From positions 24,871 to 88,870 of IMG/VR virus record IMGVR_UViG_2824317532_000002: DNA of 64,000 nucleotides; one strand, 5' to 3'. The notes beneath the pieces were generated by a model. That model had not been told where the DNA came from. It worked only from the letters and a program-made list of their open reading frames with translations, and searched no databases. Position numbers and translations under genes: made by a program. This document shows, piece after piece, positions 1 through 64,000 of this stretch (the stretch's first letter is position 1; every line of letters starts with the position of its first letter). The stretch is from a virus. Taxonomy: Duplodnaviria > Caudoviricetes.

Positions 1-194
1 GCAGCCCACGCAGCCTTGCGGCGCGTCGCAGGTGTCGTCCCACGGCGGCCGGTAGTGCGTGCAGGTCTTGCAGCCGCGCGCGGCCGGGTTGGTCCAGCAG
101 CGGCCGATGTGGTCCCGGACCCGGGCCCGGACCGCCCCTGTGCGAGGGCAGTGCGGGCACCGGTATCGGGTGGTTGTGAAGGCGATCGGCTCGG

Positions 195-626
195 TCACCG
201 GGCACCTCCCGCCAGGTCGAACAGGTCCAGCTGCCCGTGCAGCTCCCGGTGCCGACGCGTCTCCGGCTGCCCGTGCCGTTTCACCCGGGCCGGGCCGGCA
301 TCGAACAGCCCCGGGTTCGTTTCCGGCTCCGGCGGCGGGCAGTCGCACGGGCACACCCACCGGCACGGGCGGCCCGACAGCCACACCTCGGTGCGGGCGG
401 CACCGCGGTGGTTGACGATGAACGTCTCGCAGACGATGTGCGGCTGCTGCTTGGTCCGGCACAGGTGGTGCCGTCCGGCGTCGCAGTGCCCGCACTGGCC
501 GGCGTGACAGCGGCAGTTGACGATGGTCCGCGGGTTGCCTTCGATCGTGCAGCTGTCGCGGTAGGTGTCGGTGAGCACCTCGTGGTAGATCCAGTCGGCG
601 GCGGCCGCCGTCATCGGGGCGATCAC
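195..626 (-). CDS. Hypothetical Cys-rich phage protein
   Basis: GTG start overlapping the upstream stop; CRC..CGHC..C and CRWVCPCDC motifs. Confidence 0.6.
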   Translation of the reverse strand: MIAPMTAAAADWIYHEVLTDTYRDSCTIEGNPRTIVNCRCHAGQCGHCDAGRHHLCRTKQQPHIVCETFIVNHRGAARTEVWLSGRPCRWVCPCDCPPPEPETNPGLFDAGPARVKRHGQPETRRHRELHGQLDLFDLAGGAR

Positions 627-889
627 CGCTGCCTCCACTCGTTCACCTCGGGGCAGGTCGTGAAGTGGGCCTTGCGCCGGGTGCCACCGAACAGCGTCGG
701 CCCGGAGACGACGGTGGCGACCGGGCCGACCCACAGGCCGGGCTGGAGCGACAGCTCGACGTTGCCGCCCTCGCTCGGCTCGGCGTCGACGGGCATCGGC
801 TTGCCGCCGCTGCTGGTGGCCCACACGATCGGGGCGTCACAGGAGCGGCAGGCGGCGATCTCGTAGCCCTCGGGCGTCCGGCCGCTCAC
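623..889 (-). CDS. Small phage zinc-binding protein
   Basis: CRSC-x-IVW...GKPMPVD...HFTTCP, a recurrent small phage protein pattern; coupled to neighbours. Confidence 0.7.
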   Translation of the reverse strand: MSGRTPEGYEIAACRSCDAPIVWATSSGGKPMPVDAEPSEGGNVELSLQPGLWVGPVATVVSGPTLFGGTRRKAHFTTCPEVNEWRQR

Positions 890-1137
890 GGCGCGCCGTC
901 CGAATCGGCAAGACGTAGCAGCTCACGCGCCTCGTCCAGCGCCCGGCGGCGTCGCGCCTTCTCGCCCGGCAGTGGGAACGGACCCATCCCGACGACCTTG
1001 ATGCAGGAACCGGCCGAGGCTTCCCGCCGGGCCCGGCACCAGTCGATGGCGTACCGGACCAGCGCGTACGGCATCAGCAGCACGACCAGCGGCACGATGC
1101 CGCCGCACCAGGTGCCGTTGGGGTAGCGGCGGGTCAT
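886..1137 (-). CDS. Small membrane protein
   Basis: One hydrophobic segment; 4-nt overlaps with both neighbours. Confidence 0.55.
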   Translation of the reverse strand: MTRRYPNGTWCGGIVPLVVLLMPYALVRYAIDWCRARREASAGSCIKVVGMGPFPLPGEKARRRRALDEARELLRLADSDGAP

Positions 1138-1415
1138 GCGGCACCGACCTCAGGCCAGGGCAGCGGGCGCAGCTCCCGACGCCGCACAACGTGCTGACGC
1201 ACCAATTCCAGGCCATGGCCATCGAGGTCGATGCGCATCCGGCCGTTGCTGTCGTGCCAATAGATGGGGATCCGCCATTCCTGGGTCGCCGAGTCGTAGG
1301 CAAACTGGGCGTAGACGGGGACTCGGGTGTAGTTGATGCGGTGATCGGTGAGCCAGGCATGGATCTGTTCGCGCTGGTCGGCCATCAACTGGAGGTATGG
1401 AACGTGCTCGGCCAT
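1134..1415 (-). CDS. Hypothetical phage protein
   Basis: Translationally coupled ORF, RBS GGGGGA. Confidence 0.6.
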   Translation of the reverse strand: MAEHVPYLQLMADQREQIHAWLTDHRINYTRVPVYAQFAYDSATQEWRIPIYWHDSNGRMRIDLDGHGLELVRQHVVRRRELRPLPWPEVGAA

Positions 1416-1627
1416 CACGATCCCCCCTCGCCGCCGGGCCACAGACGGAGCCGCCGGTCCAGCAGCGCGTCCATCGCGGCCCGCGTGAGCGGCGTCCGCG
1501 GCCGTTCGACGCGGTACTCGTCCAGCTTCGTGTCGATCTCGGCAAGCCGATCCGCGAGCGGGCTCGGCGTGGCGGCCTTGGGGTCGATGCCGGCCGGCTG
1601 GGAGCGGTTGAGGAATCGGTCGAACAT
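1415..1627 (-). CDS. Hypothetical phage protein
   Basis: MFDRFLNR..., TGATG coupling, GGAGG RBS. Confidence 0.55.
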   Translation of the reverse strand: MFDRFLNRSQPAGIDPKAATPSPLADRLAEIDTKLDEYRVERPRTPLTRAAMDALLDRRLRLWPGGEGGS

Positions 1628-2079
1628 CAGGACCTCCCGAGCCGGGTCAGCCCGCTCGGCAGAGTCCGGATCGACATGGCGCAGATCTCCAGCAGGGCCG
1701 AGCCGTACCGGCCCCGCTCCCAGCCGTCCGGGACCTCGGCGACCTTGCGCAGCAGCGCCTCGAACGCCGCCTGGTCGCCGTTGCCGCGTGCCTGGATCAG
1801 ATCCATTGCCCACTGCTTCGGGGCCTCCAGGTCGCCACCGAGTTCGCCGGTCTCCACGGCCATCGGGATGACCCGCATCGGCGAGAAGTCCCACGTGCCG
1901 CCGTTGATGTGGGCGAGGACGGTGTCGCACCAGCCGATCAGGGCGTCGATGATCCCGTCGGGGCATTCGGTGGCGAGGCGCTCGAAGGCGCTCTGGGCGC
2001 GGGGAATGTTGCCCGCGACCATGGCGTAGAGCGCGACGGAGGCGAGACGAATGGGCTTGCTGTGCTGTCGGTCGGTCAT
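1627..2079 (-). CDS. Hypothetical phage protein
   Basis: MTDRQHSK..., TGATG coupling. Confidence 0.6.
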   Translation of the reverse strand: MTDRQHSKPIRLASVALYAMVAGNIPRAQSAFERLATECPDGIIDALIGWCDTVLAHINGGTWDFSPMRVIPMAVETGELGGDLEAPKQWAMDLIQARGNGDQAAFEALLRKVAEVPDGWERGRYGSALLEICAMSIRTLPSGLTRLGRS

Positions 2080-2333
2080 CAGGAGGCTCCGTCCTGGTCG
2101 GTGAAGATGACAGCCAGACGGCGCGCGGCCGCACAGACCGTGCACGTCTCCCGGCTGCTGTCGGAGTAGTGGTAGTGCCGGGGCAGCTCGGCGAGCACGG
2201 CAAGGATGTCGCGGGCGACCTGGCCGAGCGCCGACTCCAGCCCGCTCCGGACACCCTCGGCGGTCGGGTTGAGCGACAGCTCGTCGGCGATCGTGTTGGT
2301 CATGCGGGTGAGCAGGGTTTCGCGGATGGTCAT
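2079..2333 (-). CDS. Hypothetical phage protein
   Basis: MTIRETLL..., HYH..CxxC, ATGA coupling. Confidence 0.55.
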   Translation of the reverse strand: MTIRETLLTRMTNTIADELSLNPTAEGVRSGLESALGQVARDILAVLAELPRHYHYSDSSRETCTVCAAARRLAVIFTDQDGAS

Positions 2334-2689
2334 GCCGCACCGTCCAGCGGGGTGCCGTAGCCGGCCTGCCGCAGCAGCCGGGCCATCTGCGCCACCGTGC
2401 ACGTCGCATACCACTCGCCGGCATCGCCCTTGCCGCGCCGCTTGTGCACGACGATCCCGTAGTCGGCGCCGTCGTTGGCCTGCTCCAGCACGGCCTCGTC
2501 GACCCAGCCCGCCAGGTTGAGGCTGGCGTGGTTCTTCACCTCGACGACCACGCCGGGGATGCCCGCCAGGTCGCCGCGGTCCTGGGCGGATCCGGCGAGG
2601 CGACGCTCGGCGTGCGGGAAGCCCGCGGTGCGCAGGTAGTCGACCAGGCCCCGCTCGGCGGCCGTGCCCTTGCGCTTGGAGGCGCTCAC
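2330..2689 (-). CDS. Holliday junction resolvase (Hjc-like PD-(D/E)XK)
   Basis: KRKGTAAER...DRGDLAG...VVEVKN motif; follows RecT. Confidence 0.85.
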   Translation of the reverse strand: MSASKRKGTAAERGLVDYLRTAGFPHAERRLAGSAQDRGDLAGIPGVVVEVKNHASLNLAGWVDEAVLEQANDGADYGIVVHKRRGKGDAGEWYATCTVAQMARLLRQAGYGTPLDGAA

Positions 2690-3504
2690 TCGGCACCGCC
2701 CGGGACCTCGGCGGGGGCGGGCCAGTCCTCGGCCACCTCGCCCTCGATGGCGTCCTGCCGCGACGGGGCGACGGTGGCCGGCGGCGCGTACGTCACCGGC
2801 ATGACTGCGGACTGCTGCGGGGCGGCCATCCGGGCGATCTCGCGCCGATACTCGGTGCTGGACGGCACCCATTTCTCCAGCTCGTGCACCGCGCACTTGA
2901 GCCACATCGACCGCTCCCACTTCTTCCACGGGGAGTCGGAGCGGCTGTTGGACGGGTTCATGTCGCGGTGGGCGAGAACCTCCTCGCGACCCATCTCGAC
3001 CGGGCGGGACATGCCGCCGTCGAGCATCACCGCGTACGCCCACACGCCGACCAGCTCGCCGCGTTCCTCCGCCGACGCGAACCGCTCGAATCGGTGGATC
3101 GGGTGCGGCATGCCCTCCTCGTACTCGTAGAAGTCGTTCTTGCGAACGACCTCCGCGCGCACCGACTGCACGGCCCCGGCCCGGTAGATGCGCTCGATGA
3201 CGCCCCGGTAGCCTTCCCAGCCCTCCACGGCGCCCTTGATCGGGACGAAGTAGTAAGCGGGGGTGCCGGGCTCGTGGCCGAGGCGGGCGCAGTCGAGCAT
3301 CGCCGTCATCAGCGACCCGGCGTTGTTCATGGCCGCCCGCATCAGGTTCTGATCACGGCGTAGCACACCCTGGGCGAGGCGGACGAAGGTCGCGGGCGGC
3401 AGGTGCGAGGGCAGGACCGCGGCGAAGTCGTCGCGGTAGCCGGCGACCAGCGTGGTCGGCGAGGTGTCCCGCTGGGCGACGGCGCTGGTGACGGTCTCGG
3501 GCAT
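2686..3504 (-). CDS. recT: RecT-family ssDNA annealing protein
   Basis: GSLMTAMLDCARLGHEP..AYYFVPIKG..GYRG..SPWKKWERSMWLKCAVHEL.KWVPSS. Confidence 0.92.
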   Translation of the reverse strand: MPETVTSAVAQRDTSPTTLVAGYRDDFAAVLPSHLPPATFVRLAQGVLRRDQNLMRAAMNNAGSLMTAMLDCARLGHEPGTPAYYFVPIKGAVEGWEGYRGVIERIYRAGAVQSVRAEVVRKNDFYEYEEGMPHPIHRFERFASAEERGELVGVWAYAVMLDGGMSRPVEMGREEVLAHRDMNPSNSRSDSPWKKWERSMWLKCAVHELEKWVPSSTEYRREIARMAAPQQSAVMPVTYAPPATVAPSRQDAIEGEVAEDWPAPAEVPGGAE

Positions 3505-3725
3505 CAGAAGCTCTCCCCGTGGGATGCGGCGTGCTGGTTGATGAAGTCGATGAACTCGGCGAGCCGGGTGGGCTCGAAGTACGGCTTGTCGCGGCGGATG
3601 ACGTTCCAGCCGTAGTAGGCGATCGAGCCGTGCTCGTATGTGTCGCAGCCCGAGTGGTGGCAGTCGAGAGAGACGTCACCGTCCTCGTCGCCGGTGAGCC
3701 GTAGGTACTCCGGGATCTCAGGCAT
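3504..3725 (-). CDS. Hypothetical phage protein
   Basis: Coupled ORF between YqaJ and RecT. Confidence 0.6.
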   Translation of the reverse strand: MPEIPEYLRLTGDEDGDVSLDCHHSGCDTYEHGSIAYYGWNVIRRDKPYFEPTRLAEFIDFINQHAASHGESF

Positions 3726-4746
3726 AGGAGTCCGCCCTTCCGGGGTTGAGTCGGTCGGTGGTCGGCCACGCGTCGTCGATGGCCATCAGTTCGTGCTCGT
3801 CGTCGCTGCGCCGCTCGAAGACGGAGCGGGAGGCGACGAGCTTCTTGCCGCACATGGCCCGGTTGAAGTCGGAGCCGAGCGCCGCCCGGATCTCCGCCTC
3901 GCACGCCGCGACCCGGGCCTTCGCCTCGTCCCGGTCGGCGCGGGCCTGCCGGTACCGCTCGGCCAGCTCGACCGACACCTGCACCTCGCCGTCGCCGAGC
4001 GTCGGATGGAGCCGCTGGAGAGCGCTGATCGTGGCGTCGTGGCCGCCCAGGTCCGGGGCGTCGCCGCCTTCCAGGCGCTGGAAGAAGTCGAAGCCGGCGG
4101 CCCGCATCACCTCCAGGTCGGCCTGTGCCGCCTCGTTGATGTGCACGACGTACGACCGGAATCCGGTCGGGCCGAGGGCGGCGATGTAGACGGTGGAGAC
4201 GCCGAGGACGTCGGCCTGCCACAGCACCTGGGCGCGGTAGTAGACGGGGATCTCGTCGGTGCCGGGCTCGCCCCAGCCGTCCCAGCTGTGAGCCACCCAC
4301 TTGCACTCCAGCAGGGCGACCAGCGAGCCGCCCTTGCCGTTGCAGTCCGGGCAGTAGTAGGTGAACCGGCCGCTCGGGTAGAGCCCGGTGCCCTCGCAGT
4401 CCGCGCAGGGCGTGAGCAGCAGCCCGTCCGGGGTGGCGAGCTGCCACGGCCGATCCGGGTGGGCGTAGAGCCCGGCCGACCGCTTGATCAGGTTCTCCAG
4501 CGGGTCGCACGCGGCCATCCACCAGTCGGCGATGGCGTCCTCGAGGTGGCTTCCCGCCGAGGTGAGGTCGTTGCCGTCCCACCGCCAGTCGTTGACCTTC
4601 GCCCAGAACAGGCTGAACGGGCTGTCGTACGGGCTGATCCCCATGACGACGGCGATCTCCGACGCGGTCACGCCCTCACGGCGCAGCTGATGCCACTGCT
4701 CGTCGTGGTTTCCGGTGCCGGGCGGCAGCAGCTCGACGGGGGTCAC
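3718..4746 (-). CDS. YqaJ/RecE-like exonuclease with inserted CxxCxGxG zinc finger
   Basis: WHQLRREGVTASEIA, ATPDG, LLECK, YYRAQVLWQ motifs; upstream of recT. Confidence 0.9.
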   Translation of the reverse strand: MTPVELLPPGTGNHDEQWHQLRREGVTASEIAVVMGISPYDSPFSLFWAKVNDWRWDGNDLTSAGSHLEDAIADWWMAACDPLENLIKRSAGLYAHPDRPWQLATPDGLLLTPCADCEGTGLYPSGRFTYYCPDCNGKGGSLVALLECKWVAHSWDGWGEPGTDEIPVYYRAQVLWQADVLGVSTVYIAALGPTGFRSYVVHINEAAQADLEVMRAAGFDFFQRLEGGDAPDLGGHDATISALQRLHPTLGDGEVQVSVELAERYRQARADRDEAKARVAACEAEIRAALGSDFNRAMCGKKLVASRSVFERRSDDEHELMAIDDAWPTTDRLNPGRADSYA

Positions 4747-5210
4747 CCGGCCACCTCCGCCGGGTGCGGGTTGAGGTCGAACCGGAGCCGGGTGACGTGC
4801 ACCCACCGCTCCCCGGCCTCGGCCTCGGCCGGCCACCACCGGGCGAGCAGCCCACACCGCACGCACCGGCCGTACCGCTCGTCGGCGGCGTAGGCGATGT
4901 CGGCGGGGATCAGGTCCAGGGCGGCGAGGACACGGAGCACCTCGGCGGCGTCGCGGATGCCGTCCATCCCGGCGTACAGCTCCGGCTTACCGTGAACCGG
5001 CTTGTGCTTCACGGTGAGGTCGATGCCGCCGTTGCCGCTACGCCACCGCCACACCTCGACCTCACGGCCATCGGCGAGTTTCCAGGCCAGCTCCAGAGCA
5101 GTGGAATCGCGCACGTTGTCGAGCACAAATCGCGGCGCGGTGACGCTCTTCTGCTGCCGGGCCCACCGCATCGCGCGGCCCACCGCGCGCCAGTTCGGAA
5201 ACGTCTTCAC
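4743..5210 (-). CDS. Hypothetical phage protein
   Basis: GTG start with GGAGG RBS; coupled. Confidence 0.55.
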   Translation of the reverse strand: MKTFPNWRAVGRAMRWARQQKSVTAPRFVLDNVRDSTALELAWKLADGREVEVWRWRSGNGGIDLTVKHKPVHGKPELYAGMDGIRDAAEVLRVLAALDLIPADIAYAADERYGRCVRCGLLARWWPAEAEAGERWVHVTRLRFDLNPHPAEVAG

Positions 5211-5452
5211 AGGACCACCTCCGAGGCGGAACGGTGCAGGCGGATGGCGAGCGCGGCGACGGCCTCGGCGAGTTCCCTCGACCCCAGCCGCCCGGCCATC
5301 CACTCGGCGAGGTCGACGCTCGCCTCCAGCACGTCGAGGCCGTCGCGGTCGGCAGCCTGGGCGAGCAGCCAGTCGACGAGGTTGTTCAGCTCGCGGTCGC
5401 GGTCGGCTCGGCGGGCGGCGGGCAGGTCGGTCGGCTCAGGCACGGCGACCAC
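5207..5452 (-). CDS. Hypothetical phage protein
   Basis: Coupled ORF. Confidence 0.5.
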   Translation of the reverse strand: MVAVPEPTDLPAARRADRDRELNNLVDWLLAQAADRDGLDVLEASVDLAEWMAGRLGSRELAEAVAALAIRLHRSASEVVL

Positions 5453-5732
5453 CGCCTCGACGGCGGATGCCGAACACGTCGTAGAAGTCGTGCCCGTCGG
5501 CGGCTTCCTGCTTGCTGATCTCCCGGTAGTGCCGGTCCCGGACCCACGGCCGGTCGTCGATGCCCGGGAACCCGCAGCACGGCGACGTCCACACCGAGCA
5601 GTCGGCGTAGCGGGCGGTGACCTTGACGTGCGTCAGGCTGTAGACGCCCCGGCAGTGCATGCACCGGACGGGGAACATCATCTCGGCGGCGGGGGGCTGT
5701 TCGATCTTCCAGTCGGGAGCCTGAGCCATCAT
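5436..5732 (-). CDS. Hypothetical zinc-binding phage protein
   Basis: VRCMHC...ARYADCSVWTSPCC; GGAGG RBS. Confidence 0.6.
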   Translation of the reverse strand: MMAQAPDWKIEQPPAAEMMFPVRCMHCRGVYSLTHVKVTARYADCSVWTSPCCGFPGIDDRPWVRDRHYREISKQEAADGHDFYDVFGIRRRGGGRRA

Positions 5733-6103
5733 GCGTTCACCTCCCAGCGGACCGGGCCGACGACGCGGCAGAACGCCAGCAGCACCCGCCGGTGGTCCAC
5801 ATCGCTGCACGGGCACAGCGGGTGCACGCACACCCGGCCCCGCTCGTCGACCTCCGCCGACACGTCGATGCCGGCCCGGTGCAGCTGCTCGCACACGGCC
5901 GCCAGGTCCTCGAGGAGTGCCTGCTGCGGGGTGCGGCAGGTCGCGGCGAACCGGTCCCGGGCACGCATCGCACCCCACCGGGTCCAGGTCAGACCCTCGC
6001 CGAGGACGTGCAGCGGGCCGTCTCCGACCTGCCACGCCCAGCGGCGGTCCAGGCGGTGCGGCATCGGGGTGTGGAGGAAGTCGCGGTAGACGGGGGCGGT
6101 CAT
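5729..6103 (-). CDS. Hypothetical phage protein
   Basis: ATGA-coupled ORF. Confidence 0.5.
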   Translation of the reverse strand: MTAPVYRDFLHTPMPHRLDRRWAWQVGDGPLHVLGEGLTWTRWGAMRARDRFAATCRTPQQALLEDLAAVCEQLHRAGIDVSAEVDERGRVCVHPLCPCSDVDHRRVLLAFCRVVGPVRWEVNA

Positions 6104-6396
6104 CGGACACCGCCCTCGGTCGCGCCGGGCACCTGCTCGGGCTCGGTGACGAGCCGGATCGTGCGAATGTCCTCCTCGCGGGCGGACAGCGTCAGCTTCC
6201 AACGACCGTCGATCTCGGCGTGCATCTGGATGCGGTCCGGGCCCTTGTCGCCGCCCGCCTGACCGAACAGGTCCCGCATCATGAACTCGCCACGGCGCGG
6301 CCAGGACAGCTGGTGCGCCTGGATGGTCTCGATGTGCCCGGACATCCAGGTGATCTCGTAGACGTCGGCCGGGCCGCGGTCGATGTCGGTCACCAC
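6100..6396 (-). CDS. Hypothetical phage protein
   Basis: YEITWMSGHIETIQAHQ; coupled. Confidence 0.55.
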   Translation of the reverse strand: MVTDIDRGPADVYEITWMSGHIETIQAHQLSWPRRGEFMMRDLFGQAGGDKGPDRIQMHAEIDGRWKLTLSAREEDIRTIRLVTEPEQVPGATEGGVR

Positions 6397-6731
6397 GAGA
6401 CCCACCCCCCGAACAGGGCGCGCAGGCGGGCGACCGGGCCAGGCTGGTCGGCGCTGCGGTGACGGCCGGCCGGCTCGGCGACCGGCCGGTTCGAGTAGAA
6501 ACGGTTGAACCGGCGCTGCAACGCGTCGATCGGCGGCTCCTGGTCGGGCGGGGAGTCGAAGGCCCCGATCGTGCGCGGGATGACGACCCGCTGTTCACCG
6601 GTGGCGTTCGGGCGGCGGAACGACGGGGTGATGCGGACGGTCGGGGGCTCCGACCCGGACGAGAGCAGGATGCCGAGGGTGTCCCCGATGTCGACGAGGC
6701 TCCCGTCGCGGTTGTGAATGGTGATGGTCAT
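6390..6731 (-). CDS. Hypothetical phage protein
   Basis: AGGAG RBS before ATG. Confidence 0.55.
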   Translation of the reverse strand: MTITIHNRDGSLVDIGDTLGILLSSGSEPPTVRITPSFRRPNATGEQRVVIPRTIGAFDSPPDQEPPIDALQRRFNRFYSNRPVAEPAGRHRSADQPGPVARLRALFGGWVSW

Positions 6732-6862
6732 CTGCGTCTCCTGCGAAGTAGGTGCGAAGCAGGTGGGAAGAGGTGCGAAGTTCGGGGCCCGGGGTGCTGC
6801 CTGGCGGGACAGCGCCCCGGGCCGGCGCCGGGCCCGCTAACGACGGGTCCGGCCGGGTTAGG

Positions 6863-7108
6863 TCAGGGGGAAGCGGTCGCGTGCCGGGGAATCTCGCCGA
6901 GCCCCAGCCCGCCGAGACGCGCCGCCGACTCCGCGTGGGACGCGCACACCTCGGCGACGGCCAGGAACCAAACGCCCAGGTCCGGGCGGTCGAAACGCAC
7001 CCGATGAGTCGCGATCTCCGCGCAGATCTCCGGCAGCGCCGCCGGGGCGATGTCGTCCAGGCGCTCCAGGCCGTCCATGAGCAGCGCCCACGCGCACGGC
7101 GCGCTCAC
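6863..7108 (-). CDS. Hypothetical phage protein
   Basis: GTGA-coupled ORF. Confidence 0.45.
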   Translation of the reverse strand: MSAPCAWALLMDGLERLDDIAPAALPEICAEIATHRVRFDRPDLGVWFLAVAEVCASHAESAARLGGLGLGEIPRHATASP

Positions 7109-7302
7109 CGCCGGTACCCGCTCACCACGTCGCGCGACAGCGCGTCCCGGCAGGCCGGGCAGGTCGCGTTACGGCCGACGCCGGTGGTGTTGTCCATGAA
7201 CGGGATCGCCGCCGGGGCCAGGCCGCACGCGGTCGGGCCGAACTTCTCAGCGACATGCACGACCGGCTCCGGGCGGGCGGCCTCACCGCGGTGGATGGCC
7301 AT
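7105..7302 (-). CDS. Small Cys-containing phage protein
   Basis: VVH..TACG...ATCPAC; coupled. Confidence 0.5.
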   Translation of the reverse strand: MAIHRGEAARPEPVVHVAEKFGPTACGLAPAAIPFMDNTTGVGRNATCPACRDALSRDVVSGYRR

Positions 7303-7625
7303 CAGCGACCACCGTCCGCGCCGCAGTTCAGGCACGCCGCCCCGGACGCCGGCCGGTCCTCGCACACCAGGCATGCCGGGCCGGGACCAAGCAGCCTCTC
7401 GACCGGCATCCTCAGGACCCGGGCGAACGCGACCGCCTCGTCGACGGTGATGTTCGCCCGATAGCCCGACTCGACCTTCCAGACGCCGGACTCCGGGAGC
7501 GGGCAGCCGATGTCGGCCAGGCGCTGCGTCAGCTGCTTCATGGTCAGGCCGAGGTCGAGACGGCGGATACGGATGCGGATCGCGGCTTTGCGGGACACCT
7601 CGGTCCCGGTCGCGCGCGGCCTCAT
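7302..7625 (-). CDS. XRE-family HTH regulator with C-terminal CxxC pairs
   Basis: RIRRLDLGLTMKQL...SGVWKVESG..ITVDEAVAFARVL. Confidence 0.8.
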   Translation of the reverse strand: MRPRATGTEVSRKAAIRIRIRRLDLGLTMKQLTQRLADIGCPLPESGVWKVESGYRANITVDEAVAFARVLRMPVERLLGPGPACLVCEDRPASGAACLNCGADGGR

Positions 7626-8176
7626 CGCCGGGCCTCGGCGGCGATCCGGGCCGGGCAGTCCATGCGGCACGGGCGGTCGGCGTCCTGGCCGTCGCACTCC
7701 TTCGAGTGCTTAGCCGCCGGCGGATGCGCCTCGACCCGCTCCCGCCACGACAGGTCACCGACCGGGGCGGGGGACGCCGGCTCGGCGACGGCCGGGGGAG
7801 CCTGCTCGGGCTCGGCGAACCGGGCCGCCGCACCGGAGTCGATCCAGTGCTGGCGCTGCTCGTCGGTGATCGGGTCGCGGGCGCCAAGGTGCAGCATGGT
7901 CCCGCGCCAGTTGAAGTAGATGTTGGTCAGCCACTCATCAGACTTGGCCGGGTCGGCGAGGTCCGGGTGCGGCTGGCCTTCGGTCGCCGGGATGGTCTGG
8001 GTGTAGCCGAACCAATCGGCCCAGCCGCACAGGTCAGCGGCGGAGTCGAGGTCGATGTGGTTCGAGTGGAGGCGGATGTCGCACGGCGCGGGCAGGCCGA
8101 AGTCGACCCCGGCGTTGATCGCGGCGATCAGTTCGCGGCGGCGAGCCTGCTGGTCGTGGATGATGGGCTGAGTCAC
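7622..8176 (-). CDS. Hypothetical phage protein
   Basis: AAAGGA RBS before GTG. Confidence 0.6.
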   Translation of the reverse strand: MTQPIIHDQQARRRELIAAINAGVDFGLPAPCDIRLHSNHIDLDSAADLCGWADWFGYTQTIPATEGQPHPDLADPAKSDEWLTNIYFNWRGTMLHLGARDPITDEQRQHWIDSGAAARFAEPEQAPPAVAEPASPAPVGDLSWRERVEAHPPAAKHSKECDGQDADRPCRMDCPARIAAEARR

Positions 8177-8253
8177 TGGACTGTCCTTTCTTCGCAGGGA
8201 GTTGCTGTCCGGTGCGCGCGCCGTCCGGTGGCTGCCGGGCGGCGCGATCTATG

Positions 8254-8463
8254 TCAGGGCAGGGGCAGGCGCATCAGGCCGAGGCCGGGCACCTCGCCGA
8301 CCCACCAGCGGGAGACCGGGCCGAACGCATCGACCAGGTCCGGGTCGTCGGTCACTTCTTCGGCCTCGGCCACCACCACGGGCGGCGGCGAGGACGCACC
8401 GGGCGCGGAGTCACCGGCCGCGACGGCTCCGGCCCGGACGGGCCCGGGCTCACGCGGCGTCAT
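8254..8463 (-). CDS. Hypothetical protein
   Basis: Short ORF continuing the operon. Confidence 0.35.
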   Translation of the reverse strand: MTPREPGPVRAGAVAAGDSAPGASSPPPVVVAEAEEVTDDPDLVDAFGPVSRWWVGEVPGLGLMRLPLP

Positions 8464-8938
8464 CCGCCAGCAGCCCGGTCTCGGCCAGGTACACACCGAA
8501 CGTCAGCTCACCGGGAGCTCGGCCCGCCTTCTGCTGAGCCGCCGACCAGGCCTCCATCAGCTCGGCCTCGACCTGGTCCTGAACGGCGCGCTCCTGCGCC
8601 CGGTCCGCGTTCGTCGCCGATCGGCGCGCCTCCGCCCGCTTGTGCCGCGCCAGTGCCCGCGAGTTCTCGATCACGTTGCCCTGGTCGTCGGCGACGAGCC
8701 GATCCGGCTCGTACTCGAACAAACCCAGGCCCGGCAGCGCCACCTTCCCGGCCGGCGCCGTCTGCCCCGGCCGCTTCCGCGCCGACACCACCCGCTGCGC
8801 CTTCTTGCGACGCTCCTCGGCCGGATCGAAATCGATCACCCGCTCGACGATGTCGACGAGCGACTTCTCGACGGCCTGCCCGTCGTCGTTGCGCGGCGCG
8901 TTCGCCAGCGCGAACCGGTATGCCTGCGTTCCGTTCAC
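8450..8938 (-). CDS. Hypothetical phage protein
   Basis: GTGA coupling, GGGGGAG RBS. Confidence 0.55.
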   Translation of the reverse strand: MNGTQAYRFALANAPRNDDGQAVEKSLVDIVERVIDFDPAEERRKKAQRVVSARKRPGQTAPAGKVALPGLGLFEYEPDRLVADDQGNVIENSRALARHKRAEARRSATNADRAQERAVQDQVEAELMEAWSAAQQKAGRAPGELTFGVYLAETGLLADDAA

Positions 8939-10107
8939 TGCCGCTCCCCCAGGTAGTGCTCGACGCGGTCGGCCTGCTTCCGCAGGAAGGCCGCCATGTC
9001 CTCGGTGAAGAGGCCGGTCTCGCCGTACAGCACGGCGGCCTCGATGTCGGTGATGAAGCCGGACACCTCGGTCTGGAGCCGCTCGGCGACTCGGCGCGCG
9101 TGGGCGATCGCACGGCCCCGCTCGGCCTCGGCCTGGATCCGCTGCACCTCCTCCGGCGACAGCAGCGGCGGCCTGGCCGGCTCGGGCTCCGGCGCGGGCT
9201 CGTCGGTGGGCGGGTTGCAGCCCAGGCACAGGCCGCCGTCACCGTCGGCCCAGTGCTCGCCGGCCGGATCGCAGTCGCCGCACCGGCGATAGCCGGACGC
9301 GGCCGAGGCGAAGGGAACCCCGCCGCCGCACGCCTCGCAGGCGCGCCCGGCGGGAAGCTTGTCGGCCGCGACAGCGCCCACCACAGACGCGTCGCTTGCG
9401 TCGCCCGGGGCATCGGGCGACGGGAGGCCGGCCGACCGGCCCTCTCCCGGTGCGGGCACCGGGAGGTCTTCGGGGGGCTGCTCGGCGAGCGCCCACAGGT
9501 CCACCACGCGGTTGCCGTTCATCCCACGACCGGCAGGCTCGACCTGTCCGCCGTTGGCCAGCTCGCGGACCGCGGCCTCGATCTGGGCGATGACGATGCC
9601 CAACGGCCAGTCGCTGCCGCGGTCGGAGATCTGCGCGACCGAGGCACCGTTCGGGCCGACCTCGGCGAGGACCCGCAGGACCTCGGCGGCGATGGCCGGG
9701 GCGGGGTCGGCGCGCTCCTCGGCGGCGGGGCGGGCGGCGGGGCGGGCGCGGCCATCAAGGGAGACGATCCGCTCGGGCTGACCGTCTGAACCCTTTGTGT
9801 TCAGACGTTCGAGGTCCCGCATCACCTGGGTCTGGCCGATGCCGAGCGCCGAACCGATGGCCCGGGTCGACATCCCGGCACCGCGCAGCTCGGCCACGGC
9901 GGTCGGTCGGTCGCCGAGCGGCACCCGGACGTCGCCGAGCTCGGCCGCGCAGTACGCCTGCCACGACGCGTAGCCCAACGCCCGGTCCGCACGGCCCTCG
10001 AATGCCCGCTTAACCTTCGGAAGAAGGCCGTCCAGGTCCCGGCGGATCTCGGCGGTCAGCTCGCGCGCCTCGTCGGCGGTCAGTTCGATGGGGGCGAGGT
10101 CGCTCAT
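8935..10107 (-). CDS. HTH DNA-binding phage protein
   Basis: ALGYASWQAYC..EL; ELRGAGMSTRAIGSALGIGQTQVMRDL HTH; VSLDGRARP. Confidence 0.7.
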   Translation of the reverse strand: MSDLAPIELTADEARELTAEIRRDLDGLLPKVKRAFEGRADRALGYASWQAYCAAELGDVRVPLGDRPTAVAELRGAGMSTRAIGSALGIGQTQVMRDLERLNTKGSDGQPERIVSLDGRARPAARPAAEERADPAPAIAAEVLRVLAEVGPNGASVAQISDRGSDWPLGIVIAQIEAAVRELANGGQVEPAGRGMNGNRVVDLWALAEQPPEDLPVPAPGEGRSAGLPSPDAPGDASDASVVGAVAADKLPAGRACEACGGGVPFASAASGYRRCGDCDPAGEHWADGDGGLCLGCNPPTDEPAPEPEPARPPLLSPEEVQRIQAEAERGRAIAHARRVAERLQTEVSGFITDIEAAVLYGETGLFTEDMAAFLRKQADRVEHYLGERQ

Positions 10108-10334
10108 GCCGCGCTCCGCAGGCCCTCGATGTACTCCTCGAGCGCCTGGCGGGTGACCCTGCGGGAGCGGCCGATCTTGATGGACTTGATGACGCCCTCG
10201 TGGACCAGCTTCCACGCCTGGCGGTCACTGATGTCCAAGGCTCGGGCGGCGTTGGGGACGGTGTAAGCCAGCTGCCTGTTACCCACGAGCCCACCGTCGC
10301 GCTCGGGATTGATCGGCGTTGCAGCGTCATGCAT
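10104..10334 (-). CDS. xis: Excisionase/Cro-like HTH protein
   Basis: LAYTVPNAARALDISDRQAWKLVHEGVIKSIKIGRSRRV; divergent from repressor/integrase. Confidence 0.85.
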   Translation of the reverse strand: MHDAATPINPERDGGLVGNRQLAYTVPNAARALDISDRQAWKLVHEGVIKSIKIGRSRRVTRQALEEYIEGLRSAA

Positions 10335-10540
10335 GGGACTAACCTAGCGCGGTCCCATGCATGGCACCACTCATACTTTCGGCTGATTCGACCATGGGCC
10401 GCCATGACTACCGTGTAAACCATGCAACGCAGTGCAATCAGGCGATCAATACGCCAGAGACCGGGCACCCAGCGGCCGCCGCGCCGGTTTCGCGCACGGG
10501 ACCGTTCCCATCCGCGGGACAATCGTCCCGGAAATGGGAC
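10328..10540. promoter_or_regulatory. Divergent switch region with operator-like inverted repeat
   Basis: CATGCATGGGAC (10328-10339) / GTCCCATGCATG (10352-10363); further GGGAC/GTCCC half-sites at about 10498-10540. Confidence 0.6.
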
Positions 10541-10559
10541 TTACCGTGGCAGCGTGGCC

Positions 10560-10991
10560 ATGCCCCTAGACCCCGCCGTCGCTCGCGTACGCTTCGCCGC
10601 GTTCGTCACCCGCGCCCTCGAGCAGGCGCGCGCCAACGGCATGACGGATACGAAGATCTCCGAGATCAGTGGGGTCGGGTCGTCTACCTTCCACCGGTGG
10701 CGCCGCGGTGAAGGCCGTGACCTCCCCCAGCTCGAGCGGGTCCGTCGCTTCTGCACGGCCGTCGGGGCCAGCATCGATGACGCGATGGCCGCGCTCGGCA
10801 TGACGGACGCCGCCCCCACGCCCACGCCCGGACCGCCGCTCCCCCGCGACGTCCAGATCATCATGCGCCGGCTCGCAGACCCGACCACTCCCGAAGTCGA
10901 GAAGGACTTCATCCGCAAGTCCCTGCAAATGCTCGCCGGCCGTGTTGCCGCCGATGAGCGAGCAGAGCAGAGGACGCGCAACGCAGGCTAG
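10560..10991 (+). CDS. XRE-family prophage repressor
   Basis: MTDTKISEISGVGSSTFHRWRRG HTH; directly upstream of integrase. Confidence 0.8.
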   Translation: MPLDPAVARVRFAAFVTRALEQARANGMTDTKISEISGVGSSTFHRWRRGEGRDLPQLERVRRFCTAVGASIDDAMAALGMTDAAPTPTPGPPLPRDVQIIMRRLADPTTPEVEKDFIRKSLQMLAGRVAADERAEQRTRNAG

Positions 10992-10999
10992 GAGCAGCG

Positions 11000-12280
11000 A
11001 TGCCCCGCAATCGGTACCCGACTATCAGGAAAGGCGCCGATGGGCTCTGGCACGCCTGGATCACCGTCGGCACCAAGCCCAACGGCCGCCCCGACCAGCG
11101 GCACATCAAGCGCGAGACCAAGACCTTGGTCGAGGACCGCATCGACGAGCTACTCGACCAGGTCCGCGGCGGCGCCGTCGTCAAGCCGGGCCGGCCGGAC
11201 AGTGTCGCCCAGTGGCTCGACACCTACCTCACTACGGTCGCCCCGCGGCGGTGCGACCCGGGGACCGTCAAGGACTACCGGTCGAAGATCGACCATTGGG
11301 TGCTGCCGGTGATCGGCTCGACCCGGCTCGACCGGCTCCAGCCGCACCAGCTCGAGGAGGTCTACCTCGGCATGCAGCGGGCCGGCCGGGCCGACTCCAC
11401 TCAGCTCAAGGTGCACCGCATCCTGTCGCGCGCCCTCGAGGTGGCCCTGCGACGGCGCCTGGTGACCCGTAACGTCGCGAAGCTCATCGACGCGCCCACG
11501 ACGGAGCAGATCGAACAGGCCGCCCTGACGCGGGAGGACGCTGTCGCGGTGCTCGACGCCGCAGCCGGTCGGCGTAACGCCACCCGGTGGTCGCTGGCCC
11601 TGGCGTTGGGCCTGCGTCAGGGTGAGGCGCTCGGGTTGCGCTGGTCCCATGTCGACCTGGACCGCGGTGAGATCCGCGTGTTCTGGCAGTTGCGACGCAG
11701 AGCTTTCGACCACGGTTGCGACGGGGCGTGCGGCCGGCGGCGGGGCGGGAACTGCCCACAGCGGTCCATGACGCTGCGGTCCGCGGAGTCGACGGTGCTC
11801 GACCTGTCGAAGCCGCCGGACAGCGACCGCCGCACCGGGCTGGTGCTCAAGAGCCCGAAGGGCAAGAGCAAGCGGACCGTGCCGATCCCGGACCAGCTGA
11901 TCGAGCAACTGCGGCGGCATCAGACGGAGCAGGGCATCGAGCGGATCCTGGCCGACGACGCGTGGCAGGACCACGGGTTCGTGTTCGCGCGTCTCGACGG
12001 ACAGCCGATCGATCCCGGACCGGACCACCGGGAGTGGAAGGCGCTCCTGTCGGCGGCCGGCGTGCCGGAGAGCCGGCTTCACGACGCCCGGCACACGGCG
12101 GGAACGATGATGGCCGCGCTCGGTGTGCCCCTCCAGGTGGTGCAGGAGGTGCTCGGGCACTCCGACCTTCGGACGGCCCGGCGGTATGTGCACGTGGCCA
12201 GCGAGATGGCCCGCGCGGCTACGGAGCGCATCGGCGGGGCACTGTTCCGGGAGGTAGTACACCCTGACCTACACCCTTGA
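11000..12280 (+). CDS. int: Tyrosine integrase
   Basis: LGLRQGEALGLRW, RLHDARH, LGHS..TARRYVH catalytic residues. Confidence 0.95.
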   Translation: MPRNRYPTIRKGADGLWHAWITVGTKPNGRPDQRHIKRETKTLVEDRIDELLDQVRGGAVVKPGRPDSVAQWLDTYLTTVAPRRCDPGTVKDYRSKIDHWVLPVIGSTRLDRLQPHQLEEVYLGMQRAGRADSTQLKVHRILSRALEVALRRRLVTRNVAKLIDAPTTEQIEQAALTREDAVAVLDAAAGRRNATRWSLALALGLRQGEALGLRWSHVDLDRGEIRVFWQLRRRAFDHGCDGACGRRRGGNCPQRSMTLRSAESTVLDLSKPPDSDRRTGLVLKSPKGKSKRTVPIPDQLIEQLRRHQTEQGIERILADDAWQDHGFVFARLDGQPIDPGPDHREWKALLSAAGVPESRLHDARHTAGTMMAALGVPLQVVQEVLGHSDLRTARRYVHVASEMARAATERIGGALFREVVHPDLHP

Positions 12281-12298
12281 TCTTGCCGGAACGAAAAC

Positions 12299-12344
12299 GA
12301 GAGGGCCCGCTACCTGGGCAAACACCCTGGTAGCGGGCCCTCTC
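12299..12344. terminator. Hairpin terminator between convergent int and tRNA
   Basis: GAGAGGGCCCGCTACC...GGTAGCGGGCCCTCTC inverted repeat; GTTTT follows on the minus strand. Confidence 0.75.
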
Positions 12345-12353
12345 GGTACCCTG

Positions 12354-12427
12354 AGCCGCCTGTCGGAATCGAACCGACGACCTACGCATTACGAGTGCGT
12401 CGCTCTAGCCGACTGAGCTAAGGCGGC
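12354..12427 (-). tRNA. tRNA-Thr(CGT); probable attachment site of prophage A
   Basis: Minus strand GCCGCCTTAGCTCAGTCGGCTAGAGCGACGCACTCGTAATGCGTAGGTCGTCGGTTCGATTCCGACAGGCGGCT; anticodon loop CT-CGT-AA. Confidence 0.95.
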
Positions 12428-12485
12428 AACGGTTAGTCATCCTACTGCATAGACGGACACCCGCTCATCGGGGGAGGATCGTTCG

Positions 12486-14195
12486 GTGGCCATCGTTCCC
12501 CGACAGCATCCTGCCCGGCCCGAGACGAATGTGCCGAACCGGCCACGCAGCCTCGACCCACAGGAGCTCGGCTTCACCCGGAAAGGGCCGATCGGCTGGC
12601 TGGCGCCGTTGCTCCTGCTCAGCACCGGGTTGCGGGCGGTGCTGCACCTGTTCTTCGGGGCGTACCTGGACAAGCGTGAACTCCAGAACGCGCTGGACGG
12701 CGACGTCTTCGACCACTCCACCACGGCGACCGGCGAGCTGTGGCTGGACTACGTGGCCGACCTGGGGGACGGGTTCGACGCGACGTACTCGGTGGCGTAC
12801 CTGTTGTCGCAGGAGGAGCTGGAGGTCGACGGCGAGCGGCTGCCCCGCGGCCGGCTGCTGCTGATGGGCGGCGACCAGGTGTACCCGCTGGCCAGCGGCG
12901 ACGGCTACGAGAACCGGATGAAGGGCCCGTACCGTGCGGCTCTTCCGGAGGCGCCGGCCGGTGCGCCGCGGCCGACCCTGTTCGCGCTGCCCGGCAACCA
13001 CGACTGGTACGACGGGCTCACCGCCTTCCTGCGCCTGTTCGCCCGGCGTAAGGACGGGCACATCGGCGGCTGGCGTACCGAGCAGCGCCGGTCGTACTTC
13101 GCGGTGAAGCTGCCCGCCGACTGGTGGCTGTTCGCGGTGGACGAGCAGTTCGGGGCGTACATCGACGACCCGCAGCTGCTGTACTTCGAGAAGGCCGCCG
13201 AGCAGGTCGGCCCGGACGACCGGGTCATCATCATGACGCCGTCGCCGACGTGGGTGAAGGCGAAGGACAACCCGCACGCGTACGACGCCGTCGACTACTT
13301 CATCCGGACCATCGTGGCGCCGACACAGGCCCAGGTGCGGGTGCTGGTGTCCGGGGACCTGCACCACTACGCGCGCTTCTCCGGGGAGGACCGGGAGCTG
13401 ATCACCTGCGGGGGCGGTGGGGCGTACACGCTGGGCACCCAGAACCTGCCGGACCACATCATGGTGCCGCCGAAGGAGACGTTGACCCGCAGCCGGAGCC
13501 GCAGCCTCCGGTACGACCTGCGCGGCACCTTCCCGGACGCGCCGACCTCACGGCGGATGGGCTGGGGCGTCTTCCACCGGATCCCGTGGCGCAACGCCAA
13601 TTTCGCCAACCTGCTCGGCGTCATCCACACGCTGACCATGCTGGCCATGGCGGGCGCGGCCAGTCAGGGCGGCAACATCCAGCGGCTGTTCAGCATCCCG
13701 CTGGTGCTCATGCTCGTACTGATCATGGCCGGAACCATCGCCTTCGCGAAACCGGACGGCCATGCCCGGCACTGGGTCCTCGGGGTGGCACACGGTCTGA
13801 CCCAGATCGCCCTGGCGATCGGCGGCACGTGGGTGTGGTTGCAGCTCCCGTTCCGCGACTGGCCATGGCCGGGCCCACTGGCGGTGGCCGCCTTCGTCTA
13901 CGGCCCGCTGATCGCGATCCTGTCCAGTCAGGTGGTGGCGCTCTACCTGCTGATCGCCGCCCGTTTCAACGTCAATCTCAACGAGCTCTTCGCCGGCCAG
14001 GGCATCGAGGACGCCAAAAGCTTCCTGCGCATGCACATCACGCTCGACGGCTCACTCACCATCCACCCGATCGGCGTCGACCGGATCTGTCACGAGTGGG
14101 TGGCCGACCCTGACGGCGATCCGCACGAGTCCTGGCTGCGCCCGGCCACACCGTTGACCGCGCACCGCATCGAGCCTCCGATCAGGATCAACTGA
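12486..14195 (+). CDS. Host calcineurin-like metallophosphoesterase with C-terminal membrane segments
   Basis: DLGDG, GGDQVYP, PGNHDWYD, GDLHHY motifs; host-like GC3. Confidence 0.85.
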   Translation: MAIVPRQHPARPETNVPNRPRSLDPQELGFTRKGPIGWLAPLLLLSTGLRAVLHLFFGAYLDKRELQNALDGDVFDHSTTATGELWLDYVADLGDGFDATYSVAYLLSQEELEVDGERLPRGRLLLMGGDQVYPLASGDGYENRMKGPYRAALPEAPAGAPRPTLFALPGNHDWYDGLTAFLRLFARRKDGHIGGWRTEQRRSYFAVKLPADWWLFAVDEQFGAYIDDPQLLYFEKAAEQVGPDDRVIIMTPSPTWVKAKDNPHAYDAVDYFIRTIVAPTQAQVRVLVSGDLHHYARFSGEDRELITCGGGGAYTLGTQNLPDHIMVPPKETLTRSRSRSLRYDLRGTFPDAPTSRRMGWGVFHRIPWRNANFANLLGVIHTLTMLAMAGAASQGGNIQRLFSIPLVLMLVLIMAGTIAFAKPDGHARHWVLGVAHGLTQIALAIGGTWVWLQLPFRDWPWPGPLAVAAFVYGPLIAILSSQVVALYLLIAARFNVNLNELFAGQGIEDAKSFLRMHITLDGSLTIHPIGVDRICHEWVADPDGDPHESWLRPATPLTAHRIEPPIRIN

Positions 14196-14340
14196 AAACC
14201 CATCAAGGGGTACGCGCGAACACCGCCCCCGCCGAATCCGGCCCGTCCCGCCGGTTCCACGCGAGCCTCTGCCCATCCACGCCCGGTGCCGCGCCCGCCG
14301 GGCGGAGCTGCCCACTCACCCTCGCCGGCAGGAACTTCTC

Positions 14341-14553
14341 CTACTCGGCGTTGTAGTGGGCGTCGTGGGCCTGGCGGGGAGCGCAGACCGAGGCGCGGCT
14401 GCAGGAGCAGCGGGAGCCGTCGGCGTCCATGCGGACCACGACCGCGTCCTTGGGGACGCTGTGGGCCACCACCCGGCCGTCGCCCTCGGGCGTGGTGACG
14501 CGGGATCCGACGGCCGGGGCCGAGGCCTGGAACTTCTGGTACAGAGGGTGTTC
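14341..14553 (-). pseudogene. 3' fragment of PSP1/RicT(YaaT)-family host gene, interrupted by prophage B
   Basis: Reads EHPLYQKFQASAPAVGSRVTTPEGDGRVVAHSVPKDAVVVRMDADGSRCSCSRASVC...*, matching the sequence that follows CGRLMCCLKY in PSP1 proteins; in-frame TAA just upstream and no start codon. Confidence 0.75.
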
Positions 14554-14580
14554 TTACTTGTTCGTAGCCCACTCTAAACG
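14530..14580. other. Probable attachment junction of prophage B
   Basis: Host frame breaks here, AT content rises, serine integrase starts about 45-70 bp away. Confidence 0.6.
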
Positions 14581-14621
14581 TAGACTCGACTCATGACAAC
14601 TCCCCTCCTTATCGGTCAGCG

Positions 14622-16178
14622 ATGACGCCGCCGCAGATTAAGTCCAAGGCTCGGCTTCGGGCGATGCGCATCGGCCAGCCGGGCATGCAGGCGGCCATCC
14701 CTCGCGTGATCATCTACCTGCGGATGAGCCTCGACAAGACCGGCGAGGGCGCTGGCCTCGAACGGCAGGAGCAAGCATGTCGGGCACTCTGCCTGGCTCG
14801 CGGCTGGGAGGTAGTCGCCGTCGTCGAGGACACGGTCTCGGCCACCGATTGGCGGCTCGCCGACCGGGCCGGCTGGTCGCAGGTGGTCACGGCGATCGAG
14901 GCCGGCGAAGCCGATCTGGTGGTTGCCTGGCACCTCGACCGAGTAACCCGCGACATGCGCGACCTCGAAGCACTGATCGAGCTTGCCATTGACAAGGGCA
15001 TCGGTCTGGCCACCGCGACCGGCGACATCGACCTCACGACCGACGTGGGCCGCATGGTGGCCCGCATCCTGGCCGCCGTTGCGACCGCCGAGGGTGAACG
15101 GAAAGCCGAGCGACAGATTCTGGCCAGCGATCAGCGGGTCGCCCGGGGTAAGCCCAACTGGATTCGCCGCCCGTTCGGATTTAACAAGGATGGCACGCAC
15201 GTTCCCGACGAGGCTGCCGCGATCAAGCAGGCGTACTACGACTTAGTCAAGGGCAAGGCGCTCACGGCCATCGCCGCGGACTGGAACGAGAAGGGATTCC
15301 GCACGAGCGCACCCAGCGAGGAGGAGGCCCGGCCACGGGCACCTCGTCAGCGCGCCTATAACCCTACCGGCCTGTGGGGCAACGTCGCAGTGAGGCTCCT
15401 ACTACGCAACCCGCGCAACATGGGCATGATCACCCTCTACGGGGAGATCATGGGCAAGGGTTCGTGGAAGCCGATCATCGACGAGGCGACCTTCCTCAAG
15501 GTTGACAAGCTTCTCGCGGACCGGCAGCGGCCCGAGTCCCTCAAGGGCAAGCTGGCCAACCTGCTTTCGGGCATCGCGGAATGCGGCGTGTGCGGCGGCC
15601 CGGTACAGGCGACCAAGCGAAACGATGAGCCGCTCTACACCTGCAAGGGCAACAAGTGGAAACCGGAGGAAGGCCGGGGCCACACGTCCCTCCCGCTCGA
15701 CTATGCGGAGGGCCTGGTTCTGCGCCGGCTAGTAGAGCAGATGAAGCGAACGAATCGGGTGTCGTTCCATCCGATGCCGACTGGGGTTGACGTGAGTCCG
15801 CTGGAGGCGCGCGAGCGAGCGATTGACAAGCGGCTCAACGAGCTAATCGTGGAAGAGGTGACTGGCAAGATCACTCGCCAGCAGTTGCATGCGGGTACCG
15901 CAGAGCTGCGTCACGAACTGGCTGGCATTCAGATGGAGATCGCCAGGGCGGGCAGCTTCGGGCCGGTGAAGACCATCGACATCGAGGCGGCTTACGAGGA
16001 GTTCGGCGCCCTGGACTTGGGCGAGCAGCGTGGCATCCTCAGCGATGCGTTCCAGTTCATTCGGCTCATTCAGCGCGGACGGGGGCGGCCACGGGCCGGC
16101 GAGCCGATCTGGAAACCCGAGCACCTTGAAACTGAGTTCACGCCCGAGTGGCAACGAGTGTTCGAGCCGAAAGCCTGA
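14622..16178 (+). CDS. int: Large serine integrase
   Basis: IYLRMS catalytic motif, LERQEQAC, VAWHLDRVTR, recombinase domain, CGVCG zinc ribbon, coiled coil. Confidence 0.93.
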   Translation: MTPPQIKSKARLRAMRIGQPGMQAAIPRVIIYLRMSLDKTGEGAGLERQEQACRALCLARGWEVVAVVEDTVSATDWRLADRAGWSQVVTAIEAGEADLVVAWHLDRVTRDMRDLEALIELAIDKGIGLATATGDIDLTTDVGRMVARILAAVATAEGERKAERQILASDQRVARGKPNWIRRPFGFNKDGTHVPDEAAAIKQAYYDLVKGKALTAIAADWNEKGFRTSAPSEEEARPRAPRQRAYNPTGLWGNVAVRLLLRNPRNMGMITLYGEIMGKGSWKPIIDEATFLKVDKLLADRQRPESLKGKLANLLSGIAECGVCGGPVQATKRNDEPLYTCKGNKWKPEEGRGHTSLPLDYAEGLVLRRLVEQMKRTNRVSFHPMPTGVDVSPLEARERAIDKRLNELIVEEVTGKITRQQLHAGTAELRHELAGIQMEIARAGSFGPVKTIDIEAAYEEFGALDLGEQRGILSDAFQFIRLIQRGRGRPRAGEPIWKPEHLETEFTPEWQRVFEPKA

Positions 16179-16203
16179 TGGCGGGGCGGCGTACCCTGGC
16201 CAG

Positions 16204-16467
16204 GTGGATGACCTGTATGCGGTTGAGATCCCGCTCGATCCGGCAACCGCGCGATGGGTGGCCGAGAAGGCGCAAGCCCTGACTCAGGGCAATGAGGGCC
16301 GGTACATCGGCAAGCTCCTGCAACTCCTGCGTGAGCAGGAGGAGGAGCGCCGGGCCCTCGGGCTGCTCGACGGCGAGCCGTTGCCGCCGCATGCGTGGGG
16401 CGTCCTGCAGAGGGAGAACATCGAGCGGGCTAAGAGCGCCGCTTCACTGGATACTCGTCTATGGTGA
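16204..16467 (+). CDS. Small hypothetical protein downstream of integrase
   Basis: GTG start, coding-like composition. Confidence 0.4.
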   Translation: MDDLYAVEIPLDPATARWVAEKAQALTQGNEGRYIGKLLQLLREQEEERRALGLLDGEPLPPHAWGVLQRENIERAKSAASLDTRLW

Positions 16468-16608
16468 CGGGCTCCCGCTCGGGAGGGTCGCTGACGAGGG
16501 GCGGGTCCTCTACCTGCAGATCCAGCCAGATGAGCTGGAAGCCAGCAAGCTCGAAGACCCGCACCGCCTCGATCTCGATCAGGAGCACGCCCTCAGGCTA
16601 GGGCCCGT

Positions 16609-17019
16609 TCAGCCGACGCTCTCGATTTCCGCCAGGAACAGGGGCAGTGCAGTGATGTTCATGGGATTCACCCAGGCGGGCTTGGAGCGCTTGCTTCCGG
16701 ACCACCCGCTGGCGCGCTCGGTGAGCACCTGAACGGTGATGACCTCGTACGGCTCCTCGTAGCGAACCATCGGCCGGGGCGGGGTCAGCCAGTCCGCGAT
16801 GAAGTCGGCATCCTCGCCGGGCTCGGCCTCGCGGGCGCGACGTCCTATCCTCTGCTCGACCTTGATCTGCTTGACCTCGCCGACGGCCATCTGCTGTCCC
16901 CGGCCTGCCCCGATGCAGTAGATGACCCGCTCGCCGACCCGAAACCGGTTGCCGAGCCAGTCGACCGCGGAGACCGGTGCGCCGTTCTCGTCGTACTCAG
17001 GGCTGCTGGGTTTGCTCAC
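16609..17019 (-). CDS. Hypothetical phage protein (SH3/KOW-like start)
   Basis: DWLGNRFRVGERVIY; last gene of the leftward arm. Confidence 0.65.
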   Translation of the reverse strand: MSKPSSPEYDENGAPVSAVDWLGNRFRVGERVIYCIGAGRGQQMAVGEVKQIKVEQRIGRRAREAEPGEDADFIADWLTPPRPMVRYEEPYEVITVQVLTERASGWSGSKRSKPAWVNPMNITALPLFLAEIESVG

Positions 17020-17438
17020 AGGCTGGCCGCCTGAGTGATGCCGGCAGCCTCGGCCTGGTCGAGGATCTCTGCCTCCTGGCGGGCGAGTTCGTGTTCGGCG
17101 TAGGTGATCGTGTCGTACTGCTCGATGTGGTAGAACCGGCCGCCTCGCTGGCGAACGACCCGCTCCAGCTCCGCCCAGAACCGTTCGCTGTGCTTGGTGT
17201 CCGTGGTGAATGCGTTCGGGGTGACGTATACGTGGCGGAACCGCCGACCGAGCAGCCTCTCGGCCGCGTTCGTGCTGTAGACCTGGTTGTCGCGGAACTG
17301 CGGGAAGTCGGTGGCTTCCCTGATCCAGGCGACAACGAGGATGTCGTCGGGGTGGGCCGGCTCGACGTAGCCGACGAGGGCGGCTTCGGTCTTGCCGTTT
17401 ACCGGCTGGTCGATGACGGCGATTTCGATATCGGTCAC
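17016..17438 (-). CDS. Hypothetical phage protein
   Basis: GTGA-coupled ORF. Confidence 0.6.
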   Translation of the reverse strand: MTDIEIAVIDQPVNGKTEAALVGYVEPAHPDDILVVAWIREATDFPQFRDNQVYSTNAAERLLGRRFRHVYVTPNAFTTDTKHSERFWAELERVVRQRGGRFYHIEQYDTITYAEHELARQEAEILDQAEAAGITQAASL

Positions 17439-17656
17439 TGGTAGGTCTCCGTCACGTCGATGGGAGCGGCTGCGATGAGGTGGATGCGGAGGGAGTCGAT
17501 GCGGCCGGGGTCGACGTTGTTGCGGAACCAGGCCAGCGCGAGCTTGAGGGCCCGCTCACCCTCGTAGTAGCGGGGCTTGAGGGCGCGGCCCTCGACCGTG
17601 ATGTTGAGCCGGAATATCGGAACCAGCATGCGGCCAGGTGTCGAGTAAACACTCAC
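17435..17656 (-). CDS. Hypothetical phage protein
   Basis: GTG overlapping the thyX stop; MSVYSTPGRML... Confidence 0.5.
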   Translation of the reverse strand: MSVYSTPGRMLVPIFRLNITVEGRALKPRYYEGERALKLALAWFRNNVDPGRIDSLRIHLIAAAPIDVTETYQ

Positions 17657-18378
17657 GGCGCAACGCGCCCGTGCTTGTTGAACGCGCGCCACGTGACAGG
17701 CATGAGGTCGGCGAAGTATTCCTCGACCTGCTGGGCGGCCCGATCGATTTCCCACAGCGGGTGCGTCGGGAAGTATCGCTCGGCGGTCGCCGTGGATCGA
17801 AGGCTCAGGAAGTTGAGCAGCGACCGAGCGTTGATCGTCCAGAAAAACGACGTGAACACGTTGACTGGGAGAACCTGCCGAGCAACTTCGCGGGCAGCCC
17901 CGGAGGCCAGGAGTGCCTCGTACCGGCGATACGATTCCGTCGAATTTTGCATGATCGTGCTGGCGACGACCTCGTGCAGTTCGTCGCCGCCGTCAACCAG
18001 CTCGTAGCTCGTTGCCTTGCCGATCTGCATGGTGGGGCGCGCACGCGGCGGCACGTAGAACCGGGGTGCGAGCACCTTGTAGCGGGCGCTTTCCTCGTTG
18101 AACGAGGAGATCCGGTGTGTACGCCACTCGCGGATGACAAAGATCGGCGTCTCAATGAAGAACCGCAACGTGCAGTGCTCGAATGGCGTGCCGTGCCGAT
18201 CGCGCATCAGGAAGCTGATGAAGCGGTCCGGGTCGGTTGCGGCGATACCCTGACGGCGCGCCTCGTCGATCAGGTTGACGCCTTGCGTGCTGACGCGGGC
18301 GGCCCTAATCACGTCGAGGTCGTCGGACATGTGGTTGTCCAGCTCCACGGTGGAGTGCGTACGGAACTCGATGGTCAC
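17653..18378 (-). CDS. thyX: Flavin-dependent thymidylate synthase
   Basis: AARVS, RHGTPFEH, THRISSFNEESARY, AREVAR.VLP, NARSLLNFLSLR, WEI. Confidence 0.93.
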   Translation of the reverse strand: MTIEFRTHSTVELDNHMSDDLDVIRAARVSTQGVNLIDEARRQGIAATDPDRFISFLMRDRHGTPFEHCTLRFFIETPIFVIREWRTHRISSFNEESARYKVLAPRFYVPPRARPTMQIGKATSYELVDGGDELHEVVASTIMQNSTESYRRYEALLASGAAREVARQVLPVNVFTSFFWTINARSLLNFLSLRSTATAERYFPTHPLWEIDRAAQQVEEYFADLMPVTWRAFNKHGRVAP

Positions 18379-18836
18379 TAGAAGGACTCCGGGTCGGTAT
18401 CGACGGTGTCGGGGGTCATCGGGACAGGCTCGGGTTGGTGCTTCTTCTTCACCCACGGAAGCCGGACGGCGGTGTAGCCGCGGGCGATGCTGGCGTTGCG
18501 GTAGCCGGACTCGATCACGCCGCAATCGGCCAGGGCATCGAGCAGCCGCTGATACTTCTCCCAGGTCATCGGCTTGTCGATGATTAGGTGGTTGTGCCCC
18601 TCGGTGCTGGAGGGGATTACCTGGACCGGCAGGTCGATGTCGAGCACGGGCTTGTGCAGTGGGCCGACAGCGGCCTCGACCGCCGGGTCGAGCGCCACCT
18701 TGGAGGTCATCACGTTGGCGTCATCGAGGGTGACGCCTTCGGTGGTGGGGCGGCTGTACTCCTCGCCGGTGTTGTGGTTGAAGTCGACGCGGCCATAGAG
18801 CTGACCGGCAAGCGGGGCCTGGAACGAGACGTTCAC
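18378..18836 (-). CDS. Conserved-looking actinophage hypothetical protein
   Basis: HKPVLDID...SSTEGHNHLIID...VRLPW. Confidence 0.65.
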   Translation of the reverse strand: MNVSFQAPLAGQLYGRVDFNHNTGEEYSRPTTEGVTLDDANVMTSKVALDPAVEAAVGPLHKPVLDIDLPVQVIPSSTEGHNHLIIDKPMTWEKYQRLLDALADCGVIESGYRNASIARGYTAVRLPWVKKKHQPEPVPMTPDTVDTDPESF

Positions 18837-19510
18837 GCGTACCGCCGGGGAGACAGGAGTTGCTCGCGCAGACGGCTAATGGCGGCGGCCGGGGTGATCC
18901 GGTCGATGCCGGAATCGATCGGGGCGAGCAGGTCGCGCAGGCCGCCGATGCCGGCCTCGTAGCGGTCGACGGCCTTCTTGTACTCGTTGCGCTGGTGCTT
19001 GGACTTCTCGACCGCGCTGAGGATGCCCTTGGCCTCGCCTGCGGTCATGGGCTGCTTCTCGTCAACCCGCTGGCCGAAGAGGCGGGCGATCTTGAGCAGG
19101 GCTTCGCGCTCGATGGGGGCCTTGGGCGGGACCGGCTGGTCCTCGATTTCGGCCAGCTCGGACTCCAGGTCGCGGACCTTGCGCTCCAGCTCGGCGATGC
19201 GGTTGCGCAGGGTAAGGCGTTCTGCGCGCTCGGCCGTATGCAGTGCGCTGATCGTGTCGCGGGACTTCTTTAGGGCGATCACGCCGTCGAGGGCGCGGCG
19301 CATGTTGCTCGGGGACCAGCGGTCGCCGCCGAGCGGGTTGGTGGACAGCTCGACGCCCAGCTCCCGCGCGACCGCGCCGACGATGACTCGGGCGGCGGCG
19401 CCGCGCTCGTTCTCCTGGTGGACGGCGTTCTCGGCCATGCCCTGGACTGCGCACAGGGCGGCCTTGGTGTTGTCGAGCTGCTTCATCAGCAGGTTCATCT
19501 CGGTAGTCAT
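18833..19510 (-). CDS. Coiled-coil hypothetical protein
   Basis: Heptad-rich LRNRIAELERKVRDLESEL; AGGAGG RBS. Confidence 0.6.
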   Translation of the reverse strand: MTTEMNLLMKQLDNTKAALCAVQGMAENAVHQENERGAAARVIVGAVARELGVELSTNPLGGDRWSPSNMRRALDGVIALKKSRDTISALHTAERAERLTLRNRIAELERKVRDLESELAEIEDQPVPPKAPIEREALLKIARLFGQRVDEKQPMTAGEAKGILSAVEKSKHQRNEYKKAVDRYEAGIGGLRDLLAPIDSGIDRITPAAAISRLREQLLSPRRYA

Positions 19511-19728
19511 GCGCGGACGTTCCTCCTGCTCATCCCGGTCAGGTGCCAGAGGCCGGCCGGGCATTCGTAGTGACGGTTCTCGACTCGCATTCCGCGGCGG
19601 GTGCCGGCCTTGTCGGCGGCGCGGCTACGGTGGGTCCGGGCCCTTCCGAGGGCCTTGCTGGCGTCGTGTTCGCAGGTGAACCCGCGCTTCTCGCACGTGT
19701 CGCACCAGGTGTGACTGACGGTCTTCAT
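19507..19728 (-). CDS. Small zinc-binding protein
   Basis: CDTCEKRGF...HYECPAGLWHLT. Confidence 0.65.
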   Translation of the reverse strand: MKTVSHTWCDTCEKRGFTCEHDASKALGRARTHRSRAADKAGTRRGMRVENRHYECPAGLWHLTGMSRRNVRA

Positions 19729-19744
19729 GGCTGCTGATCACTCG

Positions 19745-20176
19745 CTACTTTCGGAACTTGTCGCAGGGGCAGACTTCGAGCCCGCATCGGCCGCGGGCAG
19801 AACCGTCCATGAGGTGGGCCCATCCGGCATGTCCACAGTCGGGGTGCTGGCAGAAATCCTTGGCCCCCTTGCGGGAGCTGACGTTGCCGAGCAGGCGGCC
19901 GGTGCTGTTGAGGGTGACGACGGAGAACTCCCCGCCGAGCCCGCCGAGCTTCTCGCCCGTGCTGGTGGCGTCGATGACGCTGGCGAATGGGCCCCAGTTG
20001 AGGCCGAGCTGCCCCTTGCTGAATCGGTGAGAGAGGGCAACCCAGTCGCGCATGGCCATCAGGTCGGCCATGTCTTTGAGCAGGGCTTTCGCCATCTGCT
20101 CGGGGGTGTCGTAGTCGCCGGATTCGAGGATGCCGACTACGCGCTTGACCTCTTCGGCCCGGGGGGTGAATCGCAC
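19745..20176 (-). CDS. Hypothetical phage protein with C-terminal Cys/His cluster
   Basis: C-x3-DCGH...H...C...CPC; GGGAG RBS. Confidence 0.65.
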   Translation of the reverse strand: MRFTPRAEEVKRVVGILESGDYDTPEQMAKALLKDMADLMAMRDWVALSHRFSKGQLGLNWGPFASVIDATSTGEKLGGLGGEFSVVTLNSTGRLLGNVSSRKGAKDFCQHPDCGHAGWAHLMDGSARGRCGLEVCPCDKFRK

Positions 20177-20199
20177 TCACTGACTCCCAGGACTAGACT

Positions 20200-20817
20200 T
20201 CACACCTTGGCAACGCTGACGGGCTCCAGGTAGCGCGCGGCGACCGGCCAGCCGGTGGGGCGGGAGGACCAGGGGGACGCGTTGTCGAACACGACCATCC
20301 AGGTCGGTTCCAGGGCGCCAGGCTGCGGGCCGATGACCGTGCCGAAGCTGCCCGTCTTCACGCCGAAGATTTCACCGTTCACGATGAGGCGTACCCGCTG
20401 GTTGACGGTGATCTCGGGGCCGGCCTCCAGCGGGGCGACCTCGTCCGGCTTGAGCGGCATGACCAGGCCGTTGCCGTCTCGGACGTGCAGCATCTCGCCG
20501 TAGATCCGCTCGACCACGCAGACGGCTCCGGGGGTGATGGCGAGCGCGTAGTCGGCGGTGAGCACCTTGATCAGGTCGCCGAGCTTGTAGCCGTCCAGGT
20601 CGGCGAGGGACAGCTCGTCGTAGTTGGTGACGACGGCCGGCAAGTAGCAGGAGACGGCCGGGTCGAACATGCGGGCCTGGAGCACCTCGGACCACCATCC
20701 GCCGTTGCGCTCGCGGGTCCAGTGGTCGCCGTCCTTGTCGCGGATAACGGTTCCGACCGGTAGGGCGGCGAGTTGTTCGATGGCGGCGATCTCGCGGGTC
20801 AGCAGGTTGGTGCTCAC
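20200..20817 (-). CDS. Hypothetical phage protein (tandem SH3-like repeats)
   Basis: LPVGTVIRDKDGD, YKLGDLIKV, TVNQRVRL; GAGGAG RBS. Confidence 0.65.
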   Translation of the reverse strand: MSTNLLTREIAAIEQLAALPVGTVIRDKDGDHWTRERNGGWWSEVLQARMFDPAVSCYLPAVVTNYDELSLADLDGYKLGDLIKVLTADYALAITPGAVCVVERIYGEMLHVRDGNGLVMPLKPDEVAPLEAGPEITVNQRVRLIVNGEIFGVKTGSFGTVIGPQPGALEPTWMVVFDNASPWSSRPTGWPVAARYLEPVSVAKV

Positions 20818-20848
20818 TGGCTCTCCTCGGTGTGCGTCGTGCTTGCGA

Positions 20849-20882
20849 GGACAAGACTACACACCGATGCCGCCCGTGTTAA
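20849..20882 (-). promoter_or_regulatory. Promoter TTAACA-N17-TAGTCT overlapped by the operator motif
   Basis: Minus strand TTAACAcgggcggcatcggtgtgTAGTCTtgtcc. Confidence 0.55.
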
Positions 20883-20889
20883 GTCTTAA

Positions 20890-21282
20890 CTAGGTGCTGG
20901 GGGCCACATTCTTGCGAGGGTCCTGGCGGTCGTCGTACAGGGCCCGCATCTCCTCGCTCGCGCCCCACTCCAACATGGCGAACGCGTGCCAGGCCACGGC
21001 CACAAGGTGCGGCTGCCCGGTCTCCGCGTCCATGTCCTCGCCAGCCCAGAACGCCCAAGCGTGGCGCTGCATCGCGGCGAACGAGGAGGACCAGGGGTAG
21101 CCCTTGCGCCAGTTGTCGACCTCGCCGGCCCCGCTCGGGTACTTCTCGGGGCCGATGCCGTACCTCTCGGCCAGCAGGCGCAGCGGGCCAGATGGGATCA
21201 GGTCGTAGCGGGCTCGCTTAACGTCCTTGGCGCCGCCCGTCTCGCTGACGGGGCGCGTTACCTGCGGTTTGTCCGGGGTCAC
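20890..21282 (-). CDS. dATP/dGTP diphosphohydrolase N-terminal domain protein (DUF5664)
   Basis: GGAKD..RYDLIP..L...YGIG.EKY..DNWRKG....AMQRH..AFWAGED.D.ETGQPHL..VAWHA. Confidence 0.85.
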   Translation of the reverse strand: MTPDKPQVTRPVSETGGAKDVKRARYDLIPSGPLRLLAERYGIGPEKYPSGAGEVDNWRKGYPWSSSFAAMQRHAWAFWAGEDMDAETGQPHLVAVAWHAFAMLEWGASEEMRALYDDRQDPRKNVAPST

Positions 21283-21425
21283 TCGGCGGCTCCTTGTCTC
21301 GTTTCCATCTGGCTTCCAACTCCGCCCGAATCTCGGCGGCCCGCTCGATAGGGAACACTCCCGGGCGCGGGCCGAACGCGCCGGGCCTACGTTCTGGCTG
21401 CTTCTCGCTGGTCATGTCCTCGACG

Positions 21426-21725
21426 CTACGCCGTGGCGGGGCCGGTCAGAATGGCCTCCCACATCACCGGGCTACGCAGCCGCTGGCCGGCGCCCACCTT
21501 TGCGCGCACCGCGTCGCGGGGCACGATGCGCCGGTTGAACCGGGAGGCGCGGTCGACCTGGCCGGGCTGGCGGCCGTGGTCCGCGGCGAGGAACTTGACG
21601 TACACCCACTCACCGGTGATCAGCTCGACCCGGCAGCGGCTGAGTGTGTCGTCATCGTTCACCCAGTAGGCCAGGTCGCCCGCCTCGACGATCCAGCGCC
21701 GTTGGTCGGTTATGAACGTCGCCAT
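21426..21725 (-). CDS. Hypothetical phage protein
   Basis: GGAG RBS, ATG start. Confidence 0.55.
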   Translation of the reverse strand: MATFITDQRRWIVEAGDLAYWVNDDDTLSRCRVELITGEWVYVKFLAADHGRQPGQVDRASRFNRRIVPRDAVRAKVGAGQRLRSPVMWEAILTGPATA

Positions 21726-21772
21726 GCTGTCAGTCTCCGTCGTTAAGCGCCGCCTTGGGCGCGGAATTCCGT

Positions 21773-22177
21773 CTATGCCGCTGACTCGCGGTCGAGCACT
21801 GATACCCAGGTGGGGGACACGTCGAGCAACGCGGCGACATCGCGCACGGTCAGCTTCATGCTCCTCAGCCTGGCCACGGCTTGCCGGGTCTGCTGGTCGG
21901 CCTGTCGCTGAGCCTCGGCCGCAGCGTCCTTGGCCGCTTTCACGCCGGCCACCACGTTCGCGACCTGCCCGGACGGGGTGATGGTCACCGCGAAGCTGTC
22001 CGCCGGTACGTCGAGCAGGAGAGAGAGCATGTCCCGCACCATCGGCTCAACGTCGGCTAGCTTGCGCGCCTGCGTGTACGCCATGTCCACGCCGGGGACC
22101 TCGACGAACCACCAGTCCCCGGACCTTCTCACCCGCGCCTCGTAGGTCTTCACCGCTCGAAGCTCCCTCGTGCTCAT
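21773..22177 (-). CDS. hicB: HicB-like antitoxin with C-terminal HTH
   Basis: YEARVRRSGDWWFVEVPGVDMAYTQARKL.DVEPMVRD...LTVRDVAALLDVS. Confidence 0.85.
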   Translation of the reverse strand: MSTRELRAVKTYEARVRRSGDWWFVEVPGVDMAYTQARKLADVEPMVRDMLSLLLDVPADSFAVTITPSGQVANVVAGVKAAKDAAAEAQRQADQQTRQAVARLRSMKLTVRDVAALLDVSPTWVSVLDRESAA

Positions 22178-22362
22178 TTGTCCACCCCTCGCAGGATCGC
22201 TCGCGCTGTCATCTCGTTGATCTCGGCGTGCCGGGGGATAACCACATTGCGCCCGTTGTACCGGTACACGCTGTGACTTCCTCCCTCTCGCACGAACTCG
22301 AACGCCGCACCCTGCTCCTTGGCCTTGCGCTCCAGGGAGGCTATCAGTTCTCGCCGCTTCAC
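22174..22362 (-). CDS. hicA: HicA-family mRNA interferase toxin
   Basis: MKRRELIASL...FVREGGSHSVY....VVIPRHAEINEMTARAILR. Confidence 0.9.
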   Translation of the reverse strand: MKRRELIASLERKAKEQGAAFEFVREGGSHSVYRYNGRNVVIPRHAEINEMTARAILRGVDK

Positions 22363-22368
22363 ATGTTT

Positions 22369-22397
22369 AGTCTATTCTACTGGACGGATCTTGTAAA
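22369..22397 (-). promoter_or_regulatory. hicAB promoter TTTACA-N17-TAGACT, probably leaderless
   Basis: Minus strand TTTACAagatccgtccagtagaaTAGACTaaacatGTG. Confidence 0.7.
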
Positions 22398-22412
22398 GTT
22401 GAGTGCACAGCC

Positions 22413-22817
22413 TCAGTGCACAACGTCGATCAGCGGGACGGTCTCAACCTTGCGGGTGCGCGGCTTGGGCTTCCTGAACGCATGCCGCACCTTCTCGCGG
22501 CACCACTGCCAGTGCTTGACGTGCATCTCGTGGTGGCGCTCGTTGGGCTCGCGGGCCTCCCAATCCTCGACGTCCCGCACAGTCCGCTTGAACGCCAGCT
22601 CGACGCCTTGGGTGCCGTGCCTGGCCAGAACCATCTTGACCGTCTCCCGGACCACGTAGATCCGGTTGTGGTCACGCGAGTGGTACGGCATCTGGTCGAT
22701 ACGGGACGCCCAATGCGTCGCCAGGTACAGCGCCTTCGCGTAGTCGTCGGGCTCCAGGCGGTGCTCGACCTTGCAGGGCATGAGCGACCGGGCCAGCTCG
22801 GACAGGTGGCGGATCAT
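22413..22817 (-). CDS. Hypothetical phage protein
   Basis: GAGGAG RBS. Confidence 0.55.
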   Translation of the reverse strand: MIRHLSELARSLMPCKVEHRLEPDDYAKALYLATHWASRIDQMPYHSRDHNRIYVVRETVKMVLARHGTQGVELAFKRTVRDVEDWEAREPNERHHEMHVKHWQWCREKVRHAFRKPKPRTRKVETVPLIDVVH

Positions 22818-22863
22818 CGGGTCATGTCTCCTCTGTCGATGGTGCGGGGAAGTGGCGTGATCA

Positions 22864-24261
22864 CTAGGCGGGTTGAGCAACCGCCTCCCCCAGAGCCTCG
22901 GCGACGACCTTGAGCACTGGCTCCCACGAGTCGACGGCGTGCCCGGCCGCCAGGACTACGTTCACGGTTCGGCTCCTCGATGGCGTGGTCACTTGGAAGG
23001 CGGCCCCCAGCGACTGGCGGGCGGTATTCAAGGCCACGCGCACCTCCGTGCCGAGCGCCCGCGTGGGGCTACCGATCCGCAGGTCGAACGTGAAGCCGTC
23101 GACCTCGCCCCGACCGGCCACGCTCACCGTGTTCAGTCGCGCCACCGGCTCCGGGGTCGACGCCTTGCGCTGGTCCGGCACCGTCGACTTCTTCGGGCCG
23201 GGCATCGCAGGCTTCGGCGGGACGGTCATCTTCCCCGCCTTCGGCTTGGGGGCCGCCTTCGGTTTCGCGGCCGGCTTGGACCTGGTCGAGACTTCGGCCT
23301 TGGACGCCTCGGCCAGGTGGCGTGTTGCGAACCACGTCACCTGGCTCAGGATCTGACTTTCGGCCAGCTCGCGATCGAAGTCCTTGCAGGAGCACTTCCA
23401 GTGGTACAGCGGGACGTAGGTCAGGGCTCCGGCGTCGTCGTAGCCGGATACGGCCAGGCTCTGAGTCATGACCAGCTTGTGACCCGGGATCGGCTCGAAC
23501 TTCGGCAGAACCTCGCGGGCAGGCTTCGCGGGCGTCGGCTCGGTCCCGGCAGCCTGCTGCGTCTCCACGAGGTGGCCGTGGCTCATCAGGTGCCGGGCAG
23601 CCTGCCGGGCGGCCTGGCCTGCGTAGTACACGGTCTCGCGCTCCTGCGCCTTCGCGCCGCATTCGCACCGCCAGGTATGCCCGTCTGCCCAGTCGTTGAA
23701 CTGGATCCCGCCGAAGACTTCGACCCGGTGCCCCGGCTCAATACGGAGCTTCCAAATCCTGTTCTCGCCAGCGGGCAGACCGCAACTGGCGTCGTCTGCG
23801 ATTTCAGCGAAAGCCTCAGTCTCCGTGACATACACGGGCACGGGGTAGCACCCGGCGATCACCGCTTCGGGGTCGAGGTCATGGCGCAGCTTTGCCCACA
23901 CCTCAGTCACGACGGTGACCGGCTCGGGTTCCGACTCGGCCGACATGACCTCCAGACCGGGCAGGGCCTCCGGCTCGACCGGCTCGACCGGCTCGACCGG
24001 CGCGGCTGGCGCGGCTGGGGCCCGCTGGCCCATTTGCCGGATGTACCGCGCGGTGTCGAATTCGATTCCGATACCGGCCGCCCACGCTCCAGCCTCAGTG
24101 GTCACGTACTGGCCGGATTCTTCGGCCTCGATCCACTCGGCGACAATGCACGCCGCGATGGTGGAGTCGCGCGGTCGGGTCAGCTTGGCGCTCTCGTGTC
24201 CGGCGTACCGCAGGATCGCGTTTCGCTGCGCCGGGGTCGGCTTCCTGGCGATCGTTCCCAT
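22864..24261 (-). CDS. Large multidomain hypothetical protein with two WxCxC...RHL modules
   Basis: 465-aa ORF, AAGGGA RBS, PVE repeats, Lys/Pro linker. Confidence 0.65.
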   Translation of the reverse strand: MGTIARKPTPAQRNAILRYAGHESAKLTRPRDSTIAACIVAEWIEAEESGQYVTTEAGAWAAGIGIEFDTARYIRQMGQRAPAAPAAPVEPVEPVEPEALPGLEVMSAESEPEPVTVVTEVWAKLRHDLDPEAVIAGCYPVPVYVTETEAFAEIADDASCGLPAGENRIWKLRIEPGHRVEVFGGIQFNDWADGHTWRCECGAKAQERETVYYAGQAARQAARHLMSHGHLVETQQAAGTEPTPAKPAREVLPKFEPIPGHKLVMTQSLAVSGYDDAGALTYVPLYHWKCSCKDFDRELAESQILSQVTWFATRHLAEASKAEVSTRSKPAAKPKAAPKPKAGKMTVPPKPAMPGPKKSTVPDQRKASTPEPVARLNTVSVAGRGEVDGFTFDLRIGSPTRALGTEVRVALNTARQSLGAAFQVTTPSRSRTVNVVLAAGHAVDSWEPVLKVVAEALGEAVAQPA

Positions 24262-24289
24262 GGCGGATCCCTTCATCATGACTAAACAC

Positions 24290-24613
24290 CTACTCCTTGC
24301 GAGTGCGCTCTTCCGCGCACACCTCGCGCCACTGCTCGATAACCTGGCCACGCAGGATCGTCAGGCCGGAAACCATGTCGTCGAGCGTGTCGATCAAGTG
24401 GCTCAGCGCGTCTGATCGGTTCTCCGGGTACTCGCCCGCCTCCCTGGCGCGCAGTGTCGCGTTCTCGCCAGGCTTGCGGTCCGGCGGCGACACGTACACC
24501 GTGCCCGACACATCCCAGATGCCCTGGAGCGTCGCCGCGCCAGCACGGACCGCGCGCAGGACTTTCAGGATGTGGCGACGACTCGCGGCACGCGGGCTAC
24601 CGGAACGGCTCAC
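24290..24613 (-). CDS. Hypothetical phage protein
   Basis: GTGA-coupled ORF. Confidence 0.55.
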   Translation of the reverse strand: MSRSGSPRAASRRHILKVLRAVRAGAATLQGIWDVSGTVYVSPPDRKPGENATLRAREAGEYPENRSDALSHLIDTLDDMVSGLTILRGQVIEQWREVCAEERTRKE

Positions 24614-24966
24614 CGGGTCACGCCCACGGCGTCAGCGATCACGAGCAGGTCATCGGCCGTACGGTGGTCGAGCCAGACGACGCTGTACGCCAAACCCAGG
24701 TCATGCGTGCAGTCACCGTCAAGGCGCGACGGACCGTAGACGGTACCCTCACGGTCGCGCTCCACCATGAGATCAATCTCCAGCGCGGCCGGAGCGCATG
24801 ACTGCGGACCTTCCGGGTCTTCCGGATTGTTCGGCATCCATGCCAGTTCGCCGCGCTCCAGCTCGGCACGCAAGTACTCCCACGCCTCACGGGCAGTGTC
24901 GAATACCGGCGGCTCGTCATCCATCGGCAGGTAGCCAGGGATGTTCACGTAGGCAGTAAATGACAT
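24610..24966 (-). CDS. Hypothetical acidic phage protein
   Basis: NIPGYLPMDDEPPVFDTAREAW; GAGAGGG RBS. Confidence 0.7.
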   Translation of the reverse strand: MSFTAYVNIPGYLPMDDEPPVFDTAREAWEYLRAELERGELAWMPNNPEDPEGPQSCAPAALEIDLMVERDREGTVYGPSRLDGDCTHDLGLAYSVVWLDHRTADDLLVIADAVGVTR

Positions 24967-24995
24967 TGCATTCCCTCTCTGCGGGCATTCTTACG

Positions 24996-25048
24996 TGCCC
25001 CGGGCAGGGATCGAACCTGCATTCGCACGCCTGTTGTGCGCCCGGGGC
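24996..25048 (-). ncRNA. D-armless tRNA-like minihelix
   Basis: GCCCCGG-G-CGCAC(AACAGGC)GTGCG-AAT-GCAGG(TTCGATC)CCTGC-CCGGGGC-A: 7-bp acceptor stem plus canonical T-arm. Confidence 0.7.
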
Positions 25049-25053
25049 CAACA

Positions 25054-25413
25054 TCAGTTGTCGAGCAGCAAATCGGTCATGTCATCGGGCTCCGGCAGGT
25101 AGTGCGCGCCAAGCGCATCGCGCGTGTCGGCACTAGACAGGCTCAGCGCGTCCGTAAGGATGGCCTTCCACCACTCATCCATCGGCGCTTCTTCCAGCCA
25201 TTCCGAGAGCAGGTTCGCGACCGCGATTCCAACCACGCGCACGCAGTCGGAATAGTCGGCACCGTGCGCATAGGCCGCCCGGTATGCATCCTGGCTCGGC
25301 GGGACTGATCCCATGTCGTTAACGATTGCCTCCTGCGCGGCTTCCGTGATCGCGTAGTAGCGCGCGAAGTCATTGTTGTCAGCGATAAGTGTCACGGCGT
25401 CAATGAGACTCAT
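25054..25413 (-). CDS. Hypothetical acidic phage protein
   Basis: GAGGA RBS; flanked by structured gaps. Confidence 0.65.
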   Translation of the reverse strand: MSLIDAVTLIADNNDFARYYAITEAAQEAIVNDMGSVPPSQDAYRAAYAHGADYSDCVRVVGIAVANLLSEWLEEAPMDEWWKAILTDALSLSSADTRDALGAHYLPEPDDMTDLLLDN

Positions 25414-25473
25414 TGGGGTTTCCTCTCAGCATTGCCCACGGAATGCAGGCAGGGGGGTGAAGGCGAATTCGGA

Positions 25474-25845
25474 TCAGTACTGCGGAAGGTCTTTCCAGCC
25501 GTCCACATCTTTGCCGCCGTCCGTGACGAAACGGTGTTCCAGGTAAGCGAGCATCGCCGTGCGAATCGCAAGGTCCGATTCGGTAGGGTCGCCATGCGGA
25601 GAATCCATCCACCAGCCAAAGAGGGATTCGTCCATGTAATCCACTGGCGTTGCGAATTGATCCTCAGCGTGGTTGAAGTCGTATGGGAAGGCAAAGTTTC
25701 CTGTGCTGTCAAACCAGCAGGAAGCCCAGTTCCACGTGTAGGCGTGCGCGAACTGGCGCGCGGCGCGATCGGAAATGATGGCGTCATTCGCGTTAGCCTC
25801 GCGAGCCTCAGCCAGCGACCAGCTACTCACGTGCGCATTTCCCAT
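25474..25845 (-). CDS. Hypothetical phage protein
   Basis: IISDRAARQFAHAY; aromatic/acidic. Confidence 0.65.
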   Translation of the reverse strand: MGNAHVSSWSLAEAREANANDAIISDRAARQFAHAYTWNWASCWFDSTGNFAFPYDFNHAEDQFATPVDYMDESLFGWWMDSPHGDPTESDLAIRTAMLAYLEHRFVTDGGKDVDGWKDLPQY

Positions 25846-25876
25846 TAGGCCGTTCCGTTCTCTCGGTATTGCGGAG

Positions 25877-25924
25877 TGCCGTACCGGGCCATGACACCCG
25901 TGCCCGCCTACGCGGGAGTACGGC
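25877..25924 (-). ncRNA. Second tRNA-like three-way junction
   Basis: GCCGTAC-T-CCCGC(GTAG)GCGGG-CA-CGGGT(GTCATG)GCCCG-GTACGGC-A. Confidence 0.5.
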
Positions 25925-25930
25925 CGTGAA

Positions 25931-26308
25931 TCATTCGCGCGACATCTGAGCGGAGTAGTTCAGGAACGTTTGGCCAGACATGCCCGTGCCGTACCGGCTG
26001 GCGCAGTTCGGGCAGAGGTAGTAGCCATCGGCCGGAACGCTGTCGATGAACACGCGCGCCGGAATGGTGCGGAACCGTGCCGTGTCCATGTGGCAAATGA
26101 GGCACAGCTCGCCGCGCTCACCGCTCTTCGCATAGAACGCCAGCGTTTCCACCAGGGTCCATGCCGCACGATGAGCCTCTTCGCAGGTCCACAGGTACGC
26201 GTTCCGGTCCTGGGGCAGGCCCGTCTCGTCGGCCTTCCGCGCAGCTCTACTGATCTTGAGATCCCAGAGGTCCCGTAGGTCAACAATCAAACGCAATTCA
26301 GGGGTCAT
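25931..26308 (-). CDS. Hypothetical zinc-binding phage protein
   Basis: CLICH...LCPNC; GGAG RBS. Confidence 0.6.
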   Translation of the reverse strand: MTPELRLIVDLRDLWDLKISRAARKADETGLPQDRNAYLWTCEEAHRAAWTLVETLAFYAKSGERGELCLICHMDTARFRTIPARVFIDSVPADGYYLCPNCASRYGTGMSGQTFLNYSAQMSRE

Positions 26309-26377
26309 GGTAAGACTCCATTTCGTGAGGGAGGAATTGCAGGGGGAAGTGCCTCGGATCTCAGTCCGTGAGTGGCA

Positions 26378-26447
26378 GGCCATCATCGGGCACGGAATGC
26401 CAATCCGCGCGACGGTATGACCCGTTTCCGGGTCCACCGTTTCGGCC
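26378..26447 (-). ncRNA. Type II hammerhead ribozyme, variant core CCGAUGA
   Basis: GGCC-GAAA-stem III (CGGTG/GACCCG GAAA CGGGTC/TACCG)-UC cleavage triplet GUC-stem I (GCGCGGA/TCCGTGC)-CCGATGA-T-GGCC. Confidence 0.75.
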
Positions 26448-26453
26448 GTGAAA

Positions 26454-27101
26454 TCAGACCAGCGCGGGTCGTCCGAGCGATTTCCGCTTGAGGTTGCGAA
26501 GCGAGATCAGTAGGAACTTCTCGGCCGAGTCACCCCAGATCACATCGTTACCGGAACACTCCGGGTAGAAGTCGTCCTCGCTCACCGCCTGCCAGAAACC
26601 CTGTTCGATTTCCTCGCGAGTGAATTCGTCCGCCACTTCCTGCCACCACTCCGGAAGGTCGGAGTACAGATCGGCGAACAGGTAGCCGCTGAATGACTCG
26701 TGAGCAGCCTCGTATTCAAGCTCACTCAAGTCGGACTCGTCGTAAACCGGGTACTGCTCTTTCAGGCCGATGACCGTGTTGATCAGGCGATCCGAAACCG
26801 AGTGCAGGAAGAACCCGAGTCCGTCGCACCCGGTGTATCCGACACGAAAGAACGCCATGCCGTAATCGCGCTCCAAGCTGCGGAAGTTGCTGATCTCCCA
26901 GAATGAGACCTGTCCCGCCCAATCCTCAGAGATCGCGCCGTCCACCTCGACAAACGGGCGCTCCGTCTCGTCGTAAGCGAACGGGTGAGCGTAAGCGGAG
27001 TGAATCCGGCCCTTCTCGTAAACGTCGGCCGGATCGGCGTAGCGCACGCTGAAACCAGCGCGCTTCAAATCGTCGATACGCTCTGCAAGCTTGACGTTCA
27101 T
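26454..27101 (-). CDS. Hypothetical acidic phage early protein (first gene of leftward operon)
   Basis: WEISNFRSL...LKEQYPVYDESDLSELE; directly downstream of the promoter. Confidence 0.7.
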   Translation of the reverse strand: MNVKLAERIDDLKRAGFSVRYADPADVYEKGRIHSAYAHPFAYDETERPFVEVDGAISEDWAGQVSFWEISNFRSLERDYGMAFFRVGYTGCDGLGFFLHSVSDRLINTVIGLKEQYPVYDESDLSELEYEAAHESFSGYLFADLYSDLPEWWQEVADEFTREEIEQGFWQAVSEDDFYPECSGNDVIWGDSAEKFLLISLRNLKRKSLGRPALV

Positions 27102-27172
27102 GCCCTGCCTTTCGGGTGCTGAGTAAACACTAGGCTCGCTCGGTTCGCTGCGCTGCCGAACCGATGGGAAGA

Positions 27173-27201
27173 ACGCTAGTCCAGGACAAGACTAAACACA
27201 A
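27173..27201 (-). promoter_or_regulatory. Main leftward early promoter TTGTGT-N17-TAGCGT with operator across -35/spacer
   Basis: Minus strand TTGTGTttagtcttgtcctggacTAGCGT; second operator at 27121-27130. Confidence 0.6.
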
Positions 27202-28120
27202 GTCCGGGGTGGAACTTTCTTGTTTTCCCTGCTCAGAACGCCTGTCAGGCGCTGGGACGCGAGGCCTGCGCGCCCATGGGCACGGCTACCAGGCAGAGGC
27301 GTTCGCCCCGCCCGTGAACGTCACGCTGCGGTCCGCTCGCGCCTCCGCACGTGTAGCCGTGACCCTCGCATGCGTGCGCGCGCCTGCGTGCCTCTCAGGT
27401 CCACGGGTGCCCATGCAGCGGCGAGGTGCCCTAGTCGCATGACACAGCCGGCATCTCACTGGCCTAGTCACTAGGACAGTAGTCATCTGACAGCTTGCCG
27501 TATCCCAGCGTGACTCACCCGTTACCGGGGGTATGACCCCCTGCGAGCTGGGACGCTCACCGGCCGTGGCTAGCACCTGAGATTCTGCCACGGTTCCAAA
27601 GTCGCCCAAGACGCGACGAAGCGCCGCCACCCGATGGGCAACGGCGCTGGTCAGACAGTGTTCCGGCGGCGAGCTAGTCCTCGTACATGGCTGCCCGGTT
27701 CGCCTCCTGAAATTCCTCCTGGCTGAGGTCGCCGGCAAGGTGCATGCCCAGGGTTGTGTAGGTGACGTGAGCGACTTCCAGGCGCTGCATCACCGATCAG
27801 CCCGTGATGGTCTCTCATGTTCTTACCTGGCTGCCCGACCTACGCGGCCACGGTACCAAGGCCGATCCGTCCTGTAAGTGAACGAGGCCAGGACGATTGC
27901 GGTGTATGGCCGGTTGGTCTCATCGAAGGAAGCGGCTCCCATAGGACATGACTATACACGACCGGGGCCTTCGGCCCCACGAGCGGGTTAGCCGGCTAGC
28001 AAGGGATTCCGCTGCCTTCTCTTCGCCGATGCATGGGGCCTCCGGCCCCTGTGGGTTTCCTTCGCCGCTGGGCGATCACATGGCTGGTTCTCTTGGAAGG
28101 GTTCAAGAGCATGGTTTGGG

Positions 28121-28325
28121 TGCACTCCACTGCACCCCGGTTACGAACTAGAGTTCACCCCGGTCAGGAACTACAGTGCACCCCGGTTGCCGGACCGGGG
28201 TGAATCCCACTGCACCCCTGTGGATAAACCGGGGTGAACTGCGCTGCACCCCGCCTGAGCTGCGAAAACAAGCCGGGGTGAACTGGAGTGCACCTCGGTC
28301 TGCCGCCGACGCAATCCCGGGGTCG
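28121..28325. repeat. Cluster of about 9 direct/inverted T(G/T)CACCCCGG repeats with a DnaA-box match
   Basis: Copies at 28131, 28154, 28177, 28195(rev), 28211, 28229(rev), 28245, 28273(rev), 28289; TGTGGATAA at 28219-28227. Confidence 0.75.
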
Positions 28326-28621
28326 TGACCTGAACCACAGCCAACCTCCGTTAGCCCGAGCTGAACCCGTACTACTAGTGAAGGGGTTAACCAGTAAGCC
28401 TGCTGACCAGCTAGCCAACTACCGAGCTAGCCCAGTAGAGAGCTAGGAAGTTAGAGAGCTTGGATCTGACGAGCCAACCCGCTGACCCGGTTGGAAGTTG
28501 GAGAGATGAAGAGCTTGGATCTAACCCGCTAGCCGGTTAACCCCAGCAGACCAGGTCTCGGGTCTACGCCTACGGGCAAACGTAGCCGAGACCTACAGCA
28601 AGACAGTACTGGTGGTGACTC

Positions 28622-28939
28622 GTGGGCAACGGCAGATGGCAAGGTAGTGATCGCCGGCAGCGACTCCCCCAGAACTGGCCATCCATTCAGCGACGCATTC
28701 TCAAGAACGCTGAATTCCGGTGCACCGTGAGAACCGAGGGGAAACGGTGCACCGAGCAGGCGACGGAAGTCGACCACATTCGTGCTGGTGACGATCATCG
28801 AGATTCCAACCTGAGAGCTATCTGCGGATGGCATCACCAGCAGAAATCATCCCGTGAAGGCGGGGAGGCGTACGCCGCGAACCGGCGACGCCAGGCCGCC
28901 AAGTTCAAGCGCACAGAGGCACACCCCGGCCTGCTGTAG
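28622..28939 (+). CDS. HNH endonuclease (packaging-associated)
   Basis: WQGSDRRQRLP..W...C...ATEVDHI..GDDH..SNL..ICGWHH..KSSREG. Confidence 0.9.
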   Translation: MGNGRWQGSDRRQRLPQNWPSIQRRILKNAEFRCTVRTEGKRCTEQATEVDHIRAGDDHRDSNLRAICGWHHQQKSSREGGEAYAANRRRQAAKFKRTEAHPGLL

Positions 28940-29031
28940 CGCTGCGGCGAGGGTCGAGGGCTCTCCCCTTGCTGCTTGTGCCCCAGCTCGCCCCTCTCCG
29001 AGCTGGGGCCTTCAACGTTTCCGGAGGTGCC

Positions 29032-29493
29032 GTGAGCCTGCATACGGTTCCGCTTACACGCACTCAGGCCAACGACCTGATTGCCCGCCGGCACCGGCAC
29101 CACAAGCCTGTTCACGGGCTCCGGTTCGCGATCGGCCTGGTCGACGAGGTCGGCCAGCTCCGCGGCGCAGCGGTTGTTGGCCGACCGGTGGCACGCATGA
29201 CCGACCCGTACCGGGTTGCGGAGGTGACCCGCCTCGTCACTGATGGGGTGCCGAACGGCTGCTCAATGCTCTACCAGGCGGCAGCCAGGGCCGCGAAGGC
29301 TATGGGCTACGAGCGCATTCAGACCTTCATCCTCTTGAGCGAGCCAGGCACCTCACTTCGGGCTTCCGGTTGGGAGATGGATCGAACCACGAAGCCTGAG
29401 GGGTGGTCGAGGCCGAGCCGCATTCGAGAAGACGAGCACCCCACCGAGGCCAAGATGCGCTGGTATCGGCAGCTCAACACGCCACGCCTGTAG
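29032..29493 (+). CDS. XF1762-family (Mom-like GNAT) protein
   Basis: ANDLIARRHRHHKPV.G...GAAVVGRPVAR...EVTRLVTDG.PNGCSMLY.AAARAAKAMGY..IQTFIL.SEPGTSLRASGW. Confidence 0.75.
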   Translation: MSLHTVPLTRTQANDLIARRHRHHKPVHGLRFAIGLVDEVGQLRGAAVVGRPVARMTDPYRVAEVTRLVTDGVPNGCSMLYQAAARAAKAMGYERIQTFILLSEPGTSLRASGWEMDRTTKPEGWSRPSRIREDEHPTEAKMRWYRQLNTPRL

Positions 29494-29496
29494 GAG

Positions 29497-29937
29497 GTGA
29501 TCGCCTTGCCAGGTCCCGTACCGAACCGCGAGGCGGACCTCGCCCGGCCCCGTGAGCGCAAGGGTGCCGACCAGCAGTCGGTGACCCGCGGAACCGCTCG
29601 GCCGGCGAAAGCCCCGAACGCTGATCGGTCCTGGCACCCGATCGCCCAGCGACTCTGGGATGCCGCGAAGGAGTCCGGCCAGTCGGACTTCTATCAGGCG
29701 TCCGACTGGGCACTGCTGTACTCGCTGTGCGAAGACCTCAGTGTTTACAAGAAGTCCACGAAACGGTCCGGCCAGATGCTCCAGACCATTTACTCCGCAT
29801 TCGAGCGCCTACTGATCGCCGAAGGCGACCGGCGCCGAGTGCGCATCGAACTGCACGAACCCGAGGACGAGACCGCCACGCCAGCCAGCGTGACCGTCAT
29901 GAACGAGTACAGGGCGGCCCTCGGCATCGCGAACTAA
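29497..29937 (+). CDS. Terminase small subunit
   Basis: PGPVPNRE..LAR, WHPIAQRLWD..KESGQ.DFYQ.SDWA, LLIAEGDRRRVRIEL; precedes TerL. Confidence 0.85.
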   Translation: MIALPGPVPNREADLARPRERKGADQQSVTRGTARPAKAPNADRSWHPIAQRLWDAAKESGQSDFYQASDWALLYSLCEDLSVYKKSTKRSGQMLQTIYSAFERLLIAEGDRRRVRIELHEPEDETATPASVTVMNEYRAALGIAN

Positions 29938-29952
29938 CCGAGGGGGTGAGGC

Positions 29953-31593
29953 ATGGCTGCGGCCACCCTGACCCCCGAGGAGATTGAAGCACTGGAGCCC
30001 GACTTCTACGGGCCGACCTGGCAGCGCAACGACGACGGCTCCTGGCACCTGCCTCGCTGGACGCTCGGATGGCAGATCGCCGCCTGGTGCGCCGAGTACC
30101 TGCGTGCCGAGGACGGCGGGCCCTGGCGGTTCACGCCGGAGCAACTGCGCTTCATCTTGTGGTGGTACGCGGTCGACGAGAGCGGCCGGTTCGTCTACCG
30201 CAAGGGAGTTCTGCAGCGGCTCAAGGGCTGGGGTAAGGACCCGATCGTTGCGGTCATGTGCCTGGTCGAGCTGGCCGGGCCGAGCCGGTTCTCGCACTTT
30301 GAGCTGGATCAGGCGTTCGGCGTGCCGCACCCGCAAGCCTGGGTTCAGGTCGCCGCGGTTTCGCGTGACCAGACCCGCAACACCATGACGCTGTTCCCCT
30401 CGCTGATGAGCGACAGGTTCATCGAGACCTACGGCATCAAGGCGGGCGCCGAGCTGATCCGTGCGAACGGTGGCCGGCAGCGCCTCGAAGCGGTGACCAG
30501 CTCCTATCGGGCGCTGGAAGGTGGCCGCTCGACGTTCGTCGTCCTGAACGAGACGCACCACTGGATCGCCGGGAACAACGGCCACCAGATGTACGACACG
30601 ATCGACGGCAACACGACCAAAAAGGACTCCCGGTATTTGGCGATCACCAACGCCTTCTTGCCTGGTGAGGACTCGGTTGCCGAGAAGATGCGCCTGGCCT
30701 GGGAGAAGATTCGCGAGGGTAAGGCAATCGATGTCGGCTTCCTCTACGACTCGATCGAGGCGCACCCGAAGACCCCGTTGACGCCTGAGGCGTTGCGGAT
30801 CGTCCTGCCGAAGATTCGCGGCGACGCGGTCTGGCTCCGGGTCGAGACGATCATCCAGTCGGTTCTCGACCTGACGATCGCGGCCAGCCGGTCGCGTCGG
30901 ATGTGGCTCAACCAGATCGTCGCCGAAGAGGACGCGCTCTTCTCGTCGGCCCAGTGGGTTCCGCTGGAGATCGAAGGCGCGATCCTCAAGCCTGGCGACG
31001 AGATCACGCTCGGGTTCGACGGCGGTAAAACCGATGATGCCACCGCCCTTGTGGCTCTCCGGCGGTCGGACAACTGCGCGTTCGTGCTTGGCCTGTTCGA
31101 GAAGCCGGACGGTCCGGCCGGCGAAGGCTGGCGGGTCAGTCAGGCGGCGGTCGACTCGGTAGTGCATGACGCGTTCCGCCTGTTCAAGGTGCTCGGGTTC
31201 TACGCCGACGTGGCGTTGTGGGAGTCCTACATCACTGCGTGGACGGAGACGTACGGCGAGGGCCTGAGCGTCAAGGCGGGTGCCGGAGGCGCGATTGCCT
31301 GGGACATGCGGACCAGCTTGAAGCGCTCAACCATGGCGCATGAGCGCCTGATGCAATCCGTGTTCGACGGCAAGATCCACCATGACGGTGACCTGGCGCT
31401 GCGGCGCCACGTGCTCAACGCACATCGCCGTGTCAACAACTACGGCATCAGCTTCGGCAAGGCCGGCGGGCGCGAGTCGCCCCGCAAGGTCGACGCCTAC
31501 GCGGCCCTGATGCTCGCCCACGAGGCGATGCACGACTTCCGTACCCGCGGCAAGCGCGTCAAGGAGCGCTCAGGTCGCGGCTATTTCCTCTGA
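29953..31593 (+). CDS. Terminase large subunit
   Basis: LQRLKGWGKDP Walker A, LNETHHW Walker B, LGFDGGKTDD nuclease, KVDAYAA. Confidence 0.95.
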   Translation: MAAATLTPEEIEALEPDFYGPTWQRNDDGSWHLPRWTLGWQIAAWCAEYLRAEDGGPWRFTPEQLRFILWWYAVDESGRFVYRKGVLQRLKGWGKDPIVAVMCLVELAGPSRFSHFELDQAFGVPHPQAWVQVAAVSRDQTRNTMTLFPSLMSDRFIETYGIKAGAELIRANGGRQRLEAVTSSYRALEGGRSTFVVLNETHHWIAGNNGHQMYDTIDGNTTKKDSRYLAITNAFLPGEDSVAEKMRLAWEKIREGKAIDVGFLYDSIEAHPKTPLTPEALRIVLPKIRGDAVWLRVETIIQSVLDLTIAASRSRRMWLNQIVAEEDALFSSAQWVPLEIEGAILKPGDEITLGFDGGKTDDATALVALRRSDNCAFVLGLFEKPDGPAGEGWRVSQAAVDSVVHDAFRLFKVLGFYADVALWESYITAWTETYGEGLSVKAGAGGAIAWDMRTSLKRSTMAHERLMQSVFDGKIHHDGDLALRRHVLNAHRRVNNYGISFGKAGGRESPRKVDAYAALMLAHEAMHDFRTRGKRVKERSGRGYFL

Positions 31594-31608
31594 GCGAGGT
31601 GTTTACTC

Positions 31609-33057
31609 TTGTCCGTTACGACGGCTGACTCTGCCCTCGCCCAGGCTAAGGAGCTGCTCCGGATCATCCACAAGGATCGTCCCCGGTTGCAGCGAATCGA
31701 CCGGTACGAGCGTGGCGATCACGATGACCCGTACATGCCGCCCCATGCGAGCGACGAGTACCGGCTGCTCGCGAAGCGGTCGGTGTCGAACTGGATGGGC
31801 GTACTCATCTCGACGCCGGTCCAGGCGATGTACGTCGACAACTTCCGGCGCGGCCAGGCTGCCGTGCGTGGCAGCGACGGGGCGGCGCTTCCGGAGTGGA
31901 CGCACTGGCAGAACAGCCGGCTCGACGCCCGGCAGACCTCGGTGCACCGGGGCGCGGTGAAGTTTGGGCACTCCTTCACGATCACCGAGAAGACCGACAA
32001 GGGCACCCGCACCAAGGGTCTGAGCGCCCTGAACACCTCGGCCCTCTGGGAAGATCCGGCCAACGATGACGCCCCGGTGGTCGCGCTGACGATCACCCAG
32101 GAGGCGGCCGAAGGCAGCCGCGGCAAGGCCCGCATGTGGGACGGCGCTCTCGAGTACGAGGTGACGTTCGGCGCGCTGCTCGACGACGACAGCCTGACGG
32201 TCACGGAAGTCGGGAAGCACGGCAACAGCGAATGCCCGGTGACCCGGTTCGCCGCGCACATCGATCTCGAAGGCCGCACGGTCGGCGTGGTCGAGCCGCT
32301 GATCCCACTGCAAGACCGCATCAATCAAACCATTATGGACTTGCTGGTCGCACAGTCCTATACCGCCCATGTGGTGCGTTATACGACCGGTATGGCGCCG
32401 CCGCTCAAGATGGTGCCAGTCAAGGACGAGTCCGGCGAGGTCGTCGACTGGCAGCCCGAGCGCGGCCCGGACGGACGGCCGATCCCAGCGAACATCAACG
32501 TCAACTCGTCGCGGTTCCTGTTCGCCGAGGACCCGGACGTGCGGTTCGGCAGCCTCGAAGGCGGCCCGTTGTCGGGGTTCATCGAGTCGATCGACATGAG
32601 CATTCGCCACCTGGCCGCGATCGGCCAGATGCCCCCGCACCACCTGCTGGGGCAGATCGCGAACCTGTCAGCGGAGGCCCTCCTGGCTGCAGAGACGGCG
32701 TTGAGCCGCAAGGTCGAAGAGTTCCGCAAGCTCATGGGCGAAGCCTGGGAACGCGTGTTCCGCCTGGCCGCCGAGCTTGAGGGTGTCGAGGCTTCCGCCC
32801 TGGACTACTCCGGCGAGGTCATCTGGCGCGACATGGAGATGCGTTCACTCGCTCAGTCCGCCGATGGTCTCGGCAAGCTTCGCGAGCAGCTCGCCATCCC
32901 GGTCAAGGGCCTCTGGGCCCGGGTGCCCGGCGTGACCAAGAACGAGCTGGACCAATGGTCAGCGCTGGCCGAACAGGAGAATGCCGACCTGCAGCTCGTC
33001 GACGCGCTGCTCCGGTCGACCGGTGAGGACCCGGCCGATGGCCGCGAGTCGCGCTGA
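31609..33057 (+). CDS. Portal protein
   Basis: Follows TerL; GVVEPLIPLQDRINQT, ANLSAEAL.AAE. Confidence 0.92.
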   Translation: MSVTTADSALAQAKELLRIIHKDRPRLQRIDRYERGDHDDPYMPPHASDEYRLLAKRSVSNWMGVLISTPVQAMYVDNFRRGQAAVRGSDGAALPEWTHWQNSRLDARQTSVHRGAVKFGHSFTITEKTDKGTRTKGLSALNTSALWEDPANDDAPVVALTITQEAAEGSRGKARMWDGALEYEVTFGALLDDDSLTVTEVGKHGNSECPVTRFAAHIDLEGRTVGVVEPLIPLQDRINQTIMDLLVAQSYTAHVVRYTTGMAPPLKMVPVKDESGEVVDWQPERGPDGRPIPANINVNSSRFLFAEDPDVRFGSLEGGPLSGFIESIDMSIRHLAAIGQMPPHHLLGQIANLSAEALLAAETALSRKVEEFRKLMGEAWERVFRLAAELEGVEASALDYSGEVIWRDMEMRSLAQSADGLGKLREQLAIPVKGLWARVPGVTKNELDQWSALAEQENADLQLVDALLRSTGEDPADGRESR

Positions 33058-34021
33058 CGAGGCCGAGCGCGCGGCGGTCGCCTACAACATCGCCCTGAAC
33101 AAGATCGGCGCGACGACGGTCCAGGAAGCGATCAAGCTGTGGGGCCGCATGCCGACCGCGCAGACGCGGGCGGTGTCCGCGGCCTGGTTGAACCAGGCGC
33201 TCAAGCTGATCAGCACACAACGCGGGCGCTCCCGCGAGCTGGCGCTCGCCTACTACCGGCTGGTCCGCGCGCTGCGGACCGGTAAGACGGTGGCCGACCC
33301 GTACCACCCCATTCCTTCCCACGTCACGCTGGCCGACCTGCGGCGTGAGTTCGCCACCCTGGCCGGCCAGGAAGACGACGACCAGGGTGGCGGGGACACG
33401 CGGGTTGAGGTGGAGAAGCTTCCGGGCCTGGGTAGCGCGATGGACCGCATTGAGCGGGCATCCGTGGCCGAGGCCCGGGACTCTTTGATCAACCTCGGGC
33501 CTCGCAACTACGTCGACAAGATTAAGGCCGTCGACACGAGCAAGCCGGCCGTCGGGGTCGACGCTGCCCGCGAGACCGCACACAAGGAAGCCGGTAATCG
33601 GCAGGCCGCATCCGCGGCTCGACTCGCCATGAACGGTGCCAGGAGCACCGTGTGGGTGGCGCACGAGCAGGACGGCCGAGCCATCGGCTACGTGCGGCTG
33701 AGCAGGACCGGAACCCCGTGCGGGTTCTGCGCGATGTTGATCAGCCGGGGCGCCGCGTACAAGAGCGAACGCGCGGCCACGTATGCGGACGGCGACCTGT
33801 TTCACGACAACTGCATGTGCTACGCCGAGCCCGTCTTCTCCAAGGACCAGTTCGGCAGTGGCGACCTGTACGCCCTCAACCGGCAGTACAGCGAGCAGTG
33901 GCCCGAGGTCACCAAGGGCCTGAGCGGCAGAGCCGCACTCAGCGCATGGCGGCGCTTCATCCGCCAAGAACAGAAAGCCTCTGCCCAGGCGGCGAGGTCA
34001 GCCAGCGTCCAGGAGGCGTAA
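33038..34021 (+). CDS. Capsid maturation/minor head protein (MuF-like)
   Basis: PCGFCAMLISRG...FHDNCMCYAEPVF. Confidence 0.8.
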   Translation: MAASRADEAERAAVAYNIALNKIGATTVQEAIKLWGRMPTAQTRAVSAAWLNQALKLISTQRGRSRELALAYYRLVRALRTGKTVADPYHPIPSHVTLADLRREFATLAGQEDDDQGGGDTRVEVEKLPGLGSAMDRIERASVAEARDSLINLGPRNYVDKIKAVDTSKPAVGVDAARETAHKEAGNRQAASAARLAMNGARSTVWVAHEQDGRAIGYVRLSRTGTPCGFCAMLISRGAAYKSERAATYADGDLFHDNCMCYAEPVFSKDQFGSGDLYALNRQYSEQWPEVTKGLSGRAALSAWRRFIRQEQKASAQAARSASVQEA

Positions 34022-34025
34022 CCCC

Positions 34026-34547
34026 GTGCCACCCGAAGAGACCCCCACCCCCACCACTGAGACCGAGTCGACCGAGACTGCCGAGACGCCCGTCGAGTCC
34101 CCGGAGGACACCGCCGGAGAGACCGCAGGCGAGACGAAGTCCCAGGAAGACGAGCTTCCCGAGTGGGCGCGCAAGGCGCTGACCAAGGCCAACGCGGAGG
34201 CAGCGAACTACCGCACCCGCGCGAAGGAGGCCGAGGCCAAGCTCGCCGGCGCGAAGACTCCGGAAGAGCTGGAAGCCGTGGTGAAGGAGATCACCGCCCG
34301 CGCCGAGAAGGCCGAGCGGTTCCTGCTGGTCTCCGATGTGGCGCGCAAGCACGACCTGCCGGACGAGCTGGCAGAGGTTCTCAAGGGCGAGACCCGCGAG
34401 GACCTGGAGGCGCACGCCAAGAAGCTCGCCAAGTTCGCGACCCCCGTAAAGCCGCGGGTGCTGCGCGGCGGCCTGGACCCGGTCGACGACGACGGTTCGC
34501 CGAACGACCCGCGCGAGCTGGCCCGCAAGTACGGCGGACGCCGCTAA
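34026..34547 (+). CDS. Capsid scaffolding protein
   Basis: Acidic N-terminus, LPEWARK...EAANYR, LRGGLDP. Confidence 0.85.
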   Translation: MPPEETPTPTTETESTETAETPVESPEDTAGETAGETKSQEDELPEWARKALTKANAEAANYRTRAKEAEAKLAGAKTPEELEAVVKEITARAEKAERFLLVSDVARKHDLPDELAEVLKGETREDLEAHAKKLAKFATPVKPRVLRGGLDPVDDDGSPNDPRELARKYGGRR

Positions 34548-34568
34548 CCGAACCCCCTCGAATCCCTG

Positions 34569-34605
34569 AGCCCCGCGCCTGATGGCCGGGGCTTTCTTCA
34601 TGCCC
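34569..34605 (+). terminator. Hairpin plus U-tract before MCP
   Basis: AGCCCCG...CGGGGCT TTCTTCATGCCC. Confidence 0.55.
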
Positions 34606-34615
34606 GGAGGCATAA

Positions 34616-35671
34616 GTGGCTGAGCATCTCCTCGTCAAGCCGGAAAAGCTGATCGCTACGGCGGTCGGCATGCTGGAGCAGGAGCTGGTCGTTCCTTCCC
34701 TGTTCACCAAGCACAGCATCGACCAGTACAAGGGCGCCGACAACGACACCGTGTCCGTGCCGGTCGAGGGCGTGCTGCCGTTCCACGAGTACGCGTGGCG
34801 CAACGACCGGTCGGCTCCGATCGTGTTCGACGAGTACAAGGAGACCAAGGTCGCCACGACCTTCGGTGGCAACGTGTACTCGGCCGTGCAGCTCACGGAC
34901 GAGCAGTACGACATGGACCTGAACGGCTGGGCGAAGCTGCTCAAGCCGCAGGTGAAGGCCGTGGCCCGGGGCCTGTCGCGGCGCGCTGTGGCCCGGCTGA
35001 CCGGTGCGGCGTACAACGTCGTCATCGGTAATGCCGAGCGGAACCTGCGCGGTGCGATCACCGAGGCGCGGCGCGTGCTGAACAAGTTCAACGTGCCGGA
35101 TGGCTCCCGCTACCTGCTCGTCGGTACCGACTTCGAGAGCGCGCTGCTCAATGACGAGAAGCTGAACCTGGCGAGCAACGTTGGCGACAGTGACGCGCAG
35201 TCCGCGCTGCGGTCGGCGAGCCTGGCCCCGCGCATGGGCTTCAACATCGTGGTCTCCCAGGAGATCCCGAGCGACGCCGCGTTCGCGTTCGCGTCGAGCG
35301 CGTTCATCTTCCTCAACGCGGCCCCGGCCGTTCCGCAGTCCGTGCCGTTCGGTGCCACCCAGGGCTTCGAGGGCGTGTCCCTGCGCTGGGTGCGCGACTA
35401 CGACCCGCTCTACATGCGGGACCGGTCGGTCGTGAACACCTACGCCGGCTTCCAGGATGTCAAGGACACCCTGGTCGGCTGGGATGCGGTGCTGGAGAAG
35501 GAGGTCGTGTCGACCTCGCAGCACTTCGTGCGCGGCATCAAGCTCACCCTCGACGGCGCGAGCAACTACCCGCCGGCCGCGAGCGAGCTGGCCACCATCA
35601 CCGGCATCTCCGACGCCTCGGTGTGGACCCCGACCGGCCGCTTCGCTGAGGGCAACGCGGCGAACGCCTGA
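34616..35671 (+). CDS. Major capsid protein
   Basis: Position after scaffold; 351 aa; LRWVRDYD...DRSVVNTYAG. Confidence 0.9.
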   Translation: MAEHLLVKPEKLIATAVGMLEQELVVPSLFTKHSIDQYKGADNDTVSVPVEGVLPFHEYAWRNDRSAPIVFDEYKETKVATTFGGNVYSAVQLTDEQYDMDLNGWAKLLKPQVKAVARGLSRRAVARLTGAAYNVVIGNAERNLRGAITEARRVLNKFNVPDGSRYLLVGTDFESALLNDEKLNLASNVGDSDAQSALRSASLAPRMGFNIVVSQEIPSDAAFAFASSAFIFLNAAPAVPQSVPFGATQGFEGVSLRWVRDYDPLYMRDRSVVNTYAGFQDVKDTLVGWDAVLEKEVVSTSQHFVRGIKLTLDGASNYPPAASELATITGISDASVWTPTGRFAEGNAANA

Positions 35672-35679
35672 TCCATCTG

Positions 35680-35718
35680 AACGGGCAGGGTGTTTAGTCA
35701 TAACCGCCCTGCCCGTTT
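35680..35718 (+). terminator. Hairpin after MCP with the operator motif in its loop
   Basis: AACGGGCAGGGTG-TTTAGTCATAAC-CGCCCTGCCCGTT. Confidence 0.65.
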
Positions 35719-35739
35719 CGAGGCAGTGAGGAGAACCCC

Positions 35740-36216
35740 ATGGATCCCTACGCCACCATGGAAGAACTGGTGGCCCGCCTCGACTGGGAGATGGACGAGG
35801 ACGAGGAGCGCATCGCCGCCTCTGCACTCGAAGATGCTTCCGACGAAGCCCGCCACCACGGCCGGGACTGGGACGCGGAGACCGCTCCTCGCCTGGTGAA
35901 GACGCTCGTCCTCAAGGCGGTCATCCGCTATCTGCGCAACCCTGACGGCTACGTCAGTTCGCGGGCTGGCGACGAGACGCTGACCTGGTCGGACCGCGGC
36001 GCGACCTCGGGCACCCTGCAGTTCACCCGCGACGAGATCGCCCTGCTCAAGGATCTGGCCGGGCGCCGGTCCGGCATCATCTCCGCCCAGGTGTCGGCTT
36101 GGGGTACGAGCCTGCACCGCAATCGCAGGCTCGGCAACTGCGAGCCCCCCGGCTACGTGCCCAGCTCCGAGGGCGCGCATTTCCCGCTGTTCCCGTCCGA
36201 GGCGGACAACTGGTGA
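35740..36216 (+). CDS. Head-to-tail adaptor
   Basis: YATMEEL..RL...ALEDAS...RYLRNPDGY. Confidence 0.85.
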   Translation: MDPYATMEELVARLDWEMDEDEERIAASALEDASDEARHHGRDWDAETAPRLVKTLVLKAVIRYLRNPDGYVSSRAGDETLTWSDRGATSGTLQFTRDEIALLKDLAGRRSGIISAQVSAWGTSLHRNRRLGNCEPPGYVPSSEGAHFPLFPSEADNW

Positions 36217-36551
36217 GCTTCCAGCGACGACGGCACGGGCAGCCCGCGACCGTCTATCAGTCCAGGACGGTCACCGACAGCCGCGGCAACGACGTCAAGA
36301 TCGTCGACCTGGACGCGCCGATCGAGGTGCGCGCGGTGTTCATCCCGCAGCGATCCAGCAAGGCGGAGGTGCCCGGCCAGGCGCAGATCAACGTGTATCG
36401 GATGATCGTGCGCCCCGATCTGCCGGGCGTGGACCTGTGGTCCCGCGTCACCTGGAACGGCCGGGACTGGGATGTGGTCACCCCGCCGTCACACCGGCAC
36501 GGCACCCGCCGAACCCGGCACTGGTCGATCGACATTCGGGAGCGGCCCTGA
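36213..36551 (+). CDS. Head-to-tail stopper
   Basis: Synteny; TDSRGN...WDVVTPP. Confidence 0.8.
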   Translation: MSFQRRRHGQPATVYQSRTVTDSRGNDVKIVDLDAPIEVRAVFIPQRSSKAEVPGQAQINVYRMIVRPDLPGVDLWSRVTWNGRDWDVVTPPSHRHGTRRTRHWSIDIRERP

Positions 36552-36988
36552 TGGCGCACCTGTTCAAGAGGATCAAGGGGATGAAGTGGGAGCGAGCCAT
36601 CGCCGCCCACGTCGACGTGCAGGACGATCTCGGCCGCCGGGCCTTCGCGATGAAGGCGACCGGTGACCGGATTCTGCAGGAGACCCCGTCCGCCAAGCAG
36701 CGGGCCGCGGGCCTGACCACCGAAGGCCACTCGGAAATCCGGGTGGAGATGGGTGACGAGACCGACTGGTATGTAGTGCTGTCCGACGACCGCGGCGACA
36801 AGGCCGCGGCTGCGATCGAGTACGGCCGGGCCGGCTACATCGACCCGGACACGGGTGAACGATACGGCGGCACCGAGGGCCTGAACGTGCTGCACCGGGC
36901 GACCGGCGGCAAGCTCGCGAAGCGCGGCAAGGTCAAGCTTCCGGTCACGCGCAAGCGCCGTAAGCGGCGCGGATGGTTCGTGACCTGA
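36551..36988 (+). CDS. Neck protein (DUF5403-like)
   Basis: DWYVVLSD...AAAIEYGR...GLNVL. Confidence 0.75.
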   Translation: MAHLFKRIKGMKWERAIAAHVDVQDDLGRRAFAMKATGDRILQETPSAKQRAAGLTTEGHSEIRVEMGDETDWYVVLSDDRGDKAAAAIEYGRAGYIDPDTGERYGGTEGLNVLHRATGGKLAKRGKVKLPVTRKRRKRRGWFVT

Positions 36989-37479
36989 TGGCTGGACTTC
37001 CCCCCGCTGTGCGGGCCCTCGTGGAGATGAGCCCGGTTGAGGATTTCGTTCAGGCTGTACTCGCCGAGGCGCTTCCGGGTGTCAACGTGCAGACCCTGAT
37101 TCAGCCGGCCCAGGCGTTCCCGCTGGTTTTGATTCGCCGCTACCCGCAGGTCGGTGACTGGTCCGGCGACACCCGCTTTGTCGATGTCGCGGACATGATC
37201 ATCCACACGTTCGCCGAGGATCCGGACGGCGACGAGGATGCCGCCCTGCTGGCCGAGGCCGTGCGGGTGGTGCTGCGTGACGCCTGGCTGCTCAACCGCA
37301 TCGTTCCCGGTCGCGGCCACCTGGTCCGGTACGAGATGACCTCCGCCCCGCGACGGGCCACCGACTGGGCTACGGCCACCGGGCCGGTGCAATACGCGGA
37401 CCTGCCGTCCGGCGTCTGGCGCTACGAGACCCTCTTCCGGCTCGCGGTTCGCAAGCCGAAGACCAAGCCCTTCTCCTGA
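36988..37479 (+). CDS. Tail terminator
   Basis: DWATATGPVQYADLPSGVWRYE, typical of L5/BD-type terminators. Confidence 0.85.
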   Translation: MAGLPPAVRALVEMSPVEDFVQAVLAEALPGVNVQTLIQPAQAFPLVLIRRYPQVGDWSGDTRFVDVADMIIHTFAEDPDGDEDAALLAEAVRVVLRDAWLLNRIVPGRGHLVRYEMTSAPRRATDWATATGPVQYADLPSGVWRYETLFRLAVRKPKTKPFS

Positions 37480-37545
37480 CCCCTTCCACGTCACCCCGCC
37501 CTATGCCGGCGGGGCTTTCGGCGTGCCCTCGAAAGGACCCCCTCA

Positions 37546-38094
37546 GTGCTGAACGACGCCGCGACCCTCGTCATCGGCTCCGGCAACTACTTCACCGCGC
37601 CGACCGGAACCACCCTGCCGGCCATGCTCACGGCGGTCACCACGCCGTGGGAGAACGTCGGCCACACCAGCCTGGAGGACATCTTCTCGGTGACCTCCGA
37701 GGGCGGCGAGGCCACCACGGTCGGCACGCTGCAGGCCAAGGCCCTGCGGACCACGTACTCCACGCGGACCGAGACCATCGCGATCACCCTGCAGCAGTTC
37801 GACAAGCCCGCGCTCAAGCTCTACTACGGCTCCAACTCGGTCGAGCTGCCCAACGGCCTGATCGGTGTGCCGGAATCCCCGGTGCCGACCACCTGCGCCT
37901 TCCTGGCCGTCTTCATCGACGGCGAGAACGTCTTCGCGATCTACGCACCGAAGGCCGAGATCTACCGCAACGACGACCTGGCGGCCTCGGACACCGAGAG
38001 CCTCGCCGGTTTGCCGCTGGGGGTCAAGCCTCTGGCGCACTCCACCAACGAGTGGACGTACGCGGTCACTCCGCTGGATGCCGTCGAGCCCTGA
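37546..38094 (+). CDS. Major tail protein
   Basis: WENVGHTSLEDIF...EGGEAT..GTLQ...LQQFD...LKLYYG. Confidence 0.9.
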   Translation: MLNDAATLVIGSGNYFTAPTGTTLPAMLTAVTTPWENVGHTSLEDIFSVTSEGGEATTVGTLQAKALRTTYSTRTETIAITLQQFDKPALKLYYGSNSVELPNGLIGVPESPVPTTCAFLAVFIDGENVFAIYAPKAEIYRNDDLAASDTESLAGLPLGVKPLAHSTNEWTYAVTPLDAVEP

Positions 38095-38197
38095 TCCCTC
38101 GAACCCCCGAGCGCGTGAGCTGCGGACCCTCACGCGCTCGGGTTTCCACCTGGTCCGCGCCCCGTCTTCATCCCTTTCACCCGGAGGTCCGCACCCC

Positions 38198-38539
38198 GTG
38201 TCCACGTTCACGCTCGACTCCATCCGCGAAGCCGCCGAAGCCAAGTACGGCTCGACCGATATCGAACTCCCGAACGGCTCGGAGGTTCGGCTGGTCAACG
38301 TCCTCAAGCTCAAGAAGGACAAGCGCGCTGCCCTGATCGCCCTGCAGGACGGCATGCGTGAGGACGGCGCCGACCAGGAGGAGATGATCAACGAAGCGTT
38401 CCGGCTCGTCGCCGCCACGCCGGCCCAGGCCGAGGCGCTCATCGAGGCGATCGAGGGCGATCTGACCGTGGCCGCCGAGCTGTTCCAGCGCTACGTCAAG
38501 GGCACTCAGGTGGGGGAAGCCTCGGGCTCGCAGGGCTGA
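38198..38539 (+). CDS. Tail assembly chaperone (G)
   Basis: FTLDSIREAAEAKYG; GGGGGAA slippery site at 38512-38518. Confidence 0.85.
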   Translation: MSTFTLDSIREAAEAKYGSTDIELPNGSEVRLVNVLKLKKDKRAALIALQDGMREDGADQEEMINEAFRLVAATPAQAEALIEAIEGDLTVAAELFQRYVKGTQVGEASGSQG

Positions 38540-38904
38540 TCGACCAATACGGCGAGGGGGTCTACCGGGACCTGCGTCTCTTCTACGGGATCGACCTGAT
38601 CTCCGTAATCAACGGAGACGGTCCCGCCCCCTCGCTCGTGGTCGCGCTCGTGACGGGCCTACCCGACACCTCCTATACCGCGGCCCTCGCGTCGGGCGGT
38701 CGCGAGTTCCTCGGCTGGGGAATGGACCGCCAGTTGCTCGCCGGGTTGTACGACGCACTCAACGTGAACACCCGGGCGACCGGCCAATGGCGCAAGAGGC
38801 CGCCGGAGTTGCCGGCGTGGCCGCGCCCGAAGTCGGCCACCAAGCCCGAGCGCAAGAAGCCGGTCACGGTGGCCTCCCTCTACTCCCAAATGCAGCGGAG
38901 GTAG
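38198..38904 (+). CDS. Tail assembly chaperone (GT), -1 frameshift product
   Basis: -1 frame from 38515 reads GSLGLAGLIDQYGEGVYRDLRLFYGIDL... open to 38904. Confidence 0.8.
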
Positions 38905-38907
38905 CCC

Positions 38908-41900
38908 ATGCCCAGCGGCGAACTGATTGGCCGCCTCAAGGTCAAGATCCTGCCCGATACCTCGGAGTTCAAGGCCAGGGCGCAACGCCAGCTCAACAAC
39001 ATCGAGGACGACCTCGATGACATGGAAGTCACGATCCATGCCCGTGTCGATGACGAAGGCGTGGAGAAGGACGCCGAGGCGGCGGAGCGCAAGGCCCAGA
39101 ACGCGGTCGACGGCATCACGATCAAGGTCGACCTCGACAGCGAAGACTCGATTCGTCAGGCCATGAAGCGCCTCGACAATGAGATGAAGAAGGTCACCGC
39201 GGACTTCGAGCTGCCGGTCACGCTCGACGAGCAGGGCATCAAGGACGCGCAGAAAGTCCTGCAAGAGAAGCTGCAGGTGCATATCGAGGCGGACAACGCC
39301 GAGTACGCGCAGCTCAAGGAGCGCATCCAGGACTACCTGTCGGGGATCAAGATCCGCCCGGACCTGGACGAGGGCGCCAAGGACCGGGCGTTTCGCGAGA
39401 TCGAAACGCTGATGCTGCGCGTCGACAAGATCCGCGCCACGATCACCCCGAGCGTGGACGACCGGGCGCGCGACCAGGCGGAGCGTGAGATCAAGGACCT
39501 TGAGGACAAGGTCAAGAAGATCAGGGCCACGATCGAGCCGGAACTGCAGGACAGCGCCCCGGCCATTGCCAGGCTCGCCGCTCTCACCCGGGACCGGTTC
39601 GTCAAGATCATCCCCGAGGTCAGTGAGGCCGCGGCCGCAAAGGTCAGCGCCACCCTGGCCGCACTGTCCGGGGCCCGCGCCGTGACCGACATGTTCAACG
39701 AGCTGTGGACCTCGATCAGCAACCTTGACAAGGCGGCCCCGAAGATCGCCGCCCTGTCGCTGGCCGTCGCTGGCCTGGGCGCTTCCGGCATCGCCTCGGT
39801 GTCGAACATGGCCGCCCTGGCGGCGAGCCTGGCGCAGATCGGTGCGGTCGCGCTGACACTGCCCGGCACGATCGGTGCGTTCGCGATCGGCCTCGGAACC
39901 ACGTACGCCGCGCTCAAGGACTTCAACAAGGTCGTCCCCGACGCGAAGGCCCACCTGTCCGAGCTGCAGGACGTGATCAGCGGCAATTTCTGGGAGAAGG
40001 CGAAGGCCCCCTTCCAGGAGCTGGTCGACGGCCTGCTTCCACAGTTCTCGGCCGGGGTCTCCGAGACGGCAACCGCCCTCGGCGGATTCTTCGGCAGCCT
40101 CGCGACCAGCCTGAACGGCACGTTCGACGGCGCTCTGACCGGCATGTTCACCGACTTGAACGAGTCGATTGCCACCGCGAGCACGTCGACTGACGCCATC
40201 GCCCAGACGATGCTGGTGCTCGGGGAGATCGGCGCGTCCTACCTGCCTCAGCTCGCCGGTTGGTTCGTCAACCTGGCCAACGCAGCCGCGGTCTGGCTGA
40301 CCGTCGCCCAGCAGGACGGCAGCCTCAAGGGCTGGGTCGACAACGGCATTCAGGCGCTCGCGGACCTTTGGTCGTCGCTGGTGTCGGTCGTGTCGATCCT
40401 CAACTCGATCGCCACGGCAGCGCAGAATGCCGGCGGCTCCGGTCTCTCCCAGCTCGCGGACGGGCTGTCCAGCATTGCCGATGCCGCGGCAAGCCCTGCA
40501 TTCCAGGGCGGCCTGACCGAGGTGTTCGCGTCGGCGCACCAGGCCATGGACCTGATTGCCACCCGCTCCGGGCCGGCGGTCAAGGGTCTGTTCGCCTCAC
40601 TCGGCGACACGGTCTCCACGGTCCTGCCGATCGTGGGCGCATCCATCGGCACCCTGCTCAACGGGTTGGCCAACGGCCTTTCCTCAGGTGCCGCGCAGAC
40701 CGGGACCGTTCAGTTCTTCAACGGCATCGCGAATGCGGTCACTGCCCTGGAGCCAGCCCTCACCCCGCTGGGCACGGCGTTCGGCATGCTGATGGGCACC
40801 CTCGGGACGTTCATCGGTGCGGTCGGCGACCCGCTGTCCATCCTGCTGGGCACGATGGCGTCGGCGTTCATGGCGCTGGCCCCGGCGATAAACCCGCTGA
40901 TCGCGGTTCTCGGCGCCGGGCTGAGCGCGGCCATGTCCGCGTTGGCGCCGGTCATCATGCAGGTCGTCACCGCGTTCAGCCAGATGGTCTCGGGTGGGCT
41001 GATCACCACCCTGCAGACGGTGTTCACGTCATTGACGCCCGTCATCGGCACTGTCGGGCAGGTGTTCGGCACCATCCTGGTAGCCGCGCTGCAGGCCATC
41101 GCCCCGCTACTGCCGATCATCGCCAACCTGTTCGCCACGATGGCACCGATCATCGCGAACCTGATGACCAGTCTCGCCCCGCTGGTGACGCAGATCCTGG
41201 CCGCCCTCGGCCCGGCGCTGGTGACCGTCATGACGGCGCTCACCCCCGTGGTGGCGCTGGTCTTGCAGATCGCCACCGCCGTTCTCGGGCCGATCCTGCA
41301 GGCTGTGGGTCAGGTCGCCGCCGAGGCACTGCCTCACCTGGCGTCCGCCCTTTCCGGACTGTTCGCCGCCATCCAGCCGGTCCTGCAGGCACTGCTTGTC
41401 GTGGTCGACGTGCTCATGGTGGTGCTCGCGCCCGCGATCGGCTTCGTCGCATCAGTGCTGATCAACTCCCTGATCGGCGCGATCAACGGCGTCAAGGACG
41501 TGTTCGAGGGCGCGGTCATGTTCCTGACCGGCATGTGGGACATGTTCGCCGGGTTCTTCACCGGCGACTGGGATCGCATGTGGTCCGGCATTAAGGCCCA
41601 ATTCGAGGGCATCTGGAACCTGATCGTCGGCGCGTTCGGGATCTTCATGAACATCGGAATCCTGGGCGTGGCCGGCAAGGTCCTCAACTCGATCAAGGCG
41701 GCCTTCAAGGTCGGCTTTGAGGCGGTCGAGGGTGCGGTCAAGGCGATCTTGAACTCGCTGCGCACCGGCTTCGACGACACCATGAACGGGTTGCTCAACG
41801 GCGGCAGGTCGCGGCTCACCTCGATCAGGACCGCATTCAGTGACGCCTGGACTGCGATCAAGACCGCCTGCACGGAGGCATTCGACAAGCTCAGGACCGC

Positions 41901-42438
41901 CTTCACCGAAGGGGTCGACAGCGCTCGTGACGAGGTCGGCAAGCTTCCGAACAAGATCACGTCGGCGCTGTCCGGACTCGCCACTCTGCTGGTCGGTGCA
42001 GGTCGTGACGTGATCTCCGGGTTCCTCCAGGGCTTGAAGGACACGTGGGGCAGCGTCGAGAGCTGGTTCGCCGCCAAGACCGCCCAGATCAAGGACCTCA
42101 AGGGCCCCGAGTCTGTCGACAAGGTGCTGCTCTACGACGCCGGCCAGCTCGTCATGGGCGGCTTCCTCAAGGGCCTGGAGTCCGGATACGACGACGTTCG
42201 CAAGAGCCTCAAGGGGTTCACCGCGGAGGTCGGCGGCACCCAGTTCCTGCCCCCCACGGTCGGCGACATGTCGGCCAGCTCCTCCATGGCGCTGATGCGG
42301 GCGGCCAGCGCATCGGGCGGCGATGCGTCCGTGGCGACCCAGCGGATTCTCAACTACTACGCAGCGCCCGGCAGCTCGATCTCCGCGGAGGACGACCTGT
42401 TCGCTGCGGCTAACCGAGCAAGGATGGCTAGCTGGTAA
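38908..42438 (+). CDS. Tape measure protein
   Basis: 1176 aa, Ala/Leu-rich helical repeats, after the chaperones. Confidence 0.93.
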   Translation: MPSGELIGRLKVKILPDTSEFKARAQRQLNNIEDDLDDMEVTIHARVDDEGVEKDAEAAERKAQNAVDGITIKVDLDSEDSIRQAMKRLDNEMKKVTADFELPVTLDEQGIKDAQKVLQEKLQVHIEADNAEYAQLKERIQDYLSGIKIRPDLDEGAKDRAFREIETLMLRVDKIRATITPSVDDRARDQAEREIKDLEDKVKKIRATIEPELQDSAPAIARLAALTRDRFVKIIPEVSEAAAAKVSATLAALSGARAVTDMFNELWTSISNLDKAAPKIAALSLAVAGLGASGIASVSNMAALAASLAQIGAVALTLPGTIGAFAIGLGTTYAALKDFNKVVPDAKAHLSELQDVISGNFWEKAKAPFQELVDGLLPQFSAGVSETATALGGFFGSLATSLNGTFDGALTGMFTDLNESIATASTSTDAIAQTMLVLGEIGASYLPQLAGWFVNLANAAAVWLTVAQQDGSLKGWVDNGIQALADLWSSLVSVVSILNSIATAAQNAGGSGLSQLADGLSSIADAAASPAFQGGLTEVFASAHQAMDLIATRSGPAVKGLFASLGDTVSTVLPIVGASIGTLLNGLANGLSSGAAQTGTVQFFNGIANAVTALEPALTPLGTAFGMLMGTLGTFIGAVGDPLSILLGTMASAFMALAPAINPLIAVLGAGLSAAMSALAPVIMQVVTAFSQMVSGGLITTLQTVFTSLTPVIGTVGQVFGTILVAALQAIAPLLPIIANLFATMAPIIANLMTSLAPLVTQILAALGPALVTVMTALTPVVALVLQIATAVLGPILQAVGQVAAEALPHLASALSGLFAAIQPVLQALLVVVDVLMVVLAPAIGFVASVLINSLIGAINGVKDVFEGAVMFLTGMWDMFAGFFTGDWDRMWSGIKAQFEGIWNLIVGAFGIFMNIGILGVAGKVLNSIKAAFKVGFEAVEGAVKAILNSLRTGFDDTMNGLLNGGRSRLTSIRTAFSDAWTAIKTACTEAFDKLRTAFTEGVDSARDEVGKLPNKITSALSGLATLLVGAGRDVISGFLQGLKDTWGSVESWFAAKTAQIKDLKGPESVDKVLLYDAGQLVMGGFLKGLESGYDDVRKSLKGFTAEVGGTQFLPPTVGDMSASSSMALMRAASASGGDASVATQRILNYYAAPGSSISAEDDLFAAANRARMASW

Positions 42439-43292
42439 TGCGACTGCAGTTGGTGTCTTCCAACGACATCATCTGGCTCGACGAGGTCAGTCGCTTCGGT
42501 GTTGGCGTAGAAGCCACTGTCGGAGTGACTGGCCTCGGTATGCCAGAGGTGTCTCTCAACTGGGTCGAGTCGGCGGGCGACGGTGCCGTTTTCCGTAACG
42601 AGCGCAAGCGCCCGCGTGACATCGACATCCCTCTACACATCGTCGGTTCGAGCCGCAACGACCTCAAATGGTGGATGGATCGGCTCGCCCTGATGGTGTC
42701 CGGACCGTTCGCACTGCAGTGGGTCGAGGACAACGGCACGTACTGGACTCTCAACGCGTACCGCACGGGCGGCATGGGCTACACCTATGGCGTCGACACC
42801 CGGGGCAGCCGTGACCTGAACACCGTGCTCACGGTGCGGGCCGGCGACCCGTACTGGACCTATTCGCAGTCGTCGCGCGAGGTAGTGACGGCCGCGACGC
42901 CGCGCGGCAACTTCGTCACCAAGTTCCACAAAATCCGCGTCGCCTCGTCGCAGGCGATGGGTGGGATGATCCTACGCAACCCGGGCACCGCGAAGGCGTA
43001 CCCGCAGTGGGATGTCACCGGCCCCGCACAGAACATCCGCCTGATCTCCAGCACGGGCGAGCGCCTGCAGTGGACCGGGTCGCTGACCGCCGGGCAGACC
43101 CTGCGTATCAACACGCAGACCGGCGCGGTGACCGACCATACCGGCGCCAACCGTTACGCCGATCTCGCAAGCGCTCCCCGCATGTGGACCATCCCGCCCG
43201 GCGTCATCACGGCGGTCGCAGCCATGGACGGCGCGGCGTCGACCAGTTCGATCGCCTGCACCTGGCGTCCCCGATCCCTCCTGGTGGTGTGA
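42438..43292 (+). CDS. Distal tail protein
   Basis: GLGMPEV...RDIDIPLHI...AGDPYW...NPGTAKAYPQW. Confidence 0.85.
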   Translation: MRLQLVSSNDIIWLDEVSRFGVGVEATVGVTGLGMPEVSLNWVESAGDGAVFRNERKRPRDIDIPLHIVGSSRNDLKWWMDRLALMVSGPFALQWVEDNGTYWTLNAYRTGGMGYTYGVDTRGSRDLNTVLTVRAGDPYWTYSQSSREVVTAATPRGNFVTKFHKIRVASSQAMGGMILRNPGTAKAYPQWDVTGPAQNIRLISSTGERLQWTGSLTAGQTLRINTQTGAVTDHTGANRYADLASAPRMWTIPPGVITAVAAMDGAASTSSIACTWRPRSLLVV

Positions 43293-45539
43293 ATGCGACT
43301 CGAAGACATCACCGTCGAGGTGAGGGACAAGACCCTGGCACGGGTCGGCCTGATCCGGCCCGAGGATCTACAGCTCGAACTGACCGACCTGCACAACGGG
43401 GTCGGTAGCTGGACACTTCGCCTGCCGGCCGGGCACCGCCTCGTCTCCGCGTTGCGCGCACCGGGATCCGGCATCATCGTCACCGGCCCGGACGGGCAGA
43501 CCTTGCTGTCCGGGCCGATGGTGTCGCCCATGTCGTCGGCCACCGCAGACGACCCCCGCGGCACGATGACGTTCGAGGGCGTCGACGACACAGTTCTACT
43601 GGTCGACGCCCTCGCCTACCCGGATCCGACCGGAGGGCCGCTCTCCAAGGAGGCCGCGTACGACACGCGAACCGGTGTAGCCGAAACCCTGATGCACGGC
43701 TTCGTCCGCGACAACATCGGACCCGGCGCACTGGCCGGCCGACGCGTCGGCCTCAACGCCTACGTCACCATGGGCGCGAATCTCAGTCGCGGGCCGACGA
43801 TCACCAAGAGCGCACGGTTCACGTCCCTCGCGACGGTCCTGTCCGAGATCGCGGGCCCCGCGCGACTCGGGTTCCGAATCGTGCAGCGCGGGTCGAGCCT
43901 GGTGTTCGAGACCTACCAGATCACCGACCGCACATCGACGATCCGCCTCGACATCCTCAACAACACGCTGTCCGGGCACAAGGTGGCCGTCGCCGCCCCG
44001 GGCGTCACTCGCGTGCTCGTTGGCGGCCAGGACGAAGGCGTCTACCGCAAGTTCGTGTACGAGACGAACACCGACGCAACCACCGCCGAGTCGATGTGGG
44101 GCCGGCAGATCCAGCAGTTCATCAGCCAGAACACCGGCGACACCAGCGAACTCAGCGACGCCGCGGAAGAGGCGCTGGCTGAGGACGGCTTCACCGGCGT
44201 CGCGGTTCAGGCGGTGCCGATGGAGGACTCCCTGATGAGGTTTGGCAAGGAGTTCAACCTTGGCGATGCGGTGTCGGTGGTGGTCGACGACCAGGAGCTG
44301 ATCAGTACCGTCACCGGCTACGTGGTCAAGGCCGACCAGGACGGCTTCCGCCTAGGCATGATGCTCGGCGACACCACCGGCTTCGATGTCGCCGCCGCGT
44401 ACGGCAAGGCGATCGGATCGCAGGCTGCCCGCATCGCCAAGCTGGAAACCACCGCAGAGGCAACCACGTCCGGCACCCGGGCGTTGGCCGCGTCGGCGGT
44501 TTCGCTCGCCGTGACACGCGACGCGTTCCCCAGCGGGGACTCCGAGGTCTACCTGACACCCGCAGCGGTCACCGCCGGAAGCTGGCCATGGACCGGCCAG
44601 TGGGGGAGCCTGCATACCTACCGCCACGGTAGCGGCTCCGAAGTCTGGCAGACGTATCGACGGATCGCCGACAACTGGACCGAACCGCAACAGTGGATCC
44701 GCCACGCGAACAGCGCCGGCTACTCCCGATGGCGGCAGCTCGGCCTGGACCTGCACGCCTCGATCGGCGGGCACTCCGCGGCGGGCCTGCAGAGCGGCGG
44801 CACCCGAACCGCAACCATCGTCGGCGCCGCAGTCAGCATCGCCTGGTCAGACCGGTTCGTGATGACCGGCCTCGGCCAGGGCGCGGACACGTTCACGGCC
44901 GGCTACTTCAACATTGCGATGCCCGTCAACGGTGCAGTGATCAAGAGCGTCACCACGGGCGTTGCTGACGTGACGGTTTCCAGCGGCGCAATCCCGCTGC
45001 CCGCATGGGCGACACTCTGGTACATCCCTCCGGTCGGGGCTGCGGAGACCTCGCTCGATGCCAACTTCCGGATCTCCGTGCACGGTGGCGCGACGGAGGC
45101 GATCCCTTCCCACTGGGTGTTGGTCGCCGCATGCCGCGGTGAACCGACCACCGGATCCGCGGTGCGCTGGGGCGACGGGCAGACCACCGACGCGTGGCGC
45201 GCGTTCACGTTCGAGAGTGGCTGGAAGGCGTTCGGGGACACGAGCCCTGTGGCGTGGACCGTACGCAACGGCGTGCTGTATTGCCGTGGCCTGATCGGGC
45301 GCACCCTGAGCGACCTGTCTGCGGCGGCGGGGACCGGCTACCCGCTGACGGCGGCCCTGCCTACCTGGGCCCGACCTGCACAGTTCGCCGGCAACTGGGC
45401 CGTCCCATGCAACAACCAGTTCGGCGAGATCTACATCGGCTCGGACGCCAAGCTTTACCTGCGGCTCAAGGCTGCCGCCACATTGACATCCAACACCTGG
45501 TGGGCATCGCTGTCCAACGTCACCTGGCCTCTCGGCTGA
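43293..45539 (+). CDS. Baseplate hub/minor tail protein (Gp37-like) with long C-terminal extension
   Basis: HNGVGSWTLRLP...FGKEFNLGDAVSV; about 360 extra aa, Trp/Gly-rich. Confidence 0.8.
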   Translation: MRLEDITVEVRDKTLARVGLIRPEDLQLELTDLHNGVGSWTLRLPAGHRLVSALRAPGSGIIVTGPDGQTLLSGPMVSPMSSATADDPRGTMTFEGVDDTVLLVDALAYPDPTGGPLSKEAAYDTRTGVAETLMHGFVRDNIGPGALAGRRVGLNAYVTMGANLSRGPTITKSARFTSLATVLSEIAGPARLGFRIVQRGSSLVFETYQITDRTSTIRLDILNNTLSGHKVAVAAPGVTRVLVGGQDEGVYRKFVYETNTDATTAESMWGRQIQQFISQNTGDTSELSDAAEEALAEDGFTGVAVQAVPMEDSLMRFGKEFNLGDAVSVVVDDQELISTVTGYVVKADQDGFRLGMMLGDTTGFDVAAAYGKAIGSQAARIAKLETTAEATTSGTRALAASAVSLAVTRDAFPSGDSEVYLTPAAVTAGSWPWTGQWGSLHTYRHGSGSEVWQTYRRIADNWTEPQQWIRHANSAGYSRWRQLGLDLHASIGGHSAAGLQSGGTRTATIVGAAVSIAWSDRFVMTGLGQGADTFTAGYFNIAMPVNGAVIKSVTTGVADVTVSSGAIPLPAWATLWYIPPVGAAETSLDANFRISVHGGATEAIPSHWVLVAACRGEPTTGSAVRWGDGQTTDAWRAFTFESGWKAFGDTSPVAWTVRNGVLYCRGLIGRTLSDLSAAAGTGYPLTAALPTWARPAQFAGNWAVPCNNQFGEIYIGSDAKLYLRLKAAATLTSNTWWASLSNVTWPLG

Positions 45540-45607
45540 CCCTTCAACGTCAACCCCTCGCGCTGGTCGCGGGGGGTTTTCTCATGCCCCAAGGAGGCGG
45601 CCCTCTC

Positions 45608-46609
45608 GTGGCAATCACCTACTTCCCGTTCGATGACGTCGACACCAACGAAGACCAGTACTCCCAGCTCTTCCGCGAACTGCAGGACTCGGGTGTCGCC
45701 GCGTCGCACGGCTCGAACTCCTTCCAGGTCGGCGCGAACGCTTCCGGCATGACGGTCACCGTCCAGGCCGGCTTCGCGATCCTGCGTGGCCACGCCATCC
45801 TCTCCACGGCGGTCGAGTCGCTCACCGTCGCCGCCGCGAGCACGTCGGCCCGCATCGACCGGATCGTCCTGCGCCTGGATCCTGGTGCCAACAAGATCAG
45901 CCTGGCGATCCTGCAGGGCACCGCCGGTTCAGGCGTGGCGCCCACGCTGACCCAGACCGACACCGGCCTTTTCGAGATCTCGCTGGCGACCGTGACGGTC
46001 GGCGCTTCGGTCGGCTCGATCGCCGCGTCGGCGGTCACCGACACTCGCCAGTTCGTCGGTTCCCGTGTCGGCACGTGGACTTCGTCGACCCGGCCGGCCG
46101 GCCCCCGCAAGGGCAAGCTCGGCTTCAACGATGAGACCGGTCTGTGGGAGTTTTTCAACGGAACCACGTGGGCGAACCTGACCACGTCCTGGTCCTCGAT
46201 CACCGGAGCCCCGGCCACCTTCACACCCACAGCGCACACGCACGCCTGGACGGACCTGTCCGGCGTTGCGCCGGCCGCGAAGTTGCCGGTCGGCACCGCC
46301 TCGGGCACGGTCGCGGCTGGCGACCACCACCACGACCAACTCACCCGCCTACCGAACCGGGTCAAGTTCGGCCGAACGCTGATCACCCCGACCGCTGCGA
46401 ACGTCACCACCTCCGAGATGGTCACCTGGAGCAACAGCCCGCCGGTCATCACGGAGGCTCCGGTCGTCCTCCTCACCGCGGACTCGTCTGCCCCTAGCGT
46501 GATCACCGGCCTCACGGTCAGCGGCCCGAGCACCACCGGCTTCCAGATCAACCTGATCCGCACCAACACCGTCGCCACCTATGTCAACTGGGTGGCGGTG
46601 TGGCCGTGA
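45608..46609 (+). CDS. Minor tail protein
   Basis: ITYFPFD, RIDRIVLRLD, HTHAWTDL fibre motif; AAGGAGG RBS. Confidence 0.8.
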   Translation: MAITYFPFDDVDTNEDQYSQLFRELQDSGVAASHGSNSFQVGANASGMTVTVQAGFAILRGHAILSTAVESLTVAAASTSARIDRIVLRLDPGANKISLAILQGTAGSGVAPTLTQTDTGLFEISLATVTVGASVGSIAASAVTDTRQFVGSRVGTWTSSTRPAGPRKGKLGFNDETGLWEFFNGTTWANLTTSWSSITGAPATFTPTAHTHAWTDLSGVAPAAKLPVGTASGTVAAGDHHHDQLTRLPNRVKFGRTLITPTAANVTTSEMVTWSNSPPVITEAPVVLLTADSSAPSVITGLTVSGPSTTGFQINLIRTNTVATYVNWVAVWP

Positions 46610-46884
46610 TCGCCGCCCTGGAAGCGCCTGTTCAGGCGGCCATCGTCACTGCGGCCGGCACCGTCATCGTCGCCCTGCTCGGCCTCGGCCTGGAGTTCAT
46701 GCGTCGCAGCCACAAGCGGATCGGCGAGGTCCGGGAGCAGGTCGCCAACTCGCACAAGACCAACCTGCGCGACGACATCGACCGCGTCCTCGACGGCATT
46801 GACGGGCTCCGCCAGGAGATCCGCCACGAGCGGGCCGAGCGGCTGGCGCTGGAGAACCGCGTCGACCGGCTGGCCGAGAAGTGA
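46600..46884 (+). CDS. Small membrane protein (DUF2746-like, lysis-associated)
   Basis: One TM segment plus EQVANSHKTNLRDDID coiled coil. Confidence 0.7.
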   Translation: MAVIAALEAPVQAAIVTAAGTVIVALLGLGLEFMRRSHKRIGEVREQVANSHKTNLRDDIDRVLDGIDGLRQEIRHERAERLALENRVDRLAEK

Positions 46885-47279
46885 CCCGCCCGAGCTGGGA
46901 CGTGTACTACCTCGGCATCGCTGCGGCCGTGGCCGCCCGCGCCGACTGCACTCGCCGCCAAGTTGGCGCGATCGTCGTGCAAGGCGACCGGATCGCTGGC
47001 ACCGGGTACAACGGTGCACCTGCAGGAGTCCCCGGCTGCTTGTCAGCCGGGGCCTGCCCGCGTGGGCGACTCACCGCCGAACAGCTCGCGCCTGGTTCGA
47101 GCTACGACACCGGGGCCGGGAGCTGCCATGCGCTTCACGCCGAGCAGAACGCGGTGCTGCGCGCCGGCTACGACGGCTGCCGCGGCTCCACCCTCTACCT
47201 GACGCATCCCCCGTGCGACGGTTGCGCCCGCCTGATCGCGGGAGCCGGGATCGCCCGCGTCGTCGTCCCTCAGGAGTAG
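46881..47279 (+). CDS. dCMP deaminase
   Basis: RPSWDVYYL, RADCTRRQVGA, GYNGAP, HAEQNA, PCDGC. Confidence 0.92.
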   Translation: MTRPSWDVYYLGIAAAVAARADCTRRQVGAIVVQGDRIAGTGYNGAPAGVPGCLSAGACPRGRLTAEQLAPGSSYDTGAGSCHALHAEQNAVLRAGYDGCRGSTLYLTHPPCDGCARLIAGAGIARVVVPQE

Positions 47280-47282
47280 CCC

Positions 47283-48938
47283 GTGGCATTTCCGCCTTCC
47301 CTGATCACCCGCGCCGTGTACGGCCGATTCCTGGCCTACCCGGAAGGAGTTCCCGCCAAGGGCAGCGTCGCGTTCAAGAGCACCGAACTCCTGCAAGGCC
47401 CGGCGGATGGCGCGTTCGTGGCGCCCATCGACGCCAAGGTGCCGCTCGATGAGGGCGAGTTCGTTGTCCTGCTCCCCGCCACCGATGACCCGGACTGGAC
47501 CCCCGCCGGGTGGACGTACACGGTTACCGTCACGGTCAACGGCAAGACGTTCAAGGCCCCCCTTGAGCTTCCAGTCTCCGGACCCGCTGAGGTCGACCTG
47601 GCTGCCGTGCTCAATCTGGGCGCGGCTCCTGGGCCGGCCACCTTCTACATCCCTGCAGCGGCCAAGGGTGCGCCTGGCGGTGTTGCCGAGCTGGGCGAGG
47701 ACGGCACCCTGCTGCGCTCACAGCTTCCGGACATCACTGCCGGGTCGGTGGATTGGGACAGCGTCGCAGGCAAGCCGACGAGCTTCCCGCCGATCGAGCA
47801 CACCCACCTCTGGGGTGAGGTCGCAGGACTCGGTGCCGAGCTGTCCGCGAAGGCGGACGCCGGCTCGGTGTCCACCTCGCTGGCGGCCAAGGCGGACCTG
47901 GTCGGTGGGGTTATTCCGACATCGCAGATTCCGGCTATCGCGACCACCGAATTCCTCGGCACTGTCGCAAGCCAGTCAGCAATGCTGGCCCTGTCCGGCC
48001 AGGCTGGCGACTTCGCAATACGGTCGGACCGTGGCTCGACCTGGGTCATCGCGGGTGCAACACCGAGCCAGCTCTCCTCGTGGGTGGAGCTGCCGAGCCC
48101 GACCGCACCGGTCACCTCGGTCAACTCGCAGACCGGTGTCATCGTGCTCGGCAAGGGCGACGTTGGGCTGGGCAACGCGGACAACACCCCGGACATCAGC
48201 AAGCCGATTTCGGCCGCAACCCAGTCAGCCCTGAACGCCAAGGCTGACGCCGCCACCCTGGCGAACTACGCGACGAGCAGCTCGGTAACGAGCGGCCTGT
48301 CGGGCAAGGCCGATTCCAACCACACCCACGCAGCCGCACAGGTGACCGGCCTGTCCGCCGTGGCGACCAGTGGCTCGTACAACGACCTGTCGGACAAGCC
48401 CTCCGGCCTGTCCTCCCCGTCTGTTTTCACGCCGGCCGATCACGGCCTGCTGGCGTGGAACTTCGATCCGATCATGACCACGGGCGGGGTCGTCGCTGTA
48501 GGCGGCACCCTGTACGTGATGCGGATCCAGCTCGCGTCACCCGCGACGATCTCCAACATTCTCATGTACGTCACCGCTGCGGGCGCGACACTCACGGCCA
48601 ACCAGTGCTGGGCGGGCCTCTATGACAGCGCCGGGAACCTGCTCTCGGCTACAGCCCAGCAGGCCACGAACTGGCAGACGACCGGGCTGAAAACGATGGC
48701 CCTGGCCGCGCCCCAGTCCGTCCCCGCCGGAACCTGCTACGTCGGCGTCTACGGCACCGGCACGACGCTCCCGCAGTTCACCCGGGGTAGCAACGTGGTG
48801 GCCGCAGCGCTCAACGCCAACCTGACCAGCCCCGCGTATCGATGGGCGACCGCGAACACGGGCCTGACAACCGCGCTGCCCTCGACTCTCGGGTCTCGCG
48901 CCCAGACCTCCAACTCGTACTGGGTCGCTCTCTCCTAA
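47283..48938 (+). CDS. Tail fibre/receptor-binding-like protein
   Basis: LPATDDPD..P.GWTY, GAPGGVAEL, VTSVNSQTG, DVGLGNADNT.D.SKP, VATSGSYNDLSDKP. Confidence 0.75.
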   Translation: MAFPPSLITRAVYGRFLAYPEGVPAKGSVAFKSTELLQGPADGAFVAPIDAKVPLDEGEFVVLLPATDDPDWTPAGWTYTVTVTVNGKTFKAPLELPVSGPAEVDLAAVLNLGAAPGPATFYIPAAAKGAPGGVAELGEDGTLLRSQLPDITAGSVDWDSVAGKPTSFPPIEHTHLWGEVAGLGAELSAKADAGSVSTSLAAKADLVGGVIPTSQIPAIATTEFLGTVASQSAMLALSGQAGDFAIRSDRGSTWVIAGATPSQLSSWVELPSPTAPVTSVNSQTGVIVLGKGDVGLGNADNTPDISKPISAATQSALNAKADAATLANYATSSSVTSGLSGKADSNHTHAAAQVTGLSAVATSGSYNDLSDKPSGLSSPSVFTPADHGLLAWNFDPIMTTGGVVAVGGTLYVMRIQLASPATISNILMYVTAAGATLTANQCWAGLYDSAGNLLSATAQQATNWQTTGLKTMALAAPQSVPAGTCYVGVYGTGTTLPQFTRGSNVVAAALNANLTSPAYRWATANTGLTTALPSTLGSRAQTSNSYWVALS

Positions 48939-49007
48939 TCCTCACCAAACGAGCCCCGCCTGCGATGCGCAGGCGGGGCTTTCTGCATGCCCAAGGAGGC
49001 ATCCCCC

Positions 49008-49799
49008 GTGCCCACTTCCCAGAACGGCTGGTCCGCCGGATCCAAGACTGCGATCGGCGGACTGGACAACCGATACGTTCCCGGCACCAAGGTCAGGGTC
49101 GCCCCTGGCGTCCGCAAGGGCGACGCGGCCACGGTCCTCTTCTACGTCGCCGAGCAGTTCAACCTGCACGTCGAGAAGCTCAAGCCCGGCTGGTGCTGGG
49201 GCTACAACTACCGGGGCATCCGGGGCGCGACCAGCCTCAGCAACCACGCGTCGGGCACCGCCATCGACCTGAACGCGCCCACCCACGGACTCGGCGCGAC
49301 GGGAACCTTCACCGAGAAGCAGCTCGCGGCGATCCGGAAGATCCTCGCGTTCTGCGAGGGCGTCGTTCGGGCTGGCGTCTTCTACAAGGGCAGGCCGGAT
49401 CCGATGCACTTCGAGCTGGTCGGGACTCCGGCGCAGGTCGCCCGCATCGCCCGCAAGATCCGCGCCCTGAACGAGCCGAAGGCGTCGATCCCGAAGCCGG
49501 TCGCCCCCGCCAAGCCGATCACCGCTCCCGCGAAGCCGGCTGCCCTGGCGGTCGACGGTGACCTCGGTCCGACCACGGTCCAGCGCTGGCATCAGGTAAT
49601 GGGCCTCGCGGTCTCCGGCAAGGTCGACGCCGTGCTGGTCAAGGCCGTGCAGGGCCGACTCGGCGTGAAGGTCGACGGCGACCTGGGGCCGATCACCATC
49701 AAGGCGCTCCAGCGACGCCTGGATGTCAAGGCGGATGGCGACCTGGGCCCGACCACCGTGAAGGCGCTCCAGCGGCGCCTCAACACCGGCAAGTTCTGA
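49008..49799 (+). CDS. Endolysin: M15 peptidase plus peptidoglycan-binding repeats
   Basis: SQNGW, WGYNYR, SNHASGTAIDLNA, DPMHFE; three DGDLGP repeats. Confidence 0.9.
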   Translation: MPTSQNGWSAGSKTAIGGLDNRYVPGTKVRVAPGVRKGDAATVLFYVAEQFNLHVEKLKPGWCWGYNYRGIRGATSLSNHASGTAIDLNAPTHGLGATGTFTEKQLAAIRKILAFCEGVVRAGVFYKGRPDPMHFELVGTPAQVARIARKIRALNEPKASIPKPVAPAKPITAPAKPAALAVDGDLGPTTVQRWHQVMGLAVSGKVDAVLVKAVQGRLGVKVDGDLGPITIKALQRRLDVKADGDLGPTTVKALQRRLNTGKF

Positions 49800-49816
49800 T
49801 CAAGGAGGATTTCCCC

Positions 49817-50125
49817 GTGAACGACTCGACCCGGCGGACCATCCGGACCGCCTTCCAGGTCACCCTGTCCGTCGCCTCAATCCTGCTCGTCGCCGTTCCG
49901 GCCGCTCTCTCGGCCGCCGAGCAGACTCTCTCCCCCGAGCAGTACGCCGCCGTAGCGGGCGTCGCCGCGTCGATCGTGGCCGTTGCGACCGCCGTCACCC
50001 GAGCCATGCACAGTGACGTGGTGGTGGGCCTGATCCAGACCTACGCGCCGTGGCTGTCGGCGGCCTCCGCCCCGGAGGCCCACGTCGAGGAGTCGGCCGG
50101 GGAAGACTTCCCGCTCGACGCCTGA
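49817..50125 (+). CDS. Holin
   Basis: RRTIRTAFQ plus two TM segments, after the endolysin. Confidence 0.8.
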   Translation: MNDSTRRTIRTAFQVTLSVASILLVAVPAALSAAEQTLSPEQYAAVAGVAASIVAVATAVTRAMHSDVVVGLIQTYAPWLSAASAPEAHVEESAGEDFPLDA

Positions 50126-50132
50126 CATGAGT

Positions 50133-50171
50133 AAACGCCCCGCTGGCCTTGATGGCTGGCGGGGCGCTTTC
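50133..50171. terminator. Terminator hairpin between convergent genes
   Basis: CGCCCCGCTGGCC...GGCTGGCGGGGCG followed by CTTT. Confidence 0.65.
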
Positions 50172-50178
50172 ATTGTTT

Positions 50179-50514
50179 CTACAGGGTCCCGTCCTGCTTG
50201 CCCTGTTCGATCTCCTCCATCGTCATGGCGCGCGATGTCCGCTTGCGGGGTGAGGCTGGCCGGGATGCCGCCTTGCTCGCCTTGGCCGGGGCACGCTTCA
50301 CGATCGGCTGTTCAGGCTCGGGGGACGAGAATGCCGGGGCGGCGGGCTTGCTGGCCGGGGCTCGCTTGCCCCCGGTTTCCAGTGCCTTCCGGAACGGCTC
50401 GGCGTGCTCATCACAGAGAACGATGGGAACAGTCCGCGTCCCGTCGCTGATCTCGAAGTCCGTCACGGATTTGCCGGCAGAGAAGCAGACATCGCAGACA
50501 ATGATGGTGGCCAC
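50179..50514 (-). CDS. Lsr2-dimerisation-domain-like protein
   Basis: FEISDGTRTVPIVLCDEHAEPFRKALE resembles the Lsr2 N-terminal YEIDLSxxHAxxLRxAL. Confidence 0.5.
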   Translation of the reverse strand: MATIIVCDVCFSAGKSVTDFEISDGTRTVPIVLCDEHAEPFRKALETGGKRAPASKPAAPAFSSPEPEQPIVKRAPAKASKAASRPASPRKRTSRAMTMEEIEQGKQDGTL

Positions 50515-50662
50515 GGCGTTCCTTGCTGATGCGATGTGACGGGACGATAGGGATGTTACCGCCCGGCCGTGTTGACACGGAGTCGGCAGCCATGCAACTG
50601 TTTAGTCGTGGCTTCACCGCCGCGCGTCGGACTTCTTTAAACACCGGAAGCAGGAGAGGACC

Positions 50663-51124
50663 ATGCCCGCAAGCAAGATCCAGAACGTGGATGAGGCCAG
50701 GCGCTGGATCCTGGAAGGGCAGACCTACGCGTGGATCATCGAGCAGTACCGGAACAAGTACAACATCGAGACCACCGAAGGCATGTGGACCAACTTCCGG
50801 CGTCGGCAGGGGCTGCCCGGTCGGCGCGTCCGCAACGCGGACCTCGTCCCTTGGCGCGTGAAGGTGGAGCACTCGGCTCACTACTACCTGCAGATGCTCC
50901 GGTTCAGGGCTCGCGAGCTGGCTGGGACTTCGCTCAACGAGCGGGAAGAGCACCGAGTCAGGACCTTCGAGCGGTCTTTGACCGCGGACGGTCAAGATCT
51001 GGTTGTGCACTACGACCGCGAAACTAAGGCTGGATTCTTCCTGGTCCCGCGTCGACCGGGCGTCGACAAGAGCTGGATTCGCGAGCCCGATTCCACGGTC
51101 GAACGCGGCAAGTCGTACGACTGA
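50663..51124 (+). CDS. Immunity repressor (L5 gp71/BD-type)
   Basis: KIQNVDEARRWILEGQTYAWI, LVPWRVKVEH...LQMLR, VVHYD..T..GF.LVPRR..D; upstream TTGACA (50572-50577) and operator (50599-50607). Confidence 0.85.
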   Translation: MPASKIQNVDEARRWILEGQTYAWIIEQYRNKYNIETTEGMWTNFRRRQGLPGRRVRNADLVPWRVKVEHSAHYYLQMLRFRARELAGTSLNEREEHRVRTFERSLTADGQDLVVHYDRETKAGFFLVPRRPGVDKSWIREPDSTVERGKSYD

Positions 51125-51139
51125 TCCGAGATGCAGTTG

Positions 51140-51168
51140 AGCCCCGGCTGAATGGCCGGGGCTTTGTT
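51140..51168 (+). terminator. Intrinsic terminator after the repressor
   Basis: AGCCCCGGC...GCCGGGGCT TTGTT. Confidence 0.7.
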
Positions 51169-51178
51169 GTGTTCAGCG

Positions 51179-51559
51179 TCAGAGGACGTAGGCGAGGCTG
51201 GCGCAGCAAAGGGCGAAGGTCCCGGCGATGGCCCCGATGAACTCCAGGATGCCACGGTTTGCTTGCCTCGGCAGCGCCGAGTGACGCTCGGTGTCGAGGT
51301 CACTGATGGCCGGCTGGAAGTAGGGCCCACGCTGCAGGATGATCGGGGCCTGCGGCGGAAGGGCTTCATGTACCCAGTGGGCAACCAGGTCGTTGTGGGC
51401 CGCGGGCAGGACAGCATGGATAGCGCTCCGCGCTCCCCGGGGATTGAGGGCCGGGTTGAGAATGAGGACCCGCTCGTCGGGGATGCAGAAACAGTCGACG
51501 CCTACCTCAGCGCGCATGACCTTCACGGTGACACTCCCTGCCTGCTGGGTGATCCGCAT
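51179..51559 (-). CDS. Hypothetical protein with C-terminal TM segment
   Basis: ORF only; weak support. Confidence 0.35.
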   Translation of the reverse strand: MRITQQAGSVTVKVMRAEVGVDCFCIPDERVLILNPALNPRGARSAIHAVLPAAHNDLVAHWVHEALPPQAPIILQRGPYFQPAISDLDTERHSALPRQANRGILEFIGAIAGTFALCCASLAYVL

Positions 51560-51659
51560 TTCGGGACACCGCGTGCATAAGGTACCAGCGCCTTGAGGAC
51601 TCGTGATCAGCCGAACGGTCTGTGAGCTGGCCGTTTAGGACGTATCTCGTACACCCGTT

Positions 51660-52040
51660 CTAAGAAGTTTTGCGCATCGACTGCACGAGGGCCGCGATTT
51701 GGGCGCGCTGCTCCGGCGTCAACTCCTGGACGCTGGCCATCAGATAGGCGGAGTCGGTGTCGGGCATCGCACCCCCGTAGACGTAATACCCGGTGGCTGC
51801 CTCGGCTGCCCGCAGCACGGTCTGGTACCCCTCGGGGGTGGTTAGCCCGAGCCCCGTCGCCAGCCGGCGCAGCGTGTCGGGTGCGGGCATGGCCTTGAGT
51901 TCTCGGGTGGCCAGGGCCTGAACCGTCGCCCGGCCCAGGCCCGCCTTGCGGCCGATGCTGGAGTATCCGTCGCCGGTGGCGTCCATGTGCTGCCGGATGA
52001 GCTGCGCCAGCGGGTTAGAGGGAGTGGTCGCCTCCGGCAT
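51660..52040 (-). CDS. XRE-like HTH regulator
   Basis: GYSSIGRKAGLGRATVQALA...PAPDTLRRLATGLGL; divergent from the replication arm. Confidence 0.75.
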   Translation of the reverse strand: MPEATTPSNPLAQLIRQHMDATGDGYSSIGRKAGLGRATVQALATRELKAMPAPDTLRRLATGLGLTTPEGYQTVLRAAEAATGYYVYGGAMPDTDSAYLMASVQELTPEQRAQIAALVQSMRKTS

Positions 52041-52318
52041 TGAGCCCTGTTCCCCCAGCTTGCGCGCCCGTGTTGCTTCGTTCACAGGATAGGGCAGTAG
52101 GGCCCGACTCCGCTCCCGGCCGTTCGGTCCGCAACTGCGAGTCGCATCGTGTCAACTGCCAGTAGACAAAATTGCTTCGCGTCCTTTACTGTTACGCCCT
52201 CGTCACAGCTAGGCAGGGGACGCCGCAAGCTGACGGGTTGGTGGCGCGGAACACGTTGGGGAACGGTTCAGTACGCGCTACAACTTTGCGGGTATAGAGT
52301 AAACATGGGAGCATCGCT

Positions 52319-52555
52319 GTGCGTATTCACGAAACAACGGACGGCCTCGCCACGCTCAGGATCGACCATGAGACGTGGGAGCTGTGGCTTGACGTGAGGT
52401 ACGAGGACGCAACGCCGGACACCTGGGGAGAGGTTTTCCGAGTCTGCGACGAAGAGGGCCTCTACATCGTGGACACCGACGAGTGCCCGCTGAAAGCGGT
52501 CGACGACGAGACCGACCGCCTGACCCTGAGCTACAAGGAGCCAAGGGATTGCTGA
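52319..52555 (+). CDS. Hypothetical acidic protein
   Basis: GGGAG RBS; first gene of the rightward arm. Confidence 0.6.
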   Translation: MRIHETTDGLATLRIDHETWELWLDVRYEDATPDTWGEVFRVCDEEGLYIVDTDECPLKAVDDETDRLTLSYKEPRDC

Positions 52556-53478
52556 ACCTCTACAGCCCGAGCGACATCAGTCAGGGCCTCGACGACGGGC
52601 CATCCATCCCGCGAGACCAGTGGGGCCGCCCCCTGGTAGTGCCGAAGCAGGGCGGCTCTCCTGTCCCGCTGGTTCGCACGACCACGCTAGTCGACGTGAT
52701 CGACGACAAGAGCAAGATCATCGACTACAACAAGCGTATGGTCCTGCTCGGCGGCGCGTTCATGGCCAACGAGGCAGGCTACGTGCGCAGCCTCGACCCG
52801 GAGGACCCGGCCGACAAGCGGATCCTCAACGACCTGGCGAAGCGGGCCGAGAGCCTTGCGGGCGCCAACGTCAAGCGGGACAAAGGCTCCCACCTTCACG
52901 CGCTGAGCGAGTACGTGGACCGCGGCGAGGAGCTGCCTACCTGTTCGGACCAGGACCGGATCGACATGGCTGCGTACAAGGCGGCGACGGCGATGCTCAA
53001 GGTCCGACACATCGAGCGGTTCGTGGTCATGCCCGAGCTGCAGGCCGGCGGCACGCCGGACAGGGTCTCGACCTACGACGGGCTTGCCCCGGACGGCGAG
53101 CTGGCGGGCGACCTGATCACCGATCTCAAGACCGGCAACATTGAATACGGCAAGCTCAAGATGGCGGCCCAGCTCGCCGGGTATGCGAACGGCGAGTTCT
53201 ACGACTGGTCGCTGTTCCCGGTGGACGCCGCGGACAAGAAGGCGTTCGCCGCCTGGAAGAAGCAGGGCTGGCTGCCCGAGGAGTCCGCCCAGGCGTACTC
53301 GCCGATCGGTGTGGTCAACCCTCGCTGGGGCCTGATCATGAACCTGCGGCCAGGTACCGGCCTGTGCACGCTGCACTGGATCGACCTGGCCAAGGGGTGG
53401 CGGGCGGCCCAGGCGGCACGGCACCTGTACGACCTGAGGCGCGACCAGCGGGTCTTCGTACCCTTTGTCAAGCCTTAG
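52549..53478 (+). CDS. PD-(D/E)XK (Cas4-like) exonuclease
   Basis: IPRDQWGRP, GSHLHALSE, GGTPDRV, ITDLKTG, QLAGYA. Confidence 0.85.
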   Translation: MLNLYSPSDISQGLDDGPSIPRDQWGRPLVVPKQGGSPVPLVRTTTLVDVIDDKSKIIDYNKRMVLLGGAFMANEAGYVRSLDPEDPADKRILNDLAKRAESLAGANVKRDKGSHLHALSEYVDRGEELPTCSDQDRIDMAAYKAATAMLKVRHIERFVVMPELQAGGTPDRVSTYDGLAPDGELAGDLITDLKTGNIEYGKLKMAAQLAGYANGEFYDWSLFPVDAADKKAFAAWKKQGWLPEESAQAYSPIGVVNPRWGLIMNLRPGTGLCTLHWIDLAKGWRAAQAARHLYDLRRDQRVFVPFVKP

Positions 53479-53578
53479 TGTTTAGTCATGACTGGCATCA
53501 CACCGGAATCGGTGGGCGACCGCTGATTCTGGTGTGTAGTCTAGTCCTAGCAAGAGCGCGAGAGAGGAAACGGCGCGA

Positions 53579-54073
53579 GTGAGCATCGACGACGAAGCCC
53601 CCGGCGGGGGAATCAGCGTCACCATCAAGTACGGCAAGGGGTTCGAGTCGACGTGGTCCGGGTTCAAGGGCTCGCTCCAGCAGGTCCGGGAGAACGTCGC
53701 CGAGTTCTTCGGCCTGGACCACGACATGGTCCAGGGCATGACGCTGGCCGAGGTGGTGCTGAACGCGACGAGCGTGGCCCACGGCCTGGGCAACGTGAGC
53801 GCGAGCATGGGTGGCCACGTCATCTCGACGTCCCCGTCATCCCCGGCTACGAGTCCAGCCCCGGCTGGCGACGTATGGGCCCAGGCCGGAGCCGCGAGCA
53901 AGCCGGCCGAGTCGAGCGTGTCGACCTGGCTCAAGGGCGAGATCGACAAGATCAAGGACGTCACCGCGCTCAAGCGGCTGTACGCGGAGAACAAGGCCGC
54001 GTTCGAGGCCGACACCGCGCTCACCGATCATTGGAAGGCCCAGGGCGCCGCCCTGAAAGCGGCCCAGGGTTGA
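53579..54073 (+). CDS. Conserved phage hypothetical protein
   Basis: VTIKYGKGFESTW..FKG; LKRLYAENKAAF. Confidence 0.7.
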   Translation: MSIDDEAPGGGISVTIKYGKGFESTWSGFKGSLQQVRENVAEFFGLDHDMVQGMTLAEVVLNATSVAHGLGNVSASMGGHVISTSPSSPATSPAPAGDVWAQAGAASKPAESSVSTWLKGEIDKIKDVTALKRLYAENKAAFEADTALTDHWKAQGAALKAAQG

Positions 54074-54149
54074 AGCCCGTCGGCGCTGTCCTCTGCATCT
54101 TCGTCCTGATGTACGTCCCGTTCGTGGCCACGCTGGAGCTGGTTTACGG

Positions 54150-54302
54150 GTGAGGGGCGACTGGTCGATCTTGCTCGGACTGCTCGCAATCGTGGCCATC
54201 ATCGGCTTCGCGATTTGGGCCAACTACGCCGCACCATGCGGCCTGTTCACCTTCGCCAGCACGGCCGACATCCCGGCCCGCTGCCTGTCTCACTTCTCCT
54301 GA
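54150..54302 (+). CDS. Small membrane protein
   Basis: WSILLGLLAIVAIIGFAIWANYAAPC...IPARC. Confidence 0.55.
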   Translation: MRGDWSILLGLLAIVAIIGFAIWANYAAPCGLFTFASTADIPARCLSHFS

Positions 54303-54319
54303 GAGGAGCCACCCAACCA

Positions 54320-54619
54320 GTGGCGATCACCGACATCTTCAAGACCACCTCCACCCCGGCCGAGCTGCCGTCCCTGACCGAGCGGGCCGCGAGTGCGGCG
54401 GGCCTCGCCGAGTACGCCGTACAGGCGTTCGCCACGGCGGCCGACGACCTGGACCAGGCTGCCCTGCAGCAGGACGACATCGCCACCACGGCGCAGGAGG
54501 ACATCGACGTGCTGACCGACCTGCGCGAGCACGCCACCAGCGAGGCCAGCCGGAACCGAAACCTCGCCGCGCAGATCCGGGGCGCGTTCGGCCTGGTCCG
54601 CCCCGGCCAGGAAGCCTGA
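54320..54619 (+). CDS. Helical hypothetical protein
   Basis: GAGGAG RBS before GTG. Confidence 0.6.
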   Translation: MAITDIFKTTSTPAELPSLTERAASAAGLAEYAVQAFATAADDLDQAALQQDDIATTAQEDIDVLTDLREHATSEASRNRNLAAQIRGAFGLVRPGQEA

Positions 54620-54620
54620 C

Positions 54621-55379
54621 CTGTACTACCAGGGAGGCAAGACCCGGCACGCCAAGCAGATAGCCGCAGTCATCGCCGAGCATCGCGGCACGAGAGCCCG
54701 CTACGTCGAGCCGTTCATCGGCGGCGGGAGCGTGTTCACGGCGGTAGCACCCTCGTTCGATGAGGCTGTGGCCGGGGACTCCGCGCTGGACCTCGCCCTC
54801 ATGTGGCAGGCCGTAGCCGATGGCTGGCTTCCGCCGGACACGGTCACCGAGGACGAGTACCGGGCGATGCGGCACGCCGACCCGAGCCCACTCCGGGCGT
54901 TCGTGGGCTTCGGCTGCTCCTTCGGTGGCCGCTGGTTCCAGGGGTACGCCCGATCGAGCGGACGGAACTATCCCGCCGAATGCCACCGGCGAATTCGTCA
55001 CATGGCCCCGGCCTTCCGCGGCCGGTCGGTGCACTGTCGCGACTACCGGTATTGGCGGGTGGACGCGAACACCGTCGTCTACTGCGATCCGCCCTACGCC
55101 GACACCACGCCCTACGCCGGTTCGCCCCGGTTCAATAGCGACGAGTTCTGGTGGGTCGCCGAACGATGGGCGCGAAGTGGCGCCCTCGTGCTGGTGTCCG
55201 AGTACACCGCCCCGACGGGCTGGCGATCCGTGTGGTCGAAAGCCCGTCGCGTGACGATGCGAGTCGATGACAACTCGTCCATCGCCACTGAACATCTGTG
55301 GATGCTGGGTGATCCCGACGATCGCCTTGTCCGCGCTGAGCCGGCCATGAGTCGGCCTTCTTTTCCAGCAAGTGTTTAG
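54621..55379 (+). CDS. Dam-like DNA adenine methyltransferase (apparent CTG start)
   Basis: YQGGK, YVEPFIGGGSV, VYCDPPY, LVSEY motifs in one frame from CTG 54621. Confidence 0.85.
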   Translation: MYYQGGKTRHAKQIAAVIAEHRGTRARYVEPFIGGGSVFTAVAPSFDEAVAGDSALDLALMWQAVADGWLPPDTVTEDEYRAMRHADPSPLRAFVGFGCSFGGRWFQGYARSSGRNYPAECHRRIRHMAPAFRGRSVHCRDYRYWRVDANTVVYCDPPYADTTPYAGSPRFNSDEFWWVAERWARSGALVLVSEYTAPTGWRSVWSKARRVTMRVDDNSSIATEHLWMLGDPDDRLVRAEPAMSRPSFPASV

Positions 55380-55409
55380 TCTAGTCCTCTAAGAGGGAGT
55401 TCTCACCCA

Positions 55410-55862
55410 GTGGGTATCAACATCGTCAACCCGTCCGAGTTCACCGGCGGCGCGTTCCTCAAGCCGGCCGAGCACATGAACGACCTCGCCCTGCTGGTCA
55501 AGCCGAAGCGCATCGACAAGAACGTTGAGTCGACCTACCAGGGGCAGACCCGCGTCCGGGACGAGGTGATCGCCGACGTGACTGTGTTCTCCACCAGCGA
55601 GTCCCTGGAAAAGGGCATCCCGTCCCGGGTGATCAAGGGCTGCAAGATCGCCTACGGCATGCTCACCGGCACGCTGGAGCGCATCCTCAACGAGGGTCCG
55701 GACGGCGCGATCGTCTCCGTCATCCGCAAGGTGCCGACCAGCAAAGGCAGCGGCTACGCCTTCCGCGACGTGGAGGCCAGCGTCCTCGCTCAGGTCGTGA
55801 AGTACGCCGAGGCCCTTGAGGCCGAGGTGGAGAAGGCCCTCTCGGACGTGCCGGATTTCTGA
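55410..55862 (+). CDS. Probable ssDNA-binding protein
   Basis: GAFLKPAEH; acidic C-terminus ending DVPDF; precedes the helicase. Confidence 0.65.
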   Translation: MGINIVNPSEFTGGAFLKPAEHMNDLALLVKPKRIDKNVESTYQGQTRVRDEVIADVTVFSTSESLEKGIPSRVIKGCKIAYGMLTGTLERILNEGPDGAIVSVIRKVPTSKGSGYAFRDVEASVLAQVVKYAEALEAEVEKALSDVPDF

Positions 55863-55943
55863 TTCACGCATCGGTGCCGGGCTGCCTGCGGGTGGCCCGG
55901 CACCGCCGGTCACATCAATCATCCCGGGAGGTGAAGTCTTCGA

Positions 55944-56780
55944 GTGCTGACCCCATCACGGTCGCTCGCGCTCAACGCGGAGAGCGGTAAGCCGCTCCCC
56001 CTGGTGCCCGCCTTCAAGGCCATCTACGAACGCGGCACCACCCCTCGCCACGGCGAGGTCATCATGATCGCCGGCCGGTCCGGCACCCAGAAATCAGGGT
56101 TCGCCCTGTTCTGGGTGGCGCAGATGAATCTGCCGACGCTGTATTTCAGCGCGGACATGAGCGCCTTCACGGCGTCATCCCGGCTCGCCAGCATGGCCAC
56201 CGGCCGCACGACCGAAGATGTCGAGCACGGCATGGCCAAGGGTGGAACCGAGCGACAGTTCTACCTGGACGCCCTGGCCGGCTCCCGGATCCAGTTCTCC
56301 TTCGGCTCGCCCATTTCCTGGCGGGCGGTCGACGAGGAACTGGAAGCCTATGTGGAGTTGCACGACCAGTATCCCCAGGTGCTGGTGTTCGACAACCTGA
56401 TGGACTTCGAGAACGCCGAGTCCGACTACACCGAGCAGATGGCCGTGATGTCGCAGGTCACGGAGATCGCCCGAAAGACCGGTGCCACGGTCATCATCCT
56501 GCATCACGCCTCGGATAAGTCCTGGTCGGCAGCCAACGACCCGTGGGCCCCACCGTCCCGCGACCAGGTCAAGGGTGGCCTGAGCGAGAAGCCCGAGCTG
56601 AGCTTGAGCGTCGCGCTCGACCCCAACGACATGACCTACAGGGTCGCCACGATCAAACAGCGCATGGGCAAGAGCGATCCGACCGCCCGCACCTACGCGA
56701 TCTTGTGGTGCGAGCCCGAATACACCCGTTTCCACGCCACGTCGCCGCTCGCCCGGCAGATGCAGGAGGCCCGCCAGTGA
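55944..56780 (+). CDS. DnaB-like helicase (ATPase domain)
   Basis: AGRSGTQKS Walker A, LVFDNLMD Walker B, ILHH, KQRMG. Confidence 0.88.
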   Translation: MLTPSRSLALNAESGKPLPLVPAFKAIYERGTTPRHGEVIMIAGRSGTQKSGFALFWVAQMNLPTLYFSADMSAFTASSRLASMATGRTTEDVEHGMAKGGTERQFYLDALAGSRIQFSFGSPISWRAVDEELEAYVELHDQYPQVLVFDNLMDFENAESDYTEQMAVMSQVTEIARKTGATVIILHHASDKSWSAANDPWAPPSRDQVKGGLSEKPELSLSVALDPNDMTYRVATIKQRMGKSDPTARTYAILWCEPEYTRFHATSPLARQMQEARQ

Positions 56781-56989
56781 CCCGTTACCGCGTGCCGTTC
56801 ACCTCGGCCCTCTGGACCTGGATCGAGGTTGAAGCGGAGGACGAGTACGAGGCCGTTGAGAAGGCGTGCGACATGACCCCTCCCAAGGTCTGCGCTCAGT
56901 GCATGGGCTGGGGCCAGGGCTACAGCGTCGATCAGGACGACTGGGAGGCCGACGAGGACGTCAAGGTCGAGAAGGTGGCCAGTGCCTAG
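56777..56989 (+). CDS. Small hypothetical protein
   Basis: IEVEAEDEYEA...CAQCMGWG; AGGAGG RBS. Confidence 0.65.
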   Translation: MTRYRVPFTSALWTWIEVEAEDEYEAVEKACDMTPPKVCAQCMGWGQGYSVDQDDWEADEDVKVEKVASA

Positions 56990-57362
56990 CCCGGCCGCGA
57001 ACAAGCGCAAGGGCGCCCAGTTCGAGATCGACCTGATGAAGACTCTGCGGGAGATGGGCCTCGACGCCGAACGGCTGCGACTGGCCGGCAAGGACGACGA
57101 GGGCGACCTCGTCCTCCGGTCGTTCGGGCCCAGCTCCGGCAAGCACTACGTCGTGATCGAAGCCAAGTCCGGCGCGATGCACCCTGCCGTGTTCGTGCGT
57201 GAGGCGGAGGCGGAACGGCGCAACTTCGCCCGGCACCGCGGCCTGCCGCTCGACATGGTCTCGGGCGTCGCCGTGGTGAAGCGACCGCGGCTGAACGTCC
57301 TCGACTCGTACGTCCTCACCACCCTTCGCGAATACCTGAACCTAGGCGAGGTCGGTGTTTAG
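56982..57362 (+). CDS. Holliday junction resolvase
   Basis: NKRKGAQFE...ERLRLAGKDDEGDL...VIEAK. Confidence 0.85.
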   Translation: MPSPAANKRKGAQFEIDLMKTLREMGLDAERLRLAGKDDEGDLVLRSFGPSSGKHYVVIEAKSGAMHPAVFVREAEAERRNFARHRGLPLDMVSGVAVVKRPRLNVLDSYVLTTLREYLNLGEVGV

Positions 57363-57364
57363 TC

Positions 57365-57748
57365 TTGCCCGATGAGCGTCCCTCGCTGGCCGCAGTCCTT
57401 GAGCACTACGAGGTGTTCTTTCACGACAGCCGCACGACCCAGATGGTCAAGTGCCCGCTGCACGAGGACAAGACGCCATCCTGCTCGATCGACACCGGCG
57501 ACAGCCTCTGGAAATGCCACTCGTGCGGCAAGGGCGGTGACGCCTACACGCTGATCATGGAAATGGAGAAGTGCGACTTTGTCCGAGCACGAGCCTTTGC
57601 GGCCTCTCTCGGTCTCCCAACGGGAGGCGCTGGAAGAGGCGGTGTCGAGCTATCAGGCTCAGCTTACGGCGGACGCCGCCGGCTACCTGCTCGCAAGGGG
57701 AATCAGCCGCGAGGCAGCGGTTACACACCGTCTTGGCGTCGTCGGTAA
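57365..57748 (+). CDS. DNA primase zinc-binding (CHC2) subunit
   Basis: CPLHEDKTPSC...WKCHSCGKGGD. Confidence 0.88.
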   Translation: MPDERPSLAAVLEHYEVFFHDSRTTQMVKCPLHEDKTPSCSIDTGDSLWKCHSCGKGGDAYTLIMEMEKCDFVRARAFAASLGLPTGGAGRGGVELSGSAYGGRRRLPARKGNQPRGSGYTPSWRRR

Positions 57749-58256
57749 CCCGCTGCCCGGACACAACCGGTACGCGGGATGGCTGGTCATCCCGTACCTG
57801 GACAGCGAGGGCCAGGCCCTGCAGCTCCGGTTCCGATGCATGCAGGACCACGATCATCGGGCCGGCTTCCACGGGAAGTACGCCACGATCAAGAACGATC
57901 CGGTCCGCATGTTCAACGTGGGCGCGATCTTCCAGGCCGAGAGCGAGATCCACGTCTGTGAAGGCGAGCTGGACGCGATCATCCTGAACATGCTCGGACT
58001 GCACGCGGTTGCCATCCCCGGCGCTGAGCTGTGGCGCCCGCATCACCGCCGCATGCTGGCCGGCTTCAACAGAATTTGGGTATGGGGCGACCCGGACGAC
58101 GCGGGCGCCGACTTCACCAACAAGGTCACGCGGTCGCTACGCCAGGCCAAGGGGGTCCGCCTCTCCCTGGGCGACGTGACTGATACCTACCTGCAAGCCG
58201 GGGTCGATGACCTGTTCGCCCTGGTCGGTAAGGAGGCTCCGGCCCCGTGGAACTGA
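57579..58256 (+). CDS. DNA primase TOPRIM subunit
   Basis: YLLARGI, LVIPY, VCEGELDA, VWGDPDDAG. Confidence 0.88.
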   Translation: MSEHEPLRPLSVSQREALEEAVSSYQAQLTADAAGYLLARGISREAAVTHRLGVVGNPLPGHNRYAGWLVIPYLDSEGQALQLRFRCMQDHDHRAGFHGKYATIKNDPVRMFNVGAIFQAESEIHVCEGELDAIILNMLGLHAVAIPGAELWRPHHRRMLAGFNRIWVWGDPDDAGADFTNKVTRSLRQAKGVRLSLGDVTDTYLQAGVDDLFALVGKEAPAPWN

Positions 58257-58447
58257 CACACGAATGCCTAGCCCTGGTCGTCCCGCCCGGCTCTCGGGGG
58301 CCGAGGCTGGCCCAGTTCGCCGACTACTCCGACGGTGACCCCGAGTACGCGGACACCCTGCGCTACTGGTGCTACTTCGGCACCGAGTTCACCGACCGCG
58401 AGGCCGACGTCGAGGTCGTCCAGCTCGTCAAGGCGGTGGCCGCGTGA
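58247..58447 (+). CDS. Small hypothetical protein
   Basis: AAGGAGG RBS. Confidence 0.5.
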   Translation: MELTHECLALVVPPGSRGPRLAQFADYSDGDPEYADTLRYWCYFGTEFTDREADVEVVQLVKAVAA

Positions 58448-58644
58448 AGGTCGTCATGGCCCCGCTGCCCTGCCCCGCCAGCCACCCCCGGGATGAAGAG
58501 CTGTGCGAGCGGGAGATCGCCCATGAAGGCGACCACTGGTACACGGTCTGGACCGATGCCGTCGAGCACATCGACGAGGTGCACATCTCGTACATCCGCG
58601 TCCCCGACTATCCCGTTTTCTGGAAGGACACCCCAAACCCGTGA
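58444..58644 (+). CDS. Small hypothetical protein
   Basis: C..H....C.REIAHEGDH; GTGA coupling. Confidence 0.5.
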   Translation: MKVVMAPLPCPASHPRDEELCEREIAHEGDHWYTVWTDAVEHIDEVHISYIRVPDYPVFWKDTPNP

Positions 58645-58862
58645 GCTGGCGCGACGCCATCCTTCCCGGTAAGCCGGGCAAGAAGCTGCAAGAAGCCTGG
58701 GACGCCATGAGCGGCGACACCCGGGCCGCCTTCCTCCCCCACCTGCTGGGCGACACTTCGGCCGAGTACCTGTCCGACTGGCTGGAGCGTTCCGGTACGC
58801 CGGTCTCCGCCTCCACGATCCGCACGTACCGCCGGTCCCTGCCGGCCGAAGGGAGTGTTTAG
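58641..58862 (+). CDS. Small HTH-like protein
   Basis: TSAEYLSDWLERSGTPVSASTIRTYRR. Confidence 0.65.
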   Translation: MSWRDAILPGKPGKKLQEAWDAMSGDTRAAFLPHLLGDTSAEYLSDWLERSGTPVSASTIRTYRRSLPAEGSV

Positions 58863-58864
58863 TC

Positions 58865-60058
58865 GTGCCCTCGGAGGAGTTGCTGAGCGAGCTGCTCGCC
58901 AAGCCGGTAGGACCGGAGATCAAGGCGCGCAAGACCGACCCGGCCAAGGACTTCACCAAGCAGGTGGAAGTCACCGGAGACACGGCGGAGGTGACCGTCA
59001 ACGCCGAGACCAAGACCGAGGCGGACGCCGCTCGCGGCGTGCTGATCGAGCAGGACCTCAACCCCGACGAGTGGGACGTCGCCGGCTTCCGGGTGTCCGA
59101 GTGGACCCGGCCGAACGGCGATCCCGGCATCAGCACGCGGTACACCTTCAAGCGCAAGGCGAAGGCCGCGGCTGGTGGCCGGCTCCCGATCGACGAACTG
59201 CTCGCCGCCATCCGGGTGCAGATCCCGAGCATCGGCGACCGGCCGACCGGCGCGTGGGGTCTGGTCGTTCTGATCGGCGACACCCAGTTCGGCAAGTCGG
59301 ATGGCGACGGGATCGAGGGCACGGTCAAGCGGGCCATCGAGTGCATCGACAAGGCGGCCCAGCAGATCCGCACACTGGGCAACCTGTTCCGGATCGGCCA
59401 CATCCACGTCGTGTTCTTGGGCGATCACGTCGAGGGCTTCGTGAGTCAGTCCGGGGCGAACACCTGGAGGACCCAGCTCACGCTCACCGAGCAGATCCGG
59501 CTGACCCGCCGCATGATGCTGCACGCCGTGCTCGCCTTCGCTCCGCTGTCCGACACAGTCACGTTCGCGGCAGTGCCGGGCAACCACGACCAGGCGGTCA
59601 GGGTCGCGGGCAAGGGCGTGACCAAGTACGACGACAGCCATGACTGCGAGTCTTTGATCGCCGTCGCCGACGCGGTCAAGCTCGCCGAGTCGCGCGGCCT
59701 GGACCACGTCCAGTTCTTCGTGCCCGAGAGCGACGAGCTGACGGTCACCCTCGACGTGGCGGGCACCGTGGTCACCGCGGCCCACGGCCACATGTGGCGG
59801 CCGGGGCAGCACATGAAGTGGTGGCAGGGCCAAGCCTTCAACCGCGACTCCGCCATGCACCAGACCGACCTGCTGGTTGCTGGCCACCTGCATCACCTGG
59901 TCGTCGACACCGATGGACACCGGACCTTCATTCAGGCGCCAGCTTTGGAGAGCGAGTCGACGTGGTTCCGCCACGCGACTGGCACCGGGGGTGCGCCGGG
60001 CATCGTCCTCGCCCTCACCCAGGGCGGCAAGACCGACCTCATTCAGACGATCCGATAG
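58865..60058 (+). CDS. Metallophosphoesterase/Mre11-like nuclease
   Basis: GDTQFGK, LGDHVEG, PGNHD, AHGH, GHLHH. Confidence 0.85.
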   Translation: MPSEELLSELLAKPVGPEIKARKTDPAKDFTKQVEVTGDTAEVTVNAETKTEADAARGVLIEQDLNPDEWDVAGFRVSEWTRPNGDPGISTRYTFKRKAKAAAGGRLPIDELLAAIRVQIPSIGDRPTGAWGLVVLIGDTQFGKSDGDGIEGTVKRAIECIDKAAQQIRTLGNLFRIGHIHVVFLGDHVEGFVSQSGANTWRTQLTLTEQIRLTRRMMLHAVLAFAPLSDTVTFAAVPGNHDQAVRVAGKGVTKYDDSHDCESLIAVADAVKLAESRGLDHVQFFVPESDELTVTLDVAGTVVTAAHGHMWRPGQHMKWWQGQAFNRDSAMHQTDLLVAGHLHHLVVDTDGHRTFIQAPALESESTWFRHATGTGGAPGIVLALTQGGKTDLIQTIR

Positions 60059-60071
60059 GAGGCGACCGCCC

Positions 60072-60413
60072 GTGACCACCATCTACACGGCAAACGTCGT
60101 GATCGAGGAGCCCGTCAAGCCGCGGGCCGACTGGTCCGTGATCGGCCTGCCGGGTGTCAGTCAGCGAATCACGTGGGCGGCGAACCATGTCGGCAACGCG
60201 TACAGCTCGATCACGTCGGTCGACGACCAGCGCCAGGAGGCGTACCTCCTGCTTGCCACGAACGCCGACCGGGTCCGCTCGTACGTCGGCCTCGGCGAGC
60301 TGGAGCACCTGTTTGTCTGGCTTCGATCCCGGCTGATCGACAAGGTCCGCGTCGAGGCGAATCGCATCAACCAGCACGTCAGCATGGAACGCCTGCGGGA
60401 GTCCTGCGAGTGA
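60072..60413 (+). CDS. Sigma-region-2-like hypothetical protein
   Basis: DDQRQEAYLLLA...LRSRLIDKVR. Confidence 0.55.
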   Translation: MTTIYTANVVIEEPVKPRADWSVIGLPGVSQRITWAANHVGNAYSSITSVDDQRQEAYLLLATNADRVRSYVGLGELEHLFVWLRSRLIDKVRVEANRINQHVSMERLRESCE

Positions 60414-60763
60414 GCTACGAACGGGAGCTGGTCGAGCGCCTGCTTCCGGCGGTCTGGGATCCGGGGATGGTCGTGGTGGAGAACCCGACCGCCCCGGATC
60501 CGGACATGCCGCGGACCAAGAGCAACCCGAAGACCGCCAACACCATCTACGCCATGCTCGCCGACATCCGCCGGGCATGGCGTCACGCACCGGCCACGCT
60601 CGCTGAGCGACAGGCCATGCTCCTGCGCTACGGCATGGGCATGAGCAAGACCGAGACGGGCCACATCCTCGGCATCGGCCGCAAGGCCGCATCCCAACGG
60701 CTCGATCTCGGTGTCGGCCGGCTCGCCGACTACCTCAACGGCTACGCCGACACCAGTGTTTAG
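60410..60763 (+). CDS. Sigma-region-4-like HTH protein
   Basis: YERELVERLLPAVWD...ADIRRAW...ERQAMLLRYGMGMSKTETGHILG. Confidence 0.7.
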   Translation: MSYERELVERLLPAVWDPGMVVVENPTAPDPDMPRTKSNPKTANTIYAMLADIRRAWRHAPATLAERQAMLLRYGMGMSKTETGHILGIGRKAASQRLDLGVGRLADYLNGYADTSV

Positions 60764-60788
60764 TCATCACCAAGGAGCACCTCACCTC

Positions 60789-62918
60789 GTGACCACCCCC
60801 AGCTTCGTCGCCCTCGACGAGACCGCCACCTTCACCGAGCCCGAGTGGAAGTTCGGCCCGTCAGGGGCCGTCGTGTTCAGCCGGACGTACGCCCGCGACC
60901 TGCCGAACGGCGAAAAGGAAACCTGGCCCCAGGTGGTTCAGCGGGTCGCCGAGGGCAACCTCGCCCTCGTGCACGGGCCCCGGCCGACCTGGTCCGCCAA
61001 GGTCGAGAAGGAGTTCGAGCGGCTCCACCACTTCATGCTGCGGATGGCGATCATTCCCGGCGGCCGGCACCTGTACGCGACCGGCGTGAAGGGGCGAGAG
61101 TTCTTGTTCAACTGTCACGTCGCGCCCTGGCCGGCGAAGATCAGCGGTCACTTCGACTTCGTGCTGAACAGACTCGCTGAGGGCGGCGGGGTCGGGGCGA
61201 ACTACTCGACCCGCTTCCTGGCCCAGTACGGTGCCCCGCGTCGCCAGCTCCAGGTGCACGTTGTCTGCGACCCGTCGCATCCCGACTACCAGGAGATGCT
61301 CGACGCCGGCCTGCTCTCCACCGAGTACAGCTCGGGCTGGATGGGCTCGTTCGATGTCGATGACTCCCGGCAGGGCTGGGCCGACGCGGTCACAGACCTG
61401 GTGGATACGTTCTTCACCGACGACGCGGTGCTGCATCAGAACCGCGTGTTCGATGTGAGCCGGGTTCGTTGGAAGGGCGCCCGATTGAAAACCTTTGGCG
61501 GCGTGGCCAGCGGCCCGGCCCCGCTCGCTCAGATGCTGATCAGCATCACGAGGATTCTGAACGCGTCCTATTTCAGCGCGGCCCGTGACCTTTCGTTCTG
61601 CATCCAACCCCTCGATGCGATGGAGATCGACCACGCCCTGGCGGAGTGCGTGATCGCCGGCGGCAAGAGGCGAAGCGCGAGGATGTCCGGGCTGCACTGG
61701 AAGGACCCGCAGGCCCGCCGGTTCGTGACCATCAAGCAGGACAGCAGCCTCCACTGGACGAGCAACCTGAGCGTGATCATCGACGACGAGTTCGAGCAGG
61801 CGCTGCGGGCCGGCGACCCGTACGCGACCGAGCTGCACAACCTGGTCGTCGCGAACATGGCCGCGAACGGTGAGCCTGGCTACTGGCACGCCGACCTGAA
61901 CAACTTCGGCGAGATCAACGAGGTGGTGATCAGCAACCCCTGCGGGGAGATTGGCCTGCCCGAGCGGGGCGCGTGCGTGCTGGGCAGCGTGAACCTCGAC
62001 TACTTCGCGCCGAAGCGGCGGGGCGGCCCAGTCGACTGGCTCGGCCTCGAAGAGGCACACCGCCTCATGGCTCGCTTCCTGGTCAGGGCCACGTTCGGCA
62101 CCATGAATGACGCCGGCCAGGCTGCGGTGATGAACTCGGAGCGCCGAATCGGCGTGGGTCACATGGGCGCGCAGGCGTTCTTCACCAAGCGGGGCTACCG
62201 GTACAGCCAGGTCTGGAGGCTTCCAGCCAAGCGAAAGGAGCTGCGCGGTCTCTATGACGTGGTTCGTCAGGCTGCGCGTGACGTGTCGTTCGAGCTGCGG
62301 ATCCCGGAACCCGTGAAGGTCACAACTGAGGCCCCGACCGGCTCGACCTCGATGCTGGTCGGAACGACGCCGTCCGTGCAAGAGTTGTTCGCCGTTCACT
62401 ACTGGCGCCGGATCCGCTTCAACAAGAACGTGCCGTCCGAGGCCGCCGAGGTCGAGGCCGCCAGGATGAAGGGCCTACCGGTCGAGGTGTGCGTAGCCGA
62501 CAAGAGCGGCAACACGATGGTCGTCGCCTACCCGACGCGGGCGGCCCTGCTTGACGAGGTGATCGCGCTCGGCTACTCGGAGGCCGAGGCCCTGGAGCTG
62601 GTCGAGTCGCAGGACCAGATCAGCATCGACGACAAGCTGGCCACGCAGGCGATGTTCCAGCAGGAGTACGTCGACAACGCGATCTCCTACACGTGCAACA
62701 TCGACCCCGGCACCGACCCGGCTGAGCTGGATGCGGCGCTGCGTAAGCACATGTCGCGGATCAAGGGCACAACGGTGATGCCTGACGACGCGACGGCCCG
62801 ACCTCAGCCACCCCTGGAGCGGATGAGCCGCGAGGAATACGAACGCTGGTCCGCCTTGGCCGAGGCCGGCGAGGGCTACAACGAGGAGTGCGCGACCGGC
62901 GCATGCCCTGTGCGTTAG
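60789..62918 (+). CDS. nrdJ: Class II (B12-dependent) ribonucleotide reductase
   Basis: RTYAR, PGGRHL, LFNC, EGGGVG, NPCGEI, ACVLG, RRIGVG, APTGS, C-terminal CATGACPVR. Confidence 0.93.
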   Translation: MTTPSFVALDETATFTEPEWKFGPSGAVVFSRTYARDLPNGEKETWPQVVQRVAEGNLALVHGPRPTWSAKVEKEFERLHHFMLRMAIIPGGRHLYATGVKGREFLFNCHVAPWPAKISGHFDFVLNRLAEGGGVGANYSTRFLAQYGAPRRQLQVHVVCDPSHPDYQEMLDAGLLSTEYSSGWMGSFDVDDSRQGWADAVTDLVDTFFTDDAVLHQNRVFDVSRVRWKGARLKTFGGVASGPAPLAQMLISITRILNASYFSAARDLSFCIQPLDAMEIDHALAECVIAGGKRRSARMSGLHWKDPQARRFVTIKQDSSLHWTSNLSVIIDDEFEQALRAGDPYATELHNLVVANMAANGEPGYWHADLNNFGEINEVVISNPCGEIGLPERGACVLGSVNLDYFAPKRRGGPVDWLGLEEAHRLMARFLVRATFGTMNDAGQAAVMNSERRIGVGHMGAQAFFTKRGYRYSQVWRLPAKRKELRGLYDVVRQAARDVSFELRIPEPVKVTTEAPTGSTSMLVGTTPSVQELFAVHYWRRIRFNKNVPSEAAEVEAARMKGLPVEVCVADKSGNTMVVAYPTRAALLDEVIALGYSEAEALELVESQDQISIDDKLATQAMFQQEYVDNAISYTCNIDPGTDPAELDAALRKHMSRIKGTTVMPDDATARPQPPLERMSREEYERWSALAEAGEGYNEECATGACPVR

Positions 62919-62985
62919 TTCGAGAACCGATCAAGCAGGGATCGCCATCGGGCGCCTTAGCCATGCCGGAAGCCTGCCACAAAGC

Positions 62986-63026
62986 GAAGCGCCCCACCTG
63001 CATCACTGCGGGCTGGGGCGCTTTCG
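62986..63026 (+). terminator. Intrinsic terminator after RNR
   Basis: AAGCGCCCCA...TGGGGCGCTTTC. Confidence 0.65.
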
Positions 63027-63439
63027 TCGCACCTCCACATGCGTGGAGAAAGGTCGCTAGTGCGCTCGCGCGCCTCAGCTTCCAGCGGTTCACCTCCCCA
63101 TACGGGGAGAGCCGGGCGGAAAGTGAATCGTGAAGGCCAGTCCTGCGCCAACACGGTCCCTGCTTTGATGAGGTCCGCCCGGGTGGTGCGGTTCCCAGAC
63201 TAGGGCAGCGGGCCACCACCCGCAACCCGCGTCAGTCGGTCGAGTAGGCCCTCATCGATCACGCCCTCGCGGCAGGCACGTCCGGCTAGATGATCAACGA
63301 GAAGCCCGGCCCTGCGGTTACGCTGGGTCGGGGCTTTCGGCCTCACTTGCAAGGGCTTTCGGCCCCTAGTTGCAAGACTGCACCCGAATTCCCTCAAGCA
63401 AACTCCTCAGGTGCCGATGCTCGGCCCGTGAGGAACGCC

Positions 63440-63754
63440 ATGAGTAACGATCACGAGCCGCTACAGCGCGCGATAGTCGACACCTACCGGGGTCGACTGC
63501 CCGAGCTGGGCGCGGTTTGGGATCGGCTCATGGCCCTACACGGCCAACTGATTGAGCAGTGGGCTCGATACGACCTGGAGCGCGCCGACCACCGGGCGAG
63601 GTGCGGCGACGAGTGCGGATCTGACTGTGCGCTCATGATCGCTGAATATGACGAGGTGTGCCGAGAGTACGTTTCTCGGGCAATGACTGTTCGCGCCAAG
63701 CAGGAGGAGATCATCGCCGAGATGCGCGAGCGGGCAAGCTACGGCAGGCGATGA
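63440..63754 (+). CDS. Hypothetical protein
   Basis: GAGGA RBS; HRARCGDECGSDC. Confidence 0.5.
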   Translation: MSNDHEPLQRAIVDTYRGRLPELGAVWDRLMALHGQLIEQWARYDLERADHRARCGDECGSDCALMIAEYDEVCREYVSRAMTVRAKQEEIIAEMRERASYGRR

Positions 63755-63802
63755 CGAGCCCCGACTTGGCTTCGGCCTAGCCGGGGCTCGCTGTGCACAG
63801 GG

Positions 63803-64000
63803 TCAGAGGTCGAACTCGCCGTCCTTGACGCCGCCTACGAACGCGTCCCATTCCTTGAAGTTGAACTTGTGCGGGGGCAGGGTGCGGTCCTTGGTGTCGC
63901 GAACGTAAATGCCGTCCGCAGTGATGGCTACCTCGACGCATGCGCCGTTCCCGGACGACCGCGTCGACTTCTTCCATGGCAGATTGCTCAGGTCGGTCAT
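63803..64000 (-). CDS. DUF397-family protein
   Basis: WKKSTRSSGNGACVEVA...VRDTKD....F..EWDAFVGGVKDGEFD. Confidence 0.92.
   Translation of the reverse strand: MTDLSNLPWKKSTRSSGNGACVEVAITADGIYVRDTKDRTLPPHKFNFKEWDAFVGGVKDGEFDL

Follow-up and report, generated by a model that had tools for sequence, protein, structure and literature searches.

Candidate RNA-cleavage signals of two kinds, a hammerhead variant and mini tRNA-like elements, between early genes of an Actinoplanes prophage

Mitochondrial polycistronic transcripts are punctuated by tRNAs, and plant mitochondrial t-elements likewise mark sites cut by RNase P and RNase Z. The same two enzymes release mascRNA from its longer transcript. 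Plant and algal processing is treated in PMC8003010. Bacterial RNase P cuts the C4 RNA of phages P1 and P7, the M3 RNA of phi80 and operon mRNAs (PMC11143913); these substrates are single cases with no shared conserved motif, and none is described as alternating with hammerhead ribozymes. Clustered type II hammerheads in prophage operons have been proposed to cut long phage transcripts to gene length (Perreault 2011, PMC3088659), while a 2019 review treats the processing of polycistronic transcripts by bacterial and phage hammerheads as suggested and undefined (PMC6765202).

Hammerhead punctuation of a phage operon, one part of what the initial annotation of the DNA considered here had put forward as its best candidate for an undescribed system, is thus already in print for prophage operons (PMC3088659, section 6). 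What neither Rfam 15 nor the full-text literature yielded is a conserved family of mini tRNA-like elements of about 45–52 nt in IMG/VR contigs. The alternation of tRNA-like elements with hammerheads in phage operons was likewise not found described in the full-text literature, subscription journals and supplements lying beyond the reach of the literature search. It is possible that the 8,495 candidate RNAs of PMC10690425 already include the family without a name.

The window, by which we mean the whole 64,000-nt stretch of DNA analysed, contains an early leftward operon of an Actinoplanes prophage that begins with these genes:

26454..27101, minus strand: gpA, opening gene of the operon, 215 aa; no Pfam family, weak match to phrog_3906
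25931..26308, minus strand: gpB, 125 aa, without known family
25474..25845, minus strand: gpC, 123 aa, without known family
25054..25413, minus strand: gpD, 119 aa, without known family
24610..24966, minus strand: gpE, 118 aa, homolog of gp71 of the Streptomyces phage VieEnRose (45% identity over 97 aa, E 1e-22; tblastn E 6e-14)

The four gaps from gpA to gpE (gaps 1–4, minus strand) measure 145, 85, 60 and 87 nt. Three RNA structures had been read from this DNA in the initial annotation, and all are present where it placed them, on the minus (sense) strand of gaps 1, 2 and 4. Nine homologs of gpA were found, with identities of 38–100%. A pattern search with gpA returned only the window's own record (L001) among genome contigs and no match among viral contigs, and an alignment-based scan led to distant loci only, where the gaps downstream carry hairpins of other shapes. 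Neither scan found a close relative of the prophage, or hence any orthologs with which the RNA elements of the window could be compared. Searching loci L136–L164 by tblastn with 13 proteins of the leftward operon gave zero homologs; gpE, g19745 and g18833 have homologs 31–50% identical in hammerhead-bearing phage DNA.

The element in gap 1 is composed as follows:

26370..26448, minus strand: type II hammerhead variant (R1 39.1 bits; fold z −2.94)
26447–26444 pairing with 26381–26378, minus strand: stem II
26443–26440, minus strand: GAAA
26439–26413, minus strand: stem III hairpin
26412 and 26411, minus strand: U16.1 and C17, the GUC triplet ending at 26411; cut expected at 26411/26410
26410–26390, minus strand: stem I, with loop UUGGCAU
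26389–26383, minus strand: core CCGAUGA (U4C at 26388), with an extra U at 26382
26377–26373, minus strand: tail UGCCA, complementary to UGGCA of loop I at 26402–26398

The minimum-energy fold of 26372–26453 is a three-way junction with the same z of −2.94, and only 1 of 200 shuffles was as good. Stems I and III are capped and stem II is open, as in the type II topology, and alignments are full length both to RF02276 (Rfam Hammerhead_II) and to R1, a covariance model built from seven VieEnRose hammerheads only. When R1 was run on the whole window with filters off, gap 1 reached E 2e-7 and the second-best match scored 13.3 bits; the gap 1 score falls within the range of 165 hammerhead matches from 82 sources. 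The hammerhead proposed for this gap is therefore upheld by both model and fold. RF02276 scored it at 15.9 bits, less than the gathering score of 37, an Rfam search of 1.8 kb did not list it, and BLAST against the phage collection gave chance-level matches only.

Like the hammerheads of Perreault 2011 (PMC3088659, RF02276), the gap 1 element combines type II topology with GAAA, GUC and a loop I/3′-tail pseudoknot, and its place, too, is intergenic, among small phage genes and in sense orientation. G12, A13 and A14, the A15.1–U16.1 pair and the H17 cleavage triplet are all present, and the pseudoknot (UGGCA with UGCCA) comprises 5 bp, to which the UGG and GCCA of the RF02276 consensus align. 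It differs from them in scoring below the Rfam gathering threshold and in the core box next to stem II, which reads CCGAUGA plus an extra U, as against CUGANGA (C3 U4 G5 A6 N7 G8 A9). An extra nucleotide after A9 is common, occurring in 17 of 149 other hammerhead rows; U4C is rare, with one row in 149, from the multi-hammerhead locus L079. In vitro, U4C considerably lowers activity (PMC3088659, Discussion). Some candidates whose core deviates at more than one place were found inactive (PMC3088659), and a pseudoknot of the loop I/3′-tail kind is required for fast cleavage (PMC3088659, sections 6–7). Judged from sequence, the element is a genuine relative of the phage type II hammerheads, and even with U4C it probably still cleaves. 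The operon as a whole departs from those of Perreault 2011 in having a single hammerhead, with tRNA-like junctions in later gaps:

25876..25924, minus strand: TLS2, mini tRNA-like junction in gap 2; passes the family descriptor defined below
25924–25918 pairing with 25884–25878, minus strand: 7-bp closing stem of TLS2, GCC...GGC, then AC
24995..25048, minus strand: TLS4, mini tRNA-like element in gap 4; passes the family descriptor
25048–25042 pairing with 25003–24997, minus strand: 7-bp acceptor-like closing stem of TLS4, then AC

TLS2 and TLS4 share one design, a three-way junction in which a 7-bp stem (GCC...GGC+AC) closes two hairpins. In TLS2, 6 nt past the gpB TGA and 30 nt ahead of the gpC start, the inner hairpins are of 5 bp with a tetraloop and 5 bp with a 6-nt loop. 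In TLS4, 5 nt past the gpD TGA and 28 nt ahead of the gpE start, one is a 5-bp hairpin with a 7-nt loop and the other a canonical T arm whose loop reads UUCGAUC. TLS4 thus shows both the stacking of acceptor stem on T arm and the UUCRANN loop; TLS2 has the stack only, and its loop differs. Features that TLS4 holds in common with tRNA (RF00005) are the 7-bp acceptor stem, the discriminator A and a T arm with a closing pair of the G53–C61 type. Unlike tRNA, it has one hairpin in place of the anticodon and D arms and lacks U8 and a U33-type loop; CCA is not encoded. RF00005 scored TLS4 at 18.5 bits, below its gathering score of 29 (E 0.053 in a 72-nt search), with one arm deleted in the alignment, and TLS2 had no Rfam match. 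A cloverleaf with D and anticodon arms is absent at both sites, the only tRNA found by ARAGORN being a tRNA-Thr at 12353–12427. That tRNA-Thr lies at the prophage end, and its sequence is unrelated.

TLS4 passes a strict T-loop minihelix descriptor with zero T-loop mismatch; in about 1.23 Mb the sole other zero-mismatch match was an A+T-rich stretch of L077, not another mini element. R2, a covariance model made from TLS4 alone, did not find TLS2; its matches in L064 were real tRNAs and were rejected as mini elements. In BLAST searches of the phage collection, TLS2 had no match and TLS4 matched the T arms of real phage tRNAs. Among the UUCG-loop pattern matches listed, at least 122, no convincing mini element related to TLS4 was found: 73 were full-length tRNA-like, 41 were without a closing stem and 8 were short, the last being rejected as mini elements and read as internal parts of tRNAs.

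The design recurs elsewhere. An exact pattern matched 32 IMG/VR contigs, in 31 of which the match was a mini element, and R3, a covariance model of the phage mini tRNA-like family whose calibration is rough and which leans to one subtype, matched 59 elements in 34 loci (43 distinct; length about 45–52 nt). Across the R3 set 90.1% of cells are paired and 11 of 15 pairs vary on both sides; covariation is 0.332, whereas shuffling gave 0.098, with none of 500 shuffles attaining the observed value, and sliding gave 0.065 at most. The closing stem has 7–8 bp, starts with GCC and ends with GGC followed by AC, and its pairs 1–4 are invariant except for one G·U at pair 1. With two junction pairs left out, G·U outnumbers A·C by 17 to 3, as fits an RNA of the sense strand. 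All but one of the 59 elements lie within 80 nt past the end of a same-strand ORF (mode 7 nt), 53 are followed by both a ribosome-binding site and a start within 160 nt, and ARAGORN called zero tRNAs among them. A covarying mini-tRNA family therefore exists in phages. Covariation and positional conservation, which the initial annotation would have sought in related actinophages, are thus present in uncultured phages; close actinophage relatives of this prophage did not come to light.

The family differs from tRNA in that the loop of hairpin 2 often lacks A58, so that its tRNA mimicry is imperfect; an alternative reading of this ‘T loop’ is 5 nt closed by a U–A pair, and of the three subtypes one has the loop UUCAAGA and another AGCGAGA, the latter not T-loop-like. 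The best Rfam match of a family member (L144) was mascRNA-menRNA (RF01684), at 19.1 bits against a gathering score of 42.5, and TLS2 and TLS4 were not listed for that family at E up to 10. With a score so far under threshold, the likeness is one of analogy and not of membership. Like mascRNA/MEN-beta of mammalian long non-coding RNAs, the phage elements appear as small tRNA look-alikes embedded in longer RNA, in which acceptor stem and T arm are kept and the other arms reduced; they differ in being shorter (45–52 nt), with one side hairpin, and in lying between protein genes, several per operon. Organelle punctuation uses mostly functional tRNAs, whereas the phage elements are non-decoding miniatures mixed with self-cleaving ribozymes. 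With the non-tRNA substrates of RNase P they have in common their setting in phage or operon transcripts and tRNA-like folds.

Are TLS2 and TLS4 members of this family? On the window, R3 placed TLS4 first, at 20.9 bits with a borderline E of 0.049, and TLS2 seventh, full length at 12.9 bits and not significant (E 2.0), E-values that are rough and come from a model leaning to one subtype. The family descriptor, which asks for a 7-bp stem that starts with GCC, two hairpins and a GGC+AC end, matched the window exactly twice, at 25878–25924 and 24997–25048. Other viral DNA with hammerheads (1.045 Mb) gave 0 matches and 40 shuffled windows gave 7, a test that is partly post hoc because TLS2 and TLS4 first suggested the descriptor's frame. 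Both are putative members, TLS2 on its architecture only.

Both kinds of element occur in other phages. In the homologous early operon of VieEnRose, hammerheads confirmed by Rfam occupy 7 gaps within 8 kb, and R1 has 10 matches there. In 18 of the 34 family loci the mini-tRNAs have hammerheads on their 5′ side and on their own strand, and the order is identical in all 18 and in the window; the other 16 have no hammerhead in the DNA examined. Of the 28 loci retrieved solely by the mini-tRNA pattern, 12 have a same-strand hammerhead 5′ of the mini-tRNAs. Of the 120 loci that came from the hammerhead scan, only 6 contain a mini-tRNA, and 15 multi-hammerhead loci contain no tRNA or other Rfam family. 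When downstream genes were clustered by homology, 7 of 31 clusters mixed hammerhead-preceded with mini-tRNA-preceded members, including that of gpE and gp71, the latter with a hammerhead upstream (L015 3807–3869, 50.9 bits). Mini-tRNAs are thus sense-strand elements that follow stop codons, co-occur with hammerheads and trade places with them before homologous genes. The mixture in many uncultured phages suggests that long messages are cut into single-gene pieces in two interchangeable ways. If homologous genes take either a hammerhead or a tRNA-like RNase P/Z signal according to the phage, the cut itself is the simplest common function.

We consider it marginally probable that the early leftward operon of the Actinoplanes prophage carries, at its start and 5–6 nt after stop codons, RNA-cleavage signals of two kinds that act as punctuation. 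In gap 1, self-cleavage by the type II hammerhead, which has a loop I/3′-tail pseudoknot, would fall between 26411 and 26410. TLS2 and TLS4, in gaps 2 and 4, would each stack their acceptor-like stem and T-like hairpin into 12 layers, with a single hairpin to the side and with A and C following; the cut by host RNase P would lie on the 5′ side of G1 (25924 and 25048), and RNase Z may cut after the A that follows the closing stem. The likely result would be single-gene mRNAs with structured, protected ends made from the polycistronic early transcript, and expression of the genes would presumably be affected. Cutting of the message in two ways had been proposed for this operon at the outset; the covarying family, the VieEnRose hammerheads and the exchange of elements fit that proposal, in which RNase P or RNase Z are the inferred enzymes. 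Such two-tool punctuation, if real, would add a compact, portable and host-enzyme-dependent RNA-processing module that current tRNA finders and Rfam miss.

More tentatively, and as a possibility that we think falls well short of likely, a widespread group of tailed phages may punctuate early operons with type II hammerheads and 45–52-nt mini-tRNAs, used as interchangeable modules directly behind stop codons. The mini-tRNAs would recruit RNase P and RNase Z of the host; once released, with their invariant GCC/GGC-A-C acceptor end, they would be CCA-tailed and have a second life in trans, for example by occupying acceptor-end-directed enzymes or defence toxins. This, if true, would be the first counterpart in a bacterial virus of mitochondrial tRNA punctuation and of mascRNA, and would tie bacterial hammerhead biology to plain mRNA processing.

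The mini-tRNAs might instead be cis-acting RNAs of another sort, a new class of small self-cleaving ribozyme or a site for a phage nuclease or antiterminator, in place of substrates of RNase P. Their occupation of hammerhead slots and exchange with hammerheads before homologous genes would fit this reading, and the loop of hairpin 2 is not a strict T loop. There is also precedent, in that other ribozyme classes were discovered through association with hammerhead and twister genes; a ribozyme here would have to be of a new class, because no Rfam ribozyme family matches. Ribozyme cores lie at the junction, however, whereas in this family the invariant letters, GCCC/GGGC and AC, sit at the outer end of the closing stem, and the junction linkers vary in length and sequence. 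Together with the 12-layer stack, as in the acceptor and T arms of tRNA, and the textbook T arm of TLS4, this makes the reading improbable.

We regard as similarly improbable the view that the small RNA matters and not the cut, the released 45–52-nt mini-tRNAs acting in trans. They might distract or soak up tRNA-targeting defence nucleases or toxins that modify tRNA, as decoys or sponges, or be substrates by which the CCA-adding enzyme or a synthetase is captured. Decoy RNAs had been the second suggestion of the initial annotation. The strictly conserved GCC...GGC, A73-like A and C do resemble acceptor-stem identity elements, and several copies per operon would give a high dose early in infection. 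Nevertheless, anticodon nucleases could not be decoyed by an RNA that has no anticodon arm, no defence or toxin link was seen among the neighbouring genes, and exchange with hammerheads, which release no tRNA-like RNA, favours the cut as the common function.

Evidence from the gaps themselves bears on whether the elements are relics. The remaining gap is plain:

25414..25473, minus strand: gap 3, a weak hairpin only; no ribozyme-like or tRNA-like element

Its fold is not significant (z −0.15), and neither R1 nor R3 has a match there on the minus strand. A hammerhead relic in gap 3 was considered and dropped, since a 20-nt likeness to the hammerhead (16 of 20) and the 10-mer GCATTCCGTG were no better than many coding-region repeats. 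The word TTCACGGCCG occurs exactly three times in the window, and two of these copies immediately follow the gpA and gpB stop codons, so that the shared word noticed earlier after TGA ahead of the first two elements is real. GGCAC, likewise noticed in three gaps, is present in all of them; the copies in gaps 2 and 4 form the conserved GGC+AC end of the family, and that in gap 1 is probably a chance 5-mer. Taken whole, the gaps are no more stable in their folds than shuffled sequence (z about −1), and a loose junction descriptor gave 11 matches in the whole window as compared with 4–11 in 10 shuffles, showing no enrichment.

The whole-gap folds are compatible with descent from a hammerhead-punctuated ancestor that has left one decaying U4C ribozyme and two leftover or chance G+C-rich junctions, all now inactive. 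The two core deviations and sub-threshold Rfam score in gap 1 point the same way, as do the single hammerhead here compared with up to 10 in relatives, the empty gap 3 and the lack of significance of TLS2 by R3; tRNA relics, moreover, exist in actinophage tRNA arrays, such as that of Gordonia phage Keelan. We nevertheless rate decay as slightly less probable still than either of the two preceding readings. No helix is broken in any of the three elements, and the 5-bp pseudoknot is likewise whole. The extra U belongs to normal variation, and U4C occurs again in a multi-hammerhead locus; both junctions retain all the family hallmarks and the post-stop position, with no other descriptor match in the window.

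Finally, ordinary intercistronic hairpins that shield upstream mRNA from 3′ exonucleases or pause transcription, without cleavage, are very improbable: stable hairpins of other shapes do lie downstream of distant gpA homologs (L002, L005), and the sole hammerhead-free gap of VieEnRose has plain hairpins (z −2.85), but none of the three elements is followed by a U tract, and the hammerhead core, the canonical T arm, GCC/GGC+AC and the exchange with ribozymes would be left unexplained.

The prophage in the window adjoins a tRNA-Thr gene (12353–12427). The early operon runs leftward from gpA through gpB, gpC, gpD and gpE, with successive spacers (gaps 1–4) of 145, 85, 60 and 87 nt, and from gpE onward genes adjoin or overlap one another. 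No Pfam family matched any of the seven proteins tested, and gpA alone has a PHROG match, which is weak and of unknown function. In the ∼1.7 kb upstream of gpA (27102–28850), no open reading frame shows the high G+C at third positions that is seen in the other genes. The initial annotation placed a hammerhead in gap 1 and tRNA-like junctions in gaps 2 and 4 (TLS2 and TLS4); all three were recovered at those positions on the sense strand, starting 6, 6 and 5 nt, respectively, past the TGA of the upstream gene. The features compared are:

26454–27101, minus strand: gpA, first gene of the leftward operon
25876–25924, minus strand: TLS2, the gap 2 junction
24995–25048, minus strand: TLS4, the gap 4 tRNA-like junction
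ON526983.1, 41339–49436, reverse complement: leftward small-gene block of Streptomyces phage VieEnRose (locus L015)

Of the phages in the GenBank collection, VieEnRose alone resembles this region in DNA sequence; gpE and VieEnRose gp71 share 45% identity. Ten gaps in its small-gene block exceed 40 nt, nine of which hold a canonical type II hammerhead by eye; the GenBank record annotates no hammerhead. Seven of the hammerheads reach the Rfam gathering score, and a covariance model built from these seven only (R1) calls ten. One R1 match (L015 3254–3321) starts where an annotated CDS starts. Two later genes of the window operon (19745–20176 and 18833–19564) have homologues of 31–50% identity in many hammerhead-bearing viral loci, and Rfam searches of 15 such loci reported 55 hammerheads and no other family. 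We conclude that the window operon is a member of a hammerhead-punctuated lineage.

The minimum-energy fold of 26372–26453 is the three-way junction drawn in the initial annotation (z −2.94). Gap 1 was not reported by Rfam in a 1.8-kb search; searched alone, a 92-nt stretch gave a full-length alignment to Hammerhead_II that scored 15.9 bits, below the gathering score of 37, with loop I UGG and tail GCCA falling on consensus letters, which are both halves of a pseudoknot, here of 5 bp. This loop I–tail pseudoknot occurs in most type II hammerheads and is required for fast cleavage (Perreault et al., 2011; PMC3088659). With R1, gap 1 reached a score of 39.1 bits (E 2e-7 over all 64 kb with filters off; runner-up 13.3 bits), bearing out the proposed homology. 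Scanning IMG/VR with a pattern for such hammerheads gave at least 120 stretches, and R1 matches comprised at least 165 hammerheads from at least 82 sources, with the gap 1 score inside their range. Among the matches listed, from which an alignment of 150 rows was taken, 17 of the 149 non-window rows carry an additional nucleotide, usually U, after A9 and before stem II, so that the extra U in gap 1 is a normal variant. U4C recurs in a single other row among the matches listed (L079 3910–3972, in a locus full of hammerheads) and is thus rare but recurrent; a viroid variant carrying it was much less active in vitro, yet still infectious (Perreault et al., PMC3088659). By this comparative evidence gap 1 descends from hammerheads and may still cleave itself. 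A partial look-alike that includes CUGAUGAGCCA (23572–23651, minus strand; 12.7 bits, E 0.6) lies within the gpG coding region, where it is read as codons and is therefore probably due to chance.

A scan of hammerhead-bearing loci for the junction design gave look-alikes in L076, L118 and L131, in which orthologous gaps differ by compensatory changes. An exact pattern derived from these look-alikes retrieved 32 IMG/VR contigs, representing 31 mini elements and one real tRNA, and a covariance model of these mini tRNA-like elements, or mini-tRNAs (R3), was built from 23 of the pattern-derived sequences and none from the window. Across 34 loci, R3 matched 59 elements (43 distinct). In the family alignment, whose fitting to R3 favours pairing, 90.1% of cells are paired and both partners vary in 11 of 15 pairs; covariation scored 0.332, as against 0.098 after shuffling, with 0 of 500 shuffles reaching the observed value, and no more than 0.065 with slid partners. 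Pairs 1–4 (GCCC/GGGC) are invariant except for one G·U at pair 1, the initial pattern having fixed part of the sequence and so limited variation; these ends and the AC that follows recur across the family sequences inspected.

Three subtypes are distinguished by the loop of the second hairpin: UUCAAGA; AGCGAGA; and UUCAUGA, UUCACGA, UUCGCGA and others. This loop departs from a strict T loop: the A58 position is variable, and U54 is able to pair with the final base of the loop. As we read the sequences, the closing stem and second hairpin would form 12 stacked layers, the length of a tRNA acceptor plus T arm. ARAGORN called none of the 59 elements a tRNA, and no Rfam family matched them at threshold, the nearest, mascRNA-menRNA, reaching 19.1 bits against a required 42.5. 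Most of the elements inspected (e.g. L144 1273–1310, and L118) have a second conserved hairpin 3′ of the AC, then a shared UUAAGACAGGAGAAA stretch with a ribosome-binding site, and UUAAGACA words often lie 5′ of the element as well.

A same-strand open frame ends at most 80 nt before the element in 58 of 59 cases (mode 7 nt), and a ribosome-binding site and start codon follow within 160 nt in 53. Once two junction positions are excluded, there are 17 G·U against 3 A·C, the bias expected of a sense-strand RNA. Hammerheads (R1, E ≤0.01) lie upstream of mini-tRNAs on the same strand in 18 of the 34 loci, and in 12 of the 28 fetched by the mini-tRNA pattern alone; the order, hammerhead(s) and then mini-tRNA(s), is kept in all 18 and in the window. 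When proteins encoded directly downstream of each element were clustered, 7 of the 31 clusters with two or more members combined genes that follow a hammerhead with genes that follow a mini-tRNA. Of these, the L157 cluster is to be discounted, as it rests on a regular-expression hammerhead in the same gap; another unites gpE with VieEnRose gp71. The mixed clusters indicate that hammerhead and mini-tRNA take the same slot in different phages. At the level of sequence comparison, these data establish a covarying, strand-specific family that follows stop codons and is both coupled to and exchanged with hammerheads. L148, a very G+C-rich viral contig whose elements (77–82% G+C) are closest in base composition to those of the window, has four mini-tRNA matches within 2.3 kb (473–2765, minus strand), zero hammerhead matches and no genes in common with the window.

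Searching the window with R3, filters off, placed TLS4 first (20.9 bits, E 0.049) and TLS2 seventh (12.9 bits, E 2.0, with a full-length alignment), the E-values being rough and the model dominated by one subtype. TLS4 has a perfect acceptor stem, a T arm and discriminator A, with one arm absent; it scored 18.5 bits (below 29; E 0.053 on 72 nt) with the Rfam tRNA model and was not called by ARAGORN. TLS2 had no Rfam match and was missed by a model of TLS4 alone (R2). The two have only their design in common: a 7-bp stem that opens with GCC and closes with GGC, followed by AC, encloses two 5-bp hairpins; linkers of 1 nt and 2–3 nt precede the first and the second hairpin, respectively, and the second hairpin is stacked on the stem. 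Three-way junctions of a loose kind are common in this G+C-rich DNA (11 in the window, 4–11 in shuffles); the design alone is little proof. A hallmark descriptor that passes 31 of the 43 distinct family rows matched exactly twice in the window, at TLS2 and TLS4, with no matches in 1.045 Mb of other hammerhead loci and seven in 40 shuffled windows; because its frame was derived from TLS2 and TLS4, this is supportive rather than independent. TLS4 is probably a member of the mini-tRNA family, and we lean, with less assurance, towards including TLS2.

The 12-nt 3′ end of TLS2 (CCGGTACGGCAC, minus strand; 25876–25887) is repeated exactly 110 nt upstream in the gpB coding region (25986–25997), which may be chance or a trace of TLS2 origin. 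A plain hairpin at 28978–29009 (minus strand), in an ORF-poor stretch between divergent operons, has the outer letters of a mini-tRNA (GCCCCAGC ... GCUGGGGC, then AC) and is the third-best R3 and fourth-best R2 match.

Three features, namely the stack of 12 layers, the conserved A-C tail and, in TLS4, the canonical T arm, lead us to infer that RNase P would cut mini-tRNAs at the 5′ side of G1, and RNase Z perhaps after the A. The tail matches that part of the RCCA end with which bacterial RNase P RNA pairs. Each cut would give the downstream mRNA a structured 5′ end, and a hammerhead cut would leave a 3′ hairpin on the upstream mRNA. Documented RNase P substrates include the phage RNAs M3 and C4 as well as operon mRNAs (PMC11143913). 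Alternatively, the mini-tRNA could be a new ribozyme or protein-binding motif, or could act in trans; the window elements could be relics; or the structures could be plain stabilising hairpins. As to punctuation of the early operon by ribozyme and tRNA mimics, hammerhead homology, the covarying post-stop family and exchange between the two lend it partial support by comparison, with cleavage by the enzymes predicted.

Signals of tRNA-like form that direct processing are known from mitochondria, mammalian MALAT1 and single bacterial or phage RNAs. A conserved phage mini-tRNA family alternating with hammerheads is absent from Rfam 15 and was not found in the full-text literature searched. Hammerhead punctuation of prophage operons, in contrast, is in print and hence not new: hammerheads flank single prophage genes, perhaps cutting long transcripts to gene-length mRNAs (PMC3088659). 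The 8,495 RNA candidates that Fremin et al. (2023; PMC10690425) catalogued in intergenic regions of IMG/VR may include the mini-tRNA family, unnamed.

In Gordonia phage Keelan (MN586014.1; L013 250–430), an annotated hypothetical CDS in the tRNA-Thr/tRNA-Leu interval overlaps two T-arm/acceptor fragments that resemble decayed tRNA genes, neither of them called by ARAGORN. The viral contig L064 carries 10 tRNA genes in an array; its type II hammerheads at 3692–3759 and 4587–4654 (minus strand) begin 2–3 nt past the 3′ end of a tRNA-Asn, where the ribozyme could make the 3′ trailer end of the tRNA.

Follow-up and report, generated by a model that had tools for sequence, protein, structure and literature searches.

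A predicted type II hammerhead ribozyme with C at position 4 and an extra U between two genes of an Actinoplanes prophage

Results

The locus and its features

The stretch of DNA analysed here is 64,000 nucleotides long, and we refer to it as the window. It carries an Actinoplanes prophage with genes for a serine integrase, terminase, portal, major head (capsid) protein, tape measure, exonuclease and ribonucleotide reductase, and the large genes of this prophage are intact. The ribozyme lies within a leftward block of small genes adjoining the terminase. There, a 145-nt intergenic gap separates two minus-strand genes, and the element occupies the sense strand of this gap. An intergenic, sense-strand position in a prophage operon is typical of type II hammerheads. 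The initial annotation had read 26447..26378 as a type II hammerhead with C in place of U at position 4 (C4) and an extra U after A9, and the minus-strand letters are identical to that reading. The features, in the order of transcription, are as follows (R1 and R2 are covariance models, described below).

26454..27101, minus strand: upstream gene, 215 aa; its stop codon TGA (26456..26454) is 6 nt before the ribozyme
26444..26447, minus strand: stem II, 3' strand (positions 11.4-11.1), GGCC; pairs with 26381..26378, 4 bp, all G-C
26440..26443, minus strand: core G12 A13 A14 A15.1 (GAAA), aligned to the GAAA of RF02276, R1 and R2
26440 and 26412, minus strand: A15.1 (26440) and U16.1 (26412), paired according to the sequence and the model alignments
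26412..26439, minus strand: stem III hairpin, part of the MFE fold
26410..26411, minus strand: predicted cleavage site between C17 (26411) and G1.1 (26410), GUC/G, placed by alignment to the family consensus
26390..26410, minus strand: stem I hairpin, GCGCGGA with UCCGUGC, 7 bp including one G-U, from sequence and fold
26403..26397, minus strand: stem I loop UUGGCAU, from sequence and fold
26383..26389, minus strand: core C3-A9, CCGAUGA, from the sequence and the RF02276 alignment
26382, minus strand: extra U between A9 and G10.1, read from the sequence; a consensus position in R1 and R2
26378..26381, minus strand: stem II, 5' strand (10.1-10.4), GGCC, from sequence and fold
26373..26377, minus strand: 3' tail UGCCA, pseudoknot strand, from the sequence; falls on the pseudoknot columns of the phage alignment
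25931..26308, minus strand: downstream gene, 125 aa; the product is also 125 aa in the protein collection

The downstream gene has a GGAG sequence (26319..26316) 7 nt before its ATG at 26308, and the ribozyme ends about 60 nt upstream. No relative of the 125-aa protein was found in the protein collection. The 215-aa protein encoded upstream is acidic and has eight homologues in a large protein collection, together with a weak match to phrog_3906. Its predicted fold is confident (pLDDT 86, pTM 0.70); a Foldseek search gave no PDB fold match at E ≤ 0.001, no Pfam family was assigned, and sequence searches of Pfam, PHROGs and PDB gave no useful match. An ArdA-like or Ocr-like role for this protein, prompted by the ardA examples in PMC3088659, received no support.

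The G+C content of 24000..30000, the block that contains the ribozyme, is 0.62-0.64 as compared with 0.65-0.74 elsewhere in the window, which is consistent with a recently acquired module. Among phage records, only the terminase/portal region showed similarity, at about 73% identity to Streptomyces phages such as phiHau3. A DNA search with 26250..26560 and tblastn searches with the two flanking proteins gave no match in these records. Neither phiHau3 nor Dexers gave a hammerhead in the Rfam scan at the gathering threshold or with R1 with filters off. Three side observations concern the same genomes. The open reading frames of the 24000..30000 block fall below the GC3 filter that selects most other genes. 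A HicB-like antitoxin match (phrog_8245, E 3.2e-22) is located at 21773..22177 on the minus strand in the same leftward prophage block. The tRNA-Trp annotated at 1200..1272 of phiHau3 (L015) is absent from the output of the Rfam gathering scan.

The element folds as a type II hammerhead

The segments are arranged in the helix order of a type II hammerhead: 11.x strand, GAAA, stem III hairpin, UH, stem I hairpin, CUGANGA box and 10.x strand. The nucleotides C3, G5, A6, G8, A9, G12, A13 and A14, the pairs A15.1-U16.1 and G10.1-C11.1, and an H17 other than G are all present. At position 4 (26388) the element has C where the consensus has U, and in this one position it departs from the U4 expected of RF02276. 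The initial annotation had stated that all stems pair and that stem III is capped by a GAAA tetraloop. This holds: the three-way junction is the MFE fold of the 70 nt (-36.7 kcal/mol, z -3.69), and none of 200 shuffled sequences was equally stable. Stem III, including the A15.1-U16.1 pair, consists of 6 + 6 bp split by a bulged A26418 and closed by the tetraloop at 26428..26425. Thus the assignment as a type II hammerhead with C4 and an extra U after A9 is supported by the fold, and it is supported likewise by R1 and R2.

We also considered an alternative register (26431..26380, minus strand), in which the stem III tetraloop serves as the core GAAA, stem II is formed by CCG/UGG and there is no extra U. 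It was dropped, since its energy was -15.8 kcal/mol as compared with -37.9 kcal/mol and it places a U-G pair at 10.1-11.1. When the window was scanned for type I and type III motifs with any base allowed at position 4, none was found. A reading of the site as a terminator was likewise rejected; there is no terminator-like site at the element.

In a 171-nt context, the pseudoknot-free MFE was -58.7 kcal/mol and the hammerhead-enforced fold was -55.8 kcal/mol, the pseudoknot being uncounted in both. The competing fold pairs CCGCGC (26462..26467), which is the end of the upstream coding region, with GCGCGG, the 5' strand of stem I (26405..26410), and it might slow the folding of the hammerhead. 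Ribosomes completing the upstream gene would open the CCGCGC:GCGCGG pairing; that this couples the ribozyme to translation is speculative.

The competing fold with the end of the coding region would also suit an RNA structure that acts mainly without catalysis and was selected for a purpose other than cutting, for instance a pair of stabilising hairpins, a site bound by a protein, or an element that couples the translation of the two genes. So would stem III, which is unusually long and stable: it has 12 bp and a GNRA loop and represents an insertion of 10-13 nt relative to the model consensus. However, the core, the A15.1-U16.1 pair, the GUC triplet and the register of the pseudoknot are all kept, and a role of that kind needs none of them. 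There was no evidence of another function. We therefore regard a mainly structural role as improbable.

A pseudoknot joins loop I to the 3' tail

A pseudoknot that is absent from the initial annotation moves the end of the element to about 26370. In loop I, UGGCA (26402..26398) can form 5 bp with the tail UGCCA (26377..26373), right after stem II, and the duplex energy is estimated at -7.3 kcal/mol. In the pseudoknot columns of the family, 5 of 5 positions pair in the window copy, and R1 and R2 do not encode the pseudoknot; the pair counts of the phage hammerhead alignment itself are partly circular, because its members were chosen by a pairing descriptor. One of these columns is changed on both sides in the window, with A-U in place of the consensus C-G. 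According to the available text of PMC3088659, loop I pairs with the bases that follow stem II in the majority of type II hammerheads, and this pseudoknot is required for fast cleavage.

Independent covariance models recognize the element

That consensus searches would miss this element had been predicted, and Rfam indeed gave no match, neither in a scan at the gathering threshold nor in a search of 451 nt. The initial annotation had also proposed a covariance search with the Rfam Hammerhead_II model, and the outcome was divided: RF02276 aligned to the element over its full length (1-66), but the score was 15.9 bits against a cut-off of 37. In this search of 96 nt, the E-value was 0.35, and UGG and GCCA of the window were placed on the loop and tail consensus of the model. 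The cut-off must be seen beside the scores of other copies. The canonical hammerhead copies in an array on a viral contig locus (L125) reach only 28-39 bits by Rfam; therefore, the cut-off of 37 loses true members.

We used two further models. R1 is a covariance model from 53 well-formed type II hammerheads in viral and metagenomic contigs, with the window excluded. It was run on the whole window, on both strands, with the full model and with filters off. R1 placed the element at 26446..26371 with 38.8 bits and an E-value of 1e-08, and the runner-up in the 64-kb window had 12.6 bits and an E-value of 0.25; the E-values of R1 and R2 are rough, as they come from short calibrations. Because the training set of R1 was enriched for C4 by the design of the search, we built R2 from 42 sequences, all of which have U4. 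Scanned over the whole window with the full model, R2 found the same site with 32.2 bits (E 3.8e-07), and its runner-up again had 12.6 bits. Further hammerheads were not seen in the 64-kb window, with nothing above 12.6 bits by R1 or R2.

How often such an arrangement arises by chance was estimated with a relaxed type II descriptor that leaves position 4 free, permits 0-2 insertions and requires stems of at least 4, 3 and 4 bp. In 1500 dinucleotide shuffles of the window it gave 34 matches, which is about 0.02 per window. In four of these the stems added up to 17 bp or more, which is the total observed in the element, and no match combined 17 bp with a pseudoknot of at least 5 bp. C was present at position 4 in 15 of the 34, as befits G+C-rich DNA. 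Since chance matches favour C4, the descriptor alone is weak evidence across a scan of many windows.

These numbers bear on whether the element is a look-alike, that is, a G+C-rich intergenic pair of hairpins in which GAAA, GUC and CCGAUGA happen to be suitably placed. With 34 matches to 1500 shuffles and an enrichment for C4 among them, good-looking false matches are expected over many windows, and the Rfam score of 15.9 bits would agree with such an origin. Against this stand the E-values of R1 (1e-08) and R2 (3.8e-07) in a window that otherwise yields 12.6 bits or less, a pseudoknot that falls in register though neither model encodes it, the combination of stem total and 5-bp pseudoknot in 0 of 1500 shuffles, and the location on the sense strand of an intergenic gap in a prophage. 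We consider a chance origin hardly credible. At the level of sequence, the independent covariance models settle membership of the ribozyme family, where the descriptor alone would not. The element is a genuine type II hammerhead, a member of the family by independent models, fold and context.

Relatives of the locus

In a scan of genome contigs for orthologues, only the identical locus was recovered, from Actinoplanes campanulatus JCM 3059 (L001). A lineage-specific DNA pattern matched three stretches in viral contigs, and the stems were present in none of these. Thus, no orthologue of the window copy was found in the collections searched, and there is no covariation for its own locus. Among ten loci that encode a homologue of the upstream gene, nine had no hammerhead. 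The tenth (L005) carries a canonical type II hammerhead at 245-311 (40.5 bits), right after a stop codon and approximately 130 nt upstream of the homologue gene (L005:443-1060), whose product is 37% identical to the 215-aa protein. Taking L005 together with the window, this gene family and hammerheads co-occur in at least two unrelated contigs.

The extra U and C4 recur in phage hammerheads

To place the two departures from the consensus, viral contigs were scanned with CGAAAC..GTC..C-N-GAUGA patterns. All counts are among the matches listed, and the samples contain near-duplicates. The minimum lengths for a well-formed copy were 5 bp in stem I, 3 bp in stem II and 4 bp in stem III. Among the matches listed, 48 CUGAUGA copies were well-formed in 114 identifiable loci out of 116. 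With CCGAUGA, 10 of the 118 loci listed were well-formed and eight of these had a pseudoknot of at least 4 bp. CAGAUGA and CGGAUGA gave no well-formed copy among the matches listed (0/118 and 0/119 loci, respectively).

The extra U is no oddity: of 96 well-formed hammerheads among the matches listed, 22 share the insertion of a U behind A9, 20 of them with U4 and 2 with C4, and they form a common phage subclass, C[U/C]GAUGA-U-GGC. An inserted G was seen once in the same set. We then left position 4 free in an extra-U pattern, CNGAUGAUGGC, which gave 121 matches among the matches listed. Well-formed copies numbered 102, and position 4 was U in 97, C in five, and A or G in none. In the remaining 19 of the matches listed, which were not well-formed, the base was T in 11, C in five, A in two and G in one.

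Accordingly, C4 is not peculiar to the window copy but is recurrent: it occurs in 5 of 102 extra-U examples among the matches listed, and the C4 sample comprises at least six lineages. As to the comparison of U with C in homologous phages, also suggested in the initial annotation, no orthologue of the window copy was found in the collections searched; C4 was seen in other phage hammerheads. Five viral loci among the matches listed have C4 and the extra U together (L068, L103, L499, L570 and L573), and L570 shares in addition a GGCC/GGCC stem II. By Rfam, C4 copies score 39.0 bits in L103, which is above the cut-off, 34.1 in L068, 29.7 in L051 and 26.9 in L125.

A census of the core in which one deviation was allowed anywhere covered 116 distinct copies in 4.9 Mb of loci. 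Twelve copies were deviant, 11 by T4C and one by A15.1G, and just 14 of the 116 copies had not been preselected by our own patterns. C4 is kept between diverged copies. In L068 and L388 the stem III sequences differ and stem I is changed, and the helices still pair; in L021 as compared with L039 and L060 the strands of stem III are swapped, and again the helices pair. From these sets, which were picked by a pairing descriptor among the matches listed and give rough shares only, C4 would make up roughly 5% of phage type II hammerheads and the extra U roughly a quarter. We take these shares as a lead. No report of them was found in the literature searched; the figures and supplements of PMC3088659 may list C4 examples.

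Two further observations were made in these contigs. L060 (5669-6033) and L467 (4704-5068) carry a near-identical cassette of approximately 95 nt comprising the hammerhead, a ribosome-binding site and a start codon, and the flanking coding DNA has diverged. The sequences suggest that such units of hammerhead and ribosome-binding site are mobile or conserved as modules. The two cassettes differ at position 4 (C in L060, U in L467), in one loop base and by one indel; because they are otherwise near-identical, that change to C4 must be very young. Separately, the viral contig locus L125 (8,523 nt) has a dense array on its minus strand (about 166..5156): 12 or more type II hammerheads built to a common design, GGCCGAAACGGCGCGC...C[U/C]GAUGAGGCC, follow one another at a spacing of about 240-900 nt. 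Two of these copies have C4, and by our own test none of them has a pseudoknot of loop I with the tail.

Is the C4 copy still a ribozyme?

The most serious alternative is that the element descends from a hammerhead, lost its U4 through a mutation to C, and is now catalytically dead or nearly so and at most a structured spacer. U4C considerably lowers activity in vitro, according to the available text of PMC3088659. T-to-C is the commonest change expected in DNA of 65-70% G+C. C4 accounts for only 5 of 102 extra-U copies among the matches listed, a share for which a trickle of mildly deleterious mutations could suffice, and the difference at position 4 between the near-identical cassettes of L060 and L467, which points to recent substitutions, also fits mild damage.

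However, the three helices and the five pseudoknot pairs of the element are intact and its core has no other deviation. Moreover, C4 persists in diverged lineages in which the helices were kept (L068/L388, and L021 versus L039/L060). Copies with A4 or G4 are missing among the matches listed (0/118, 0/119 and 0/102), and T4C accounts for 11 of the 12 deviants even when a deviation was allowed at any position of the core. The large genes of the prophage are intact as well. On whether C4 is tolerated or a sign of damage, the observations pull in both directions; loss of activity is unlikely in our estimate, though it is a reading to be taken seriously.

A stronger claim in the opposite direction is that C4 hammerheads are not damaged copies but a subclass that has been maintained and whose function is tuned. 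U4 is one of the bases of the uridine turn. Because cytosine does not have the N3-H that U4 gives to this turn, C4 ribozymes could be slow, pH-dependent through a protonated C, or metal-dependent. The natural A6C variant of another phage hammerhead, which prefers Mn2+ (see below), would be a parallel for a C4 ribozyme tuned by metal. If such tuning exists, phages could set the timing or the extent of mRNA processing with variants of this kind. We think this claim doubtful at present; with C4, the extra U and a strong pseudoknot in one RNA, the window copy would be a good test case for it.

Discussion

We propose that the element is a working, probably slow, self-cleaving type II hammerhead of the extra-U/pseudoknot subclass and a natural C4 variant, and we give this reading a probability of roughly 0.68. 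Most likely, it processes a polycistronic mRNA, and probably slowly. We infer cleavage, its rate and its effect on both mRNAs and on mRNA stability as follows. The ribozyme would be transcribed within a leftward polycistronic mRNA of the phiHau3-like prophage, between the genes for the 215-aa and 125-aa proteins. In the folded RNA, the usual hammerhead transesterification would break the chain 3' of C26411 and generate one end with a 2',3'-cyclic phosphate and one with a 5'-OH. The transcript would thereby be divided into two messages: an upstream one closed off by the stable 12-bp stem III hairpin and the cyclic phosphate, and a downstream one that opens with the 5'-OH, followed by the stem I hairpin. 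With C4 in place of U4, cleavage is probably slower, and the pseudoknot and the extra U may help to maintain activity. Gene-by-gene processing of mRNA has been proposed for prophage hammerheads in the available text of PMC3088659.

Thus, the locus gains an unannotated predicted ribozyme that probably splits the transcript of a prophage operon. The hammerhead family is known and there are precedents for both deviations; the element is new only as a member, which had no annotation. The Rfam model and consensus descriptors miss the window copy, and models trained on phage sequences find it easily. If shares of about 1/20 for C4 and about 1/4 for the extra U hold in a full census, descriptors should allow both. 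C4 would then also offer a natural entry to the importance of the uridine turn in full-length hammerheads stabilised by a pseudoknot.

Comparison with known systems

The closest known systems are the type II hammerheads of bacteria and phages (RF02276; Perreault et al. 2011), as described in the available text of PMC3088659. The window copy shares with them the permutation with an open stem II and capped stems I and III. The core, the GUC triplet, the pseudoknot pairing of loop I with the tail, and an intergenic position by genes of a prophage operon are also common to both. It differs from them in having C4, a longer stem III and a 4-bp stem II, and in scoring only 15.9 bits.

Among phage hammerheads, those with the extra U (for example L382, L389, L422 and L479) resemble it further. 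Their junction likewise reads C[U/C]GAUGA-U-GGC, with the pseudoknot strand next, and they have UGGC in loop I and GCCA in the tail, as the window copy does. Outside these conserved columns there is no sequence similarity. Unlike the other extra-U hammerheads, the window copy resides in an actinomycete prophage of much higher G+C, and one pair of its pseudoknot is A-U as compared with the consensus C-G.

Each of the two departures has a precedent in viroids. A U4C viroid hammerhead (Ambros and Flores 1998) was much less active in vitro and yet sufficient in vivo, as cited in the available text of PMC3088659. The CChMVd (+) hammerhead accommodates an additional base at the junction of A9 and G10.1 (De la Pena and Flores 2001), and a U at this position raises the rate 3-4 fold, according to the portions of PMC3705267 and PMC1636495 that were accessible. 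Thus, as far as these sources describe, the same two departures as in the window are each compatible with biological function. The viroid hammerheads differ in that they are of type III, belong to circular RNA replicons, rely on loop-loop contacts and carry one deviation each, whereas the window copy has both deviations together in a DNA-encoded type II hammerhead with a pseudoknot.

Finally, the hammerhead of phage Bcep176 is likewise an intergenic phage ribozyme with a single-base variant of the core, at position 6 rather than 4. Its natural A6C change makes it slow with Mg2+ and leaves it active with Mn2+, according to the available text of PMC3088659 and PMC7151607. Bcep176 is thus an earlier case of a core variant by which activity is adjusted and not abolished.
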